Part shown: positions 1 to 64,000 of the stretch, piece by piece
Numbering within the stretch: position 1 is the first letter of the stretch
Layout of the letters: the number at the start of each line of letters is the position of its first letter
Origin: Parcubacteria group bacterium CG08_land_8_20_14_0_20_48_21
GTDB taxonomy: Bacteria > Patescibacteriota > Patescibacteriia > UBA1544
Direction of reading: 5' to 3'
Length of the DNA: 64,000 nucleotides
NCBI GenBank assembly: GCA_002774425.1
Contig: PEYJ01000009.1
Coordinates: 3,134 to 67,133, forward strand
Translations under genes and position numbers: made by a program
Notes under the pieces: model-generated
The model's input: only the letters and a program-made list of their open reading frames with translations
What the model was told of the DNA's origin: nothing
Database searches by the model: none

Positions 1-1
1 C

Positions 2-172
2 GGAATGGTTGCCGGAGCAAGTGAACTAGGTACGGACACTTCCGTTACGCTACCACCACTAGCGTTCTCAATGTGGGATAAACTCAAAAAATACGCGGGA
101 GCTGCGCTGATTGTTATCGGGTTTTTCGGTATACTCTTTGCACTGTTCGCGGCGCCAAAAGATAAGGTCTAA
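2..172 (+). CDS. 3' end of a hypothetical small membrane protein (partial; hydrophobic C-terminus ...ALIVIGFFGILFALFAAPKDKV*)
   Basis: Open frame from the window edge to TAA at 170-172; hydrophobic TM-like segment. No homology recognised. Confidence 0.3.
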   Translation, partial: GMVAGASELGTDTSVTLPPLAFSMWDKLKKYAGAALIVIGFFGILFALFAAPKDKV

Positions 173-266
173 ATCATATTCCCTTCCCCTTCGCTCACCT
201 ACGCAAGCTTTCGTTGGATGTCTCATTACGAATTGAGAGTCCAAAAAGAGGTAAAAAAAGAGCTCG

Positions 267-692
267 GCGCGAAGCGACGAGCGAAAGAAAGGTGTGGGGT
301 TGGACCTGTGAACCCGTCGGTCAGCAGACCCAACCCCACTATAAGCGCGGGGGGTGTTTGGGGAGGGACAAACGCTGCCCCAACGCTTATAAATGGCGAG
401 GAGAGTGTTCTCGTCAACAGGGGGAGGAGGGACCTGTTGCGAAATTGCACTTTCCTCGCCAAGCGAGCGAAGGAAGAATGTATCAAAGAGCTTGGATACT
501 CTAGCACGTGCACAAAAGCATGTCAAGACCTCTGGCACAACCGACACACTTTTGCTAGACTGGTTTGTATGCGCAACACAACTATCCAACTTGCCATGAT
601 GATGGCTCCGCCGAACGGGGGTTGTGGTTCTTACGCATAATGTACAAACAGTAATTCACCCACACCCCTCGTAGAGGGATTTTTCATTATTT
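267..692 (+). promoter_or_regulatory. structured non-coding leader (riboswitch-like three-helix module at ~395-460 plus 10-bp perfect inverted repeat at 293-302/330-339) ending in a hairpin+T-tract just before the downstream start codon
   Basis: P1-like pairing GGCGAG(395-400)/CUCGCC(455-460) encloses hairpin GAGA-GUGU-UCUC (401-412) and hairpin CAACAGG-GGGAGGAGGGA-CCUGUUG (415-439). GC-rich hairpin CCCTC-GTA-GAGGG (666-678) followed by ATTTTTCATTATTT. The ORFs overlapping this region in several frames are not protein-like. Confidence 0.3.
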
Positions 693-693
693 C

Positions 694-1500
694 GTGTATG
701 CAACAACTATGCTGCTAACCATTATCAATGACTGCCGCGATATGAACGCCGCGGGACGGCAAGCAACGCGCGCCGCAGCACTGCTCAAGGGAACGGTACA
801 CTTTATCGGCGTTGCGAATGATTTGGAGGCAAGCGGCAATCTTGTTGACATGCTTGATGCGTTCGGCGATACGCAAGGCGCCGTGCTGGTCAATGTCGCG
901 CCAAGAAATGGCAAAGCGAAGCTGTGGCATAACGGCACGCCGTTCGGCTATTTTTACTACAAAAAAATTCTTGTTGTGGCAAGTGTTGATGGGCTTACCC
1001 TTTCACTGGTTAAAAAGCTTGGGCTTGCTGATGAACTCAAGGTGCTGGATATAGCGTCATGCCTGCATTTTTTGGAGAAGCGTGAACAGCTCACCGAAAA
1101 CCTCGCATCACGTATACACGAAAGTCAGTTCAGAAGCTATGATTTTCTTCCCCGAGCGGCTGATTGGATTTTGCGCGGGCGTGAGATGCCCTATAGCGTG
1201 CTTTCCCTACAAGCTATCGCGGACGCTCGTCCTTGTGTGTGGTGGGTGGATAATTTCGGCAACTGCAAAACAACGCTGTTGGAGGAAGAAGTGCTCAAAC
1301 GCAAAGATGCGCGTGGCGCCATACCGACAGCGTTCGGCGCGCTGCCTTACTACCCGCGCCTCAAAGATGTACCGGATGATACGGTAGCGTTGGTTACCGG
1401 AAGTTCGGGATTAGAGAATAAGCAATTTGTTGAAATTGTGGCACAGGGTGCAAGCGCCGCACAGGTATTAGGCATTTCTTCGGGAGATGTGATGTGGTAA
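694..1500 (+). CDS. DUF62 / SAM hydroxide adenosyltransferase (fluorinase-chlorinase fold)-like protein; GTG start at 694 or ATG at 709
   Basis: Motifs resembling the DUF62 family: ...VVASVDGLTLSLVKKLG... (cf. APNNGLLT) and FRSYDFLPRAADWILRG (cf. F-x-x-R-D-I-F-A-P-V-A-A-H-L-x-x-G). Assignment from memory of the family consensus only. Confidence 0.45.
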   Translation: MYATTMLLTIINDCRDMNAAGRQATRAAALLKGTVHFIGVANDLEASGNLVDMLDAFGDTQGAVLVNVAPRNGKAKLWHNGTPFGYFYYKKILVVASVDGLTLSLVKKLGLADELKVLDIASCLHFLEKREQLTENLASRIHESQFRSYDFLPRAADWILRGREMPYSVLSLQAIADARPCVWWVDNFGNCKTTLLEEEVLKRKDARGAIPTAFGALPYYPRLKDVPDDTVALVTGSSGLENKQFVEIVAQGASAAQVLGISSGDVMW

Positions 1501-1623
1501 TGCGTTCCTATTTCTTTTTACCCCAAAAATCCATACGATTTAGTCGCCGAGCGAAGCGCCGTGCCCTTCCATAGCTTTATGCGAAGGAGCGAGGCGAACC
1601 AAAACCGCTTGCAAATTCCTTAC

Positions 1624-1708
1624 TGGTACCGGGGGCGGGAATCGAACCCGCATGAGTTGCCCCAACGGATTTTAAGTCCGTCGCGTCTACCAATTCCGCC
1701 ACCCCGGC
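1624..1708 (-). tRNA. tRNA-Leu(TAA), CCA encoded, long variable arm
   Basis: Reverse complement GCCGGGGTGGCGGAATTGGTAGACGCGACGGACTTAAAATCCGTTGGGGCAACTCATGCGGGTTCGATTCCCGCCCCCGGTACCA; anticodon loop CTTAAAA. Confidence 0.9.
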
Positions 1709-1798
1709 ATACTAGCTGCACTCCTACGCTATCACGAGAATTTTCCAAGGTCAACTGCACTTGAAACTTTTTTCTCCTCTGCTATACTGGCTAGGCGC

Positions 1799-1875
1799 GC
1801 GGGAATAGCTCAGTTGGCTAGAGCGCTTCCTTGCCAAGGAAGAGGTCGCGGGTTCGAATCCCGTTTCCCGCTCCA
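1799..1875 (+). tRNA. tRNA-Gly(GCC), CCA encoded
   Basis: GCGGGAATAGCTCAGTTGGCTAGAGCGCTTCCTTGCCAAGGAAGAGGTCGCGGGTTCGAATCCCGTTTCCCGCTCCA; anticodon loop TTGCCAA. Confidence 0.9.
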
Positions 1876-2177
1876 AGAAATAACGAGCCGCCCAAAAGGC
1901 GGTTTTGTAATTGTTTCGGCGGAAAATATGGTCAGGATAAGGTTGTATGCCCACACCTCATACTTACCATTCCTAAGCGGTTGGTCACCCAATGCGCGGA
2001 AAGCTACGCGCCGGATCGGTAAGCATCGGCATTGATTGAAAAAAACATACGGTAATCACACAACAGTCGTAAACCTGCCCATACATACACTTCGCTTACT
2101 GTTTGCACCATTCGGCATTGTTCTCTTTCACGCACCGTAGTTGCTTTGGCGCCATATTTCCCGTACAATACATCTAT

Positions 2178-3197
2178 ATGGAGGAACGCGTACTGAACCC
2201 GAAACTCACCGAAGAAGAGGCGGCACTTGACCAAACACTCCGTCCGCAGCGATTGGCAGAGTACATAGGTCAGAACAAGATCAAAGAAAATTTGTCCATA
2301 TTTATTGATGCCGCAAAAAAACGCAAAGAAGCGCTGGATCACGTGCTGCTCTACGGCGGTCCGGGTTTGGGCAAGACAACCCTCGCACACATTATCGCGC
2401 GCGAAATGGGTGTCGGCATCAAAGCGACCTCCGGCCCCGCAATAGAGCGCGCGGGAGATTTGGCGGCTATTCTCACCAATCTCCAGGAAGGCGATGTGCT
2501 GTTTATTGACGAAATCCATCGCCTCAACAAGATTATTGAGGAAGTGCTCTATCCGGCTATGGAAGATTACGCGCTGGACATCGTCATCGGTAAAGGACCC
2601 TCCGCAAGAACACTGCGCTTGGACTTACCGCGCTTTACTCTCATCGGCGCCACTACCAAAATGAGCCTGCTCTCAAGCCCTTTGCGCGACCGGTTCGGCA
2701 ATATTCTGCGGCTGAATTTTTATGACCAGGATGATATTAAAAAAATAGTTGAGCGATCGGCGCGCATTCTGGATATGTCGGTTGACGCGGAATCAGCGGT
2801 TGAAGTTGCCAAGAGATCCCGCCGCACGCCGCGCGTTGCCAATCGACTCTTAAAGCGCGTGCGTGATTTTTCGCAAGTGCGCGGCGATGGTACGCTGACA
2901 CTTGATATTACCCGTAAAGCCCTCCACTTGCTTGAGGTGGATGAATTCGGGTTGGATGAAATTGACCGGCGTATTTTGGAAGCGATTATTCAAAAATTCC
3001 AAGGAGGACCCGTTGGCCTCTCCACACTCGCTGCCGCAACCGCAGAAGAAATTGCCACAATTGAAGATATTTATGAGCCGTTTCTGATGCAAATCGGTTT
3101 TTTGCACCGTACCCCAAGAGGCCGCGTTGCTACCGAGCTCGCTTATGAGCATTTGGGTTTCTCCGTTCCGGATTCCCTCCAAAACAAACTCTTGTAG
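2178..3197 (+). CDS. ruvB: Holliday junction branch migration ATPase RuvB
   Basis: Walker [10 protein letters not shown], Walker B DEIHRL, full-length RuvB-like sequence. Start taken at MEERVLNP (ATG 2178) rather than the upstream ORF-track start. Confidence 0.92.
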
Positions 3198-3247
3198 AGC
3201 GATATGTTCTTCGTACCAAAAATTTCTTACTTCATACACCCTCTTCC

Positions 3248-3484
3248 ATGACCATCGCCGTCTTTCTCCTTATCTATCTTGGAGCGCTTCTCGTATTTGT
3301 CGTATACAGCGGTTTTGTGTACTACCACTTGTTTCGTTTTGGTTTTAAAAGCCGCGTAGTCTATGCCGTCAACGCCTTGTATGCCCTGGTTGCCTGCGCT
3401 CTCATCGCGGTATCGCTTGCTTACATACTGCAGATTGATTGGACTGTGCCGATATTCCCCTCTATCTCCCTTACACTTCCTTAA
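3248..3484 (+). CDS. small hydrophobic membrane protein (78 aa, 2 TM)
   Basis: ORF with two clear hydrophobic helices; no homology recognised. Confidence 0.35.
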   Translation: MTIAVFLLIYLGALLVFVVYSGFVYYHLFRFGFKSRVVYAVNALYALVACALIAVSLAYILQIDWTVPIFPSISLTLP

Positions 3485-3507
3485 ACCCTGCCCGGTTGTA
3501 AAGTAGT

Positions 3508-4113
3508 ATGTTTACCACACACCACTATCCGCATCAACGACCTGATGAACGCATTGTCTTCTACCTGCGGCGGTATTGGTTCGTATTTTTTAAAACGATG
3601 CTTTTTTACGCCGTACTCCTTATTTTTCCGTACCTATTTTTTCTCCTCTCTGAAACACTCTTCCCAAATCTTCTTTCAAGCTCTGTAGGATTTCCGGCCA
3701 TCGTCATTGGCGCGAGTATCTACTACCTATTTATCTGGCTGTTCTTTTTCCACGCATTTGCCGATTACTACTTGGATATGTGGATCGTTACCAATCACCG
3801 CATCATCAATATTGAGCAGGAAGGTTTGTTTGCGCGCGTTATCTCCGAACAGGATCTCCAGAGAATCCAAGATATTACCTCCGATATCCACGGTTTTTTC
3901 CCAACATTATTTGGCTACGGTAATGTACACATTCAAACGGCGGGTGAGCAGCAGCGTTTTACCTTTGAGCAGGTGTCGCATGCCGCGGAAGTTGCGCGCA
4001 ATATTCAAACCCAAGTTCGGCTTTGCCAGGCGCACGGACATACTCTTGCCGGAGCCAATCAGCAGGCGCCGATTGAGCGCAAAGCCGTGAAAACAGGTGA
4101 GTTTGTTTTATGA
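3508..4113 (+). CDS. membrane protein with bacterial PH-like (YdbS/YdbT, DUF304-type) domain
   Basis: N-terminal RIVFYLRRYWFVFF followed by two TM helices and a soluble domain, typical of bPH_2 proteins. Overlaps queA start by 4 nt (ATGA). Confidence 0.5.
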   Translation: MFTTHHYPHQRPDERIVFYLRRYWFVFFKTMLFYAVLLIFPYLFFLLSETLFPNLLSSSVGFPAIVIGASIYYLFIWLFFFHAFADYYLDMWIVTNHRIINIEQEGLFARVISEQDLQRIQDITSDIHGFFPTLFGYGNVHIQTAGEQQRFTFEQVSHAAEVARNIQTQVRLCQAHGHTLAGANQQAPIERKAVKTGEFVL

Positions 4114-5171
4114 AAGTTTCCCTTTTCAAGTACCACCTTCCTAAAAATCGTATTGCCCAGACACCCGCTTCCCCGCGCGACCACGCGCGGCTTTTCGTAT
4201 TGGACAAAAAAGCGGGACGCTGCGCGCACAAGCATATCTATGATTTACCCAACCTCTTACGTTCGGGCGATATACTCGTACTCAATAATTCAAAAGTCAT
4301 TCCGGCACGGCTGTATGCGCGGAAAGTCTTGGAAGTTGGCGGAGGTGGTCGGGTTGAGCTCTTTCTCCTTAAACACGCCGGCGGGCGCATTTGGCACGTG
4401 TTGCTCAAAGGGCAAAATCTGCGTCCGCAAACCAGGCTCACGCTGCTTCCAACCAAAACGATTTTTTGTACGATCCTTCGGCGCGAACAAGACGGTGCTA
4501 CTCTGGTAGAATTTTCAGATTCACGTGCAGCTGTTCACGCATTTTATGCAGCGCACGGCGAAACGCCTTTGCCACCCTATATTAAGGCTTCGGGAAAATC
4601 CGCGCGGGTAAAATCGCATTATCAAACTATTTTCGCCAAAACTTCGGGATCCGTCGCGGCACCTACCGCAGGACTTCATTTCACCAAAAATCTTTTGCGT
4701 GCCATTGCAACAAAAGGTGTGCAGATAGAATACGTAACACTCCATGTGGGACTCGGCACGTTTGAACCGATACGCACGGCGTATATTGAAGACCACGCTA
4801 TGCATGCGGAATACGCGGAAATTGACCGTGAAACACTCAAACGTCTTTTGCGCGCCAAGACTGAAAGGCGGCGCATGGTGGCGGTCGGCACCACCTCCGC
4901 GCGTATCCTTGAAGGTTTGGTTGCGCCATACCTTTCCACGCCCTATCCAAAAAAAGATAAAATTTCGGCAGAGCTTACTACCTATATCTACCCTCCTTAT
5001 GCGTTCAAAATGGTAGACGCACTGCTTACCAATTTTCATCTCCCACAATCATCTCTCTTAGTGCTCGTAGCTGCTTTTACGGGACGCTCGGCTATTTTGC
5101 GCGCGTACCAAAAAGCGATACGCGCTGGATATCGCTTTTATTCATTCGGTGATGCCATGTTCATTCATTGA
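4110..5171 (+). CDS. queA: S-adenosylmethionine:tRNA ribosyltransferase-isomerase QueA
   Basis: Full-length QueA-like protein (PKNRIAQTPASPRDHARL, ...SFGDAMFI C-terminus). Confidence 0.9.
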   Translation: MKVSLFKYHLPKNRIAQTPASPRDHARLFVLDKKAGRCAHKHIYDLPNLLRSGDILVLNNSKVIPARLYARKVLEVGGGGRVELFLLKHAGGRIWHVLLKGQNLRPQTRLTLLPTKTIFCTILRREQDGATLVEFSDSRAAVHAFYAAHGETPLPPYIKASGKSARVKSHYQTIFAKTSGSVAAPTAGLHFTKNLLRAIATKGVQIEYVTLHVGLGTFEPIRTAYIEDHAMHAEYAEIDRETLKRLLRAKTERRRMVAVGTTSARILEGLVAPYLSTPYPKKDKISAELTTYIYPPYAFKMVDALLTNFHLPQSSLLVLVAAFTGRSAILRAYQKAIRAGYRFYSFGDAMFIH

Positions 5172-6954
5172 AAGCGCCGGGCAGTTGTTGCTGAAAACGG
5201 TATACCAAAAACTCTTTTTCACCCGCGCGATTGACAATCTCTTCCGGCACACTGCCCTGTTGCATGAGATGTGTTTGCACTATGCTACCAAGTTCCGTTT
5301 GTCGCGCTTTTACAACCAGCGGCATGCGGGTGTTGGCGGGTATAATAAATATAATCTCCATACCGCCCAGTTGACTAAGCGTTTCGCGTGTCAGTCCCGC
5401 TATCACCTCTTTGTACAGGGTCGCGCTGATCATCGGCCATCCTTCGTAGAGCGATCTGCGGTCAAACGTCCATAACCGCGGAAGGTCCATAATGTTGTCG
5501 TCATATACCACCACTACCCGCGCGGGTTTCGCCGTGCCTGTTTTTTTCCGGTCAATATTTTGCTGATGCAATTCTTCCAAAAACGGGTAGGTATAGGGAA
5601 GAGTAAGGGCGGGATATTGCCCCGCTAGCGCGCGGTTGAGGTAGGTCTCTACCGCATTAAATCCCCAGTCGTGTACATCCCAATGTATTGCGGAATAGGT
5701 AAAGGGTGTCATGCCGAGCGGTTGCGACAAAAGAAAGGTATTACGTGCATAACATATTTCCAAAAATACCAAGAGGCCAAGCAATGCATAGATCGTCTGT
5801 TGGCGTGTTTGCGATTGCGTATGCAGTATTATACTAACACCCCAAGCAACAAGCAGCGCAACAAAAGGCATGACGAGTGTTAAAAACCGCACAGCAGATC
5901 CTATAACCGCATACATCGTGATTGCGCCAGCAAGTAGCAGCAGTAACAACACAACCCGCCGGTCACCATGCTTTCCTTTTTTGATAAGCTGATACCCGCT
6001 CATTCCCAGCGCAGCCATCAACAGAACATTGCTTAGGGGAGAGCGATAGTGCGCAAAATTGGTAAAAATTCCCGTAAGTCTCTGCGCAAGACTTCCCAAT
6101 TCTTTTCCCGGCGCCACCTGCCAATACGGTACCCCTTGACCAAACAGGTGGAAGAGCTGAAAATCAAAATGCCCAAGCGTTTTATAGAGAAAGTAGTTGT
6201 AGATGCAAACAGGAATTGCAACAATACAGAACACTGCGACACTGGCGTAGAAATACCGACTCCGCAACATAGTTCTTTCATAGAGTGCGGCATAGATGAG
6301 CAACGGCGGCACAATAAACAGCGCCGTATACTTTGAAAGAACGCCCGCGCCCAATGCCAGTCCAACACCGAACAACCACTTTTGCCCCTCAAATCCTTTT
6401 ACAAAGAAAAGCACGGCAAGTAAGGAGAAAAAGATAACCTGTGACTCTTGCATCCCCACGCGCCCAACATACACCATGAGCACATCTGTTGCCATGAATG
6501 CCGCCGCAATCAAACCAGTCTTTTTTGAAAAAAGGCGGGTGCCGATTGCATAGACCAGCCAAACGCTCGCGAGTGCGAAAAGTGCGGAGGAAAGGCGCAG
6601 CGTCCAAAGACTTACGCCAAACAGCACAAAAAATACGTGCTGCACGGCAAACACCAGAGGCGGGTGATCATGAAAAGAAAGTTTGGTCCACCAGGGAGCC
6701 GCACCAGGCAAAAGTTGTAAGGTACTTGGCTGCTGCAGCGCAAAATCAAAATCAAGATAGCTAATGGAGCGAAACCCGTACAACACTTCATCGGACAACG
6801 CATTGCCATTTCCTAGCGCGGTTAGTCGCAGCAATGCCGCAACCGCGAGTATGCCGAAAAACACGAACATGAGTTTTTTCTCGGACTGCATAGAGAGAGC
6901 ATACCACACGTGCGCGAGCAAAAAAACTCCCCGCGATTTTGGGGAGTATTGCAT
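5161..6954 (-). CDS. GT-C fold membrane glycosyltransferase, family 39/83 (PMT/ArnT-like)
   Basis: 11+ TM helices; first-loop DE motif (LSDEVLYGF); SKYTALFIVPPLL segment typical of PMT_2/ArnT-like transferases. Convergent 11-nt overlap with queA. Confidence 0.6.
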   Translation of the reverse strand: MQYSPKSRGVFLLAHVWYALSMQSEKKLMFVFFGILAVAALLRLTALGNGNALSDEVLYGFRSISYLDFDFALQQPSTLQLLPGAAPWWTKLSFHDHPPLVFAVQHVFFVLFGVSLWTLRLSSALFALASVWLVYAIGTRLFSKKTGLIAAAFMATDVLMVYVGRVGMQESQVIFFSLLAVLFFVKGFEGQKWLFGVGLALGAGVLSKYTALFIVPPLLIYAALYERTMLRSRYFYASVAVFCIVAIPVCIYNYFLYKTLGHFDFQLFHLFGQGVPYWQVAPGKELGSLAQRLTGIFTNFAHYRSPLSNVLLMAALGMSGYQLIKKGKHGDRRVVLLLLLLAGAITMYAVIGSAVRFLTLVMPFVALLVAWGVSIILHTQSQTRQQTIYALLGLLVFLEICYARNTFLLSQPLGMTPFTYSAIHWDVHDWGFNAVETYLNRALAGQYPALTLPYTYPFLEELHQQNIDRKKTGTAKPARVVVVYDDNIMDLPRLWTFDRRSLYEGWPMISATLYKEVIAGLTRETLSQLGGMEIIFIIPANTRMPLVVKARQTELGSIVQTHLMQQGSVPEEIVNRAGEKEFLVYRFQQQLPGAFNE

Positions 6955-6963
6955 GACCTGAAC

Positions 6964-8640
6964 TTACCGGTAGAGAGGCAGTATGGCCGTGCCGGTATAG
7001 AAGTAGCGTAAAATGGTTTTCCAATCCTTACCCTCATCCTGTGCCATGGCAACAGCGGCTTGCGCGGACATGCCTACGCCATGCCCCAATAGCGGTTTAC
7101 CGAGATCTTCCGGAACCGCGACGGACACAAGCCATGGTTTTGCAGAACCTCCCCAAACTTCAGTCCAACCGCGCGTTCTGCCGTCGCTTTGCGTATAGTA
7201 GGGCGTCACGACCAGGTGCGTGTCATACGCTACCACCTGCCCACGTGTCACTGCAACCGCTGTTGCAACATTAGGAAGGCGCGTCTCCGCTCCGTAGCCG
7301 CGATACACCTGGTCGTAGGTTGCGTCAACGGTAAAATGCTCATCGGCGTGTTTTGAAGGATTGAGATAGTGCCACAGCACATAGGTACGCGCGGCGGTCA
7401 ACAATGCTTTCTGATATTCCATCGGTCCGCTGTTGGATGTTTCCACCAGACCCTTGAGATAACTATCCAAAGGCAGTTCATTGATCATCCATGTTTTTCC
7501 GGTCATTGCCGCATGGTGAAATTCCAATACACCCCTAAACTGATTGTCGTTGAGCTTCGTGTTCCATGCAGGACGCTGTTCCAATGTCGTAATGGTAAAA
7601 ATACCTTGCGCATCCGTTGACTCAAAACGCACGGGCTCCGCAATGGTTTTTGTTTGGCCCGGTGTATGGATGGTGTAGTGGTTTGCGCCGGGAATAAACC
7701 ATACGGATGATTCTTGATTTGCCAAAATGGTGAAAAGTGTCTCGCCACTCTGCGCTCCCATAATACGGTAGGTCTTGGTGTTGGTCAGCGCAACCGGCTT
7801 AGCGGTCGCATAGAGTCCCACGCGTATATTTGGCTCCTGCTGATTCGTACAATCTTCGATGGTTGCCGCTTGCGGTGCAAGCTTCGGCTCACACAGCATG
7901 GCTACATTCTGCACGGTTGATTGCGGCGTAGGTATGACGGGTTGAGTCAATTGCTGTTCCGTTATTTTTTGTTTCACGACAACTGCTGGTTGCATAGCCT
8001 CTACAACCAACACAAACGACCCGCCCGACACCCATGCCGTATCTTCTGCCGCAAGCTGAAAAGTATCGCGATATATTCCTACTGCCACAGGAATGCTTAC
8101 GGTAAATGTAATGAACCCTATTTGCCCGGGTGCAATATATGTAGGAGTTACGCGCGCCGCATGCTCCCCGTTGAGCCAGCTCGTATGAGCAAAAATACTC
8201 TTGTCGGTTACATAATCGCGATTATAGAGAGAGATATACGCGCCCCCTTCACTACGCCAAGCCCTGGTACCGATATTTTTAAAGCCAAGTTGCACGGTTG
8301 CCGTACTTCCTACCTCGGCGCGCATAGCGCCGCGTGGCTGTAACAGCAACGTTGCGGCATAAGGTGCGCTTTCCGCCGCATATACGGAAGTTGCAAAAAA
8401 TCTTTGGTGGACGCTATCGGCGGATTTTCTGATAGCAGTGTCTGCCCCCTGCATCCGCATATCAATAGTATGCAGAGCGCTTGATATGCCCGCAACAATA
8501 AAAAAAGCAACGATCAGCGCGCGCCACAACCCCCGCGGGTTTTCACGATCGCTCATCATTGCTTTCTTGAAAGTTCTTGCGCATGACCTGGCGTGCCTGT
8601 AATCCAATGGTCGTGCTTTTATAGGGTATAAAGCAGACAT
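6964..8640 (-). CDS. SpoIID/LytB domain protein (amidase enhancer-like) with N-terminal TM anchor
   Basis: C-terminal region matches the SpoIID/LytB fold (...YDQVYRGYGAE..., ...TPYYTQSDGRTRGW..., GHGVGMSAQAAVAMA). Confidence 0.75.
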   Translation of the reverse strand: MSALYPIKARPLDYRHARSCARTFKKAMMSDRENPRGLWRALIVAFFIVAGISSALHTIDMRMQGADTAIRKSADSVHQRFFATSVYAAESAPYAATLLLQPRGAMRAEVGSTATVQLGFKNIGTRAWRSEGGAYISLYNRDYVTDKSIFAHTSWLNGEHAARVTPTYIAPGQIGFITFTVSIPVAVGIYRDTFQLAAEDTAWVSGGSFVLVVEAMQPAVVVKQKITEQQLTQPVIPTPQSTVQNVAMLCEPKLAPQAATIEDCTNQQEPNIRVGLYATAKPVALTNTKTYRIMGAQSGETLFTILANQESSVWFIPGANHYTIHTPGQTKTIAEPVRFESTDAQGIFTITTLEQRPAWNTKLNDNQFRGVLEFHHAAMTGKTWMINELPLDSYLKGLVETSNSGPMEYQKALLTAARTYVLWHYLNPSKHADEHFTVDATYDQVYRGYGAETRLPNVATAVAVTRGQVVAYDTHLVVTPYYTQSDGRTRGWTEVWGGSAKPWLVSVAVPEDLGKPLLGHGVGMSAQAAVAMAQDEGKDWKTILRYFYTGTAILPLYR

Positions 8641-8874
8641 TTTGATCTTCTTTTATTTTTGTTTTTTAAGCAAATTTTTGACTTATTACTCATAGTATAG
8701 CACCTATACACTCAAGAATCAAGTTTTTGTAACGTACCTGTTGCCAAATGAACGTGGTTGTGTTAGGGTAGCATGCACTATCTACTGCATGAAAATTGAA
8801 AGGAGGAGAAATTTTTTGTGCAAGCTGCGGTTATGCCCTTTGAAAATTTGCACCATCGACCAAGGGAGCGCGTC

Positions 8875-10386
8875 ATGACAAAAATTATTATTGAACCGGC
8901 GTTGAGTTTCGATGACGTAACACTGATACCCGGGGCATCTGACTTTATTCCCGGGGAAGCTGATGTTTCAACAACCATTGCCGGCTTTCGCATGTCCATA
9001 CCAATATTTTCTGCAGCCATGGATACGGTGACGGAAGCGCGTTTGAGCAAGGCACTCGCCGCAGAAGGGGGTATGGGAGTTATTCATAAAAACCTCTCCC
9101 CTTCTGATCAAGCGGCACATGTACGCAACGTAAAATCGGCGCAAGCGGGATTCGTTACGCATCCGAGAACAATTGCTCCCGGCGCAACGCTGGCGGAGGT
9201 TCGAGCTGAATTTGCAAAATGGCGCATTTCCGGTCTGGTGGTCATAAAGCCAGGTGAGCGTTGCCCTTTGGGCATCATTACCAGAAGCGACGTTGAATTT
9301 GAGTTACTTCAAGAAAATGACGAGCGTAAGGTTAACGCGCTTCCCGTCCATAAGGTGATGACGCCGCGTGAACGACTGATTACCGTGCAAAAAAAAGATG
9401 TATTGCGCAGTGAAACGGTATGCACCAAAACCGTGCTGCCGCTCTTTCGGAAACACCGCATTGAGAAACTTGTGGTAATAGATTCAGACAGCAATTTTGC
9501 CGGCCTCGTAACCATGCGGGATATCAAGAAATCCCATCAATACCCGCATGCGTGCGTTGATGCTAAAAATCGCCTGCGGGTGGCGGCGGCGGTTGGAGTT
9601 GGAGAAGATGCGCTACTACGCGCCGAGCTGCTCGTTGCAGCGGGTGTTGACCTGCTTGTGGTGGATACCGCGCACGGCCATCATCGTAATGTCGGCAAAA
9701 CCATTAAGGAGTTGAAACGTCTCTATGCCACGATTCCCATCGTAGCTGGAAATGTGGCAACTGCTGATGGCGCGCAAGCGCTCATAGATGCCGGCGCGGA
9801 TTGCATAAAAGTCGGCATGGGACCCGGGTCAATTTGTACCACGCGTGTTGTATCCGGTGCGGGAATTCCGCAAATTACCGCGATAACGGAGTCCGCTGCA
9901 ATTGCCCATGAATATGGGATTACGGTCATCGCTGACGGTGGTATCAAGCAGTCAGGAGATATTCCTAAAGCGCTTGCCGCAGGAGCTGATGCGGTTATGA
10001 TCGGCGGTTTATTTGCCGGAACCAAGGAATCTCCCGGAGAAGAATATCTCTTTGCGGGAAAGCGATATAAATCTTATCGCGGCATGGGATCGCTTGGTGC
10101 CATGCAGCAAGGAAGTGCGGATAGATATGGGCAAAATCCCTATCAGGAATTGCGCAAACTCGTTCCCGAAGGGATTGAAGGGCAGGTGCCGTATAAGGGC
10201 CCTTTGCGTGACACACTCATTCAGCTGATTGGAGGACTACGCAGCGGCATGGGCTATACCGGCTGCCAAACCATTCAGGAACTGCATGAGCGCGCGAAGC
10301 TTCGCGCGGTAACCGCGGCCGGACTTCGCGAGAGTCACGTGCATGATATTACTATCACCAAGGAGGCACCAAACTATATTATGTAA
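8875..10386 (+). CDS. guaB: IMP dehydrogenase (with CBS pair)
   Basis: Catalytic loop [16 protein letters not shown]-wide similarity, CBS insert. ATG 8875 preceded by AAGGGAG. Confidence 0.93.
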
Positions 10387-10399
10387 TACGCCCTTTTCA

Positions 10400-10438
10400 G
10401 CATCAAAGCCGCCCGTGGTATGGACGGCTTTTTTTTGC
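10400..10438. terminator. bidirectional rho-independent terminator between convergent guaB and tig
   Basis: AAAGCCGCCCG...GGACGGCTTTTTTTTG hairpin plus T-tract. Confidence 0.6.
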
Positions 10439-10439
10439 G

Positions 10440-11741
10440 TCAGTATTCTCGCAACCCTACATTTTTTTTCGTCTGCTCTTTAAGCCACGCAATAACCTTA
10501 CGGTTGCCAAGCAGGTTGTGCATATAGCGCCGATAGGCAACGCTTTCTATTTTTTCCAAAGACTCCTGATCATGCGCGTGCTGCGCTTTTATACGATCTA
10601 ATTCTTTTGCCACTTCGTCGTCCGTCACCTGCAGTTGCTGATCGGCAAATATTTGTCGTAATACCAAAGAAGTTTTTACTCGATTCTCGGCTTGGGGCAG
10701 CATATCTTTTTCCAGCTCTTCAGCGGTTTTTTTTATTTGCAAAAGATAGTCGGAAAATTTCGCGCCCTGCTGCGCGATACTTTCCTCAAGTTCATGCAAC
10801 ATTTTATGCACTTCATTGTGCACAAGCGTTTCGGGTATGTCTCCAAACTCGCTTGCACCTACCAACGCGTCCAAAAGCGCAAGCTCCGCACGTTCTTCCT
10901 CACGCATGTCTTTTTCCGCGCGCAAATTCTCGGTAAGTTTTTTCTTGAGATCGTCAATATCTTTAGATCCTACCGTTACTGCGAAATCATTAGTAAGTTC
11001 GGGTTGGGTAATCTCCTGCACTGCATTGACCCGTACCTTGAAATCAACCGCTTTTCCCGCAATGTGTTTATCCTTATAACGCTCCGGAAAGATGATCGTA
11101 AAAGATTTTTCCTCATCTTTGGCAAGACCCTCCAATTGCTCACTCAATCCCGGGATGTACAATTCCTCGCCCAATACAACGCTCACATTTTTTCCCTGCC
11201 CACCATCAAGTGGCACCTTATCCAAAAACATTTCCATATCCAAAATCACGCGGTCGCCTTTCTGCGCAACGCCGACTTTTACGGCGGTTTGCGCGCGCAT
11301 TTTTTGCAAATCTTTCAGCATCGCATCCACTTCTTTGTCTGCAACCGTAACCGGCTTTTTGGTAAAAGCTATATTTTTGATAGCGCCAACACACACTTCG
11401 GGAAGTATAGACACCACCGCTTTGTAACTAAACGGATTCTTTGGCGCAAGCTTTACAATATCCACCTGCGGCTGACCAACTACGACGATATGCTCCTGAT
11501 CCAACACACCGTAGAGCGTTGCTTGAATCATATCCTCTGCCGCCGTTTGGTAGATGGCCATTTCACCAAGTTCCTGCCGCACCACGTCCTGCGGCACACG
11601 CCCCTTACGAAATCCTTTTTTGTGGTACTCTTGGGTAAGCTCGCGCAACGCTTTATCAACGTACGGACGCACCTCATCAACCGAGAGTTCAATGGTAAGC
11701 GCAAGCCGCCCCTTGGGCAAGGATTCTTTTTTTATATCCAT
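10440..11741 (-). CDS. tig: trigger factor
   Basis: N-terminal ribosome-binding signature GFRKGRVP, PPIase-like middle and C-terminal arm domains. Confidence 0.88.
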   Translation of the reverse strand: MDIKKESLPKGRLALTIELSVDEVRPYVDKALRELTQEYHKKGFRKGRVPQDVVRQELGEMAIYQTAAEDMIQATLYGVLDQEHIVVVGQPQVDIVKLAPKNPFSYKAVVSILPEVCVGAIKNIAFTKKPVTVADKEVDAMLKDLQKMRAQTAVKVGVAQKGDRVILDMEMFLDKVPLDGGQGKNVSVVLGEELYIPGLSEQLEGLAKDEEKSFTIIFPERYKDKHIAGKAVDFKVRVNAVQEITQPELTNDFAVTVGSKDIDDLKKKLTENLRAEKDMREEERAELALLDALVGASEFGDIPETLVHNEVHKMLHELEESIAQQGAKFSDYLLQIKKTAEELEKDMLPQAENRVKTSLVLRQIFADQQLQVTDDEVAKELDRIKAQHAHDQESLEKIESVAYRRYMHNLLGNRKVIAWLKEQTKKNVGLREY

Positions 11742-11773
11742 ATGCTAATAGTGATAGGATTGTTTATGGTTTA

Positions 11774-12220
11774 TCATGCATGCGCGATAGAGCTGTTCAA
11801 AAAAAATAATACGTGCCATTTGGTGGGTAAAGGTAAGGTGGGAAAGCGATATTTTTTTTGTACGTTCTTGAATACCCGCTCATCAAATCCCGTTGGACCG
11901 CCGACAAGGAACGCAAGATGCATACCGTGATGTTCATGATCTTGCAGCTTTTTCGCAAATATTTCCGATGACACTTCTTCGCCCGCACAATCAAGCGCAA
12001 TAACCGTATCCGCTTTCGCCGCATGCACACTCGCGAGAATATATTTTTCCTCTTTTTTTCTTGCCACATGCGCACCCGCTTCATCGGTAAAGGCACTTTC
12101 GGGAATTTCACGAACCGCTAATTTTACAAACGTGCCGAGACGTTTGCGATATTCCGCTTCGGTGCTTTTCCAGTAGTTTTCTTTCAATTTACCAACGGCG
12201 ATGAGCGTCACGCGCAACAT
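11774..12220 (-). CDS. rlmH: 23S rRNA (pseudouridine1915-N3)-methyltransferase RlmH (SPOUT)
   Basis: MLRVTLIAVGKLKENYW..., HLAFLVGGPTGF motif characteristic of RlmH. Confidence 0.75.
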   Translation of the reverse strand: MLRVTLIAVGKLKENYWKSTEAEYRKRLGTFVKLAVREIPESAFTDEAGAHVARKKEEKYILASVHAAKADTVIALDCAGEEVSSEIFAKKLQDHEHHGMHLAFLVGGPTGFDERVFKNVQKKYRFPTLPLPTKWHVLFFLNSSIAHA

Positions 12221-12472
12221 AGCCTAAGGAGCGTAGCACAGTAAAATTCGTCTTGCAACCCTGGCACGTACTAACTCCATTGCCGATATAGGCGCAATAC
12301 GCCCTTGCAGTAACGTATTTTGCCATTGACCCTGTAACGTGGTATGGTAGGGTTGGCATTACGCTCATAGCCTGGAGATACAAAGAAGCCATTACATACA
12401 GCGTTACATACAGATTGATCGCTCAACTTCCTACAACTACAGGCCACCGGCTACAACCTCCTTTCTCTTTAC

Positions 12473-15319
12473 ATGCCCTTACCTTATTTTCAAAAACCCA
12501 ATCATGATTGGCAGCATACGGAACGCGCACGGCGCTTTACCGAACGCGGGCGAGACAAAAGACGTGTTGCGCACGCCGATCCATTGCGTTTTATCCTCAT
12601 GAGTGTTCTCGTGTTAGGGTTTTTGGGGCTTGCTGGCATGCTCGGTGTTTTTGCATACATGTCACGCGACCTGCCTGATCCCAATCAACTTAGTGAGCGC
12701 GTCGTACCCCTTTCAACTAAAATCTATGACCGCACGGGAGAAGTTCTTCTTTATGAAATCCACGGTAATCAGCAGCGCACACTCATCAAATTGCAGGATC
12801 TGCCTGATTATGTAAAATGGGCGGCTATTATAACGGAAGATAAAAACTTCTATGCGCATCCCGGCATAGATTTGAAGGGTACGCTGCGTGCCATTATCGT
12901 GAATGTGTTGCGCGGCGAGAGGGCACAGGGAGGATCCACCATCACGCAACAGCTCATAAAAAATTCCCTTCTCACAACAGAGAAAAAGTATTCACGTAAG
13001 ATAAAGGAGTGGGTATTGGCATACCGACTGGAGCAAAAATTTAGTAAGGATGAAATTCTTCAGCTCTATTTTAACGAGATTCCCTATGGCTCAACCGCTT
13101 ATGGTATAGAGGCGGCATCACAAACTTATTTTGGAAAATCTGTGTGCAACCTCACGATAGCGGAAGCCGCTACCATCGCGGCCATGACGCAGGCGCCAAC
13201 CTACTATTCGCCGTACGGATCACACAAGGACGAACTGCTAAATCGGCGGCGCTATGTCATTGACCAGTTGGTGGAAAGCGGCCATATCACCAAGGATGAG
13301 GGTGATGGAGCGAGGGCAGAGGAACCTGTTTTTAAAGAACGTAGCCAAAATATCACCGCGCCGCATTTTGTGATGTACGTGCAAGAATTGCTCACGAAAA
13401 CCTACGGAGAAAAATTGGTTGAGCAAGGGGGATTAAAAGTTACTACAACACTGGATGCGGGGCTACAAAAAATCGCTGAAGATACGATAACCGAAAAAAT
13501 TCCCGATCTTGAAGAACGGTGGAATGCCACAAATGCGGCACTCGTCGCGCTTGATCCGAAAACCCAGCAGATTCTTGCCATGGTAGGCTCACGTGATTTT
13601 TTTGATGAGACGATAGACGGACAGGTCAATGTCGCCCTGCGTCCGCGCCAACCGGGTTCATCATTTAAACCAATTGCCTACGCCGCGGGTTTCATCAAAG
13701 GCTATACGCCGGACACCGCGCTTTTTGACGTACAGACAATTTTTAAAACAGACACCGAAGATTATGAGCCGCACAATTACGACTCAAAAGAGCATGGGTT
13801 GGTGACCGTACGCGAAGCACTACAGCAATCACTCAACATTCCAGCCGTAAAAATGCTGTATTTAACAGGTATTGAGAACGTGCTGCAGCTTGCCGAAAAA
13901 CTTGGCTACACCACCTTCGTCGATAGATCTCGTTTTGGCTTGTCCCTTGTGCTCGGTGGCGGAGAGGTAAAATTATTGGAACATACAAGCGCGTTCGCCA
14001 TATTTGCCGATGAAGGTGTTCGGGCACACGCGACAACGCCGATTTTACAGGTTACCGATAAGGATGGTCGCATTCTTGAAACATATAAAGAACAGCCTGA
14101 GGAACTGCTGGATAAAGAAATTGCCCGCACGATAACTGCCATCTTAAGCGACAATGCGGCGCGCACTCCGACGTTCGGCGAGCACAATCTCCTCACCCTT
14201 CCCGATAGGTCGGTTGCGGCAAAAACTGGCACCACCAACGACTATAGAGATGCGTGGCTCATCGGCTATACGCCATCGCTTGCCGCGGGTGTTTGGGCTG
14301 GGAATAATGATTTTTCGGAAATGAAACGCGGTGGAGGTGGCTCATCGGTTACCGGTCCAATCTGGAATGCGTTTATGCGGGATGCCCTTAAAGAAACGCC
14401 GCCGGAATCTTTCACCAAACCAAAGCCAATGAAATCCGATAAACCAATACTTAGCGGCAAGGCGCAGGTTACAATAAAAGTTGACCGTATTTCCGGAAAA
14501 CCCGCAACCGAATTTACGCCAGACTATCTCATTGAAGAACGCACGTTTATTGAGCCACATTCTATTCTGCACTATGTCAATAAAGATGACCCGCAAGGTC
14601 CAGCTCCTACGGATCCGTCTTTGGACCCGCAGTACGCGGGATGGGAAGCGGGTGTTGTCGCGTGGTTTGCAAAAAATAAAACGGAGTATACCAACCTTAC
14701 GCCACTGCCGACCAATCTTCCTGATGAGGGTATAGCGCCAACTGTTGCGTTTGACGGACTGGCAGATAACGCACGCGTCACTACTACCCCGCTTCAGGTA
14801 AGCGTCAAGCTTTATGCGCCGTTAGGTATTGACCGCGTGGAATATTTTTTAAATGAAACACGCATCGGCATTAACCACCTCTGGCCTTTCAATCTTACGG
14901 CAATGGTAGTTGGAATGCCAAGTGGTTACTACACCCTGCGCGCGGTTACGTATGATACCGCCGAAAATATCGGCTATGCGGAAAAAACGGTTAGTTTGAT
15001 TATTCCATCCAATAATCCGGTACTTTCTTGGTCCTATCCGGAAAATAACGCGGTACTCCGTACGAAAGACTTTCCGCTCTATCTGCAATTAACTCTCGGC
15101 TATCCGGAAACGGTCTATGAGCTGGCAATCACCGCGCGGTCGGATGCGAGTGAAAAATTTACCATTCAGGATTTTACCGGAAATACTTTCCAGCCATCCG
15201 CAAAGGCGTTGTGGGAAACAACCCCGGATATAGGGACGTACACTCTCACCGCAACCGCATTCAACCTTTATGGCGGCAAGTTGGGTGAAGAATCACTTAC
15301 CATACGCGTTGCAGAATAA
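12473..15319 (+). CDS. class A penicillin-binding protein (PBP1A-type transglycosylase/transpeptidase) with ~250 aa C-terminal extension
   Basis: GT51 motifs (EDKNFYAHPGID, GGSTITQQL, RKIKEW), transpeptidase SxxK (SSFKP), SxN and KTGT motifs; N-terminal TM. Start could be the downstream Met at ~12599. Confidence 0.88.
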   Translation: MPLPYFQKPNHDWQHTERARRFTERGRDKRRVAHADPLRFILMSVLVLGFLGLAGMLGVFAYMSRDLPDPNQLSERVVPLSTKIYDRTGEVLLYEIHGNQQRTLIKLQDLPDYVKWAAIITEDKNFYAHPGIDLKGTLRAIIVNVLRGERAQGGSTITQQLIKNSLLTTEKKYSRKIKEWVLAYRLEQKFSKDEILQLYFNEIPYGSTAYGIEAASQTYFGKSVCNLTIAEAATIAAMTQAPTYYSPYGSHKDELLNRRRYVIDQLVESGHITKDEGDGARAEEPVFKERSQNITAPHFVMYVQELLTKTYGEKLVEQGGLKVTTTLDAGLQKIAEDTITEKIPDLEERWNATNAALVALDPKTQQILAMVGSRDFFDETIDGQVNVALRPRQPGSSFKPIAYAAGFIKGYTPDTALFDVQTIFKTDTEDYEPHNYDSKEHGLVTVREALQQSLNIPAVKMLYLTGIENVLQLAEKLGYTTFVDRSRFGLSLVLGGGEVKLLEHTSAFAIFADEGVRAHATTPILQVTDKDGRILETYKEQPEELLDKEIARTITAILSDNAARTPTFGEHNLLTLPDRSVAAKTGTTNDYRDAWLIGYTPSLAAGVWAGNNDFSEMKRGGGGSSVTGPIWNAFMRDALKETPPESFTKPKPMKSDKPILSGKAQVTIKVDRISGKPATEFTPDYLIEERTFIEPHSILHYVNKDDPQGPAPTDPSLDPQYAGWEAGVVAWFAKNKTEYTNLTPLPTNLPDEGIAPTVAFDGLADNARVTTTPLQVSVKLYAPLGIDRVEYFLNETRIGINHLWPFNLTAMVVGMPSGYYTLRAVTYDTAENIGYAEKTVSLIIPSNNPVLSWSYPENNAVLRTKDFPLYLQLTLGYPETVYELAITARSDASEKFTIQDFTGNTFQPSAKALWETTPDIGTYTLTATAFNLYGGKLGEESLTIRVAE

Positions 15320-15339
15320 ATGATCCTGTATTCGTTTCA

Positions 15340-15372
15340 TAAAACCCTCGCTTGCGACAAGGGTTTATTTCG
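15340..15372. terminator. bidirectional terminator between convergent PBP gene and exonuclease gene
   Basis: AAAACCCTCGCTTGCGACAAGGGTTTATTT hairpin with flanking A/T tracts. Confidence 0.55.
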
Positions 15373-15399
15373 TGCTGTGCATGGTACGTTGTTGGTTAT

Positions 15400-16227
15400 T
15401 TATATCTGCCTCTTATAATTTCCCGGCACCTTGTACTGCTGACCGGTAAAGTGCGGATGAGAGATTTTAGGTATTGCAAATATTTTTCTCGTGTTGTGTG
15501 TGTGGGAAAACGCTTCCAGCACGCCATCTCCCACCGCATAAACGTCCAGTACCAGCTCTTGCGGTTCACCCGATCCAAAGAGCACATTCGTTTCTTCGTA
15601 GCAAACGCGCATCTGCCACCCTTCCCGCGCGGCGTGAGAAAAAAGTTCCGGGTAGGTTTCTACCGTTAAATTTTTTAAACCCCAATTCACCGGAAGCGTA
15701 TAAACGGTTGTCCCATCCTTTCCAACAAACTTGACCGAGTGGTGTTTTTCCCCGTATGCATACAAATCTCGCGTCAGCCGCACATCATCAATGCAGTAGC
15801 GCGTCAGCTCCGTCATGCGCCCATCCTTCCAAAGATCCAGCGCTTCCAGACCTGATCCGGACTTGCCTTCACCTAAAGTTGCTTTGACCAAATTATCAAG
15901 TTTGAGTCTCCTGCCCAAAACCTCAACCACCTCTTCGAGTATATCCAGATGCGGAATAGTACGCATATCCACTACTTCAAGGTGTGGTTGGATAACCGGC
16001 ACGTCAAAACGTTTGCTGTTAAATCCAACGAGCAAATCAGTATGTTTCAGCAACTCCTCAAACCCTTGCATTTCATGCTCCCGAAACGCCAGAAATTTAC
16101 CATACGTATAGCTATATACGCCCAGCACCGATATGCCGAGTTCGCCAAAACGATCTTCGGAATTTTGTCCCCCGATATCTGCAAAGGACTTTTGCGTTTC
16201 CACATCAAAAACGAGAATGTCCCGCAT
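15400..16227 (-). CDS. DEDD-family 3'-5' exonuclease (DnaQ/RNase T-like) with ~110 aa C-terminal extension
   Basis: Exo I motif LVFDVETQ, Exo II FNSKRFD, Exo III YCIDDVRLTRDLY. Confidence 0.65.
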   Translation of the reverse strand: MRDILVFDVETQKSFADIGGQNSEDRFGELGISVLGVYSYTYGKFLAFREHEMQGFEELLKHTDLLVGFNSKRFDVPVIQPHLEVVDMRTIPHLDILEEVVEVLGRRLKLDNLVKATLGEGKSGSGLEALDLWKDGRMTELTRYCIDDVRLTRDLYAYGEKHHSVKFVGKDGTTVYTLPVNWGLKNLTVETYPELFSHAAREGWQMRVCYEETNVLFGSGEPQELVLDVYAVGDGVLEAFSHTHNTRKIFAIPKISHPHFTGQQYKVPGNYKRQI

Positions 16228-16301
16228 ACAACCTACGGCTAACTACTCGCGACCCTGAAATGGATGGCCATTGGCATGAGTGGCGCGTGGTAAATGATGG
16301 G

Positions 16302-18659
16302 TTATTTTTTTAGCGCAATTTTAAGCGCATCGTCCGCGTATGCAACAAAAGTAAACTTTAATTTTTTTCGCACATCATCAGGGATATCATCCAAATCTTT
16401 TTCATTATCTTTCGGGAGCAGCACTTGCTCAACTCCCGCACGATGCGCCGCCAAGACCTTTTCCTTCACACCGCCGATTTCCAAAATTCTGCCGCGCAAA
16501 GTAATTTCACCCGTCATACCAACCTCCCGCCTTACCTTTTTCCCCGTCATGAGCGAGGCAAGCGTCGTTGCCATCGCAACGCCGGCGGAAGGACCGTCTT
16601 TGGGTATTGCTCCTTCGGGAACATGCACATGTACGTCTATTTTTTCAAAGGCATTGGGCGCAAGCTGCAATATTTTTGCGCGCGACTTAATAAAGGAAAA
16701 TGCCGCCTGCGCTGACTCTTTCATAACCTCGCCTAATTGTCCTGTGAGAATGAGATTGCCCTTGCCGGGCATTTTTGTCGCTTCAATGAACAGAATTTCT
16801 CCACCCGCCTCCGTCCACGCAAGACCCGTTGAAACACCGACTTCATCTTTTTCCTCGGCAACGGTATGTTTGTATTTCTCGGTGCCAAGATAGGCGCGTA
16901 TATCTTGTACGCCGACCGTAAAGCGTTTTTTCCCGCCTTCAGTTATTTTGCGCGCAACTTTGCGCGCAATTTTAGCCAAGGTACGCTCAAGATTACGCAC
17001 CCCCGCTTCACGCGTATACTTTTGAATAATATGCCGCAACGCGTCATCCTCAAGTACAAATGATGCTTTTTTTAATCCATGCTCCTCCATGATTTTTGGC
17101 AGTAAAAACTTTTTTGCGATGTGAAATTTTTCATCCTCAATGTAGCTGGAAAATTCAATAACCTCCATGCGGTCGCGCAGAGGAGGTGGGATTGTATCCA
17201 GTACGTTTGCCGTTGTTATAAACATAACTCCTGAGAGATCAAACGGCTCTTCAATGTAGTGGTCGGAAAAATCTTTATTCTGTTCCGGATCCAGCGCTTC
17301 TAAAAGTGCGGATGACGGATCACCGCGAAAGTCGGTTCCTATTTTATCAATTTCATCCAGCATAAACACCGGGTTTTTGGTTCCAGCTTTTTTGATGCCC
17401 TGGATAATCCTCCCCGGCAACGCCCCAACGTAGGTGCGGCGGTGTCCGCGTATTTCCGCTTCATCCCTGATACCGCCAACCGATACGCGCACAAACTCCC
17501 GTCCCAAACTTTCAGCAATGGATTTGCCGATAGATGTTTTACCGGTTCCGGGAGGCCCCGCAAAGCATAGAATAGGTCCCCGAATTTTACCGGAAAGTTT
17601 CTGCACTGCGAGATACTCTAAAATGCGCTCCTTGACTTTACCAAGTCCGTAGTGCTGTTCATCCAGGGTCTTTTCGGCTTTTTTCACATCTATCTTTATC
17701 TTGCTTTGCTTATTCCATGGCAGATCAGTGAGCCACTCCAGATAGGTGCGTATGTAAGAAGTCTCGGGAGAAAATGGCGGCATTTTTTTCAGCCGATCAA
17801 ATTCTTTGCGCGCTCGCTCTTGTATTTTTTTCGGCATGCCAACCTCTTCTATCTTTTTTGCGATATCGGAAAATTCTCCCTCCTCTTCAGATATGCCCAG
17901 TTCTTTTTCAATAGCACGCATTTGCTCGCGCAGAAACACCTCTTTTTGCATTTTACCAAGAGATTTTTGAGTTTCCGATTGCAGCTTACGCTCAACTTTG
18001 GATATTTCTATTTCTTCAGCGAGAAACTTGCTTAGTTTTTTCAGGCGGTCCGACGTATGTGATGCCTCTAAAAGCTCCTGTCGCTGAGAAACGTCAAAAT
18101 CCAAATTTGCCACCATAAGGTCGGTTAGACGTTCCGGGTCGTTGCCTTGAGAAAAAATTTCAATGAGTACGTCTACCGGCACGGTCCGGCCAAGAGATAT
18201 CACTTGTTTGAATTGGTTGATAATAGTGCGCACAAGCGCCTCCAAATACGGGGTGCGCTCCGTCATAACCACGAGCGGTTCAATATGCGCAACTTGATAG
18301 GTCGCAATATTTTCTAAATTAATAATACGCACGCGGGCAATGCCATCGGCTATGAGCTGTGCCGCACCTCCGGCAGAACGCATAACCTGGGTAATACGCG
18401 CAACCGTGCCAACGGCATAAATATCGTCCCTGGATGGATTATTGATCTCTATCCTCTTTTGGCAGGAGAAGAGGATGATGCGATCTTGCTTCAATGATGC
18501 TTCAAGCGCGGCAAGTGACTTTGGACGCTCTACCGCGATAGGAACCACTTCATGCGGAAATACCACCGTATCCCGTAAAGGGATAAAAGGCAGGTGTTTT
18601 TTTATGGTAATTTTATTCTGTTTTTTCTCAACATCCGTTCGGATGAGTTCTTCGGGCAT
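16302..18659 (-). CDS. lon: ATP-dependent protease La (Lon)
   Basis: LonN domain, Walker A GPPGTGKTS, protease Ser motif PKDGPSAGVAM, full length 785 aa. Confidence 0.95.
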   Translation of the reverse strand: MPEELIRTDVEKKQNKITIKKHLPFIPLRDTVVFPHEVVPIAVERPKSLAALEASLKQDRIILFSCQKRIEINNPSRDDIYAVGTVARITQVMRSAGGAAQLIADGIARVRIINLENIATYQVAHIEPLVVMTERTPYLEALVRTIINQFKQVISLGRTVPVDVLIEIFSQGNDPERLTDLMVANLDFDVSQRQELLEASHTSDRLKKLSKFLAEEIEISKVERKLQSETQKSLGKMQKEVFLREQMRAIEKELGISEEEGEFSDIAKKIEEVGMPKKIQERARKEFDRLKKMPPFSPETSYIRTYLEWLTDLPWNKQSKIKIDVKKAEKTLDEQHYGLGKVKERILEYLAVQKLSGKIRGPILCFAGPPGTGKTSIGKSIAESLGREFVRVSVGGIRDEAEIRGHRRTYVGALPGRIIQGIKKAGTKNPVFMLDEIDKIGTDFRGDPSSALLEALDPEQNKDFSDHYIEEPFDLSGVMFITTANVLDTIPPPLRDRMEVIEFSSYIEDEKFHIAKKFLLPKIMEEHGLKKASFVLEDDALRHIIQKYTREAGVRNLERTLAKIARKVARKITEGGKKRFTVGVQDIRAYLGTEKYKHTVAEEKDEVGVSTGLAWTEAGGEILFIEATKMPGKGNLILTGQLGEVMKESAQAAFSFIKSRAKILQLAPNAFEKIDVHVHVPEGAIPKDGPSAGVAMATTLASLMTGKKVRREVGMTGEITLRGRILEIGGVKEKVLAAHRAGVEQVLLPKDNEKDLDDIPDDVRKKLKFTFVAYADDALKIALKK

Positions 18660-18728
18660 ACTAAAAAATTACTACTACATTGTTCACCAGCGTAACACGA
18701 TTATTGAGAGAAGTCCATCTTACTACCA

Positions 18729-19862
18729 CTAGCGACGTATCGGCATGACCAGATAGAGATAGGGTTGTTTGGGGGTGTCCGCCGGCTCAAAGATACATGG
18801 TGTCGTGCTGTCGGCGATTTTCAGCATAACTTTTCCGGCGTGCAGCGCATTAAGCCCCTCAATAACATACCGGTGATTAAGCGTCGTGGTAATATCAGGC
18901 CCTTGTATATCTCCCTCAAGCGTAACCGCATTCTCCCCGAATTGTGTTGATGATGCAGATAGCGTAAGTTGCTGTTGAGCAGTGTTGCTAGTAAAGACAA
19001 CATCGCATACGCCTGCTTTTGAGAAGAGGCTTGCACTTTTCACGAGGCGCGATAGCGTTGCGGTTGCCACAATTGCCGTAGTTGTGGTATTTTGCGGAAT
19101 AATCTGCCGGTATTCGGGGTAGACACCATCAATCAAACGAGAAATAATCTCTATGGTATCAAGCGTAAAAAGTATTTGTCCTTCTTGTATGTAGAGTGTG
19201 AGCCGTTCATCTTCATTTTCAAATGTATACAATATGCGCAAGAGCTCCTGCAGGGTGCGTAAGGGAATGATGGTTGAAAAATCGTTTTCTGGACCGCTAT
19301 GTGTTAAAATTTTTCTCTCGCCCAACCGATAACTATCCGTACCAACAAGTGTAAGAATTTTATCTTTCACCTCGTAAGACAAAGACGCGCCACTAATCTC
19401 CTGGCGAGATTCGTGCGGTGATATAGTAAAAAGAACTTGCTCAAGCGCGTCACGGAACTGAATCGCGCCGCATGTAAGTGGATTTATTTTATCTGTGTTG
19501 GGAAGTGGGGGAAATTCGGCTGCGGGAACGCCGCGTATTTTTGTGTAGTAGTTCGCACAACGCACCTCAAGTACATCTTCTTTTAGTTCAAGGTCAACCT
19601 TTTCGTTCGGGAGTAGGTTAACATATTCAGTTAAGAGTCGCGCATCAAACGTATACGCCCCTTCCTTTTCCACTTTACCTCGAATAGTTGATCGCACGCC
19701 CATTTCAAGATTATTACTAATGCACTCTATCACACCTTTATCGGTCGCGCGTAAGAGAATGTTTTGTAGGATGGGAAGGTTTGTGGACTTGTGCGGTATT
19801 CTCCCCGCAACATGTAATCCTTTTTTAAGGTTGTCCTGAAGGCATTGAAATCTCATACACAC
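18729..19862 (-). CDS. dnaN: DNA polymerase III beta sliding clamp
   Basis: 377 aa three-domain clamp; position immediately downstream of dnaA. Confidence 0.85.
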   Translation of the reverse strand: MCMRFQCLQDNLKKGLHVAGRIPHKSTNLPILQNILLRATDKGVIECISNNLEMGVRSTIRGKVEKEGAYTFDARLLTEYVNLLPNEKVDLELKEDVLEVRCANYYTKIRGVPAAEFPPLPNTDKINPLTCGAIQFRDALEQVLFTISPHESRQEISGASLSYEVKDKILTLVGTDSYRLGERKILTHSGPENDFSTIIPLRTLQELLRILYTFENEDERLTLYIQEGQILFTLDTIEIISRLIDGVYPEYRQIIPQNTTTTAIVATATLSRLVKSASLFSKAGVCDVVFTSNTAQQQLTLSASSTQFGENAVTLEGDIQGPDITTTLNHRYVIEGLNALHAGKVMLKIADSTTPCIFEPADTPKQPYLYLVMPIRR

Positions 19863-20138
19863 GCGGAGGTAGTATTAAAGAGTATAAAATACTATATTAA
19901 ATCAATAATAGTAATAAGGGCTGTGTAAACTGTGGGAAAGGAGAAATACAGCAGTTGCAATAGGCGCTCAAACTATAAGAAAGTGTGGATGAGTATCAAC
20001 AAGTGTTCAACAATGTAAAGTGTGTAGATACAGTAGAGTGTATAACTCACGAATTGTACACCTATAAGCAGCACGTCTATCCACAGTAAAATGCCGTATA
20101 AGTACCACCTTCCACACAATACATACACCGTACATTTC
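19863..20138. other. candidate oriC: DnaA boxes plus AT-rich unwinding element between dnaA and dnaN
   Basis: AT-rich tract 19871-19920; near-consensus DnaA boxes TGTGGATGA (19984-19992) and CTATCCACA (20077-20085), weaker TGTGGGAAA (19931-19939). Confidence 0.55.
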
Positions 20139-21548
20139 TCATACCTCGCTATACAGCCGTTGCCGTATGAGGTCCACGTTCTGCCGTAATCCGGAATCGG
20201 ACTCAATCGCCGTATGAATCTTTGTATATGCGTGCATGGCAGTGGTGTGGTCACGATTACCTAACTCCTGTCCTATATTCGGATAGGATGAAGAAAGCTC
20301 TTCTCTCATGAGGTACATAGCGATTTGTCGGGGAAGCACCAATTCCTTTTTTCTACTTTTCCCAACCAGATCGTCAACCGTAATATGGAAAAAATCTGCA
20401 ATATGGTCCACAAGCTCCTGTGAAGAGAGCGAAGCGCGTCGTCGCGCGTACGTTGAAGAGTTAAGAACCTCTTTAATTGTTTGTGAGGTTGGCGGAATTT
20501 GATGAAATTGATGGTGCGCAACAATACGATTAAGCGCACCTTCCAATTCTCGGACATTGTTGTGCACATTTTCTGCAATCAACGCAAGCATCTCAGGCGC
20601 GAGATCGTAGAGCCGTTCTTTGCACTTGGCTTCCAAAATAGCAACGCGCGTTTCAAAGTCGGGTTGGGATATGTCAGCAATCATTCCCCATTCAAAACGT
20701 GACTGCAGACGCTTTTCGAGCGATGGTATGGCATTTGGCGGTCGATCAGAGCTTAATACTACTTGACAGTTGTTTTGATGAAGTGTATTAAAGGTATGAA
20801 AAAGTGCTTCTTGAGTTCCTTCTTTTCCCGCAATAAACTGGATGTCATCTATAAGGAGCAGATCAACCATACGATACGTATCGTTGAATTGTTTTGCCTG
20901 CCCGTTTTTTACTGCTTGAATATAATCGTTGGTGAATTTTTCCGCACTCGCGTAGAGAATTTTGATGGATGGTTTTTGCGCGAGGATGTGATGACCGACC
21001 GCCTGTAACAAATGCGTTTTTCCAAGGCCGACACCGCCATAAATAAAAAGTGGATTGTAGACTGTACCCGGTCGCTCAGCAACCGCTTTTGCCGCCGCGT
21101 GCGCGAGTTCATTACCCTTTCCAACGATAAAACTTTCAAATTGATAACGGTCGTTCAAACCATACTTATTGACCGAACGGGGAAGTGGATTGTTCGTCAA
21201 AAAATTGTGTGCAGCCGGTTCTTTTACTGACACCCCGCCCCCCGGAACCGTTTCCAACAACGCGCTGTTTGTTTTCGCCGCACGCGCCTCCGGCTGTTGT
21301 CCGGTATTTACTTTATACTCCACGCCAATGACGGCGTTATCCGTGCTGTTCTTCAGCGCATGCAGTATGGCTGTGTGGTATTTTTTCTCCAGCCACACCT
21401 TGGTAAAGGTATTGGGAACGCATATCACCACCATCCCCTCCGCAAGCGCGCTAATGAAGGTGTTTTTAAACCAGGTAGTAAAATTTGCTTTACTGATGAG
21501 GAGTTCAAGCTCTCCTAAAGCGGACTGCCAAAGTTCTTCGTTGGTCAT
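20139..21548 (-). CDS. dnaA: chromosomal replication initiator DnaA
   Basis: AAA+ Walker A GGVGLGKTHL, Walker B LLIDDIQF, C-terminal DnaA-box binding HTH. Confidence 0.95.
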   Translation of the reverse strand: MTNEELWQSALGELELLISKANFTTWFKNTFISALAEGMVVICVPNTFTKVWLEKKYHTAILHALKNSTDNAVIGVEYKVNTGQQPEARAAKTNSALLETVPGGGVSVKEPAAHNFLTNNPLPRSVNKYGLNDRYQFESFIVGKGNELAHAAAKAVAERPGTVYNPLFIYGGVGLGKTHLLQAVGHHILAQKPSIKILYASAEKFTNDYIQAVKNGQAKQFNDTYRMVDLLLIDDIQFIAGKEGTQEALFHTFNTLHQNNCQVVLSSDRPPNAIPSLEKRLQSRFEWGMIADISQPDFETRVAILEAKCKERLYDLAPEMLALIAENVHNNVRELEGALNRIVAHHQFHQIPPTSQTIKEVLNSSTYARRRASLSSQELVDHIADFFHITVDDLVGKSRKKELVLPRQIAMYLMREELSSSYPNIGQELGNRDHTTAMHAYTKIHTAIESDSGLRQNVDLIRQRLYSEV

Positions 21549-21819
21549 AGGGATTGATGCGAGTAAAAAGTTACTAAAAAAAGATCAGGTGGCAGAAATG
21601 CATCAATATTTACAGGAAAAGTGCTGGGAGTATAGCACACTTTTGCACAAGCGCAAATGAGTGGCACGGTAAAAAGTTTATAAGGTGTGCATAAGGTGTG
21701 GAAAAAACTTGATGCGTACAACTAATACAACCAAGTGGAAAAATAATGACCTGACCTCATTGTTGACATAAAAGGTTTTTTTCTGTACGCTACATCTTGT
21801 ATATTAGCTCACTCAATTT
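21549..21819. promoter_or_regulatory. dnaA/rpmH divergent promoter region with DnaA boxes
   Basis: TGTGGAAAA at 21697-21705 (8/9 of TGTGGATAA) and AGTGGAAAA near 21733. Candidate rpmH promoter TTGACA (21763-21768)-17-TACGCT. Confidence 0.45.
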
Positions 21820-21960
21820 ATGCCAAAAAGAACACTCCAATCAAAAAGCGTTAAGAGAAACAAACGCAAGCATGGTTTTAGAAAGCGCATGTCCACTACC
21901 AGCGGTAGAAATACCATCAAGCGACGCAAGGCAAAGGGAAGAAAAAAGATCTCCTTATAA
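21820..21960 (+). CDS. rpmH: 50S ribosomal protein L34
   Basis: [46 protein letters not shown]; 46 aa, below the ORF-track size cutoff; classic rpmH-rnpA arrangement divergent from dnaA. Confidence 0.92.
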
Positions 21961-21972
21961 CGAGTTCTACGT

Positions 21973-22317
21973 ATGCTGGCACAACTGAATCGCATACGGA
22001 AAACTCGAGAGTATGAAAAGGTTTTTGCAAAAACAGGCAAACCTTTTTTTGCACCGGAGTTCTTCATTAAAGTTTGTCCCAACAACCTTATACAGAGCAG
22101 ATTCGGCTTTGTTGTCGGTGAAAAAGTTTCAAAAGACGCGGTAGTCCGCAACCGCGTCAAACGCCGTCTGCGCGCCATCGTGCGCAAGCATCTTGCGGAT
22201 ATTCGCAAGGGGTTTGATGTGGTGGTCGTGACGCGCAAGCCGAGCTCAATCACGACATCAAAAGACCTTGAGCGGATACTGGGCGACTTATTAGCGAAAG
22301 CAAATCTTCTTATATGA
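21973..22317 (+). CDS. rnpA: ribonuclease P protein component
   Basis: Basic ~114 aa protein with RNR-like motif region directly after rpmH. Confidence 0.85.
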   Translation: MLAQLNRIRKTREYEKVFAKTGKPFFAPEFFIKVCPNNLIQSRFGFVVGEKVSKDAVVRNRVKRRLRAIVRKHLADIRKGFDVVVVTRKPSSITTSKDLERILGDLLAKANLLI

Positions 22318-22601
22318 AGCACGCTTCGTTCATAAAAAAAGCATACGCATTTTCCTCAAAAGCATGTGGCTGTGTATTGGCGGTGTGCATTACCGTGTAC
22401 CAAAAAACCATCTCGCCGGATCACAGCATGTTCTTGCGTCCTTTCTACCCCCATGGTTGCTGCAAATTTTACCCCTCGTGCTCGGAGTATACCCGCCAGG
22501 CGGTGGTTAAACATGGCGTTTTCAAAGGCACGCGTCTTTTTTTTGGTCGCTTACGCAAATGCCACCCATGGGCCGAAGGCGGCATTGATCTAATTCCGTA
22601 A
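22314..22601 (+). CDS. yidD: membrane protein insertion efficiency factor YidD
   Basis: Conserved YidD core ...YQKTISP...CKFYPSCSEY...GRLRKCHPW..G; overlaps rnpA stop by 4 nt. Confidence 0.8.
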   Translation: MKHASFIKKAYAFSSKACGCVLAVCITVYQKTISPDHSMFLRPFYPHGCCKFYPSCSEYTRQAVVKHGVFKGTRLFFGRLRKCHPWAEGGIDLIP

Positions 22602-22626
22602 AATTTCTTGGTTTCTCTCGCAGAAT

Positions 22627-23367
22627 ATGATCCAATTTTTCCATACACTCCTCTATCAACCTATATTCAATGTTTTGGTGTTGTTGTATCAATATATTCC
22701 GGGACATGATCTGGCAATCGCAATTATTGTACTGACGTTCATTATCAAAATTGTCCTTTATCCCCTGTCCGCCAAAGCACTCAAGTCGCAAAAAGCGATG
22801 CAGGAGTTGCAGCCAAAACTGGAGGAGCTCAAAGTAAAATATAAAAATCAAAAAGAGGTACAGGCACAGAAAATGATGGAGTTCTATAAGGAAGAAAAGG
22901 TAAATCCGGCCGCGTCGTGCCTGCCATTGCTCATCCAATTTCCCATTCTGCTCGCTGTATTTCAGGTGTTCAACAATGGCTTGCGCAATCAAGACGGCTT
23001 GCTTGATGATTTATATGGTTTTGTGGCGAATCCGGGACATCTGGAAACCGTCTCGCGCATTTTTGGTGATATGGCAGTACCAAGCGTGGTGTTGGCGGTA
23101 TTGGCTGGTGCCGCACAGTTCTGGCAGGCAAAAATGATACAGGTAAAAAAACCGCCCAAAGAGGCGGGTGTCGGTGCAAGGGATGAGAGTATGGCCGCAG
23201 CTATGAACAAGCAAATACTCTATATGATGCCGGTGTTGACCGTTATTTTTGGTTTGCAGTTTCCTGGCGGCTTGTCTTTGTACTGGCTGACTACTACGCT
23301 TTTGACCATTGGCCAGCAAGTCATTACACTTAAAAAGAAGGAAAACACTGCCGAATCCACTGCTTGA
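22627..23367 (+). CDS. yidC: membrane protein insertase YidC (short form)
   Basis: Five-TM Oxa1/YidC core; operon position after yidD. Confidence 0.8.
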   Translation: MIQFFHTLLYQPIFNVLVLLYQYIPGHDLAIAIIVLTFIIKIVLYPLSAKALKSQKAMQELQPKLEELKVKYKNQKEVQAQKMMEFYKEEKVNPAASCLPLLIQFPILLAVFQVFNNGLRNQDGLLDDLYGFVANPGHLETVSRIFGDMAVPSVVLAVLAGAAQFWQAKMIQVKKPPKEAGVGARDESMAAAMNKQILYMMPVLTVIFGLQFPGGLSLYWLTTTLLTIGQQVITLKKKENTAESTA

Positions 23368-23428
23368 CCTCTCACATTCTTTCCTGCCTTCCTGCAAGCT
23401 ACAACCTACAAGTTATAAGCGATCTCTT

Positions 23429-23752
23429 ATGGATCTCACCAACAAACAACTCATACATCTACCCGTGGTAACTAAAAGTGGGCAGTCGCTTGGTAAAGTC
23501 ATGCGCTTTGCGGTGAATGCAGAAACACAAGAAGTGACACGGTATTTTGTAAAGAGCAGTGTACTCATTCCTGATTTGTTTGAAAATGAACTGGTGATTC
23601 ATCGCCGCCAAGTATTCTCTTTAACTGAAAAAGAAATGATAGTAGAAGATGCGGCGGTTCAAGAACAGGTGCCACAAAAAGTGCAATTTCCTTTTGTAGT
23701 GCGTAATTTGCGCACCAAAAATGCTGCATTTAGTATAGGTAAGGAAATGTAA
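23429..23752 (+). CDS. small PRC-barrel-like protein (hypothetical)
   Basis: ATG at 23429 (MDLTNKQLIHLPVVTKSGQSLGKV...) resembles the PRC-barrel/YlmC pattern; weak assignment. Confidence 0.4.
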   Translation: MDLTNKQLIHLPVVTKSGQSLGKVMRFAVNAETQEVTRYFVKSSVLIPDLFENELVIHRRQVFSLTEKEMIVEDAAVQEQVPQKVQFPFVVRNLRTKNAAFSIGKEM

Positions 23753-23772
23753 ACACCTAACAACCTGCAAAC

Positions 23773-23806
23773 AAAAATCCGCTATTTTTGGCGGATTTTA
23801 TTTCTC
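23773..23806. terminator. rho-independent terminator after the yidC operon
   Basis: AAAATCCGCTATTTTTGGCGGATTTTATTT. Confidence 0.6.
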
Positions 23807-23913
23807 TAATCATAAACTTACGCGCGGGAGTCATAAAAGTTTTTCTTCCAATAAAATCGCTCCAGTATGATATTTGCCACTTCCATGTTATGTAAATTTC
23901 AAAACTCATTTTT

Positions 23914-24717
23914 CTAAAACAATCTTCCCTTACCAACGATAACTTTGAGTTTTTGCGGCGCGACTTCTATGGTAACTGGTGTTTCCAACATCGGCTGGCC
24001 ATCCACTATCACCGGAATAGACTTATCCGGTTCCGTGCTTTCTATGCGAACTTTTTTTATAGGAAATATACTGTCGATGCGGTCTATTTTTGGGGATCGC
24101 TCTTTGCCGAAAGTTTTAAGAATATTATTGGTTAGTGAAAAGCCCAACGGTTCAATAGTTGCTTCCAAAATGCCATCCTGGGGATTAAAAAAATGCCGGT
24201 ATGCGGGAGGCGTATCATCCGGCATTTCCCGAAAATTATACACACTGGTTTGACTCTTTTTTTTCACCGGTTGTACGGTGAAATTACCGTCGCACGTTAT
24301 TTTTATAGCATCCGATAACACCGATGCAGAGGTGAGGAAGTACGTGTTGTTGATCTTCCCTAAGTCAATATACTCAATCTTACGCGCGGAAAGTACGTCG
24401 CACGCCGCTTCGTTTTTTGGTATGCCGAGTATGTTCGCAAGGGACTGATTATCACCCAAAGGAATGATGCCGAGTGCGGCATCGGTTCCTACCAAGCTTG
24501 TTATAATGCTGTGGATTAAACTGTCTCCACCGACCGCTACGACCGTTTTTACACCTCGACGGATAGCATCGCGGACAATAATTTTAGGGTTCGTTAATAT
24601 GGTAGATCGTGCAATACGCCCGTTAATTCCCAAGTCGGTAAGTCGGTGCTCAATACGCACGATAGTTTTTTCGTGTTTTTTGTCGCCGACCAAAGCATCG
24701 TAGAGGTACAGGTACAT
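23914..24717 (-). CDS. lipid kinase, diacylglycerol kinase catalytic-domain family (YegS/BmrU-like)
   Basis: DAGK_cat motifs: VVAVGGDSLIHS, GIIPLGDNQS. Confidence 0.7.
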   Translation of the reverse strand: MYLYLYDALVGDKKHEKTIVRIEHRLTDLGINGRIARSTILTNPKIIVRDAIRRGVKTVVAVGGDSLIHSIITSLVGTDAALGIIPLGDNQSLANILGIPKNEAACDVLSARKIEYIDLGKINNTYFLTSASVLSDAIKITCDGNFTVQPVKKKSQTSVYNFREMPDDTPPAYRHFFNPQDGILEATIEPLGFSLTNNILKTFGKERSPKIDRIDSIFPIKKVRIESTEPDKSIPVIVDGQPMLETPVTIEVAPQKLKVIVGKGRLF

Positions 24718-24732
24718 ACAAAATATACAGTT

Positions 24733-25149
24733 TTAGTTGTCCTCTGTCGCTTCTTCTTTTTTGGCGTTCTTGTAAGAACTTGTCTGTACAGGCTGTTTTG
24801 ATGACCCTCCCATAGCGCATTTTCCGTTGAATACTGCTCCAGGGGTCATGGAAACGCTTTTTGCCGTTATATCACCATCAATCAGTGCGGTTTCCGTGAG
24901 ATCAAGGCGTTCAGAAACAGAGATGTTTCCATGTACCGTTCCGGCAATCATGGCACTTGCTGCGCTAATATTAGCATTAATTGTAGCCCTCGTACCAATT
25001 CGAACTTCCCCGTCGGTTTTCAGCGATCCTGAAACCTCTCCTTCAACCACAATATTTCCCTTACCCACAAAATCACCCTCAACTTTAACCGTAGAGCCGA
25101 TGATCGTTTCGGTGTCTGCTGAAGGTGGAATGTCTGAGTTTTTAAACAT
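24733..25149 (-). CDS. bactofilin (polymer-forming cytoskeletal protein)
   Basis: Repetitive beta-helix pattern (VKVEGDFVGKGNIVVEGEVSGSLKTDGEVRIG...) typical of bactofilin DUF583. Confidence 0.75.
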   Translation of the reverse strand: MFKNSDIPPSADTETIIGSTVKVEGDFVGKGNIVVEGEVSGSLKTDGEVRIGTRATINANISAASAMIAGTVHGNISVSERLDLTETALIDGDITAKSVSMTPGAVFNGKCAMGGSSKQPVQTSSYKNAKKEEATEDN

Positions 25150-25382
25150 AGTTCAAATACTATTAAATAAATGACGTTCAGGAGTGGACGTGTGAGTAAT
25201 TTTAGATCATTGAGAGCTTATTGTCAAAGTGGATTTTATCTTTTATACTACCAGAGCCATGTAGATATATATGCATTCTAAATAAGCCGCAAAGTTACTT
25301 AGAATACAATGACCTCATGTGGTAGTACCGGAAAGTTTGTAAGATAAAGATTGTACATTTTACGACACATAAATAATTAAAT

Positions 25383-25398
25383 TGTTCCACGTGGAACA
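25383..25398. promoter_or_regulatory. parS site 1 (ParB-binding), perfect palindrome TGTTCCACGTGGAACA embedded in 32-bp perfect palindrome 25375-25406
   Basis: Matches the parS consensus TGTTNCACGTGAAACA (15/16; fully symmetric variant). Confidence 0.75.
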
Positions 25399-25453
25399 AT
25401 TTAATTATTTTCTCCGTGATACTATCTTCGCCTATCTTCTCGCCGGAACCCTT

Positions 25454-25525
25454 GCCCCTGTAGTTCAACGGATAGAACGAGGGACTCCTAAGCCCTAAAT
25501 AGAGGTTCAATTCCTCTCGGGGGCA
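25454..25525 (+). tRNA. tRNA-Arg(CCT), no encoded CCA
   Basis: GCCCCTGTAGTTCAACGGATAGAACGAGGGACTCCTAAGCCCTAAATAGAGGTTCAATTCCTCTCGGGGGCA; anticodon CCT at 25487-25489; A31-G39 mismatch in the anticodon stem. Confidence 0.7.
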
Positions 25526-25579
25526 CGGGTATCGGCAAGGTGTCGTACGTTACTTGTAAAATATAATATAGTACAACAT

Positions 25580-25656
25580 GGGCCTGTAGCTCAGCTGGCT
25601 AGAGCGCTGCATTCGCATTGCAGAGGTCAGGAGTTCGAATCTCCTCAGGTCCACCA
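25580..25656 (+). tRNA. tRNA-Ala(CGC), CCA encoded, G3-U70
   Basis: GGGCCTGTAGCTCAGCTGGCTAGAGCGCTGCATTCGCATTGCAGAGGTCAGGAGTTCGAATCTCCTCAGGTCCACCA. Confidence 0.9.
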
Positions 25657-25702
25657 ACTTCAATAGATTCAGTATAATTACTGTATAATCATGAATATAT
25701 CT

Positions 25703-25778
25703 GGGCCGTTGGCGCAGCTGGTAGCGCGCTTCCATGGCATGGAAGAGGTCACCGGTTCGATCCCGGTACGGTCCACCA
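25703..25778 (+). tRNA. tRNA-Ala(GGC), CCA encoded, G3-U70
   Basis: GGGCCGTTGGCGCAGCTGGTAGCGCGCTTCCATGGCATGGAAGAGGTCACCGGTTCGATCCCGGTACGGTCCACCA. Confidence 0.9.
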
Positions 25779-26327
25779 AAATACCATAAAATAATATTTA
25801 TATGCATTTCGAGGATAAATTCAAAATTAAGCTAAATCAGAACCTATGGGTTTTAGTGGCTGGTTTCTTGAGTTTAGGATTTTCGGAATATTATGACTTG
25901 GAGAAATTAAGATTCTTATCTTTGGTGTTCAGCATATTTGCTCTGATTTCTGTCGTCGTAACTCTACTCTTTTATACAATTTGATATTGCAAGAATAAGC
26001 TTGAAAAATAGTGGCTTGGTGCATCAGAAGTTCCGTTCAAAAAAGGTTCGCGCAAATGCTAAAATAATACCACCAAATCATATGGTTAACGGACAAAAAA
26101 AGCTATTATTGCTCTCATTATACTTTTTGTGATATATTTTTTGTACGTTTTTGTTACTAAAATGTACTACTGCGGAAACGCGCCTTTCTATATCCCTAAC
26201 ACATATGATTGTGTATAAACTTGTCTATTCCGCCCAGGTTACTGGGCGGAGATTCATCTTTATTTTGTTTCAACTAACACGAATGTGATCAACTAAATTA
26301 GTGTTGGTAAATCATACACATAAAAAA

Positions 26328-26343
26328 TGTTCCATGTGGAACA
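26328..26343. promoter_or_regulatory. parS site 2, TGTTCCATGTGGAACA (one central mismatch) within AT-rich palindromic arms
   Basis: 15/16 identity to site 1; A-tract/T-tract flanks AAAAAA...TTTTTTT. Confidence 0.6.
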
Positions 26344-26504
26344 TTTTTTTATCAATGTGAATCATAAATGTGTAAAACATGTGTACAACTTATTTTAAAA
26401 ATTAATTATTAACTAATATTAGCCAGTATTATTTTATCTAGCTATAGGGATTTGTGGATAGGTATAATAGTGTACTTTATATTCTTGAATTGACTATATG
26501 CAAT

Positions 26505-26520
26505 TGTTCCACGTGGAACA
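26505..26520. promoter_or_regulatory. parS site 3, perfect TGTTCCACGTGGAACA within 24-bp perfect palindrome 26501-26524
   Basis: CAATTGTTCCACGTGGAACAATTG. Confidence 0.75.
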
Positions 26521-26636
26521 ATTGAGATAGAGCAATAGTTCTTTTTGCGCATAGCGATAAAAATAAAATTAAAGTGTAAGGAAGATGAAATAAATTTAGA
26601 TTTTGTCACATATTATAATATATGCCATTTTCAAAT

Positions 26637-26652
26637 TTTTCCACGTGGAAAA
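26637..26652. promoter_or_regulatory. parS-like site 4, TTTTCCACGTGGAAAA within 24-bp perfect palindrome 26633-26656
   Basis: Symmetric two-position variant of parS (G2T/C15A); core TTCCACGTGGAA conserved. Confidence 0.5.
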
Positions 26653-26707
26653 ATTTTAGTTCTAGTGTGTCGTAAAATTAACTATAGCGGTGTATAACTC
26701 TTGTACA

Positions 26708-26736
26708 TTGACGTAACTTATGAGGTTGTTTATACT
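26708..26736 (+). promoter_or_regulatory. sigma70-type promoter for trxA: TTGACG-17-TATACT
   Basis: -35 at 26708-26713, 17-nt spacer, -10 at 26731-26736, 45 nt upstream of trxA ATG. Confidence 0.6.
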
Positions 26737-26780
26737 TGATGAGGCGCAAAAATGTTACTTTAACTCCCTAAATCATTCCT

Positions 26781-27104
26781 ATGTCAGAAATTACTCTTAC
26801 CGATCAAAATTTTGCTTCCGAAGTTTTACAGTCAAAAGAGCCAATATTAGTTGATTTTTGGGCTCCATGGTGCGGACCTTGTCGCATTCTTGGTCCCGTA
26901 ATTGAGGAAATAGCTCAAGAAACACAAAACAAGGGAATAAAAGTAGGCAAGCTGAATGTGGATGAAAATCCGAACATAGCAGGAAACTACAATGTCATGA
27001 GCATACCAACAACCATGGTGTTTAAGGGTGGAAAACCCGTGGAACAGTTTGTAGGTGTCCAGCCGAAACAGGTTTTGGTAAAAGCTCTTGAAAAGGCAAA
27101 ATAA
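26781..27104 (+). CDS. trxA: thioredoxin
   Basis: WCGPC active site, 107 aa. Confidence 0.92.
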   Translation: MSEITLTDQNFASEVLQSKEPILVDFWAPWCGPCRILGPVIEEIAQETQNKGIKVGKLNVDENPNIAGNYNVMSIPTTMVFKGGKPVEQFVGVQPKQVLVKALEKAK

Positions 27105-27253
27105 TTTCAAAAAATATCTCAAGACTTTCTGGAAAATCATTATTTGCCGCAATTCCTTTTCAGAAAGTTTCTCAAATTAACTCATTGCCCTGTGGTTTCT
27201 GCCGCAGGATTGTTGATTGAGGAAGTTTACGTTAGAATGCGGCTAGAGCGTGT

Positions 27254-27898
27254 ATGTATAAAATACTTGGATTTCATTACGAACAAGCGTGTTATAACAA
27301 TGGTTTTACCCGTGTTGCCGGAGTTGATGAGGCGGGGCGTGGGGCGTGGGCGGGTCCGTTAGTTGCCGCCGCGGTTATTTTTCCCCGAAAGTTTATAAAC
27401 GGAAAAGAAAAAATTGATCCATTAGCGGAAATTCGTGATTCAAAAAAACTTACGGCAAAAAAAAGAGAACGGCTTTACGATGTTATTACCACCTATGCGC
27501 TTTTTTACGCCATTGCTGAAGTCAGTCGCGAGTGTATTGATGCGCGAGGCATTCAATGGGCAAATCTACATGCTCTTACACAAGCCGCGTGTAATCTTGC
27601 GCAACAGCCGGATTATGTATTGAGCGATGGCTACCTTAAACCCAAGGGCTTTGTTGGCAAGGCGATTGTGCGGGGAGATGGGAAGATACTCTCTATTGCT
27701 GCCGCCTCCATTTTGGCTAAAGTAACGCGAGATCGCATCATGTCCGCATACGACACCGTATATCCTACCTATGGATTTGCGCGCCATAAAGGGTATGGTA
27801 CCAAGCAACATCATGAAGCGTTGCTCGTGCATGGGTCATGCGAGCTACATCGTACCAGTTTTGCACCAATACACGCGTTAAGTAAGCGGTTGCCGTAG
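27254..27898 (+). CDS. rnhB: ribonuclease HII
   Basis: [19 protein letters not shown] catalytic motif and length typical of RNase HII. Confidence 0.88.
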
Positions 27899-27927
27899 GG
27901 AGAAAAACAACGTATACTGGTAGTAGT

Positions 27928-28479
27928 ATGCACGCACACAAAGGAAATAACTTACTGAATGCGAAAGAAATTTTAGCTGAAGTTGGCGTACGTAAAGATA
28001 TGCACGTTGCGGATCTCGGTTGCGGCGGATCCGGACACTTTGTAATTCCTGCGGCAAAAATGGTTGGTGAGCATGGTGTGGTGTATGCCGTGGATATCCT
28101 TCAAAAAGCCCTGGAAAGCGTTCAAGGAAAGGCGCGCGGTGAGCGTTTGGGACAGTTGCATACGATTTGGGCGGATATAGAATCGTTTGGCGCAACACCC
28201 ATTGCGGAAAAATCTCTTGACCAAGCTTACCTCATTAATGTACTTTTTCAATCAATAAACTACGCTGCAATTATTGGTGAAGCATATTTATTGTTGCAAA
28301 AAGGCGGATTGTTACTGGTGATAGACTGGGATAGCACCCCATCTCCTTTCGGACCGACGTCAGACCAACAGGTACGGCAACAAGACGTTGAAGACCGTGC
28401 CATGGCTACCGGTTTTGTGCTACGGAAAAGATTTAAACCCGGCAAATATCATTTTGGTCTTATTTTCATTAAGAAATAG
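27928..28479 (+). CDS. class I SAM-dependent methyltransferase
   Basis: Motif I VADLGCGGSGHF, motif post-I VYAVDI; substrate unknown. Confidence 0.65.
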   Translation: MHAHKGNNLLNAKEILAEVGVRKDMHVADLGCGGSGHFVIPAAKMVGEHGVVYAVDILQKALESVQGKARGERLGQLHTIWADIESFGATPIAEKSLDQAYLINVLFQSINYAAIIGEAYLLLQKGGLLLVIDWDSTPSPFGPTSDQQVRQQDVEDRAMATGFVLRKRFKPGKYHFGLIFIKK

Positions 28480-28482
28480 CAT

Positions 28483-28893
28483 ATGCGCATCATGGAAAAT
28501 ATTTTTTCTCCCTCATATTGGTTTACCCTTCGTCAGATTCCTTTAAGTCCCGAAGGGTTACACATACTGACAGGTTTTTTCGCTGGTTTGGTTGTTGCCG
28601 GTTTTGTACTGCGACTTATGCCGCAATTACTGAAGGGGAAGGATGTTCTTTTTTACCGGATAACGGCGAAATTTTCATCCTGTTTTGTGACCATCGGCAT
28701 CATAGGACTATTATTTACTTTCTTTGCCAGAGAGGCAACAAGGGTATTGGGAGCGCGTTTCTGGTTTGTATTCCTCGGCATATTGTTGGTTGCTTGGATC
28801 GGGTATATTTTCAACTTTGCCGCGCGCGTGGTGCCAAAGCGAAGAAAAAAAATAAGCGAATATGAGCAAAAAAAACGCTATCTTCCCTCGTAA
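28483..28893 (+). CDS. hypothetical membrane protein (3-4 TM)
   Basis: Hydrophobic helices and a basic C-terminal tail; no homology recognised. Confidence 0.4.
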   Translation: MRIMENIFSPSYWFTLRQIPLSPEGLHILTGFFAGLVVAGFVLRLMPQLLKGKDVLFYRITAKFSSCFVTIGIIGLLFTFFAREATRVLGARFWFVFLGILLVAWIGYIFNFAARVVPKRRKKISEYEQKKRYLPS

Positions 28894-28895
28894 AC

Positions 28896-29327
28896 ATGGG
28901 AATATTGCAGTACATTTTCAATCAGAGAACTCCGGAGGAAAAAAATACTCATGGTGCCGTTACCAACACGACGCCGCATTTGCTTTTAGGGAGAACGGGG
29001 GAGGAGATTGCCGCTGTTTATTTGACAAATAAAGGCTATCGTATTATAGAAATGAACTGGAAAACGGGAGTGGGTGAAATTGATATCATTGCACAAAAAG
29101 ATGCTATGAGAGTTTGTGTAGAAGTTAAAACTAGGAAAACAAAGGATTTCGGATATCCGGAAGAATCAGTAACCGCTAAGAAGAGAGAAAAATTACGTAA
29201 ACTTGCTGAAATTTATCAAAGGTTGCACCGTTTGAAAAAATTTCCAAGAATTGACGTTGTCAGCATTATATATAGCACATATGGTGAGCATCAGGTTACC
29301 CACTTTAAAGATATTGGCTGGCAATAA
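28896..29327 (+). CDS. yraN: YraN-family endonuclease (UPF0102)
   Basis: GEEIAAVYLTNKGYRIIEMNWKTGVGEIDIIA...VEVKTR motifs; conserved linkage with rnhB. Confidence 0.75.
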   Translation: MGILQYIFNQRTPEEKNTHGAVTNTTPHLLLGRTGEEIAAVYLTNKGYRIIEMNWKTGVGEIDIIAQKDAMRVCVEVKTRKTKDFGYPEESVTAKKREKLRKLAEIYQRLHRLKKFPRIDVVSIIYSTYGEHQVTHFKDIGWQ

Positions 29328-29475
29328 CCGCGTGAGCCGCATGTGTACACTTCCGCACGTATCATAACTATTGAGTCAAAGAAAATTATCCATAAGAAAA
29401 CTGTATTTCCTGGAGTATTGCGGCCAGATTGCCTCGCTTGACAATCGGCGAGCGTTGCGGTAGGTTTTACCCACT

Positions 29476-30777
29476 ATGACACATCGATTTTTTTCTCAAT
29501 CCAACACGGGCATGCTCCTTACAGGGAGTTTTTTTATCTTCTTTTTTGTGGTGCTCGGCATATTGAGCGTAGATAACGCGGCTTATGCGGCAACGGAAGT
29601 TTCTGCGCATGTTGCAACGCAATTACTTACACTACTCGCTCCCGAACAAGACGTTGTTTTGTATACCGCATCGTTTCTCATAACCGGTACCGCACCGCCT
29701 TCCGCCACGGTTGAAGTATATATTGATGGGACTCTTGACGGACAAGCAACGGTGGTTGGACGGGGAAACAAAGCCTACTATACCTACGAGTTGGCGCAAG
29801 GTGTTGAGAGCGGCGCACACACACTGTCGGTAAGCATACCGGGGATCGTCGTGTATCGTATTGATCAAAAATTTACAATCCAATCGGCGGTAGCGGTGCC
29901 ACTCATCCGCACCCCGGGACCGGGACTACTTCCGGATCCGGAGCCGGTAGTTTCCGGCATTGTGTCGTCGTATACCCGCGTGCGTCTGCTGGTAGACAAC
30001 CGGGTTCTGCAAGAAATAGCAGCCGAACCATCAGCACAAGCGTTAACCTCATTCGTTTTTGATAGAACACCCCCATTGCGTGTTGGCAAGCATACGATAG
30101 TTGCACAGGCGTTTCTTGACGCGGAACGAGCGAGTGATTTGAGCAAAGAAGTTCAGATCGAAGTTGTACCCTACTATCCCGCTCCAACACTACTGACCCC
30201 GGTTGTCAACACACAAACAACAATACAGCGTCCATGGTTGCAAGGGCTGGCGTTCAATGATGCGCGGGTCTACTTGGCGGTTGATGGAAAGTATCTTGGC
30301 GAATATGCGGTGGTGAATAGCGTTTCAGGCACCGCACACTTTTCCGTGCAGATGCCATACGCGCTTGCTCCGGGAGAACATATTTTGACCGCTCGTGCAA
30401 AAAATGCGAAAGGAAGTCTCATAAGCCCTACCTCTCGCCATACATTCACTATTGCACAGCCCCAAATTACAATCGGTGCGACTGAAACATCTCTGCCAAC
30501 AACAACTCTAACGAAAAAAACTTCTCTGCAGCAACAAGAGCAGAACGCAAGTCCAGAAACTGCTTCAACATTGGCAGGGACGGATCCTGCCAAGGATCCT
30601 ATTGCAACCTCAACCGCGGGTAGACTTGAGGAAAGTGCGCCACGCAAGTACAAGGGTATGGGATGGTGGATCATTCTTGCCGGTGTGGTGTTGCTGTTAT
30701 GGATTTGGTTTGGAGGATCATCATCCAATACTGATGGTACGGCAGAAGACGTATCATCTGACGATACAACATCCTAA
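29476..30777 (+). CDS. secreted / membrane-anchored repeat protein (N-terminal signal anchor, Ig-like repeats, Ser/Thr-rich linker, C-terminal TM)
   Basis: Signal/TM at N-terminus, repeated beta-rich ~90 aa segments, C-terminal WWIILAGVVLLLWIWF anchor. Confidence 0.5.
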   Translation: MTHRFFSQSNTGMLLTGSFFIFFFVVLGILSVDNAAYAATEVSAHVATQLLTLLAPEQDVVLYTASFLITGTAPPSATVEVYIDGTLDGQATVVGRGNKAYYTYELAQGVESGAHTLSVSIPGIVVYRIDQKFTIQSAVAVPLIRTPGPGLLPDPEPVVSGIVSSYTRVRLLVDNRVLQEIAAEPSAQALTSFVFDRTPPLRVGKHTIVAQAFLDAERASDLSKEVQIEVVPYYPAPTLLTPVVNTQTTIQRPWLQGLAFNDARVYLAVDGKYLGEYAVVNSVSGTAHFSVQMPYALAPGEHILTARAKNAKGSLISPTSRHTFTIAQPQITIGATETSLPTTTLTKKTSLQQQEQNASPETASTLAGTDPAKDPIATSTAGRLEESAPRKYKGMGWWIILAGVVLLLWIWFGGSSSNTDGTAEDVSSDDTTS

Positions 30778-31465
30778 GCACAAATCCACTTGCATTGGAG
30801 GGCGTATATTATAGATTCACCAGAACGACTCTCTTTTGATGTAGTTCTTTTACCGGATCAGTAGATGACTTTGAAGGTCGTTATGGCAAATACGGCGCTA
30901 TATTCCCGCTATCCAAAAGGAAGGATACGCTTGAGCTCCGTGATTGAAGGTATGGGCATACCGCACCTTACCATTTTTATGGGCTGCATCTCTGCAAAGG
31001 ACTTACCACTCCTTGAAAAGGAGCTGCTTACCATAAGCAGGCGGCATATTGCGCTACCCTCTGCGCAAATGCGACGTATGCGGACACACTATCAAACGGA
31101 GAAAAAGTTTCCGGTGTACGGGTAAAAATAACATCCGAGTTGCAACGAGTGCATGAAGACGTGGTGAATCGCTTTGCACCAATGTGTTACGACGAACACG
31201 CAACACTGGATACGCCCTACCCCCTCACCTGATCTGGAAGATATGACACTCCACTGGATCAACCGTTACGACCCATCTGCTACTCGCAAATTTTTTCCCG
31301 CGCATCACCACAGGGTTTGGCGAACACGAAGCAGGAGATATTTCTCTGCACACATGGTTTTTTGCACGGCACATCGCCGTGTGCCACTTGGAAAATTTCT
31401 GCACCTACAGAAAAAAACTACTTGAGGTACGCGTGAAGTCCTAAACAGTGTCACGCCCTTTCTGC

Positions 31466-31495
31466 AATGCGCATGACGCATTACTTTTTTATAGT
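31466..31495 (+). terminator. hairpin+T-tract (AATGCG-CATGA-CGCATT ACTTTTTTAT) in a gene-poor spacer
   Basis: 6-bp GC/AT stem with U-run; no convincing coding gene upstream. Confidence 0.35.
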
Positions 31496-31564
31496 GGCAT
31501 GTGAGGTAAGCACTATCATAAAGGCATGGGATGTAGGCAACCTTTCAATATTTTTACCAAGGCA

Positions 31565-31596
31565 TTGCAATTTTTTAAAAAGGATGCTACAATCAG
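31565..31596 (+). promoter_or_regulatory. nusA promoter TTGCAA-17-(TGC)TACAAT with extended -10
   Basis: -35 at 31565-31570, TGn at 31585-31587, -10 at 31588-31593, ~100 nt upstream of nusA. Confidence 0.6.
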
Positions 31597-31691
31597 TCAT
31601 ACTAGGATCATAATTGTGATGCTAGTTTTTTTGTGGGGAATGCATAACCCGATCATTCCCTAGAGTATATTCAATATTCTCCTATCTCTCT

Positions 31692-33071
31692 ATGACCTCA
31701 CCCATTGCAACCGCTATCCAGCAGATTTGCCATGAAAAAGGCATTTCCAAAGAAGCGGTCATTGAAACTATTGAGTCGGCGCTCGCCGCCGCCTTTCGCA
31801 AGGATTTTGGCAACAAGATGCAGAACATCAAAGTCCAGTTTGATATTGAAACGGGCCAGTCCCGGGTGTTTGATGTGAAAATGGTAGTAGAGGATCTTCC
31901 CGCAGAGGAGCGAGAGTTGTGGCTGAAAGGCGAATGGCCGCCGAAGTCGGAGGAAGAAAATGCCAGAGAACAAAAACCCGAGGGAAAAAGCAAAGAGGCA
32001 AAAATGGAGGACAGGAAAGCAAAGGAAAGCGATAAGCATGGTGTGACCGAAGGAGAAGAGGAAGAAGAAAAGCGTTTCAACCCAAAAACTGAAGTGCAAA
32101 TCACTGATGCGCAAGAGCAGCAAAAAGGCATCGCGCTTGGCGAAGAATTGGTTATGGAGCTTGATGTACCATCTACCTACGGTCGTATGGCGGCACAGAC
32201 GGCAAAACAAGTTATTATTCAAAAAATTCGCGAAGCGGAGCGCGTCATGATTTATGAAGACTTTAAGGATAAGGAGCATACGCTGATTACGGGGGTCGTG
32301 CATCGGCGTGATGCGCGGGGTGTATTAATTGATCTGGGACGCGCGAATGGCGTGCTACCGTATGATCACCAAATTCCCGGAGAGCGCTACAATCAAGGAT
32401 CGCGCATCAAGGCGTATGTGACGGCAATTGAAATGACGCCAAAAGGTCCGCAAATATTACTTTCTCGCACCAACACGGAAATAGTGCGGGAATTATTCGC
32501 GACTGAAATACCGGAAGTAGGCAGCGAGGCGATTCTCATTCGCGCAATTGCGCGCGAACCCGGGGCACGATCCAAAGTTGCGGTTGAATCCACACAGGAC
32601 TCCATTGACCCCATAGGCTCCTGCGTAGGGCAGCGTGGCAGCCGTATCCAAACCATCATTTCCGAATTGGGTGGCGAAAAGATTGATATCATTGAATATA
32701 ACGAAAGTCCGACTACGTATATCGCTAACGCGCTTTCCCCCGCAAAGACCATACGGGTTGAGGTGGATGCAGCGTACAAAATTGCAAAAGTAACGGTCAA
32801 GGAAGATCAGCTCTCACTGGCAATTGGTCGTGAAGGACAAAACGTGCGGCTTGCCGCGCAGCTTACGGGTTGGAAGATTGATATTGTTGGAGAAGATGGT
32901 GCAATGACGGAAGAAGTTGCTTCAGCCGATGAACAAACAACGCCGACATCTTCAGAAGAAAAAAATACACAACCCGATCAGGTTGAAAAAGAAATAACGG
33001 AAAACGATAAAGAACTATCTGCTGACGCATCTCAACAAAAAAAGAAAAAGAAAAAAGACGCAAAAGCGTAA
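31692..33071 (+). CDS. nusA: transcription termination/antitermination factor NusA, with ~55 aa E/K-rich insertion in the N-terminal domain and K-rich C-terminal tail
   Basis: NusA NTD, S1 (TGVVHRRDARGVLIDLG) and two KH domains (DPIGSCVGQRGSRIQ; LAIGREGQNVRLAAQLTGW); insertion at about residues 66-125. Confidence 0.88.
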   Translation: MTSPIATAIQQICHEKGISKEAVIETIESALAAAFRKDFGNKMQNIKVQFDIETGQSRVFDVKMVVEDLPAEERELWLKGEWPPKSEEENAREQKPEGKSKEAKMEDRKAKESDKHGVTEGEEEEEKRFNPKTEVQITDAQEQQKGIALGEELVMELDVPSTYGRMAAQTAKQVIIQKIREAERVMIYEDFKDKEHTLITGVVHRRDARGVLIDLGRANGVLPYDHQIPGERYNQGSRIKAYVTAIEMTPKGPQILLSRTNTEIVRELFATEIPEVGSEAILIRAIAREPGARSKVAVESTQDSIDPIGSCVGQRGSRIQTIISELGGEKIDIIEYNESPTTYIANALSPAKTIRVEVDAAYKIAKVTVKEDQLSLAIGREGQNVRLAAQLTGWKIDIVGEDGAMTEEVASADEQTTPTSSEEKNTQPDQVEKEITENDKELSADASQQKKKKKKDAKA

Positions 33072-33103
33072 TTTCCCCCTAACGTTTAGTTGCTTATGCA
33101 TTA

Positions 33104-35122
33104 ATGCTTTTTTGTATGTCATTCTACATTATTTTTACACTCATTGCTTCGCTACTGGCTATTGTTTATGGTGTGGTACTCGCGCGTGCTATTTTGAAAA
33201 AACCGGCGGGGTCAGAACGTATGCAGGAAATCGCACATGCCATACAAATTGGCGCCGCAGCCTATCTCAACCGACAGTATAAAACCATAGGTGTAGTGGC
33301 GGTGGTATTGTTTTTGGTTTTAGGATTCTTTCTCAATTGGATGACCGCTGTAGCATTTGTAGTCGGCGCGGTTCTTTCAGGAGCGGCGGGCTACATTGGC
33401 ATGTTCGTTTCGGTACGCGCAAATGTACGCACAGCCGAACAGGCGCGCAATGGACTTGCCGCGGCATTTGACGTGGCGACGAAGGGAGGCGCGGTTACAG
33501 GGCTTCTAGTCGTCGGTTTGGGACTTTTGGGAGTTTCCGGATTTTTTGCGCTGACGCATGACCCCAAAGCTTTAATTGGTTTGGGATTCGGAGGATCACT
33601 CATATCCATTTTTGCGCGCTTGGGCGGCGGAATTTTTACCAAGGCCGCAGACGTTGGTGCTGACTTGGTAGGGAAGGTTGAGGCGGGTATTCCCGAAGAT
33701 GATCCGCGCAATCCTGCCGTGATTGCCGATAACGTTGGCGATAATGTGGGCGATTGCGCTGGTATGGCGGCGGATCTGTTTGAAACGTATGCGGTTACTT
33801 CTATCGCGACCATGTTATTGGGGTCTCTTGTTTTTCAGGGAAATGAAAATGCCATTCTGTATCCGTTGGTATTGGGCGGTGTTTCCATCATCGCGTCAAT
33901 TATTGGCACTTTTTTTATAAAAATAGGCGCATCCGGCAACATCATGGGAGGCTTATACAAAGGACTAATTGCGAGCGGCATTATTTCGGCGGTGCTCTTT
34001 TGGCCGGTAACCAAGCGGATGTTTCCGGAAGATTTATATGATTTTTCTACCGTGGAACTGTATGCGGCGGCACTTGTAGGTCTCGTGATCACCGCTCTGC
34101 TCGTGGTGCTGACCGAATATTATACTTCAACAAAATATAAGCCGGTGCGCTCAATCGCCGAGGCCTCAACAACGGGACATGGTACCAACATTATTACCGG
34201 ACTCGGCGTTAGCATGAAAGCAACCGTTTTGCCGGTTGTCGTGATTGCGGCGGGAATCTGGACAAGTTTTTATTTTGCGGGTATGTATGGCATTGCCATC
34301 GCTGCGATGAGCATGCTCTCCATGGCAGGGATTATTGTGGCAATTGACGCTTATGGTCCCATTACCGACAACGCTGGCGGTATCGCCGAAATGGCGGAAT
34401 TACCCGAGGAAGTACGTGCGGTAACCGACCCTCTGGATGCTGTGGGGAACACCACAAAAGCTATAACCAAGGGCTACGCCATAGGATCGGCGGGACTTGC
34501 AACCCTCGTGTTGTTTGGATCGTATACCCAGGAGTTTATTGATTTGGGCAAGCAGTTGACCTTTCAATTGAGCGATCCGAAAGTTATTATCGGTTTGTTC
34601 ATCGGCGGTATGTTGCCGTATCTCTTTGGAGCGCTTGCAATGGAGGCGGTAGGAAAAACCGCAGGAAAGGTGGTGGATGAGGTGCGGCGGCAATTCAAGG
34701 AGAAGCCGGGCATCATGCAAGGAACGGAAAAACCCGATTACGCGCGGACAGTGGATATGGTGACTAAAGATGCTATTCAGCAGATGATTGTACCAGCACT
34801 CATTCCCGTACTTGCGCCCATAGCCATCCTCTTAATTTTTGGCAAGAGCGCGTCCATTGTTATTGGCGGTATGTTGATTGGGGCCATTCTTACAGGAATT
34901 TTTATTGCAATATCTATGACCTCGGGCGGCGGTGCGTGGGACAATGCGAAAAAATATATTGAGGAGGGAAATTTCGGCGGCAAAGGTTCTCCGGCGCATG
35001 CGGCGGCAGTAACGGGTGATACGGTGGGCGACCCTTACAAAGACACGGCAGGACCCGCGATCAATCCGATGATTAAAATTCTCAACATCATGGCATTGTT
35101 GATGGTGGCATTTTTGGTATAG
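33104..35122 (+). CDS. hppA: membrane-bound proton/sodium-translocating pyrophosphatase (V-type PPase)
   Basis: Signature [41 protein letters not shown] and C-terminal [13 protein letters not shown] motifs; 15-16 TM. Confidence 0.95.
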
Positions 35123-35138
35123 AGCTTACAGGGTGTTC

Positions 35139-35200
35139 ACCCCACGCTAGCTTATAGAAAAAACCCCGCAATCCGCCAGTAGGTGGAGTGGGGATTTTGT
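35139..35200 (+). terminator. hppA terminator (long-range hairpin CACCCCAC...GTGGAGTGGGG + TTTTGT)
   Basis: Seen directly downstream of the hppA stop codon. Confidence 0.45.
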
Positions 35201-35275
35201 ATGATCAAAGTGCATCACCATCTGACGGCTTTCATAGAATGATTATTTTTTTATTGTAGTGATATGGGGGTTTGA

Positions 35276-35863
35276 TTGCCGATTTTTGATGTCCGGGTCA
35301 TTCGTTCATTGCGTTCCGTTGTGTTGTTGACAAAACGGCAAGGGGGGAGGGGTATGATAAAGGGAGAATTATTTTTTAATCCATACTTTATGACTCCAAG
35401 AAAATCAGGAGAGATGCCGTCGCCTGAAGAACAGGCAGAGATATCAAAAGAGAGAATTTATCACGATGACCTGCTACTCAATGATGGGGAATATAAATCC
35501 CAATATCATGTTGACGAACATGGCAATGCTGTATTACGTCCTACGCCAAAACAGATTGAATCGATGAGAAAATTTGATTCTTGGAAAGAAAAGCCAAGAG
35601 AGTACGGAAAGACTTTTTATAAAGAGTTGGAAGGGGTGCAAGATTTTATGGATATAAATATAAGTATGGACAAACAAGAAGACCGAAGTTCTGGAATAAA
35701 CGTTGCAGAGTCTAATCTTTATTCAAAAGAATTGTCTGTATCACTTTTCACTGATACCGAACAAGATGGTAAAATAAAGAACTACCAAGTATTTATGAGC
35801 GGCAATGATGAATATGCGTTTTTTTGTGCTTCAAATTTTAAGTTTTACGTTTTAGAATTTTAG
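35276..35863 (+). CDS. hypothetical protein, AT-rich ORFan (possible start at MIKGELFF, 35354)
   Basis: Single long ORF in an AT-rich segment; K/E-rich; no homology recognised. Confidence 0.4.
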   Translation: MPIFDVRVIRSLRSVVLLTKRQGGRGMIKGELFFNPYFMTPRKSGEMPSPEEQAEISKERIYHDDLLLNDGEYKSQYHVDEHGNAVLRPTPKQIESMRKFDSWKEKPREYGKTFYKELEGVQDFMDINISMDKQEDRSSGINVAESNLYSKELSVSLFTDTEQDGKIKNYQVFMSGNDEYAFFCASNFKFYVLEF

Positions 35864-36549
35864 CCGTAGTACTTCTCCGTATAAAACCGCAGGAGCTGCT
35901 CCACCTCTGGAATACAGGTGGGATCGCCTGTGCCGACTTTGGTTTTCTTCTGCACTTTTTCCAGCGTATCAGCTCCTTCCAATACCGCTTCTTCAATATC
36001 CTTGTTGGTAATATGCAGCACCTTATCAATGACTTTAGCACCTTCCACCACAATGCGCGTGTGCTGGTTCGTGTTTTTAAAATAGTCGTTGATGGCCATG
36101 CGCAGTGCTTTGTCGCCCAAGACCGAGCAATGGATTTTACGGGTGGGAAGCCCACCCAAGCGTTCTTGTATGTGCTGCGGACGTATCCCCATGGCTTCAG
36201 CAAGCGTCATCCCCTCGTTTTCCGATACCATGACCGACATGACGCTCGTTGCGGCAATGGCGGAGCCACAGCCAAACGTCTGCCACTTGCACTCTTTGAT
36301 GCGCTCGGTTTTAGGATCCACCTTAATCCAGACTTTCATCATATCGCCACACGCGGGAGACCCCACAAAGCCCTTGCCGTCTGCCGGATACTCCTCGCCT
36401 TCGTTTAACATGAGTAAGTTGCGCGGATGGAAAAAGTGGTCTTTTACCTCTTTGGTGTAGACCCAGGTTTCACCGGTGTACGCATCGCGAATCTCGGTTT
36501 GCATACCGGAGACTTTTTTCTTTCCCTTGGTAGTTAGGTGATTTTGCAT
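35860..36549 (-). CDS. nifU: Fe-S cluster assembly scaffold, NifU-type (IscU-like N-domain plus BFD-like [2Fe-2S] domain)
   Basis: Conserved Cys motifs GSPACGDMMKVWIKV, FGCGSAIA, HCSVLG; C-terminal CxxC-containing domain. Confidence 0.8.
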   Translation of the reverse strand: MQNHLTTKGKKKVSGMQTEIRDAYTGETWVYTKEVKDHFFHPRNLLMLNEGEEYPADGKGFVGSPACGDMMKVWIKVDPKTERIKECKWQTFGCGSAIAATSVMSVMVSENEGMTLAEAMGIRPQHIQERLGGLPTRKIHCSVLGDKALRMAINDYFKNTNQHTRIVVEGAKVIDKVLHITNKDIEEAVLEGADTLEKVQKKTKVGTGDPTCIPEVEQLLRFYTEKYYG

Positions 36550-36621
36550 AATAATAGCACAGAAAGAATCAATAGGCAGACTTTGTAGATTCCGAGGACT
36601 TACGAAGTCAAAACATTGGAT

Positions 36622-37827
36622 TTATCTTTGATGCACTTTCGGGTGATTGGCGTATTTCGGATCAAGGTGCAGATGCACGGGTGAGATGGCGCGCAGGCGT
36701 TCAACGATTGGCGGCATAATGTTGAGCACATAGTCTAAATCTTTTTTGGTTGTTGCGTGCCCCAGCGTAAAACGAATACTCCCGTGCGCAAATTCATACG
36801 GTAAACCCATGGCGGTAATGACGTGTGAGGGATCCAGCGTGGTGGATGTACACGCGGAACCCGTAGAGCAGGCAACACCTTTTGCATCCATATAGAGAAG
36901 GAATGCTTCACCCTCAATGTCCATAATGGTAACATTGACATTATTTGGGAGACGTTCAGTGGGGTGGCCGTTCAGGCGGGTTTTGGGAATGGTGGTGAGG
37001 ATGCCCTGCATAAAATAGTCGCGCAGTTTCGTGAGCCGCTCATTTTCCCGTTCCCGATTATCTTGCGCGAGAAGCAATGCTTTTGCAAGCCCGACGATTA
37101 ACGGAACGTTCTCGGTGCCGCTGCGCAAATTTTTTTCCTGCCCGCCGCCAAAGATAATTGACTGCAGTGCCACGCCTCTTCGCGCATAGAGCGCGCCAAC
37201 GCCTTTGGGGCCGTAGAGTTTACTGCCATTGATGGTGAGTAAATCAACATGGAGTTTGCGCACATCCAAATCCAACGCCCCTGCCGCTTGGCACGCATCC
37301 GTGTGCATGAGCGCGCCATTTTTTTGTACGATTTTGCCTATAGCGTTAAGGGGATTGATGGTACCCACTTCGTTATTGGCATACATGACGGAAACGAGTA
37401 TCGTATCATCGCGCAGCAACGCCTCTATGGTTTTTGGCTGTACCTGCCCAAGCGCATCCACCGGAGCGTAGCTGACCTCAAAGCCTTCTTTTTCCAATTG
37501 TTCAGCCGGATGCAGTACGGCGTGGTGCTCCACAGCCGAAACAATAATATGTTTGCCCTTTTTTTTATTGGCACGCGCAACGCCGAGGATTGCGAGATTA
37601 TCGCTTTCGGTACCGGATCCGGTAAAGATGATTTCTTCGGGATTTGCGGCATGCACAATATCGGCAATGATTTTGCGTGTGGCATCCAGCGTTAATTTTG
37701 CCCGCAGCCCTTTTGCGTACAATCCTCCGGGATTTCCGTAGTTTTCCGTAAAGTAGGGCAACATGGCTTCTACGACCTGCGGATCGGTCGGCGTGGTTGC
37801 GGCGTGATCAAGATATATGTACTGCAT
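36622..37827 (-). CDS. nifS: cysteine desulfurase (NifS/IscS class V aminotransferase)
   Basis: PLP-binding region ...INGSKLYGPKGVGALY..., active-site Cys loop SGSACTS. Confidence 0.9.
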   Translation of the reverse strand: MQYIYLDHAATTPTDPQVVEAMLPYFTENYGNPGGLYAKGLRAKLTLDATRKIIADIVHAANPEEIIFTGSGTESDNLAILGVARANKKKGKHIIVSAVEHHAVLHPAEQLEKEGFEVSYAPVDALGQVQPKTIEALLRDDTILVSVMYANNEVGTINPLNAIGKIVQKNGALMHTDACQAAGALDLDVRKLHVDLLTINGSKLYGPKGVGALYARRGVALQSIIFGGGQEKNLRSGTENVPLIVGLAKALLLAQDNRERENERLTKLRDYFMQGILTTIPKTRLNGHPTERLPNNVNVTIMDIEGEAFLLYMDAKGVACSTGSACTSTTLDPSHVITAMGLPYEFAHGSIRFTLGHATTKKDLDYVLNIMPPIVERLRAISPVHLHLDPKYANHPKVHQR

Positions 37828-37882
37828 ATGCGATTGTTGGACTTCGCAAGTCCAACGGACTTACGAAGTCGGTAGATTGATG

Positions 37883-38296
37883 CTACGAACTACTTTTTAT
37901 GATATCTGCAAGTGTCGTATCGCCCAGAAGATCACTGATGTTTGTTTTGAGTTTTTCCCACTCGCTCTTTGTGCCACAGATATGCTGTGTCGGACACGCT
38001 CGCCCATCACGAGTACAGGGTGCTATGGCAATTGGTCCGTCCAAAATCTCCACTATTTCTTTAAGGGTAATGGTGTTGGATTTTCGCGCAAGCGCGTAAC
38101 CGCCGCCAAGACCTTCTTTGCTCACGACAAGCCGCGCTTGTTTCAAATGGCGCACGATCTGGGCGAGAAAAGAGTAAGGCAGTCTCTTGTGCTTGGAGAT
38201 GGCGCGCAATGACAGCGGGCTTCCCTTGGCGTTTTCCGCAAGTGCTGTCATAAGCACCACCCCATAATCAGCTTTTGTTGATATACCAAAACTCAT
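37883..38296 (-). CDS. iscR: Rrf2-family transcriptional regulator (IscR-like, three Cys)
   Basis: wHTH PLSLRAISKHKRLPYSFLAQIVRHLKQARLVVSKEGLGGGYALAR; Cys cluster C-x6-C-x5-C; start taken at MSFGISTK. Confidence 0.78.
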   Translation of the reverse strand: MSFGISTKADYGVVLMTALAENAKGSPLSLRAISKHKRLPYSFLAQIVRHLKQARLVVSKEGLGGGYALARKSNTITLKEIVEILDGPIAIAPCTRDGRACPTQHICGTKSEWEKLKTNISDLLGDTTLADIIKSSS

Positions 38297-38365
38297 ACGT
38301 ATATGTAATGAGTTTAGCATAAAAAAAATAAAGGTCAAGACTAACGAACCACGTGCTTTTCTATG

Positions 38366-39334
38366 CTATACAGTATGTGCAAGTGTTTCTTTTACAATAC
38401 TTACCACCTCGTCTAGCGTAAGCCGTGTTGGGGGAATGGTGCCGGGATTAACGCCACCATTCTGTATCGTATTTGCCGCGATGTCGTAAAACCACTCTGG
38501 CACTTCCGCAATTCTTCCGGCAGCAATAAGCCTATCATCCGACGGCAAGATAGCATTGCCTTGTTTTCGTATCTCAAAAACGCGAATCTGATAAATAAAC
38601 GCCCGCAAGTTTACCTTTCTTGCTTGTTTGGTAATAATATTGATATGACCGGATGATCGTCTTTGCACAACAAGGTCAATCATCTTTGCCGCACGCACGA
38701 ATCCCGCAAGGGCTATATCATCGGAAGTAATTTGCGCGATTTTAATTTTTCTTTTTCCTTGCCGCACCACATGCACTTTTGCCTCACCGGTTTGCAAAAG
38801 ATTATCCCATGTTTTTGGTAATTCAATATTACGTCGCATTTCTTCTTGTACATGCACATTCAAGATTGGGAAGAGTATCTCAAGAATCTTCTTGGGTTCA
38901 GCGAAGTACTGTCTGTTGAGATTCATAATAATGCCGGATAGACCAAACGCGCGGTCAAGCGGATCATCGCTGATTGTTCCTTTGCCATCCAAATCATCGC
39001 GTTTCGCCCAGGCGAGTATCTTCTTAAATACCACATTATCTTCAATGCCAAGATGCAGTGCCACAAGTGTTGCCACCGATTCTTTTTTTTCATGCCGTTC
39101 GTTATATGCATGATGGTCAAAACGTCCACCACCTAAGTCAAGAACGATAACTCCCCCTTGTTCAAAATCATGCGGAGTTTTTCCTTCAGGAAGTTCGGTC
39201 AGAAATGCAAAGTTTGCTTTTTCAATTCCGGGAAACATCTTGCCTCCAAAATTTTTGAGAAGATACGCCGCAACGGTGGTATCAGCTTGAATTTTTGGAA
39301 AGAGAATGATTTTTGAAAAATTTTTTGTGTGCAT
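38366..39334 (-). CDS. hypothetical protein, unknown family with LDLGGGRFDHH motif (possible metal-dependent phosphoesterase); paralog of the next gene
   Basis: 322 aa ORF; DHH tripeptide preceded by a GGG loop; clear sequence similarity to 39435..40484. Confidence 0.5.
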   Translation of the reverse strand: MHTKNFSKIILFPKIQADTTVAAYLLKNFGGKMFPGIEKANFAFLTELPEGKTPHDFEQGGVIVLDLGGGRFDHHAYNERHEKKESVATLVALHLGIEDNVVFKKILAWAKRDDLDGKGTISDDPLDRAFGLSGIIMNLNRQYFAEPKKILEILFPILNVHVQEEMRRNIELPKTWDNLLQTGEAKVHVVRQGKRKIKIAQITSDDIALAGFVRAAKMIDLVVQRRSSGHINIITKQARKVNLRAFIYQIRVFEIRKQGNAILPSDDRLIAAGRIAEVPEWFYDIAANTIQNGGVNPGTIPPTRLTLDEVVSIVKETLAHTV

Positions 39335-39393
39335 ATATTGTTATACTACGCGTTTTTTATTGCATGCACAAGACTGCGAAAGAAATATAGATG

Positions 39394-39421
39394 CCCCCGT
39401 CCGATGAAAATCAGACGGGGG
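39394..39421 (-). terminator. rho-independent terminator of the upstream paralog (CCCCCGTC-12 nt-GACGGGGG, U-tract on minus strand)
   Basis: 8-bp GC stem followed on the minus strand by ATCTATATTTCTTT. Confidence 0.55.
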
Positions 39422-39434
39422 CGTTGGTTTGTCT

Positions 39435-48622: not shown

Positions 48623-49972
48623 ATGCGCAATCTATCCGAACAGGTACGGAGAAAATTCATAGGTAGCATCATACTGATCGCGGGAATGGGAAGCGCAGCG
48701 ATGATTGGCGCACATACCTACGTCCTTTCATCACTTGCCTCGCGCGTACCTCATGACGCTGCTGCAGTAGTGGTAATGCGCCTTGACCATGAGGAACTTC
48801 GCGAATCCGCCATACGTGCGCTCAACACCTTAGATTTGCACACCATGAGCAGTTTAGTTGCCAGGGCTTCAGAAATTGCCATCGTATGGCCTCCGGAAAA
48901 AGCCCCGGTCGTACTCATTGCTGGAACGTCCTTGCCATATGAGGAAAATTCACAGGCGGATTTTTTTGTGTTATGGCAATGGTCGGAGAGAGATAGATTT
49001 CAGGTTTTGAGCGTCGATTCATCCGCTCTTGCATGGTATGAAGCGCATCGTCCTAGTGGTGTCGCGGCGTTGCCGCGTGTCGTACGGCGTGACCATCAAC
49101 TTAACGGCTATGTGAATCCGCAACATGTTGTTGACCTATTTCCCGATCCCTTGCGCAGCAACATTGCGGTTCTCCCTCGCGGAGAAATAGAGGGCGGTTA
49201 TCATCATGGGTCCTGGCAGGTAGTACTGCGGCCTAAAGTTCGGGGTACGGCGCATGATCTTGCGCACAAGACCGCATCCTATGGTGTGCGAAATATGCTG
49301 CGCATGCGGCAGAGCGGAGATTCTCTTGTCGCAGTTAATCCTTTTACCTTCCAGCTGTCTGGCGGGGCATCAATACCCGGATTTTTTCTTGAGCTTGAAC
49401 CTCTTGCGTTATCTCAAAACCTCTATACCCGCGATATCCAAAACGCGCTTATTCCCCTGCCTGCCGCATCGCCGCTACATGTAACTTTCGCACTTCCGAA
49501 AAATATATTTTCGGATGATCGTGCCGAAATGTTGTTACAAAACATCCGCCTGATGCTCGTTGAAAAATACCCCAAGGAAGTTAATCGCACACTTCCCGAT
49601 GGTAGTGATGCCACACTCACCATCGCCTCTGACAGATTTTTCCCCGTTATAGGCTCCGCAACTACAGGCACTGCAATTTTGCGAAGTACAGAAAGTGATG
49701 AAAGATTGCTTTCCTACGAGAGCTATGGCATTTTTAACGTATTTTCCACGGCAAGAAACGGATTTTCCACGTCAACTTTGGATGTAACCTCGCAAGATTT
49801 TTCGCTACGTAATGCCGATTGCCTATTGCCGACAGAAGATTTTCCCTTCATGCAAGGAAAGATCACAACGATTGCAGGCATCTTTCCCAAGTTATCCACA
49901 TTGCTTGGACAAAGTTTTGAAAATATTACGCTTATTTTAGATAAAAATACGGTTAAGTTGTGCATAACGTAG
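48623..49972 (+). CDS. hypothetical protein (N-terminal TM, 449 aa ORFan)
   Basis: Long ORF with uniform codon usage; no homology recognised. Confidence 0.4.
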   Translation: MRNLSEQVRRKFIGSIILIAGMGSAAMIGAHTYVLSSLASRVPHDAAAVVVMRLDHEELRESAIRALNTLDLHTMSSLVARASEIAIVWPPEKAPVVLIAGTSLPYEENSQADFFVLWQWSERDRFQVLSVDSSALAWYEAHRPSGVAALPRVVRRDHQLNGYVNPQHVVDLFPDPLRSNIAVLPRGEIEGGYHHGSWQVVLRPKVRGTAHDLAHKTASYGVRNMLRMRQSGDSLVAVNPFTFQLSGGASIPGFFLELEPLALSQNLYTRDIQNALIPLPAASPLHVTFALPKNIFSDDRAEMLLQNIRLMLVEKYPKEVNRTLPDGSDATLTIASDRFFPVIGSATTGTAILRSTESDERLLSYESYGIFNVFSTARNGFSTSTLDVTSQDFSLRNADCLLPTEDFPFMQGKITTIAGIFPKLSTLLGQSFENITLILDKNTVKLCIT

Positions 49973-50130
49973 CAAGCATACATTAAAGAATATTTCTTGT
50001 GCATAACTTGTGTAACAGGTGTAGCAAGCTCGCATCCGCAAATCTTTATAAATAGCCAATATCAGCAAAAATAGTTACGTATGTTGACGAAAATATTGAA
50101 TAAATCCGTATTTCATGCTATGCTACTTAC

Positions 50131-50490
50131 ATGATCTTTCATAATCCTTGGAAAAGCTCCAAGGAAAAGCGTTCATAACAGGGTTTTGAATGCTTTTCCC
50201 TTCTCTACTCTTCGTTAAGGGTACGGAAGCCGACCCGGTACCCGCATAAAAAACAAAAATAAAAGTAAAAGGTTGCTTGTAAGAGTAAAAATATTTCTTA
50301 CCGGTAACCATAAGAATGGTAGAGAAGTTGCTTTTCCAGTCGGCAAAAAGCTCTTTGAGTTCTTATTACTCAAAATCTTTGCTGCCGCATGGCAACGTGC
50401 GGTTACAAAGTGAGGTAAGAGCTCTGGGGCGCAATCGGCCTATTTATAAACAAAGGGGCGCAGATTGCGCCCCTTTGTTGTTTTTTGGGA
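50131..50490 (+). ncRNA. candidate ~360-nt small RNA ending at a very strong terminator (putative promoter TTGAAT-17-TATGCT at 50096-50124)
   Basis: 13-bp GC-rich stem 50449-50461/50467-50479 followed by GTTTTTT. Only poor overlapping ORFs. No tmRNA, RNase P or SRP signature motifs found. Confidence 0.3.
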
Positions 50491-50631
50491 AGGGTTGATT
50501 GCTTTTCTGTTTGTGTCTGCTATACTTAAAGAACAGAAATGAGACACAGGAAGTTGGAGGCAAGAGCGTTGCGTGCTCACCCACACCAGTGTTTTGCTTC
50601 TGACCATCAATGTTTTACTTCTCTTAATATT

Positions 50632-50979
50632 ATGGATAAAACTTTTATTAACCATCAGAAAGAAAAGTTGCTTGCAAAGAAAGGCGAGATTGAACGTCTT
50701 TTGAGTTTGCGTTCGGTGCGCGATTCGCATGATACGGCGAATTTTGACCCGTTGTTTCCTGACTATGGCGACAAGGAAGAGGACAATGCCGAAGAGGTGG
50801 TGCAATTTGAAAAAAATATTGCCGTGGACGGGTATCTTGAAGAATCGCTCAAGGCGGTGAATGCCGCGCTTGTACGTATTACGGATGGGACGTATGGCAT
50901 CTGCACGGTTACCGGAAAACCTATACCTCAACAACGTTTGGAAGCCATGCCCGAAGCGGCGACCATCGCCGGAGTATAA
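50632..50979 (+). CDS. DksA/TraR-family regulator lacking the C4 zinc finger (single Cys)
   Basis: Coiled-coil N-part with acidic tip region, C-terminal ...GTYGICTVTGKPIPQQRLEAMPEAA; start assumed at MDKTFINHQ. Confidence 0.5.
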   Translation: MDKTFINHQKEKLLAKKGEIERLLSLRSVRDSHDTANFDPLFPDYGDKEEDNAEEVVQFEKNIAVDGYLEESLKAVNAALVRITDGTYGICTVTGKPIPQQRLEAMPEAATIAGV

Positions 50980-50982
50980 CGT

Positions 50983-51456
50983 ATGCGGCCGAGCATTTTT
51001 TACACAGCGCTCTTCGCAACGCTTTTTTTTATTGATCAGGCGGTAAAATATTTACTGACCAGCACCACGCCGCAAGACGCTTTACGCCAGGTGTTTCCTT
51101 TTTTTTCCCTGACCAGCACACTCAATCAAGGTGTAGCATTCGGTTTCGTGCTGGCGGTGCCTCTCTATGGAGTTTTAGTGAGTTGTGTTGTATTGGGATT
51201 TGTGTATCTGTGGCACTCCTATGCCATTCCCCTTGTGCGCGTAGGTGTCATAAGTATTACCGCGGGTGGCGTGAGTAATATGCTTGACCGTTTGCGCTTT
51301 GGCGGTATTCGCGATGTACTGTATATTCATGGCTTTACGGTTTTTAATTGTGCGGATATTTGGATTATCTACGGGGTTGGTGTGATTACGTATGTATTGT
51401 TCGCGCAGAGGATTTTTATAAAAAAAACCGCAGCGAAAGTGCCACTGCGGCAGTAA
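50983..51456 (+). CDS. lspA: lipoprotein signal peptidase II
   Basis: Four TM helices, conserved ...VSNMLDRLRFGGIRDVL... and FNCADIWI motifs. Confidence 0.85.
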   Translation: MRPSIFYTALFATLFFIDQAVKYLLTSTTPQDALRQVFPFFSLTSTLNQGVAFGFVLAVPLYGVLVSCVVLGFVYLWHSYAIPLVRVGVISITAGGVSNMLDRLRFGGIRDVLYIHGFTVFNCADIWIIYGVGVITYVLFAQRIFIKKTAAKVPLRQ

Positions 51457-51776
51457 AGAACAAAGACGTATGCATGGCGCACGCGGCGGCGGGGCGGAGC
51501 GGCAGTTTCGCTCAAAGAAATTTCGCGCAAAGTTTAGAATATCCCAGTAAAATTCCTTGGCATTGTATTCGCCTTCTCCCAAAAACCGCACCCGAAGTAT
51601 TGCGGGAGTGTTGCGCTCATCCCAGCCGCATTTGTGCGCCGAACACTCCTTGGCAAGAACTTTCTCAAGTTCTGCAAGCGACGCAACGACTACTCCCTGT
51701 TGTTCGAGCTGCAAAAGAAATTCCGCGCTTGTCGACGCGGAGGCAGAGATGGATAGTGTGGAAAATTCCAAGACTT

Positions 51777-52913
51777 TCATAAACCGCCTGAAGCCGGTAT
51801 CTTTATGCGCTCAAGCGCATCGCGGGTATATACGTTTGACGGGTCCCAGAGCATCCACGAAGTGAGTCCCGCATCATAGACGGCGCGTATTTGTGCGCGG
51901 ACTTCTTTTGCCGCATAAATTCCGCCGTAATTGAAATTTTGCAGCCATGGGCGGAGTTTTGTTGATGGAGCGGGTATCTTGGCAAGCCGTGCGGCCGCGG
52001 TACGCATGGAATAGTGTACCACCCCGTATGGATAGTGGTTGGGATTGTCATATCCGTGGAATGTTCGCGGATAGTGCGAGGGGTACACCATAGGAGCGAT
52101 GTAATCAAAATACGGCTCGGCATATTCCAATATCTGTCCGATATTGAGATCATCGCTATTGGTGGTCGTCATGCCGAAAAGATCAACCGAGAGTGGCACT
52201 CTAAGATCGCGTACATGTTCCGCAAGATACGCGAAAAAGTCTCGCAGGACGGTTGCTTTGCCGTATGCAGGATCGGCGGCAATCTTTTTTCCACTGAAGG
52301 GGTAGTGCGTATCCTTTATGTTGCCGTCCGAATGGAAACGGACATAGTCAAAGTTAAGTTCATCAAAGCCGATTGCATACGATTCACGCGAGAGCGTCAC
52401 TATATACTCCCAAAAATTGCTCGCGCCGACGTCAATGTACTGTATGTCTTTATAATCCTTCCACGGCGCAGCTCTGTCGCTCGCTTTTTTCACCGTGAGT
52501 TCCGGGTGCACTTTTGCGTAGTGCGTGTCCTGAAACACGGTGATGCGTCCTATGACATAGATGTCCTTTTGATGCAGGAATTCAATAAACTCCTTGAGAT
52601 CGGATGCCACGCACCCCGATACGCTACGTTGCATGAGCGCGGGATTATCAGACCGGAATGTGATGGTTCCCGAATAGTCTTTTATATCAATCACCAGCGC
52701 ATTGATTTCCGTATCATCGGCAAGCGCAACAATGCGATTGCGCAAACGCGGTGTTGCCGCGACACAGCTCGTCATGTAGAGCGCTTTTACCGAATTCGGT
52801 ATGCCCATATGACCGACGGGTGAAGGATGGGTATGAGCACACTCATTACATTCCTGTGCCACAGCCGTTGCGGTCAGACCGATACATAAGATAACCAACC
52901 AGTGCATCTTCAT
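51777..52913 (-). CDS. secreted TIM-barrel glycoside-hydrolase-like protein (GHL10/DUF4015 type)
   Basis: Signal peptide MKMHWLVILCIGLTATAVA; FDELNFDYVRF and surrounding pattern as in GHL10 family; start set at the internal Met. Confidence 0.5.
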   Translation of the reverse strand: MKMHWLVILCIGLTATAVAQECNECAHTHPSPVGHMGIPNSVKALYMTSCVAATPRLRNRIVALADDTEINALVIDIKDYSGTITFRSDNPALMQRSVSGCVASDLKEFIEFLHQKDIYVIGRITVFQDTHYAKVHPELTVKKASDRAAPWKDYKDIQYIDVGASNFWEYIVTLSRESYAIGFDELNFDYVRFHSDGNIKDTHYPFSGKKIAADPAYGKATVLRDFFAYLAEHVRDLRVPLSVDLFGMTTTNSDDLNIGQILEYAEPYFDYIAPMVYPSHYPRTFHGYDNPNHYPYGVVHYSMRTAAARLAKIPAPSTKLRPWLQNFNYGGIYAAKEVRAQIRAVYDAGLTSWMLWDPSNVYTRDALERIKIPASGGL

Positions 52914-53168
52914 AATTGTCCTCCACGATGATAGAATTGTTAAAGAACACCTCTCGTTTTCTGCTTTCTGCGGGGAACAGCGCAGTAGCATATCACAACG
53001 GCAGAGAAAAGCAATGCACGCTTCTCACTCATGCGCTATAACCTTCTTTCTCGCCGGCGGGTCATTTTTATGGAGAGTAAAACTTGCTTCCTTGCGGTTT
53101 ACCCTGTAGGGTAGATGTGGACGAAGACTCGGAGATTTTGTTACCCTTATATCTCGCAAGTTGTTTGT

Positions 53169-54722
53169 ATGCCCTCAACCAAACTCTATTCCGCAACCGC
53201 TTTCGGATTGGAAGCGTCGCTCATAGAAGTGGAGTGTGATATTGCCGAAGGACTCGGCAATTTTCTTATCGTCGGCTTACCCGATACGGCGGTGCAGGAA
53301 TCGCGGGAGCGGGTGCGCGCTGCGATTAAGAACAGTGGATTTACGTTTCCCCGCACGCGTATTACGGTCAATCTTGCGCCGGCGGATATGAAAAAACAAG
53401 GTCCTGCGTATGATCTTCCCATTGCGCTATCCATTTTGGCGGCTTCAGGACAAGTAGATATACATAGGACTTTTTTTGATGCCCGAGGAAACGTTATGGC
53501 GTTGTGCATCGGTGAACTTTCCTTGGACGGGTCGGTGCGCCCGGTTGCTGGCGCGCTGCTCTTCGCATTACTTGCGAAGGATATGGGTTTAACAACACTC
53601 TTTGTTCCCGAAGATAATGCGCAGGAAGCCGCATTGGTACAAGGTCTTGTAGCACTGCCCGTTACGCATCTTTCCCAGCTTGTGAGCCATATTGATAACC
53701 GCTCGTTTATTTCCCCGGCCATACCTACTGATCCGGTTCTTGAAGCCAGCGGCAATGGAAATTTGTATGATTTTGCGTACATCCGGGGACAGGAACAGGC
53801 AAAGCGAGCGCTGGAAATTACCGCAGCAGGTGGACACAATATCCTACTTTCCGGAACGCCCGGTTCGGGTAAAACGCTGCTGGCGCGGAGCCTTCCGAGC
53901 ATTCTGCCCTCGCTGCACATGGAAGAAGCCTTGGATGTTACGAAAATTGCAAGTGTGTCAGGAACGTTGCCACCCCGCACGGCGTTAGTGCGCAATCGAC
54001 CTTTTCGCAATCCGCATCATACGGCCTCACTGGTTGCATTGGTTGGCGGCGGTAGCTGGCCAAAGCCCGGTGAAGTGAGTATGGCGCATCGCGGCGTGTT
54101 GTTTCTGGATGAGTTTCCCGAATTTGCGCGGGCGGCATTGGAGGGTTTGCGCCAACCGCTTGAGGATGGTATGGTAACGGTTTCCCGCGCATCGGGAACC
54201 CTTGCTTTTCCCGCAAAATTTATGCTGGTTGCCGCGCAAAACCCTTGCCCATGCGGGTATCTTACGGATCCGGATCGCGCGTGTGTCTGCCCGCCGCATG
54301 CGGTCAGCAACTACCATAAAAAACTTTCAGGGCCGCTGCTTGACCGGATTGATATCTTTATAGAAGTGCCGCGTGTACCCGTAAGCGAACTACTTGATGT
54401 GTATGAGGGAGAAACATCGGCTGCAATACGCCTGCGTGTTGAACGCGCGCGCAGTATACAGGCGGATCGCTTCAGGGAGTATGGCATACTGACCAATGCC
54501 GAAATGTCTTCAAAAGCTGTAGCGGACTACTGTCTACTGACGCCTTCCACAAAATCCATGCTTGAACATGCCATTGTGCACATGAAGCTTTCCGCACGCG
54601 CCTATTTTCGCACGCTCAAAGTTGCGCGAACTATCGCAGACCTTGCGGCAAGCGCGCGCGTGCTGGATGCGCATGTGCAAGAAGCCTTGCAGTATCGGCA
54701 GCGCGAGCAACCTATCTGGTAA
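53169..54722 (+). CDS. comM: Mg-chelatase-like AAA+ protein YifB/ComM
   Basis: Lon-like N-domain, Walker A GTPGSGKT, Walker B LFLDEFPEF, C-terminal ChlI-like region. Confidence 0.88.
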   Translation: MPSTKLYSATAFGLEASLIEVECDIAEGLGNFLIVGLPDTAVQESRERVRAAIKNSGFTFPRTRITVNLAPADMKKQGPAYDLPIALSILAASGQVDIHRTFFDARGNVMALCIGELSLDGSVRPVAGALLFALLAKDMGLTTLFVPEDNAQEAALVQGLVALPVTHLSQLVSHIDNRSFISPAIPTDPVLEASGNGNLYDFAYIRGQEQAKRALEITAAGGHNILLSGTPGSGKTLLARSLPSILPSLHMEEALDVTKIASVSGTLPPRTALVRNRPFRNPHHTASLVALVGGGSWPKPGEVSMAHRGVLFLDEFPEFARAALEGLRQPLEDGMVTVSRASGTLAFPAKFMLVAAQNPCPCGYLTDPDRACVCPPHAVSNYHKKLSGPLLDRIDIFIEVPRVPVSELLDVYEGETSAAIRLRVERARSIQADRFREYGILTNAEMSSKAVADYCLLTPSTKSMLEHAIVHMKLSARAYFRTLKVARTIADLAASARVLDAHVQEALQYRQREQPIW

Positions 54723-54733
54723 GTACCTCCCCT

Positions 54734-55489
54734 ATGCCCCTTGCCTTAAGCGTTATTATTCCAGCGTACAACGAGTCCAAAAGAATCGGCGATACACTGC
54801 GGGACGTGCACGCATATTTGGAGAAATCCTATTTGGACCGCTATGAGATAGTGGTGGTTGATGATGGGTCAACGGATGCGACATGTGCTGTTGTACGGCA
54901 GATGGCGACTATATATTCCACGGTCATGCTGGTAGCGTCTTTGCAGAACCGAGGAAAAGGTGCGGCGGTTGCACAAGGCATGCTTGCGGCACAGGGGGAC
55001 GTGCGGCTTTTTATGGATGCGGACAATGCGACAACTATCCGCGAGCTTGAAAAACTCTCCCCTTTTCTTGCGCAAGGGTATGCGGTTATTGCTGGGTCAA
55101 GGGCACTACCTGAAAGTGTGCTCTTGCGCCACCAGCCTCGCCTGCGTGAATATATCGGTCGCATGGGCAATTGGGTTATTCAACGGCTCCTTGTAGGGGG
55201 TATTGAAGACACGCAATGTGGTTTTAAAATTTTTAGCCGAGAGGCTGCCGAAAAAATATTTAGCAACTTACGCACGCATAGATGGGCGTTTGATGTGGAA
55301 GCTCTCATGCGTGCCAATGCTTACGGATTTCGTATCAAAGAGGTTCCGGTTGTATGGCAAGATTCCGCACAAGACAGCAAGATGGCGCATATCAGGAGCT
55401 ATCTCTCCATGGCACACGAGCTTGTGTGCCTGTTGCCGCTGCGCCTCCGGCTTGTAACACAACAACCACATCGTCGCTATGCAGCATGA
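54734..55489 (+). CDS. family 2 glycosyltransferase (dolichyl/polyprenyl-phosphate sugar synthase-like)
   Basis: SVIIPAYNE, VVDDGSTD, DAD and QCGFK motifs. Confidence 0.8.
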   Translation: MPLALSVIIPAYNESKRIGDTLRDVHAYLEKSYLDRYEIVVVDDGSTDATCAVVRQMATIYSTVMLVASLQNRGKGAAVAQGMLAAQGDVRLFMDADNATTIRELEKLSPFLAQGYAVIAGSRALPESVLLRHQPRLREYIGRMGNWVIQRLLVGGIEDTQCGFKIFSREAAEKIFSNLRTHRWAFDVEALMRANAYGFRIKEVPVVWQDSAQDSKMAHIRSYLSMAHELVCLLPLRLRLVTQQPHRRYAA

Positions 55490-56408
55490 CGAACGCCAAC
55501 CCGCAGTTCAACTTATTTACGATCTCTTGAAAATACCGCTCACTATCGGAGGGTCTGCGCTGTTTTTTTGGATTTTTGCGCGCCCGCAATTGGTAGCCTA
55601 CGTATTTGGCCTGGGTTTCGGTATTATCGTATGCATGCTATTTTTTACTGCCACCGCATATCTGGAGCAGGGGTGGAAGCATCGGCGCATGTGGCAGGTG
55701 CACGAAGGTCTTGAGCAGCCGTATCAAAACTGCAAGAATGATGTTTCCGGCTATTTTTTTGCGATTGTGGTGCTCGTAACCCCGTTGTTTTTTGGCACAG
55801 AGGTTGTGCTGTCTGACTATCTGCAAGCAGGTTCCGCATTTGCGGTGTTCCTGCTCATACGTGCATCTTTTACCTCATCATTCATATGGCAGACTTATCG
55901 CGCGCAGGCACTTACAGCGCTCATGATACTCGCGGTACCTCTGCTCGCAGGTGAGACGCTCTCCTTGAGTGACTTGTGCCAGGCAGCCGCATCACTTCCG
56001 CCCCTATTTATGGTGCAACGTTGTTTTGTGCGCAAAGGTTTTACCGGTGTGCGTGCGACGCCGCGGATTATCGTAGCGTGTGCGAGAAATGAAATAGGCA
56101 TTCTACTCGCTGCATCCACGGCGCTCCTGCCAATCTTTTTTAAAGAGCCGGAAGCGCTTTCCCTGCATCTCATCCAGGGCATGGTAGCGCTCGGCGCGTT
56201 TTATATCATAGCGTACGGGTATGCGTACGTTGCCTTTTGTCGAGGATTTGCAGGCATTGCTGTTGCCGCAGCAAGCATTTTCCTCACCCCCTTTGTGTTT
56301 GGGTGGTTGCCATCACTCGTAACGTTACTCCAGGCGGCAGTGGTTGCCGTGGTGCTTATCGGCTTACAGCGTTGCCTATCGTACGGCGCGCCGAACGAAG
56401 AAACATAA
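55479..56408 (+). CDS. hypothetical polytopic membrane protein, translationally coupled to the GT2 gene
   Basis: 8-9 TM helices; overlaps the GT2 stop by 11 nt. Confidence 0.45.
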   Translation: MQHDERQPAVQLIYDLLKIPLTIGGSALFFWIFARPQLVAYVFGLGFGIIVCMLFFTATAYLEQGWKHRRMWQVHEGLEQPYQNCKNDVSGYFFAIVVLVTPLFFGTEVVLSDYLQAGSAFAVFLLIRASFTSSFIWQTYRAQALTALMILAVPLLAGETLSLSDLCQAAASLPPLFMVQRCFVRKGFTGVRATPRIIVACARNEIGILLAASTALLPIFFKEPEALSLHLIQGMVALGAFYIIAYGYAYVAFCRGFAGIAVAAASIFLTPFVFGWLPSLVTLLQAAVVAVVLIGLQRCLSYGAPNEET

Positions 56409-56439
56409 CCGCAATTCTCTGTCCGTAAGTTGTTGGTGA

Positions 56440-57903
56440 TTAGCGTATGTAGTTGAGCGGATTGATGCGCTGACCGTTCAGCATTACTTCAAAGTGCAAA
56501 TGACTTCCGGTGGAACGACCGGTTGAACCCATGATGCCAACGGTTTGCCCTTTGGCAACCGGCTCTCCTTTTTCTACCCAGAGCTTGCTTAGGTGCGCAT
56601 AGCGCGTGATGATACCGTTGCCGTGCTCAATGAGCACCTGAATCCCGTAGCCGCTCGCATTCCATCCGGAGGCAATCACTGTACCACTCTCTGCCGCATA
56701 TATGGGCGAGGTAAGATTGCCGTCAATATCCAGACCCCCATGTTGCCAGCCGTAATACTGGGTAATGACATGCCCGGAAGTAGGCCAAATCATACCAGAA
56801 ATTGTGGCATTCGTCGCACTCTTGGGAATAAGTCGTTCCACGATGCGCTCAACTGTTGTCTTTTGCGGTGTAGGCGTGGGTACCGGAGTAAATGGTTTGC
56901 GTCCCCCTGGTAAGAAGAGTTTTTGTCCTATTTGCAGGTCATCGGCATCCGCCAGCCGGTTTGTTCGGATAATTTTTGCGCTGTCCCCATCATACTGCCG
57001 GGCAATCTTGTCCAGCGAATCTCCCGCTTTCACCGTATGCCGTATGCCGGTTTCGGGTAAAATGCGCAGTACATCACCGGGGCGTATGTAGTCATACGCA
57101 CCCAAATTATTTTCCCACAGTATGGTATTCACCGAGATGCCAAAATTTTCCGCAAGTATTGAAATGGTATCGCCGATCTCTACAGTGTAATCAACAATGT
57201 CCGTGCGTTTCCCAGATGTAGTTTTTTCCATGCTGGGCATTTCTGATTTCAGCACAGCCGTATTATCCTGCGTGGTACCGATTAACTGGGCTTTTTCCAG
57301 CAAGTATTCTTCTGCAAACGCTTCTTGCGAAGTTAGCGGTACGGTTGCGGTAATTGCCGTTTCATTGCTGAAGTAGTTCACTACCCCCGTATCGGGCAGA
57401 TACGCGCTCATTTCCTGGACTGTTTCCGTTTCCATTTCTTCCGGCTGTACTAGTTCTGCAAGCAAACTTTTTTTGCCGAAAGACTCAACATCTACCCGCG
57501 TTTCCTGTGCCTGCAGATTTGCGGCGATGACAAAACCGCCGAGCATGATAAAAATTATGTACAGAAGCGATCGCTTGCCTATGATCACGCCAATCGCTTC
57601 ATCGCCAACAAAAAAACGTCTTAGCAGCATTTCACAAAAGCGCAGCGAACGGTAGAAAGGTACGCCAAGGTAGGCAAGAAAATTTTTGAGCACCGCGCGC
57701 AAGCCGTGTTGGTAGAAAAAAAGCGCTACGGCAACCGCCGAACGCTTGATGAAAATAAGCGATCGAAACATCGCTATAATGCTCTTCAGGAAAAATTGCG
57801 TAAGAGAATACCGAATAGCGCGGAGTGCGTATGCCGCAACAGCATGTAGTCCGCAAGAAAGCGGTAAAAACATGTAGTACGGCTTTGCATATTTACGCAA
57901 CAT
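56440..57903 (-). CDS. LysM-domain M23 family metallopeptidase (start codon uncertain; long hydrophobic N-terminus)
   Basis: Two LysM repeats (YTVEIGDTISILAENFGIS; HTVKAGDSLDKIARQYD) and an M23 catalytic region HGGLDIDG...HLHFEV. Confidence 0.8.
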   Translation of the reverse strand: MLRKYAKPYYMFLPLSCGLHAVAAYALRAIRYSLTQFFLKSIIAMFRSLIFIKRSAVAVALFFYQHGLRAVLKNFLAYLGVPFYRSLRFCEMLLRRFFVGDEAIGVIIGKRSLLYIIFIMLGGFVIAANLQAQETRVDVESFGKKSLLAELVQPEEMETETVQEMSAYLPDTGVVNYFSNETAITATVPLTSQEAFAEEYLLEKAQLIGTTQDNTAVLKSEMPSMEKTTSGKRTDIVDYTVEIGDTISILAENFGISVNTILWENNLGAYDYIRPGDVLRILPETGIRHTVKAGDSLDKIARQYDGDSAKIIRTNRLADADDLQIGQKLFLPGGRKPFTPVPTPTPQKTTVERIVERLIPKSATNATISGMIWPTSGHVITQYYGWQHGGLDIDGNLTSPIYAAESGTVIASGWNASGYGIQVLIEHGNGIITRYAHLSKLWVEKGEPVAKGQTVGIMGSTGRSTGSHLHFEVMLNGQRINPLNYIR

Positions 57904-57925
57904 ACGATATCATGAAGCACAGAGT

Positions 57926-58888
57926 ATGTCAATCTGTACCTATCCACGCACGCTTTATATGCATGACGCTTCCCCAAAAACGGAATTCTCCGCTTCGGAC
58001 ATTGCCAAGCGTATTTTGCGCACCGTCCTATGGTTTGACCTTTTTCAATATCCTGTTACCTCCTTTGAAATTTGGAAGTGGCTTGTCCCGGAAAACTCGG
58101 GGAACAACGTACACTATACGCTTTTTGAAATACGACGCGAACTTGTGGAAAATCCGCAACTTGTCGCGGTGCTTGTATGCGAACACGGCTGTTATCGCTT
58201 GCGTTCCGCAGACGTTCGCTCAAGCGGACGTTTTGACGCATGGGTTGTTGCAGAGAAGAAGTATCGGAAAGCAAAAAGATTCGTCCGTATTTTTTCGTTG
58301 CTGCCTTTTGTGCAAGGCATCGCTATCTGCAATTCGCTGGGGTATCGGAACGCGCGGGAAAATGATGACATTGATCTCTTTATACTCGCGTCCCCGGGAC
58401 GATTGTGGCTCACGAGATTTTTTGTAACCGGCGTACTCGCGTTGCTGCGCCAGCGGCCTACATCACTCCATGCGAAAAATAAACTTTGTCCGAGTTTTTT
58501 TCTTAGCGGCATACACCTGGATTTGCACGCCTATGCGCTCGCGGATGATTTGTATTTGCGGTACTGGGTGACGCAGCTGACGCCGCTCATCAATCGGCAA
58601 AATATTTTTTCACGTTTTCAAAGTTACAATGCCTGGGCGGAGCCGCCTGTTCCAACTATCGGGGGCGGAGAAAGGTACCATCGGTCACAACGTTTTTTTT
58701 CACTGCTTGAGTATGTATGCAAACGCTGGCAGCTTGGACGTCTTCCGGAGAAACTTCGCTTGATGGCGAAAAATCCGCAGACGCACGTGGTCATAACGGA
58801 CACAATCCTCAAATTTCACGACCAGGATCGCCGCGCCGCGTATCGTGATGCGTGGCATGCGCAGTGCAATGCACATGGTGTAGACTGA
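57926..58888 (+). CDS. hypothetical protein with polymerase-beta-like nucleotidyltransferase motif (NSLGYRNARENDDIDLFIL)
   Basis: [GS]-x9-D-x-D pattern; remainder not recognised. Confidence 0.4.
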   Translation: MSICTYPRTLYMHDASPKTEFSASDIAKRILRTVLWFDLFQYPVTSFEIWKWLVPENSGNNVHYTLFEIRRELVENPQLVAVLVCEHGCYRLRSADVRSSGRFDAWVVAEKKYRKAKRFVRIFSLLPFVQGIAICNSLGYRNARENDDIDLFILASPGRLWLTRFFVTGVLALLRQRPTSLHAKNKLCPSFFLSGIHLDLHAYALADDLYLRYWVTQLTPLINRQNIFSRFQSYNAWAEPPVPTIGGGERYHRSQRFFSLLEYVCKRWQLGRLPEKLRLMAKNPQTHVVITDTILKFHDQDRRAAYRDAWHAQCNAHGVD

Positions 58889-58892
58889 CCCT

Positions 58893-60269
58893 ATGGTAAA
58901 AAAAATGACCATCCTGTTGCGTATGACATACTTCGCCATAGTGCCTCTCCTTTTTTTCCTTCTCCCGCTGCAAACCCGCTGGATTATTGCTCCTATGTTC
59001 ATAGGAGGATTTGAAGTGCCCTACGGAACGCTCTCGCTGGTCGCAACGGAAGTGGTGCTCTGGCTCGCCGTCCTATTGCTGTTCACCCAACACCATCCTT
59101 CCACCATAATCTTACGGAAGTTGCTGCGCGGGTGCAGCGGCATGGTAGTTGCCGCCGCACTCTTGTTTTTTGCCGCTCAAGGATTTTTTGCCGCTGCAAA
59201 GCCGCTTTGGATTGCGGCGCTGCTGCACCTTGTGGAAGGAGCTGCGCTCATTACGCTCACAGCTGCCTATCCGCGTAAGCTACTGCTCGTCTCTGCGTTT
59301 ATCGTGAGCATGCTCGTCCAATCAGGATTTGCGGCGGCACAAACGCTGCAGCAAAGCATACCCGCATCAACGCTGTTGGGTATGGCTGCGCAGGATCCGC
59401 AAACGCTTGGGGTTGCGGTTATTGAAACGCAAACATCGCGCATCCTACGCGCTTACGGAGGCCTGCCACACCCGAATATTTTAGGAGGTTATTTGGCGAT
59501 CGGCATCTTTATCGCACTACTTGCCTATCTGGAAGTACAGCGCCGTATCGCTATGGTGTGGCAACAAGCGTCCGACGACGCACCTGCAGAGTGCGGGATA
59601 CGGGAAAGAAAACTGCTCGCGGCGGACATTTTTTTTATCTCAAGTTTTGTGCTGCTTGCTTTCGCACTTGCGCTGACTTTTTCGCGATCGGCTTGGTTGG
59701 GGCTTGACGCGGGAATCATCGGGGTGGCTATTGGTGCGGCGCGGATGCGCCAAGCATTTCCAAAAATCGCTTTTGCCAAGATGCTCATATGCGTGGGACT
59801 TGGTGCGCTGACTGCCATCGCGTTTTTCCCGGAAGCGTATGTAACGCGGCTTACACGCGGATCGCGCGCCGAAATCCGCTCGCTCGCCGAACGCACGGAG
59901 TTGACCGCTACGGCGTTGCACCGGGTTTCGCAGCATCCCGTGCGGGGTGTTGGCTTGGGCCAGGGTGTTGTTGCGTTTATTCCCGAAACGAATACACTTC
60001 CCGGATGGACCTACCAACCGCCACACAATGTGTTTTTGCTCATATTGCTGGAGTTAGGAATTATGGGAACGACGCTCCTGTGCCTGCTTGCCGCTGTCAT
60101 ACTTCGGTATGTCCGCGTACCTCCATTTGTATTACCCTACCTTGCGCTCATCGGCATGATCGGGCTCTTTGACCACTATCTGTGGAGCCTCTATCCCGGG
60201 GTACTTTTGGCATGCGCCGGTTTGGGCTTGACAATTGTTACAGGCTCGCTATACTATGAGAGCGATTAG
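58893..60269 (+). CDS. O-antigen ligase / Wzy-like polymerase family membrane protein
   Basis: 10+ TM helices and the Wzy_C-type loop LTFSRSAWLGLDAG. Confidence 0.65.
   Translation: MVKKMTILLRMTYFAIVPLLFFLLPLQTRWIIAPMFIGGFEVPYGTLSLVATEVVLWLAVLLLFTQHHPSTIILRKLLRGCSGMVVAAALLFFAAQGFFAAAKPLWIAALLHLVEGAALITLTAAYPRKLLLVSAFIVSMLVQSGFAAAQTLQQSIPASTLLGMAAQDPQTLGVAVIETQTSRILRAYGGLPHPNILGGYLAIGIFIALLAYLEVQRRIAMVWQQASDDAPAECGIRERKLLAADIFFISSFVLLAFALALTFSRSAWLGLDAGIIGVAIGAARMRQAFPKIAFAKMLICVGLGALTAIAFFPEAYVTRLTRGSRAEIRSLAERTELTATALHRVSQHPVRGVGLGQGVVAFIPETNTLPGWTYQPPHNVFLLILLELGIMGTTLLCLLAAVILRYVRVPPFVLPYLALIGMIGLFDHYLWSLYPGVLLACAGLGLTIVTGSLYYESD
60228..60255 (+). promoter_or_regulatory. groESL promoter TTGACA-16-TATACT, located inside the 3' end of the upstream CDS
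   Basis: -35 at 60228-60233, -10 at 60250-60255. Confidence 0.55.
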
Positions 60270-60292
60270 CACTCTCACAGCATGAGTGCTAA
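60266..60292 (+). promoter_or_regulatory. CIRCE operator (HrcA binding site), perfect TTAGCACTC-N9-GAGTGCTAA
   Basis: Exact match to the CIRCE consensus, 80 nt upstream of groES; overlaps the stop codon of the preceding gene. Confidence 0.9.
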
Positions 60293-60371
60293 TCAAGTCA
60301 TATTTTCTCACTATCGGTTTTTCGCATGAAAAGAGCATTTTCAGGCGTATAAAGCCACCTACAAGCACTAT

Positions 60372-62338
<1,967 letters not shown>

Positions 62339-62351
62339 AAATTGTAGAAAC

Positions 62352-62385
62352 AAAAAAACAACCCCAATCAGGGGTTGTTTTTTTG
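62352..62385 (+). terminator. groESL rho-independent terminator
   Basis: AACAACCCC-AATCA-GGGGTTGTTTTTTTG. Confidence 0.8.
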
Positions 62386-62515
62386 TAGACATGTGCTAGG
62401 TTGGTACGTTGAGCACATACTGTGTCCAATCTTAATATTTTAACGCATAATGCACAGGAGATTTATTTTTTTTGAATCCCAACTCTTAAAACTATTAGGC
62501 TGACGGACAAAACAC

Positions 62516-62544
62516 TTGACACCCCTTACAAGAAGCGTTATACT
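62516..62544 (+). promoter_or_regulatory. consensus promoter TTGACA-17-TATACT
   Basis: Perfect -35, 17-nt spacer, near-perfect -10. Confidence 0.6.
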
Positions 62545-62550
62545 GCGTGA

Positions 62551-62730
62551 GCTGGTTACAAAACGCCAATTCCATGTGGAAAAGACGTGGAAAACCTGCT
62601 GATCATAAATACAGAGCTTCAAACCCTACGGGGGATACGCTATGCGAACCACTACTTTATCTTCTCCTAAGTCAGGCGGTTAAATCCCCTCGTGTTTTTT
62701 GGACGCGAACCGCTTGCAAGCGGTTTTTTT
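62551..62730 (+). ncRNA. candidate ~150-180-nt small RNA (or rRNA leader) with two tandem terminator-like hairpins (62630-62700 and 62708-62730)
   Basis: Transcript would start ~7 nt after the -10. Contains a degenerate parS-like element AATTCCATGTGGAAAA (62568-62583) and a CU-rich stretch UUUAUCUUCUCCUAAG. No coding potential. Confidence 0.3.
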
Positions 62731-62954
62731 GACGCTCGTTTTCATGGATTTCAGCATGTAGCTCACAAGCAATGCTTGTTGGCTGCTCCACTGAAAATTC
62801 AGAAACCGGAAATACTGATTGTACGTTGACAACTACATACAACAAGAATCAACACATTGAAAACTATCTAAATAAGAGTTTTCAAATCTAGTCAGAGAGA
62901 TGCAAATCTCTCAGTCGAGCAAGTACGACATACAATTGCAATACGTATGTCAGG

Positions 62955-64000
<1,046 letters not shown>

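What the first reader, a model, noticed from the sequence alone, without database searches (positions are those of the whole stretch)
267..692. Riboswitch-like structured leader upstream of a SAM-enzyme-like (DUF62) gene
The 520-bp spacer before the DUF62-like gene is not coding: its ORFs overlap in three frames and are compositionally odd. It folds into discrete modules. One is a compact three-helix element: P1 GGCGAG/CUCGCC encloses a GAGA-GUGU-UCUC hairpin and a 7-bp hairpin with an 11-nt purine loop, GGGAGGAGGGA. The CUUUCCUC strand of P1 can alternatively pair with that loop, so two mutually exclusive folds exist. A second module has a perfect 10-bp inverted repeat GUGGGGUUGG...CCAACCCCAC. 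A GC hairpin plus U-tract (666-692) ends 1 nt before the GTG/ATG of the gene. Two direct repeats of AAGCGA(CGA)GCGAA(A/G)GAA flank the modules. This is the architecture of an aptamer plus terminator expression platform, and the downstream gene family binds SAM. I could not match it to a known riboswitch class. It shares the GGAGGGAC block with SAM-I but not the rest.
Basis: partly seen in the sequence, partly recalled or inferred. Interest (0 to 1): 0.55.

Follow-up and report, generated by a model that had tools for sequence, protein, structure and literature searches.

The report
Methionine leader-peptide attenuator, not riboswitch
The gene for a SAM-cleaving-type enzyme in this tiny uncultured (Parcubacteria) bacterium appears to be switched by a short upstream mini-gene full of methionine codons followed by a terminator, while the eye-catching hairpins further upstream are a separate, probably oppositely transcribed, small RNA rather than a riboswitch sensor.

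Summary
The hairpins, repeats and GC hairpin plus U-tract are real, and 241-480 is the most structured stretch of the window. The riboswitch reading is only partly supported.

The spacer holds two units.

(1) 553-708, + strand. This is a classical leader-peptide transcription attenuator:
- an extended -10 box (TGCTAGACT) lies 7 nt before a 23-codon ORF (569-640, MRNTTIQLAMMMAPPNGGCGSYA);
- an antiterminator (615-627 with 660-672) excludes the terminator (666-678 plus U-tract);
- the DUF62-fold gene starts at ATG 709.

The same design (Met-cluster mini-ORF, antiterminator starting 11-13 nt after the last Met codon, terminator 14-38 nt before the gene) occurs in 8 of 11 orthologous Parcubacteria loci, with covariation. 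I found no report of a methionine-codon attenuator.

(2) 253-491. The three hairpins lie upstream of that promoter. They are absent from every orthologous leader and match no Rfam family. On the minus strand they are bracketed by the organism's consensus promoter (526-498) and a terminator (284-253). This is a candidate orphan sRNA of about 235 nt with unknown function.

All of this is computational. The window's own terminator is weak.

The parts
553..561 (+). Extended -10 promoter box TGCTAGACT, 7 nt before the leader AUG. The leader mRNA is probably leaderless. The -35 region (TGGCAC, 533-538) is a poor match.
   Evidence: TGCTAKANT occurs 6 times in 64 kb. All six are intergenic and point at a gene or tRNA. 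A -10-like box lies 6-7 nt before the leader ATG in L004, L069, L072 and L078.
569..640 (+). Leader ORF of 23 codons, MRNTTIQLAMMMAPPNGGCGSYA*. The three consecutive Met codons are at 596-604. It forms the C-terminal tail of the spurious 140-aa ORF 218-640.
   Evidence: Homologous Met-cluster mini-ORFs occur in 7 other orthologous loci. Only 0-1.1% of dinucleotide shuffles of those eight upstream regions give such an ORF.
606..620 (+). Small hairpin CUCCG-CCGAA-CGGGG directly after the Met codons. It is a possible region 1:2 (anti-antiterminator) that a ribosome stalled on the Met codons would cover.
   Evidence: Listed by the hairpin scan. It is not part of the MFE folds, so it is weak and inferred.
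615..627 (+). Region 2, the 5' strand of the antiterminator (GGGGGUU.GUGGU). It starts 11-13 nt after the last Met codon.
   Evidence: pairs 615-621 with 666-672 and 623-627 with 660-664. The register is the same as in relatives on alignment A6.
660..672 (+). Region 3, the 3' strand of the antiterminator. It overlaps the 5' arm of the terminator (666-670).
666..692 (+). Intrinsic-terminator-like hairpin CCCUC-GUA-GAGGG (666-678) followed by AUUUUUCAUUAUUU. The stem ends 30 nt before ATG 709.
   Evidence: Orthologous loci have far stronger terminators at the same place (-11.7 to -25.3 kcal/mol).
709..1500 (+). Regulated gene: a 263-aa divergent protein with the DUF62 fold (SAM hydroxide adenosyltransferase / halogenase superfamily).
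   Evidence: Pfam SAM_HAT_C is borderline. NCBIfam (R)-SAM hydrolase matches 7 of 14 relatives. The AlphaFold2 model has pLDDT 94. The top 20 Foldseek PDB hits are all DUF62/SalL/fluorinase, TM 0.59-0.68.
498..526 (-). Minus-strand promoter: TTGACA (526-521), 17-nt spacer ending in TGC, TAGAGT (503-498). It diverges from the leader promoter.
   Evidence: 10 of 12 matches, TG present. It matches the organism's own promoter pattern TTGAnn-N14-TGCTATACT seen at four control sites.
253..491 (-). Candidate small RNA of about 235 nt. It holds three stem-loops (461-394, 391-340, 339-294) with C-rich loops (CCCUCCUCCCC, UCCCUCCC) and C/U-rich single-stranded stretches. It is single-copy and lineage-specific.
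   Evidence: z = -8.7. No copy elsewhere in the window or in relatives. No Rfam match. The strand is inferred from the promoter and terminator only.
253..284 (-). Minus-strand intrinsic terminator GCUCG.CGC-UUC-GCG.CGAGC (284-264) followed by UCUUUUUUU.
   Evidence: -11.6 kcal/mol, z = -3.1. The terminator part of an unrelated Rfam sRNA model aligned here. There is no U-run on the + strand.
268..289 (.). First copy of the direct repeat (CGCGAAGCGACGAGCGAAAGAA). On the minus strand it forms most of the terminator hairpin.
   Evidence: D3, D5.
457..475 (.). Second copy of the direct repeat (CGCCAAGCGAGCGAAGGAA). On the minus strand it spans the last bases of stem-loop 461-394 and the adjoining part of the single-stranded 5' region of the candidate sRNA.
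   Evidence: D3, D5.

Best explanation
The spacer 173-708 is composite.

(A) 553-708, + strand: a ribosome-mediated (leader-peptide) transcription attenuator that senses methionine through Met-tRNA availability.
- Transcription starts at or next to the AUG of a 23-codon leader ORF (569-640).
- If Met-tRNA is plentiful, the ribosome runs through region 2 (615-627) to the stop codon. Region 3 is then free to form the terminator (666-678 plus U-tract), and the DUF62-fold gene stays off.
- If Met-tRNA is scarce, the ribosome stalls on the MMM codons (596-604). Its leading edge ends just before region 2. Region 2 pairs with region 3 (660-672), the terminator cannot form, and RNA polymerase reads into the gene.
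- DUF62 enzymes hydrolyse SAM to adenosine plus L-methionine. Induction under methionine shortage would therefore recover methionine from SAM.

(B) 253-491: the three-hairpin module is not part of this leader. It is most likely an independent, divergently transcribed minus-strand small RNA (promoter 526-498, terminator 284-253) of unknown function.

Shown: the ORF, the helices, their mutual exclusivity, the spacing, the conservation and covariation, and the promoter-motif distribution.
Inferred: actual transcription start sites, ribosome stalling, the response to methionine, the enzyme's substrate, and the sRNA's strand and existence.
For: Attenuator:
- A Met-cluster mini-ORF plus terminator occurs upstream of the orthologous gene in 8 of 11 distinct loci from Kaiser-, Wildermuth-, Moran-, Komeilibacteria and others. 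Examples are MVRIAGTDTNMMMGMMT..., MLKTPQTNTNMMSMMT... and MKKNQLNNMSMMHMMT....
- Such an ORF arises in 0-1.1% of shuffles of those eight upstream regions. Only 3 other Met clusters occur in all six frames of the 64-kb window.
- The segment after the last Met codon is complementary to the terminator's 5' arm, with z = -2.1 (window), -3.9, -5.0, -5.6, -5.4, -6.8 and -7.3.
- In co-transcriptional folds region 3 pairs with a region 2 that starts 11-13 nt after the last Met codon in 7 of 8 loci.
- Matched region 2/3 pairs beat mismatched ones (permutation p = 0.0017).
- On alignment A6 the antiterminator is 77% paired, against 49-61% when slid. It has 5 pairs changed on both sides, and its covariation score exceeds all 500 shuffles. 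The terminator shares its columns 134-145.
- The terminator ends 14-38 nt before the gene's ATG in 7 of 8 loci. No room is left for another promoter, so the gene must be expressed by read-through.

Promoters: TGCTAKANT occurs 6 times, always intergenic and oriented toward a gene.

Gene: DUF62 fold.

Module as a separate unit:
- It is absent from orthologous leaders and from 78 kb of relatives' DNA.
- A minus-strand promoter and terminator bracket it.
- There is no + strand U-run after any of the hairpins.
Against: - There are no expression data, so every transcription start and end is predicted.
- In the window itself the attenuator is the weakest of the family. It has three Met codons, a 5-bp terminator (-5.7 kcal/mol) and antiterminator z of only -2.1 (p about 0.04).
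- At equilibrium the strong terminators of relatives win over the antiterminator, so the model needs kinetic (co-transcriptional) control.
- Free RNA also forms the antiterminator. A convincing region 1:2 element is therefore lacking, and an untranslated leader would read through.
- Three orthologous loci lack the leader (L073, L077, L001).
- Candidate leader peptides have failed mutational tests before (Streptomyces ilvB, as reviewed in PMC1262725).
- The enzyme is only 13-17% identical to characterised DUF62 proteins. It lacks a Pfam N-domain hit, so SAM hydrolysis is unproven.
- For the sRNA, G-U asymmetry does not settle the strand. Hairpin 1 favours the minus strand and hairpins 2 and 3 favour the plus strand. 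No homolog exists to test covariation.
Confidence: 0.68

Rival explanations
1. One long + strand leader (about 267-692) acts as a metabolite riboswitch, for example for SAM, SAH or adenosine. The hairpin modules form the aptamer and 666-692 is the expression platform.
For: The module is highly structured. Purine-rich loops could pair alternatively with CUUUCCUC (-12 kcal/mol). G-rich tracts at 291-298 and 348-357 are complementary to 659-671, next to the terminator (I7 and I9). No + strand terminator separates the upstream gene from the module.
Against: No Rfam family matches even at E <= 10. The module is absent from all ten other orthologous upstream regions, whereas the leader ORF and terminator are conserved. 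The module lies upstream of the promoter box 553-561. The three-helix 'aptamer' fold is 18 kcal/mol above the MFE. A pattern scan of metagenome contigs for the two loops found only chance hits.
Confidence: 0.06
2. The three hairpins act on the + strand as a 3'-UTR element of the upstream 1028-aa LTD/PKD surface-protein gene, either as exonuclease-blocking stabiliser hairpins or as a transcriptional insulator. They are not a separate RNA gene.
For: The upstream gene ends at 172 with no recognisable + strand intrinsic terminator before 666. The + strand fold is 12 kcal/mol more stable than the - strand fold. Hairpins 2 and 3 contain G-U pairs only on the + strand.
Against: The consensus-quality promoter and the hairpin plus U7 terminator both face the minus direction and exactly bracket the module. 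Hairpin 1 has its extra G-U pairs on the minus strand. No similar module follows other genes in the window.
Confidence: 0.2
3. The Met-rich mini-ORF does not sense tRNA charging. It could be a ligand-dependent nascent arrest peptide (TnaC or SpeFL style), a small functional peptide, or an untranslated AUGAUG RNA motif. The hairpin plus U-run could then be only the terminator of upstream transcription.
For: Residues besides Met recur, such as T-x-N before and T after the cluster. Free RNA forms the antiterminator without a ribosome. In L069 the terminator also follows an upstream gene closely.
Against: The only strictly shared peptide feature is the Met cluster. The C-terminal similarity coincides with region 2 RNA pairing. 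Region 2 sits at a fixed 11-13 nt after the last Met codon, which fits a ribosome footprint. In L072 the upstream tRNA has its own terminator and the leader its own promoter. There is no room for a promoter between terminator and gene.
Confidence: 0.12
4. The hairpin module is a DNA-level relic, such as a decayed mobile element or MITE flanked by imperfect direct repeats, or a recombination site. It would have no RNA function.
For: Imperfect direct repeats flank it. It is lineage-specific and absent from relatives. One population polymorphism (395 G/T) breaks a stem pair.
Against: It is single-copy in 64 kb, with no related sequence in any fetched locus. There are no terminal inverted repeats and no transposase. 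The promoter and terminator placement is unexplained by this model. It is otherwise invariant across 7 population contigs.
Confidence: 0.1

Closest known systems
Classical leader-peptide transcription attenuators of amino-acid operons (trpL, hisL, pheL, thrL, leuL, ilvL/ivbL; Rfam Trp_leader, His_leader, Thr_leader, Leu_leader)
   Same: Both have a short ORF with clustered codons for the sensed amino acid. Both have mutually exclusive 2:3 antiterminator and 3:4 terminator helices, with region 2 inside or just after the ORF, and a U-tract terminator immediately before the regulated gene. The logic is the same: starvation leads to a stall, which leads to read-through.
   Different: The regulatory codon is Met (AUG), which has not been reported for classical attenuation in the literature I could search. 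The regulated gene is a single salvage or degradative enzyme, not a biosynthetic operon. The host is Patescibacteria/CPR. The leader mRNA appears leaderless. The region 1:2 element is weak or absent. No Rfam leader family matches.
SAM riboswitches (SAM-I/S-box RF00162 and other SAM classes) and Met-specific T-box leaders
   Same: These are cis-acting terminator/antiterminator leaders that control methionine/SAM metabolism genes. The T-box also reads tRNA charging.
   Different: There is no aptamer or T-box Stem I/specifier architecture. No covariance-model match is found even at E <= 10. Sensing is through translation of a mini-ORF.
DUF62 / SAM hydroxide adenosyltransferase, (R)-SAM hydrolase (PH0463 2WR8, MJ1651 2F4N, TM 2ZBU), with the SalL chlorinase and FlA fluorinase
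   Same: The two-domain fold matches over the full length (Foldseek E 4e-10 to 5e-7, TM 0.59-0.68). There is a C-terminal-domain Pfam match and an NCBIfam (R)-SAM hydrolase match in relatives.
   Different: Identity is only 13-17%. There is no Pfam N-domain hit and no PDB hit by sequence at E <= 0.001. The family forms a distinct Patescibacteria clade (1358 homologs). Activity and stereoselectivity are untested.
Bacterial trans-acting sRNAs with C-rich loops that pair with Shine-Dalgarno regions (RsaE/RoxS, 6C RNA)
   Same: The candidate minus-strand RNA has its own promoter and intrinsic terminator. It has stem-loops exposing CCCUCC-type loops and C/U-rich linkers.
   Different: It is much longer (about 235 nt). 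It has no sequence or CM similarity to these families and no conservation outside one species. Its strand and expression are unverified. The organism's genes often lack an obvious SD, so the target logic is uncertain.

Membership tests
Riboswitch (SAM-I or any Rfam class) | Covariance-model match to a curated aptamer family | tested here: not met
   cmscan of the window at gathering thresholds found nothing in 1-1600. A scan of 100-800 at E <= 10 gave only SECIS_5 (E 8.1) and a Burkholderia sRNA terminator (E 5.7).
Riboswitch (SAM-I or any Rfam class) | The aptamer is conserved, with covariation, upstream of orthologous genes | tested here: not met
   The module 294-461 is absent from the upstream regions of 10 orthologous loci. 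CM R1 finds no match in 142 kb. The loop-pattern scan of metagenome contigs gave only chance hits.
Riboswitch (SAM-I or any Rfam class) | Ligand binding changes the structure or termination | not testable with these tools
   This needs in-line probing or in vitro termination assays.
Leader-peptide (ribosome-mediated) transcription attenuator | A short ORF with clustered codons of one amino acid | tested here: met
   Window 569-640 has MMM. Seven relatives carry 3-5 Met codons within 3-7 consecutive codons. The null rate is 0-1.1% per locus.
Leader-peptide (ribosome-mediated) transcription attenuator | An intrinsic terminator between the leader ORF and the regulated gene, with no room for another promoter | tested here: met
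   All 8 loci have one. The stem ends 14-38 nt before the ATG in 7 of them. The window's is weak (-5.7 kcal/mol).
Leader-peptide (ribosome-mediated) transcription attenuator | An antiterminator mutually exclusive with the terminator, with its 5' strand placed where a ribosome stalled at the regulatory codons leaves it free | tested here: met
   Duplex z = -2.1 to -7.3 in 7 of 8 loci. Region 2 starts 11-13 nt after the last Met codon in 7 of 8. Covariation is seen on A6, and the permutation test gives p = 0.0017.
Leader-peptide (ribosome-mediated) transcription attenuator | A region 1:2 (anti-antiterminator) that gives termination when the leader is not translated | tested here: inconclusive
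   Small hairpins follow the Met codons in several loci (window 606-620). MFE folds of the free nascent RNA still form 2:3.
Leader-peptide (ribosome-mediated) transcription attenuator | Expression responds to the supply of the cognate charged tRNA, and mutating the regulatory codons abolishes the response | not testable with these tools
   This needs reporter or in vitro coupled assays.
DUF62 / SAM hydroxide adenosyltransferase superfamily | Pfam N-terminal (PF01887) and C-terminal (PF20257) domains above the cut-off | tested here: inconclusive
   Only SAM_HAT_C matches, at 24.9-25.0 bits against a cut-off of 25.5. All 14 relatives match at E < 0.01, best 7e-10. There is no N-domain hit.
DUF62 / SAM hydroxide adenosyltransferase superfamily | The two-domain DUF62 fold | tested here: met
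   The AF2 model has pLDDT 94.3 and pTM 0.91. The top 20 PDB matches are all DUF62, SalL or fluorinase, with probability 1.00 and TM 0.59-0.68.
DUF62 / SAM hydroxide adenosyltransferase superfamily | Catalytic Asp-Arg-His triad and SAM hydrolysis to adenosine plus methionine | not tested
   A structure-based residue mapping was not done. Activity needs an enzyme assay.
Independent bacterial sRNA gene | Own promoter and own intrinsic terminator on the same strand, with no ORF of coding quality | tested here: met
   The promoter TTGACA-N17-TAGAGT with TGC matches the genome's motif. The terminator is -11.6 kcal/mol plus U7. The minus-strand ORFs score as non-coding.
Independent bacterial sRNA gene | Conservation or covariation in relatives, or a detected transcript | tested here: not met
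   No homolog was found in any fetched locus. Seven population contigs differ only at 395.

The most novel reading that the evidence does not exclude
The Met-cluster leader is a working sensor of Met-tRNA charging. That would make it the first methionine-specific classical attenuator and the first cis-regulatory RNA switch family described for Patescibacteria/CPR. It would also show that the CPR-specific DUF62-fold enzyme is induced by methionine starvation to recover methionine (and adenosine) from SAM. In addition, the divergently transcribed 235-nt RNA, with four anti-Shine-Dalgarno-like tracts, would be a new RNA class sharing a bidirectional promoter region with the attenuator.
Probability: 0.45. 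Interest if true: 0.72.

Novelty: new variant of a known kind. Interest (0 to 1): 0.6.

Why it matters
Classical attenuation is a textbook mechanism, known for Trp, His, Phe, Thr, Leu and Ile/Val. Methionine genes are instead known to be controlled by S-box/SAM riboswitches, T-boxes or proteins (PMC1262725). A conserved Met-codon attenuator would add a new amino-acid specificity. It would also be a rare example of gene regulation deciphered in the uncultured, metabolically reduced Candidate Phyla Radiation.

The finding also gives regulatory evidence on an open question. The physiological role of DUF62 SAM hydrolases 'still has to be confirmed' (bioRxiv 10.1101/2025.08.29.672840). Induction by methionine shortage would point to methionine recovery from SAM.

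Practically, the 140-aa 'hypothetical protein' annotated here is very probably a mis-call that swallows the 23-codon leader peptide.

Tried and rejected
1. Rfam at gathering thresholds on the whole window, and at E <= 10 on 100-800, gave no relevant family.
2. One metagenome-contig scan with the two purine loops (GGGGAGGGAC-N40-69-GGAGGAGGGAC) gave 64 loci.
3. A genome-contig scan with the DUF62-like protein found only two relatives at 47-48% identity. L001 has no leader and L002 is cut at the gene start.
4. A covariance model of the three hairpins (R1) was searched against the window and 11 relatives' loci. Only self matches were found.
5. blastn of 173-560 against the window and loci found no second copy.
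6. The 140-aa ORF was tested as a real gene. It has no homolog in 1.84 billion representatives. It and all other spacer ORFs have non-coding codon usage.
7. I tested whether the candidate sRNA mimics region 3 and pairs with region 2 of the attenuator. The pairing is not better than for other G-rich 19-mers or shuffles, so the idea was rejected.
8. A second Met-cluster mini-ORF lies at about 45166 (-), in the spacer between an integrase gene and the divergent S15 gene. It starts about 440 nt upstream of the integrase start and is not followed by a terminator placed just before the gene as in the DUF62 leaders. I judged it to be chance.
9. Equilibrium MFE folds with ribosome masks did not separate the two states, because strong terminators dominate. 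Co-transcriptional (truncated) folds were used instead.
10. A viral-contig scan for more orthologs found none. A PDB search by sequence found nothing at E <= 0.001, and this was superseded by the fold search.
11. Population contigs were examined for covariation. There is only one SNP in the region, at 395.
12. SRP, 6S, RNase P and tmRNA identities for the module were considered. There is no CM or ARAGORN support.
Full report
**Setting.** The window comes from an uncultured Parcubacteria (Patescibacteria/CPR) bacterium.
- A 3.8-kb stretch is identical to GCA_001873525.1 contig MNZI01000032.1. The 263-aa product of the gene is the protein deposited for 'Parcubacteria group bacterium CG2_30_48_51'.
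- The spacer runs from the stop of a 1028-aa LTD/PKD surface-protein gene (172) to the DUF62-like gene.
- By homology the gene starts at ATG 709 (MLLTIINDC...), not at GTG 694.

**Observation.**
There are three adjacent inverted repeats (294-339, 340-391, 394-461), flanking direct repeats, two GGAGGGAC blocks, and the CCCUC-GUA-GAGGG hairpin with a U-rich tail.
- The structure is far beyond chance. Single hairpins have z = -4.4 to -6.8, the segment 250-495 has z = -8.0 (+) and -8.7 (-), and it is the top-ranked stretch among 1065 sliding windows.
- The spacer ORFs are non-coding by codon usage.
- The 140-aa ORF that JGI annotated has no homolog in 1.84 billion representative proteins.
- Three details need correcting. 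The three-helix junction is 18 kcal/mol worse than a single long hairpin. The terminator alone is weak. No Rfam family, SAM-I included, matches even at E <= 10.

**What orthologous loci show.** The lineage is sparsely sampled. Apart from 99%-identical strain variants, the best relative of the protein is 61% identical. I fetched the upstream regions of ten further orthologs.
- None contains anything like the hairpin module. A covariance model of the module finds only itself in 142 kb.
- What recurs is a short ORF with a methionine cluster, followed by a hairpin plus U-run just before the gene. The peptides are:
  - window: MRNTTIQLAMMMAPPNGGCGSYA
  - L004: MLEIFRHNRAMMEMMALKTGGSFSCT
  - L069 (Kaiserbacteria): MVRIAGTDTNMMMGMMTSAYEGAFLRN
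  - L072: MLKTPQTNTNMMSMMTQKRGCFSRI
  - L074 (Wildermuthbacteria): MRQQMFMIMGMTNLFPRKGRRFAV
  - L075 (Moranbacteria): MKKNQLNNMSMMHMMTCENRGWFFVLSKV
  - L076: MSFVFNFQKSSLTMMAMMMKLPGKAGFKFI
  - L078 (Komeilibacteria): MVQITRININIMEMMTLKNRGRLSRI
- That is 8 of 11 distinct loci. Two of the three exceptions have a tRNA gene directly upstream.
- Such an ORF appears in only 0-1.1% of dinucleotide shuffles of those eight upstream regions. The whole 64-kb window holds just three other Met clusters in any frame.

**Attenuator anatomy.**
- In each locus the RNA just downstream of the last Met codon is complementary to the 5' arm of the terminator. Duplex z-scores are -2.1 (window), -3.9, -5.0, -5.6, -0.4, -5.4, -6.8 and -7.3.
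- I folded the nascent transcript up to the terminator loop. The terminator's 5' arm then pairs with this 'region 2' in all eight loci. Region 2 begins 11-13 nt after the last Met codon in seven of them. That is the distance at which the leading edge of a ribosome stalled on those codons would leave it free.
- The stop codon lies 4-15 nt beyond region 2. A ribosome that does not stall therefore covers region 2 and lets the terminator form.
- Matched region 2/3 pairs are better than mismatched ones (permutation p = 0.0017).
- On a MAFFT alignment of the eight leaders the antiterminator is 77% paired, against 49-61% when slid. It has five pairs changed on both sides and a covariation score above all 500 shuffles. 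The terminator uses the same 3' columns 134-145 and is 72% paired.
- The terminator stem ends 14-38 nt before the gene's ATG in seven loci. The gene can therefore only be expressed by read-through.
- In the window the parts are:
  - Met codons 596-604
  - region 2 at 615-627
  - region 3 at 660-672
  - terminator 666-678 plus AUUUUUCAUUAUUU

  This is the weakest member of the family.

**Promoters.**
- The motif TGCTAKANT occurs six times in the window. All six are in intergenic DNA and point at a gene or tRNA. The four control sites are preceded by a -35-type box (TTGAAA, TTGATT twice, TTTGCG).
- One copy (553-561, +) ends 7 nt before the leader AUG. Four relatives (L004, L069, L072, L078) also have a -10-like box 6-7 nt before their leader AUG. 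The leader is therefore probably a leaderless mRNA, and the hairpin module lies upstream of its promoter.
- The other copy (506-498, -), with a perfect TTGACA -35, points the opposite way into the hairpin module.
- The module ends, on the minus strand only, with GCUCG.CGC-UUC-GCG.CGAGC followed by UCUUUUUUU.
- No minus-strand protein gene exists there. The simplest reading is a divergently transcribed RNA of about 235 nt with three stem-loops, C-rich loops (CCCUCCUCCCC, UCCCUCCC) and C/U-rich linkers.
- This is inference. G-U asymmetry is mixed, no homolog exists, and seven population contigs differ only at position 395.
- I tested whether this RNA could pair with region 2 of the attenuator and found nothing above background.

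**The regulated gene.**
- Sequence evidence for DUF62 is thin. Pfam SAM_HAT_C scores 24.9 bits against a cut-off of 25.5. There is no N-domain hit and no PDB hit by sequence. Seven of 14 relatives match NCBIfam (R)-SAM hydrolase.
- A confident AlphaFold2 model (pLDDT 94.3) matches only DUF62 SAM hydrolases, SalL and fluorinases among its top 20 PDB hits (TM 0.59-0.68, 13-17% identity).
- It is therefore a divergent, CPR-specific branch of the DUF62 fold.
- Characterised DUF62 enzymes hydrolyse SAM, preferentially the inactive (R)-epimer, to adenosine and methionine. Their physiological role is still debated. Induction by methionine shortage would fit methionine recovery from SAM.

**Comparison with the known.**
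- The design is that of trp/his/thr-type attenuators. It differs in several ways: Met is the regulatory codon, a single salvage-type gene is the target, the mRNA appears leaderless, region 1:2 is weak or absent, and the host phylum has almost no described regulation.
- Seven of the eight full-text searches bore on this and found no report of a methionine leader-peptide attenuator or of regulation of DUF62 genes.
- A comparative study lists methionine as controlled by S-box riboswitches rather than attenuators. The same study warns that predicted leader peptides can fail mutational tests (PMC1262725).

**Verdict.**
- The riboswitch interpretation is only right in that a terminator-based leader controls the gene.
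- The sensor is most likely a methionine-codon leader peptide, a new variant of a known mechanism that is conserved across Parcubacteria.
- The hairpins are a separate, orphan, probably antisense-oriented small RNA.

Noticed in passing
window 1780-1788, 8694-8702(-), 21629-21637(-), 50518-50526, plus 498-506(-) and 553-561: An organism-specific extended -10 promoter motif, TGCTAKANT (TGCTATACT at the four control sites). At the four control sites it is preceded by a -35-type box about 14 nt upstream (TTGAAA, TTGATT twice, TTTGCG). All six copies in 64 kb are intergenic and point at a gene or tRNA.
   Followed up: partly
window 2164-2180 and 50518-50541: RuvB (TACAAT 8 nt before its ATG) and a DksA/TraR-like gene (-10 box 12 nt before its ATG) also look leaderless or nearly so. 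Neither the DUF62-like genes nor their leaders show a Shine-Dalgarno sequence.
   Followed up: no
window 39340-40580: This is the second most structured stretch of the window (120-nt windows with z = -6.9, -5.6, -5.4, -5.0). It has several perfect 11-13-bp hairpins. It is covered only by orphan ORFs (349 aa on -, 149 aa on +) with no Pfam hit and no Rfam hit. It could be an unusual gene or a large unknown RNA.
   Followed up: partly
window 50341-50520, 25321-25440 and 26161-26340: These are further strongly folding intergenic stretches (z = -4.9 to -6.8). One lies just before the DksA-like gene's promoter, one before the tRNA-Arg/Ala/Ala cluster, and one in the gap of about 1 kb at 25778-26781. 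None has an Rfam match.
   Followed up: no
window 60680-62338 and 62951-64000: The 23S rRNA gene is preceded by a Cpn60/GroEL gene, not by a 16S gene. No SSU rRNA is found in the window, so the rRNA genes appear unlinked.
   Followed up: no
window 395 (and 2834): These are the only polymorphisms in window 1-3000 among the six P0122 population contigs. 395 G/T breaks the second base pair of hairpin 394-461, and 2834 C/T lies in ruvB. A seventh strain contig (L003) shares 395 G/T and has three further differences in this range, at 22, 1143 and 2270.
   Followed up: yes
window 218-640: This ORF is annotated in public records as a 140-aa hypothetical protein. It is very probably a mis-call, and its last 23 codons are the leader peptide.
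   Followed up: yes
L076 1900-2000: In the ADurb.Bin316-type Parcubacteria locus, about 100 nt with two more GC-rich hairpins (CUCCCUUUGCGAAAGGGAG and CCUCCCCUUUCAAAAAGGGGAGG) lie between the attenuator terminator and the gene. This may be an extra regulatory layer or inserted repeats.
   Followed up: no
L073 2891-2976 and L077 1865-1940: Two orthologs lack the Met leader and instead sit directly behind a tRNA gene (tRNA-Ser, tRNA-Ala). L077 has a terminator-like hairpin between the tRNA and the gene. Expression there may depend on read-through from the tRNA promoter.
   Followed up: no
window 45070-45170 (-): A small ORF with WMMVM lies in the 490-nt spacer between a phage-type integrase gene (43918-44724, -) and the divergent S15 gene, about 440 nt upstream of the integrase start. 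It is not followed by a terminator placed just before the gene as in the DUF62 leaders, and I judged it coincidental.
   Followed up: partly

Follow-up and report, generated by a model that had tools for sequence, protein, structure and literature searches.

A probable origin-proximal parS cluster within extended palindromes in a Patescibacteria (CPR) genome

Introduction

Do four copies of a 16-bp palindrome, lying close together near dnaA in an uncultivated, ultra-small member of the Patescibacteria/CPR, mark a chromosomal centromere, and what is the nature of the longer palindromes in which they are embedded? We addressed these questions in a 64-kb stretch of DNA (hereafter the window), its flanking strain contigs and related dnaA loci. 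We found no literature on chromosome segregation or ParABS in Patescibacteria/CPR, and the searchable literature held no account of extended palindromy around parS sites.

Four sites between the bactofilin gene and trxA

The window contains four sites of the form T[G/T]TTCCA[C/T]GTGGAA[A/C]A, starting at 25383, 26328, 26505 and 26637. All four are located where a preliminary description of this DNA had placed them, and their number is far above chance: at a tolerance of up to 3 mismatches the motif matches the window 5 times, where 0.20 matches would be expected, and 0 of 100 shuffles gave 5. The match at 31380, with 3 mismatches, is the fifth and is probably accidental. The four true sites span 1.27 kb of the 64 kb (P~3e-5 under uniform scatter), and the strain-contig stretches past both window ends hold no extra site at ≤3 mismatches. 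Tested against the 16-bp palindrome TGTTNCACGTGNAACA, sites 1 and 3 are exact, site 2 has one mismatch and site 4 has two mirrored ones, with the central CACGTG/CATGTG of parS retained in all four. Each is embedded in a longer perfect palindrome (in site 2 with one central mismatch), and a 13-mer lies directly outside each end of the cluster:

25371..25410 (core 25383-25398), no strand: parS site 1, exact core TGTTCCACGTGGAACA in a 40-bp perfect palindrome (AAATAATTAAAT, core, ATTTAATTATTT)
26322..26349 (core 26328-26343), no strand: parS site 2, TGTTCCATGTGGAACA, 28-bp palindrome with A6/T6 arms
26501..26524 (core 26505-26520), no strand: parS site 3, exact core in a 24-bp palindrome (CAAT, core, ATTG)
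26633..26656 (core 26637-26652), no strand: parS-like site 4, TTTTCCACGTGGAAAA, 24-bp palindrome (AAAT, core, ATTT)
25357..25369, plus strand: 13-mer ATTTTACGACACA, directly outside site 1
26666..26678, minus strand: mirror copy of the 13-mer ATTTTACGACACA, directly outside site 4

The 24 bp previously given for the palindromes of sites 3 and 4 is correct, but site 1 extends over 40 bp (25371-25410) rather than 32, with a predicted energy as a DNA hairpin of -14.5 kcal/mol (z -8.5). The deviation of site 2 is a single central C-to-T change, at the position of the loop of the would-be hairpin, and that of site 4 is a mirrored pair, G2-to-T and C15-to-A. Sites 1 and 3 have 22 identical bases in common. 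With one 13-mer copy at each end, the cluster is enclosed by an imperfect 53-nt inverted repeat, and the copy beside site 1 is also kept in a 74% relative (L215).

The following features surround or interrupt the cluster:

20139-21548, minus strand: dnaA
24733-25149, minus strand: bactofilin gene, 220 bp from site 1
25454..25778, plus strand: tRNA-Arg(CCT), tRNA-Ala(CGC) and tRNA-Ala(GGC), inside the cluster between sites 1 and 2
25802-25984: ORF of 60 aa, in the AT-rich stretch
26228-26251: terminator-like hairpin, in the AT-rich stretch
26708-26736: trxA promoter-like element, downstream of sites 3 and 4

The whole cluster had been described as lying between the tRNA genes and trxA in AT-rich, essentially non-coding DNA. 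This location applies to sites 2-4, which alone fall in the 32%-GC stretch preceding trxA, but not to site 1, whose neighbours are the bactofilin gene and tRNA-Arg; it is ~45 bp upstream of the latter and flanked by divergently transcribed genes. The stretch is AT-rich as described, but it holds the 60-aa ORF and the terminator-like hairpin; a search of the region for RNA families found nothing beyond the tRNAs. The sites lie 3.8-5.1 kb from the dnaA start, in line with the ~5 kb first estimated.

Identity of the core as parS

The exact 16-mer TGTTCCACGTGGAACA is that of P. aeruginosa parS2/parS3 and P. putida parS, and the variant has been reported for Pseudomonas generally (PMC4368675, PMC7022226, PMC5450999). 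Both parS2 and parS3 are proven ParB sites, with the highest affinity in P. aeruginosa, whose genome likewise has four oriC-proximal sites, parS1-parS4 (PMC4368675). As in Pseudomonas, the window presents four clustered sites near oriC, comprising perfect palindromes and near-perfect variants. The window differs from Pseudomonas in its Patescibacteria/CPR host, in the confinement of all four sites to 1.3 kb and in the position of parAB, which is ~7 kb from oriC in PAO1, while none lies within about 30-45 kb here. The window sites are known as perfect palindromes of 24-40 bp, whereas Pseudomonas was compared by its 16-bp sites and their placement. A further difference is the symmetrical change at position 2 of site 4, which is probably the weakest predicted ParB site of the four and perhaps no ParB site at all, since P. 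aeruginosa half-sites show no variation at position 2 (PMC4368675).

The sites also resemble the parS/Spo0J system of B. subtilis (consensus TGTTNCACGTGAAACA) as origin-proximal members of a 16-bp palindromic centromere family, but differ from that consensus in having C5/G12 in both halves. In B. subtilis, parS sites are distributed through the ~20% of the chromosome nearest the origin, mostly within genes, whereas those of the window are tightly clustered and intergenic.

Scanning metagenomes with AWTKTTCCAYGTGGAAMAWT yielded at least 119 independent loci, and none of the 80 matches listed came from the source samples. Across 119 such motif loci, parA neighbours (Soj homologue) were present at 25 and parB neighbours (Spo0J homologue) at 21. 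One motif-adjacent ParB that we checked (L173) is an Omnitrophota ParB, and that of L144 is presumably Clostridia-like, given the look of its sequence motifs.

Conservation in relatives

Of 80 relatives whose DnaA is about 55-60% identical, 7 have the exact 16-mer at the syntenic position, with trxA/rnhB on one side and the bactofilin-DAGK-yidC-dnaA block on the other, and so does the closer relative L215. The intergenic DNA around it does not align with that of relatives, and the 16-mer, kept where its flanks are not, appears to be under purifying selection. Only 7 of the 80 relatives have a site within 10 kb of dnaA; in most of them the parS system is patchy or located elsewhere. The contigs of the relatives with DnaA 83% and 77% identical end short of the site region, and L215 was the only orthologue gained by searching for relatives through bactofilin, L216 and L217 having no site.

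The initial reading of these sequences as parS-type sites in the expected origin-proximal location is thus upheld by a core that is a proven parS, by parA/parB linkage elsewhere and by synteny in relatives. Four copies of this well-known centromere sequence near the origin are an ordinary arrangement.

Two layers in the palindromic arms

Chance does not account for the arms. Locally, two positions are complementary with a probability of 0.27, and extensions of ≥4 around a 16-bp gap occur at just 8 of the region's 1600 positions. The preliminary description held that arms of this kind are missing from canonical parS sites; this is not supported by 165 clustered sites of the same variant from many lineages, where the extension was 2.94 per arm against 1.08 under a composition-preserving permutation null. 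The excess was larger in the Patescibacteria subset (4.43 against 1.29), and none of 5000 permutations attained the observed extension.

The arms comprise two layers with different properties. Closest to the core, the unbiased Patescibacteria sites have W at -1, A at -2 in 13 of 13 cases and A at -3 in 85%. In the metagenome flank set, which was ascertained with A-W...W-T flanks and corrected for this, and which does not sample parS sites at random, the frequency of A at -2 is 0.77, and 0.85 in genomes with GC ≥0.55. Judging from these frequencies, an AAW/WTT inner flank is common to the parS variant across phyla, including high-GC genomes, and it is this flank alone that acts as if it extended the site in a sequence-specific way.

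Further out than about position 3-4, the arms vary by site (AAAT, AAAA, CAAT, GGAA and others). Complementarity is 0.6-0.87 while all inner positions pair and ~0.25 after the run breaks, and generic non-parS palindromes of Patescibacteria with arms ≥8 extend similarly. In the L215 orthologue of site 1 the palindrome measures 24 bp, against 40 bp here, with the core and an AAAT/ATTT flank kept. Because they are site-specific, contiguous only from the core and unconserved in the closest orthologue, the outer arms are not expected to be base-specific contacts. They fit hairpin-driven palindrome growth or stem-loop selection, two processes that the data cannot separate. Quasipalindrome (template-switch) correction is an established mechanism in E. 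coli, and the window sites share with it perfect arms that grow contiguously from a stem and sequences that are arbitrary but mirrored. They also share mirrored double changes, seen in site 4 and as a compensatory change between L048 and L051 in a different family of palindromes, and an asymmetry tolerated only in the loop, the sole asymmetry among the four window sites being in the hairpin loop of site 2. Such correction is suggested here by the pattern alone, and selection on stems would look similar.

Function of the arms at the RNA level is an unlikely but substantive alternative, in which the sites are bidirectional intrinsic terminators or insulators with the parS core atop a hairpin, and ParB binding is secondary or coincidental. 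The flanks are A-rich on the left and T-rich on the right, hairpins of -8 to -21 kcal/mol are predicted in the RNA of both strands, a T7 run directly follows site 2 and long examples elsewhere (L092, L160 and L162) resemble textbook intergenic terminators; compact CPR genomes could also plausibly give one element two functions. However, a terminator scan called 0 of the 4 sites, though stems bordered by A/T runs may escape its rules, and site 1, the longest palindrome, lies between divergent genes, where no terminator is expected. Selection on RNA would moreover need neither a self-complementary loop nor a 16-mer identical across phyla, and the arms consist mostly or wholly of A/T pairs, which provide little RNA stability per pair.

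It is less probable still that the whole 24-40 bp palindrome is the recognition site, its arms being contacted base-specifically by ParB or by a second dimeric protein, as the arms had initially been taken to suggest. The sequence-specific inner flank, its presence in high-GC genomes and its retention as AAAT/ATTT in L215 are all in keeping with an extended footprint of this kind. The arms past about position 4, by contrast, differ among sites and orthologues (24 against 40 bp at site 1), the two halves of a site vary together, contrary to what contacts by independent monomers would give, and complementarity, contiguous from the core, is at background past the first mismatch. Palindromes other than parS also extend in this manner in Patescibacteria. 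No candidate DNA-binding gene was found nearby, and a relaxed Pfam scan of the window's unannotated ORFs detected no DNA-binding domain. The claim of a new binding mode or partner does not hold up.

ParA, ParB and neighbouring genes

In agreement with the first description, no parA or parB gene was found in the window, nor in the window together with about 12 kb of flanking strain contigs (~76 kb in total), walked to both contig ends. Searches by tblastn with Spo0J and Soj gave no match in the window or in the 80 related dnaA loci, and a protein search with the L173 ParB matched only Omnitrophota and other non-CPR sequences. The presence of a ParB in the window's lineage is therefore an assumption of our interpretation.

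The lack of ParAB in these 76 kb and at the 80 related loci would suit a loss of ParABS, with the sites serving as operators of a non-ParB regulator or a Noc-like paralogue at the bactofilin, tRNA or trxA promoters. So would the locations of site 1 just upstream of tRNA-Arg and of sites 3 and 4 upstream of the trxA promoter-like element, and the patchy distribution in relatives. Jalal et al. reportedly found in 2020 that parS and the Noc-binding site (NBS) are told apart in the ParB/Noc family at the position where site 4 deviates, which would point the same way. The NBS palindrome is ATTTCCCGGGAAAT, however, and the core does not match it. The core is instead a proven parS and lies alongside parAB in many other phyla, parAB genes are often distant from parS, and origin-proximal clustering is what a centromere predicts. 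We therefore consider operator function distinctly improbable.

In Myxococcus xanthus (BacNOP/PadC) bactofilin is coupled to ParABS, and here the bactofilin gene adjoins site 1; unlike in M. xanthus, no PadC-like or ParB-like gene is located near the window sites. A link between bactofilin and parS was rejected, as the two showed no association across relatives, with parS present in 3 of 24 loci with bactofilin and 3 of 35 without. The adjacency is a lead and not an established link. Among the matches listed in the metagenome scan, three high-GC loci (L127, L188 and L190) have the order bactofilin-parB-parA-parS.

Location of the replication origin

19863..21970, minus strand: dnaA, its upstream region and the dnaA-dnaN spacer, likely a bipartite oriC
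19984, 20077, 21686 and 21697: DnaA-box-like 9-mers flanking dnaA

DnaA-box density and GC skew place oriC likely in the flanks of dnaA. Across the 80 relatives, DnaA boxes number 1.38 per 500-bp bin at -500..0 of dnaA, compared with ~0.15 elsewhere, and the dnaA-dnaN spacer is also enriched; the GC-skew minimum lies near the dnaA/site region. This layout, with boxes on the upstream side of dnaA and in its spacer to dnaN, resembles the layout familiar from Bacillus. The AT-rich kilobase at 25.8-26.8 kb was rejected as oriC, as boxes in the 80 relatives cluster at dnaA and not 4-5 kb upstream; it contains only two DnaA boxes (TTATCCACA-like) with ≤1 mismatch.

The same box distribution weighs against the sites being structural elements of oriC, such as cruciform-forming palindromes or unwinding elements. 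Although the region is AT-rich and near dnaA, and a 40-bp AT-rich palindrome could extrude as a cruciform, the 16-mer core has a separate, well-established function, and we regard this role as very improbable. A dispersed REP/MITE-like repeat that resembles parS by accident, as the 22 bases shared by sites 1 and 3 and the mirrored 13-mer shared by sites 1 and 4 might suggest through duplication, is hardly credible given that the ~76 kb from this organism contain no copy beyond the 1.27-kb cluster, that distant relatives retain the core at the same locus and that target-site duplications and a longer shared unit are both absent.

Discussion

The locus is most probably an origin-proximal chromosomal centromere, its three or four parS sites belonging to the symmetric 'Pseudomonas-type' variant and having two-layer arms. 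If it works as ParABS systems generally do, a ParB dimer whose gene lies elsewhere in the genome would nucleate at the sites, and the bound ParB would close as a CTP-dependent clamp and then spread, forming a partition complex that would segregate the origin region and, as is usual, might also load SMC. The inner layer (AAW, parS, WTT; a unit of about 22-24 bp) would belong to the functional site, through weak ParB contacts or DNA shape. The outer arms would most likely have arisen by hairpin-templated (quasipalindrome/template-switch) correction, with the perfect 16-bp core as its seed, in a type of genome already rich in long perfect palindromes, and some of them may double as stem-loops. 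The identity of the core to a proven parS, the clustering, the closeness to the origin, the synteny, the parAB linkage of the motif in other genomes and the flank statistics are direct observations; that ParB binds here, and that the outer arms arose by mutation, is what we infer from them.

A broader proposal, that perfect parS cores across phyla seed palindromes which grow, or which selection enlarges, into hairpin- or cruciform-capable elements of 24-40 bp whose extended symmetry matters functionally, is in our view rather unlikely. If it were true, the extended symmetry could favour loading of the ParB clamp on extrudable or deformable AT-flanked DNA, or could insulate the centromere from transcription, and the Patescibacteria centromere would be a compact set of such structures, with a distant ParB or a different partner.

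The flank and extension results may be of interest to those working on ParB loading and on palindrome mutagenesis. For the Patescibacteria/CPR, the sites probably place a canonical-looking centromere beside the origin in one member of the group, and they provide exact sequences at which ParB binding can now be tested.

A parS cluster beside the predicted replication origin

Four parS sites lie within 1.27 kb of the 64 kb window, with cores starting at 25383, 26328, 26505 and 26637, as proposed in the preliminary description. At up to three mismatches, five parS matches were observed against 0.20 expected, a number reached by none of the shuffles; the fifth, at 31380 with three mismatches, is probably due to chance. 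The same four sites are present in the strain contigs examined (~60–79 kb; metagenome JGI 3300007986 and related samples, ENA ERZ272933xx).

Features of the parS region (window coordinates)
18729–19862, minus strand: dnaN
20139–21548, minus strand: dnaA
24733–25149, minus strand: bactofilin gene, its start 220 bp from site 1
25371–25410: perfect 40-bp palindrome of parS site 1, TGTTCCACGTGGAACA at 25383
25802–25984, plus strand: 60-aa ORF of transporter-like character from weak Pfam matches, probably membrane
26228–26251, plus strand: strong terminator-like hairpin, TTCCGCCCAGGTTACTGGGCGGAG then a T-rich tail, ~240 bp downstream of the 60-aa ORF
26322–26349: 28-bp palindrome of parS site 2 with a single central mismatch, TGTTCCATGTGGAACA at 26328
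26501–26524: 24-bp palindrome of parS site 3, TGTTCCACGTGGAACA at 26505
26633–26656: 24-bp palindrome of parS site 4, TTTTCCACGTGGAAAA at 26637 (to 26652)

All four sites are indeed embedded in longer palindromes, that of site 2 carrying the central mismatch, while the palindrome of site 1, previously put at 32 bp, measures 40 bp. Sites 1–4 have 12, 6, 4 and 4 extra pairs per arm, respectively; the local probability of a complementary pair is 0.27 and extensions of four or more occur at just 8 of the 1600 positions of the region, and the arm lengths are not due to chance. The sole asymmetry in any site is a C-to-T change in site 2, within the four bases of the would-be hairpin loop. The deviation of site 4 from the consensus is mirrored across its halves (G2 to T and C15 to A), and since parS position 2 is invariant in every Pseudomonas aeruginosa half-site (PMC4368675), site 4 may be weak, non-functional or the target of something else.

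An imperfect inverted repeat of 53 nt, with 79% complementarity, encloses the entire cluster, and the 13-mer ATTTTACGACACA has exactly two copies in the window, at 25357–25369 (plus) and 26666–26678 (minus), mirrored immediately outside sites 1 and 4. In L215, a locus from a 74% relative, TTATGTGTCGTAAAA is kept beside site 1 (about 430–445). The bracketing repeat suggests an inverted duplication as the origin of sites 1 and 4, or a second binding site there.

The gene order is Lon, dnaN, dnaA, rnpA, yidC, a diacylglycerol-kinase-like gene, bactofilin, site 1, tRNA-Arg/Ala/Ala, the AT-rich ~1 kb, trxA and rnhB. The placement of the cluster between the tRNA genes and trxA holds for sites 2–4, which alone fall in the 32%-GC stretch preceding trxA, but not for site 1, which lies left of the tRNA cluster in the interval from the bactofilin gene to tRNA-Arg. 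The AT-rich kilobase had been called essentially non-coding, which is mostly accurate apart from the 60-aa ORF and the terminator-like hairpin; given these two features, it is probably transcribed to some extent. The remainder of the window consists of housekeeping genes.

The bactofilin gene near site 1 is syntenic in many relatives, and a bactofilin-parB-parA-parS order in three high-GC metagenome loci (L127, L188, L190) recalls the known bactofilin-ParABS coupling of Myxococcus. Across the 80 relatives, no association was observed between bactofilin and parS (parS in 3 of 24 loci with bactofilin vs 3 of 35 without). A 23S rRNA gene (62951–64000, plus) starts ~600 bp downstream of groEL, with no 16S rRNA gene in the 63 kb upstream, which suggests that the rRNA genes are unlinked; a few kb past the 23S rRNA gene, the strain contigs come to an end. 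A phage-integrase-family gene (43918–44724, minus) adjoins rpsP, and a large serine recombinase and a 1028-aa LTD/PKD-domain surface protein are encoded immediately left of the window (L210:762-2360); these genes may be remnants of mobile elements close to the end of the contig.

The minimum of the cumulative GC skew falls at the dnaA-parS region. DnaA-box-like 9-mers (up to one mismatch, 500-bp bins, positions relative to dnaA) were counted in 80 dnaA-centred loci from related Patescibacteria (L007–L086), where their density is 1.38 per bin just upstream of dnaA, 0.7–1.0 across the dnaA-dnaN spacer and ~0.15 elsewhere, 4–5 kb upstream included. The window follows this pattern, with boxes at 19984, 20077, 21686 and 21697, in the regions 19863–20138 and 21549–21970. 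Boxes in the spacer as well as upstream of dnaA place the predicted oriC at dnaA with a bipartite layout, consistent across the 80 genomes and resembling that of Bacillus. The parS cluster is thus 3.8–5.1 kb from oriC, in agreement with the earlier view of an origin-proximal cluster about 5 kb from dnaA. The AT-rich kilobase as the origin is ruled out by the near-background box density 4–5 kb upstream in the relatives.

Identity and distribution of the parS variant

The core is the Pseudomonas variant of canonical TGTTTCACGTGAAACA, with a symmetric change at positions 5 and 12 (PMC5450999). The same 16-mer forms parS2 and parS3 of P. aeruginosa, perfect palindromes with the tightest ParB binding, in a genome which, like the window, has four parS sites adjoining oriC (PMC4368675), and an identical 16-mer is given for P. 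putida (PMC7022226). A 20-mer that fits each of the four window sites, scanned against metagenome contigs, retrieved at least 119 loci from many lineages, many just 1–5 kb long; among the matches listed, the motif directly adjoins a Soj (ParA) homologue in 25 and a Spo0J (ParB) homologue in 21, and one motif-adjacent ParB proved to be an Omnitrophota member of the ParB/Spo0J family. This adjacency indicates that the exact 16-mer is a working parS in several phyla.

The nearest DnaA proteins among species-representative genomes (55–60% identity) belong to Patescibacteria (Kerfeld-, Falkow-, Magasanik-, Uhr-, Komeili- and Buchananbacteria). Of the 80 dnaA-centred loci, 7 carry the exact 16-mer (L015, L018, L022, L028, L045, L062, L073), usually in two copies. 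In the five with identifiable flanking genes, the sites lie between trxA/rnhB and the bactofilin-DAGK-yidC-dnaA block, as in the window; in L028 and L045, where the sites lie upstream of yidC, yidC-dnaA-dnaN alone was identified. The commonest recurring non-AT palindrome centre in the 80 loci is TCCACGTGGA. Site 1 is retained in the tRNA-Arg/bactofilin interval of L215 (bactofilin 74% identical), while a 67% relative (L216) has no parS at this position and a 61% relative (L217) none within 16.6 kb. These comparisons show parS to be strongly constrained where it occurs, but it lies near dnaA in just a minority of relatives. As 7 of 80 related loci, and no more, have a canonical parS at most 10 kb from dnaA, either the sites are located elsewhere in most relatives or ParABS is patchy in the group.

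In the corresponding synteny block, four related Patescibacteria loci without canonical parS (L035:358-385, L048:5690-5767, L051:5665-5742, L053:5742-5777) have, directly downstream of trxA, one or two perfect palindromes of 24–38 bp. Their common core, AAGTCCACAAATTTGTGGACTT, was not found in the window; its half-site GTCCAC, with spacer AAATTT, is similar to the parS half-site GTTCCAC. These palindromes may be terminators or an alternative site of protein binding.

Inner flanks and outer arms

All 13 exact Patescibacteria sites, gathered irrespective of flanks, have A at -2 and A/T at -1, and 85% have A at -3. One pattern-matching site per metagenome locus was removed as a correction for ascertainment; among the 106 half-sites left, A stands at -2 in 77% (85% where genome GC is ≥0.55) and at -3 in 60–65%, and A/T at -1 in 84–92%. 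As the preference persists in high-GC genomes and in the corrected set, AAW-parS-WTT is independent of base composition and characterises this variant in many lineages. The flank is kept as AAAT/ATTT in the L215 orthologue of site 1, and could stem from weak contacts with ParB or from a preference for a certain DNA shape. Recognition-site-like behaviour is limited to these innermost three or four positions.

The palindromic arms had been read as a sign of extended ParB contact or a second symmetric partner, for which they are not good evidence. At position 1, A and T are about equally frequent, but 92% of Patescibacteria sites have the complementary base as its partner vs 50% expected (68% vs 45% in the wider set, p=1e-8). 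The probability of a next pair is 0.59–0.87 (positions 3–10) where all inner positions are paired, falling to 0.18–0.39, near background, after a broken run and to 0.26 for outer positions past the first mismatch. Arm sequences differ by site (AAAT, AAAA, CAAT, GGAA, GAAA and others). With similar sites clustered and a permutation null keeping position-specific composition, mean arm extension is 2.94 vs 1.08, with arms ≥6 in 13% vs 0.4%, so the same variant is also extended elsewhere, the arms are not peculiar to this locus, and the earlier view that canonical parS sites have no such arms is not supported; for Patescibacteria the mean is 4.43 vs 1.29, a value reached in 0 of 5000 permutations. 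The L215 palindrome ends at 24 bp vs 40 bp in the window, and the long arms are therefore lineage-specific. In the AAGTCCACAAATTTGTGGACTT-core family, the L048 and L051 orthologues show a mirrored, compensatory A/T change across both arms. Taken together, covariation, contiguity, varied sequences, excess symmetry, the orthologue difference and mirrored changes speak against base-specific contacts of a protein with the outer arms and favour a process or selection that would act on the stem as such. Patescibacteria palindromes other than parS with arms ≥8 extend with equal readiness (mean +3.9 per arm). Hairpin-templated quasipalindrome correction, as suggested by the pattern, could be the source of the outer arms and would be compatible with all of these features.

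Predicted folding energies of sites 1–4 are -21, -15, -15 and -8 kcal/mol as RNA and -14.5, -9.5, -8.0 and -6.6 kcal/mol as DNA, vs -3.6 for the bare 16-mer. Some of the palindromes may possibly act as terminators, as their A-rich left and T-rich right flanks resemble bidirectional terminators, site 2 has a T7 tail and long examples from other lineages look like real terminators; however, none of the four was called in a consensus terminator scan, and a terminator role does not explain site 1, which lies between divergent genes. In five loci of unrelated, mostly high-GC lineages (L092:4902, L160:8036, L162:1388, L169:4068, L133:11446), the parS core tips a long G+C-containing perfect palindrome with 10–19 further pairs per arm, followed in L092, L160 and L162 by T-rich tails that give the look of an intrinsic terminator with parS as the hairpin top; parA/parB lies beside the site in all but L133.

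A putative ParB for the cluster

The absence of parA and parB from the window, noted previously, was upheld by profile searches, in which the proteins of the rest of the window showed, even at relaxed thresholds, neither a ParB nor a ParA domain nor any other evident domain for DNA binding, and by tblastn with Spo0J and Soj, which gave no match. Neither gene was found in the window together with ~5 kb to its left and ~6.6 kb to its right, or in any of the 80 related dnaA loci; the 120 best matches to a ParB query were exclusively ParBs from outside Patescibacteria, and the literature searched gave no account of ParABS in this group. We infer a ParB in this organism because a known ParB site is exactly conserved and clusters near the origin. 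Overall, the cluster is best interpreted as a parS centromere whose variant is known and whose host group is new. Its extended arms are real and shared with other loci, and the lead lies in how this parS variant generally behaves in its flanks and palindromes.
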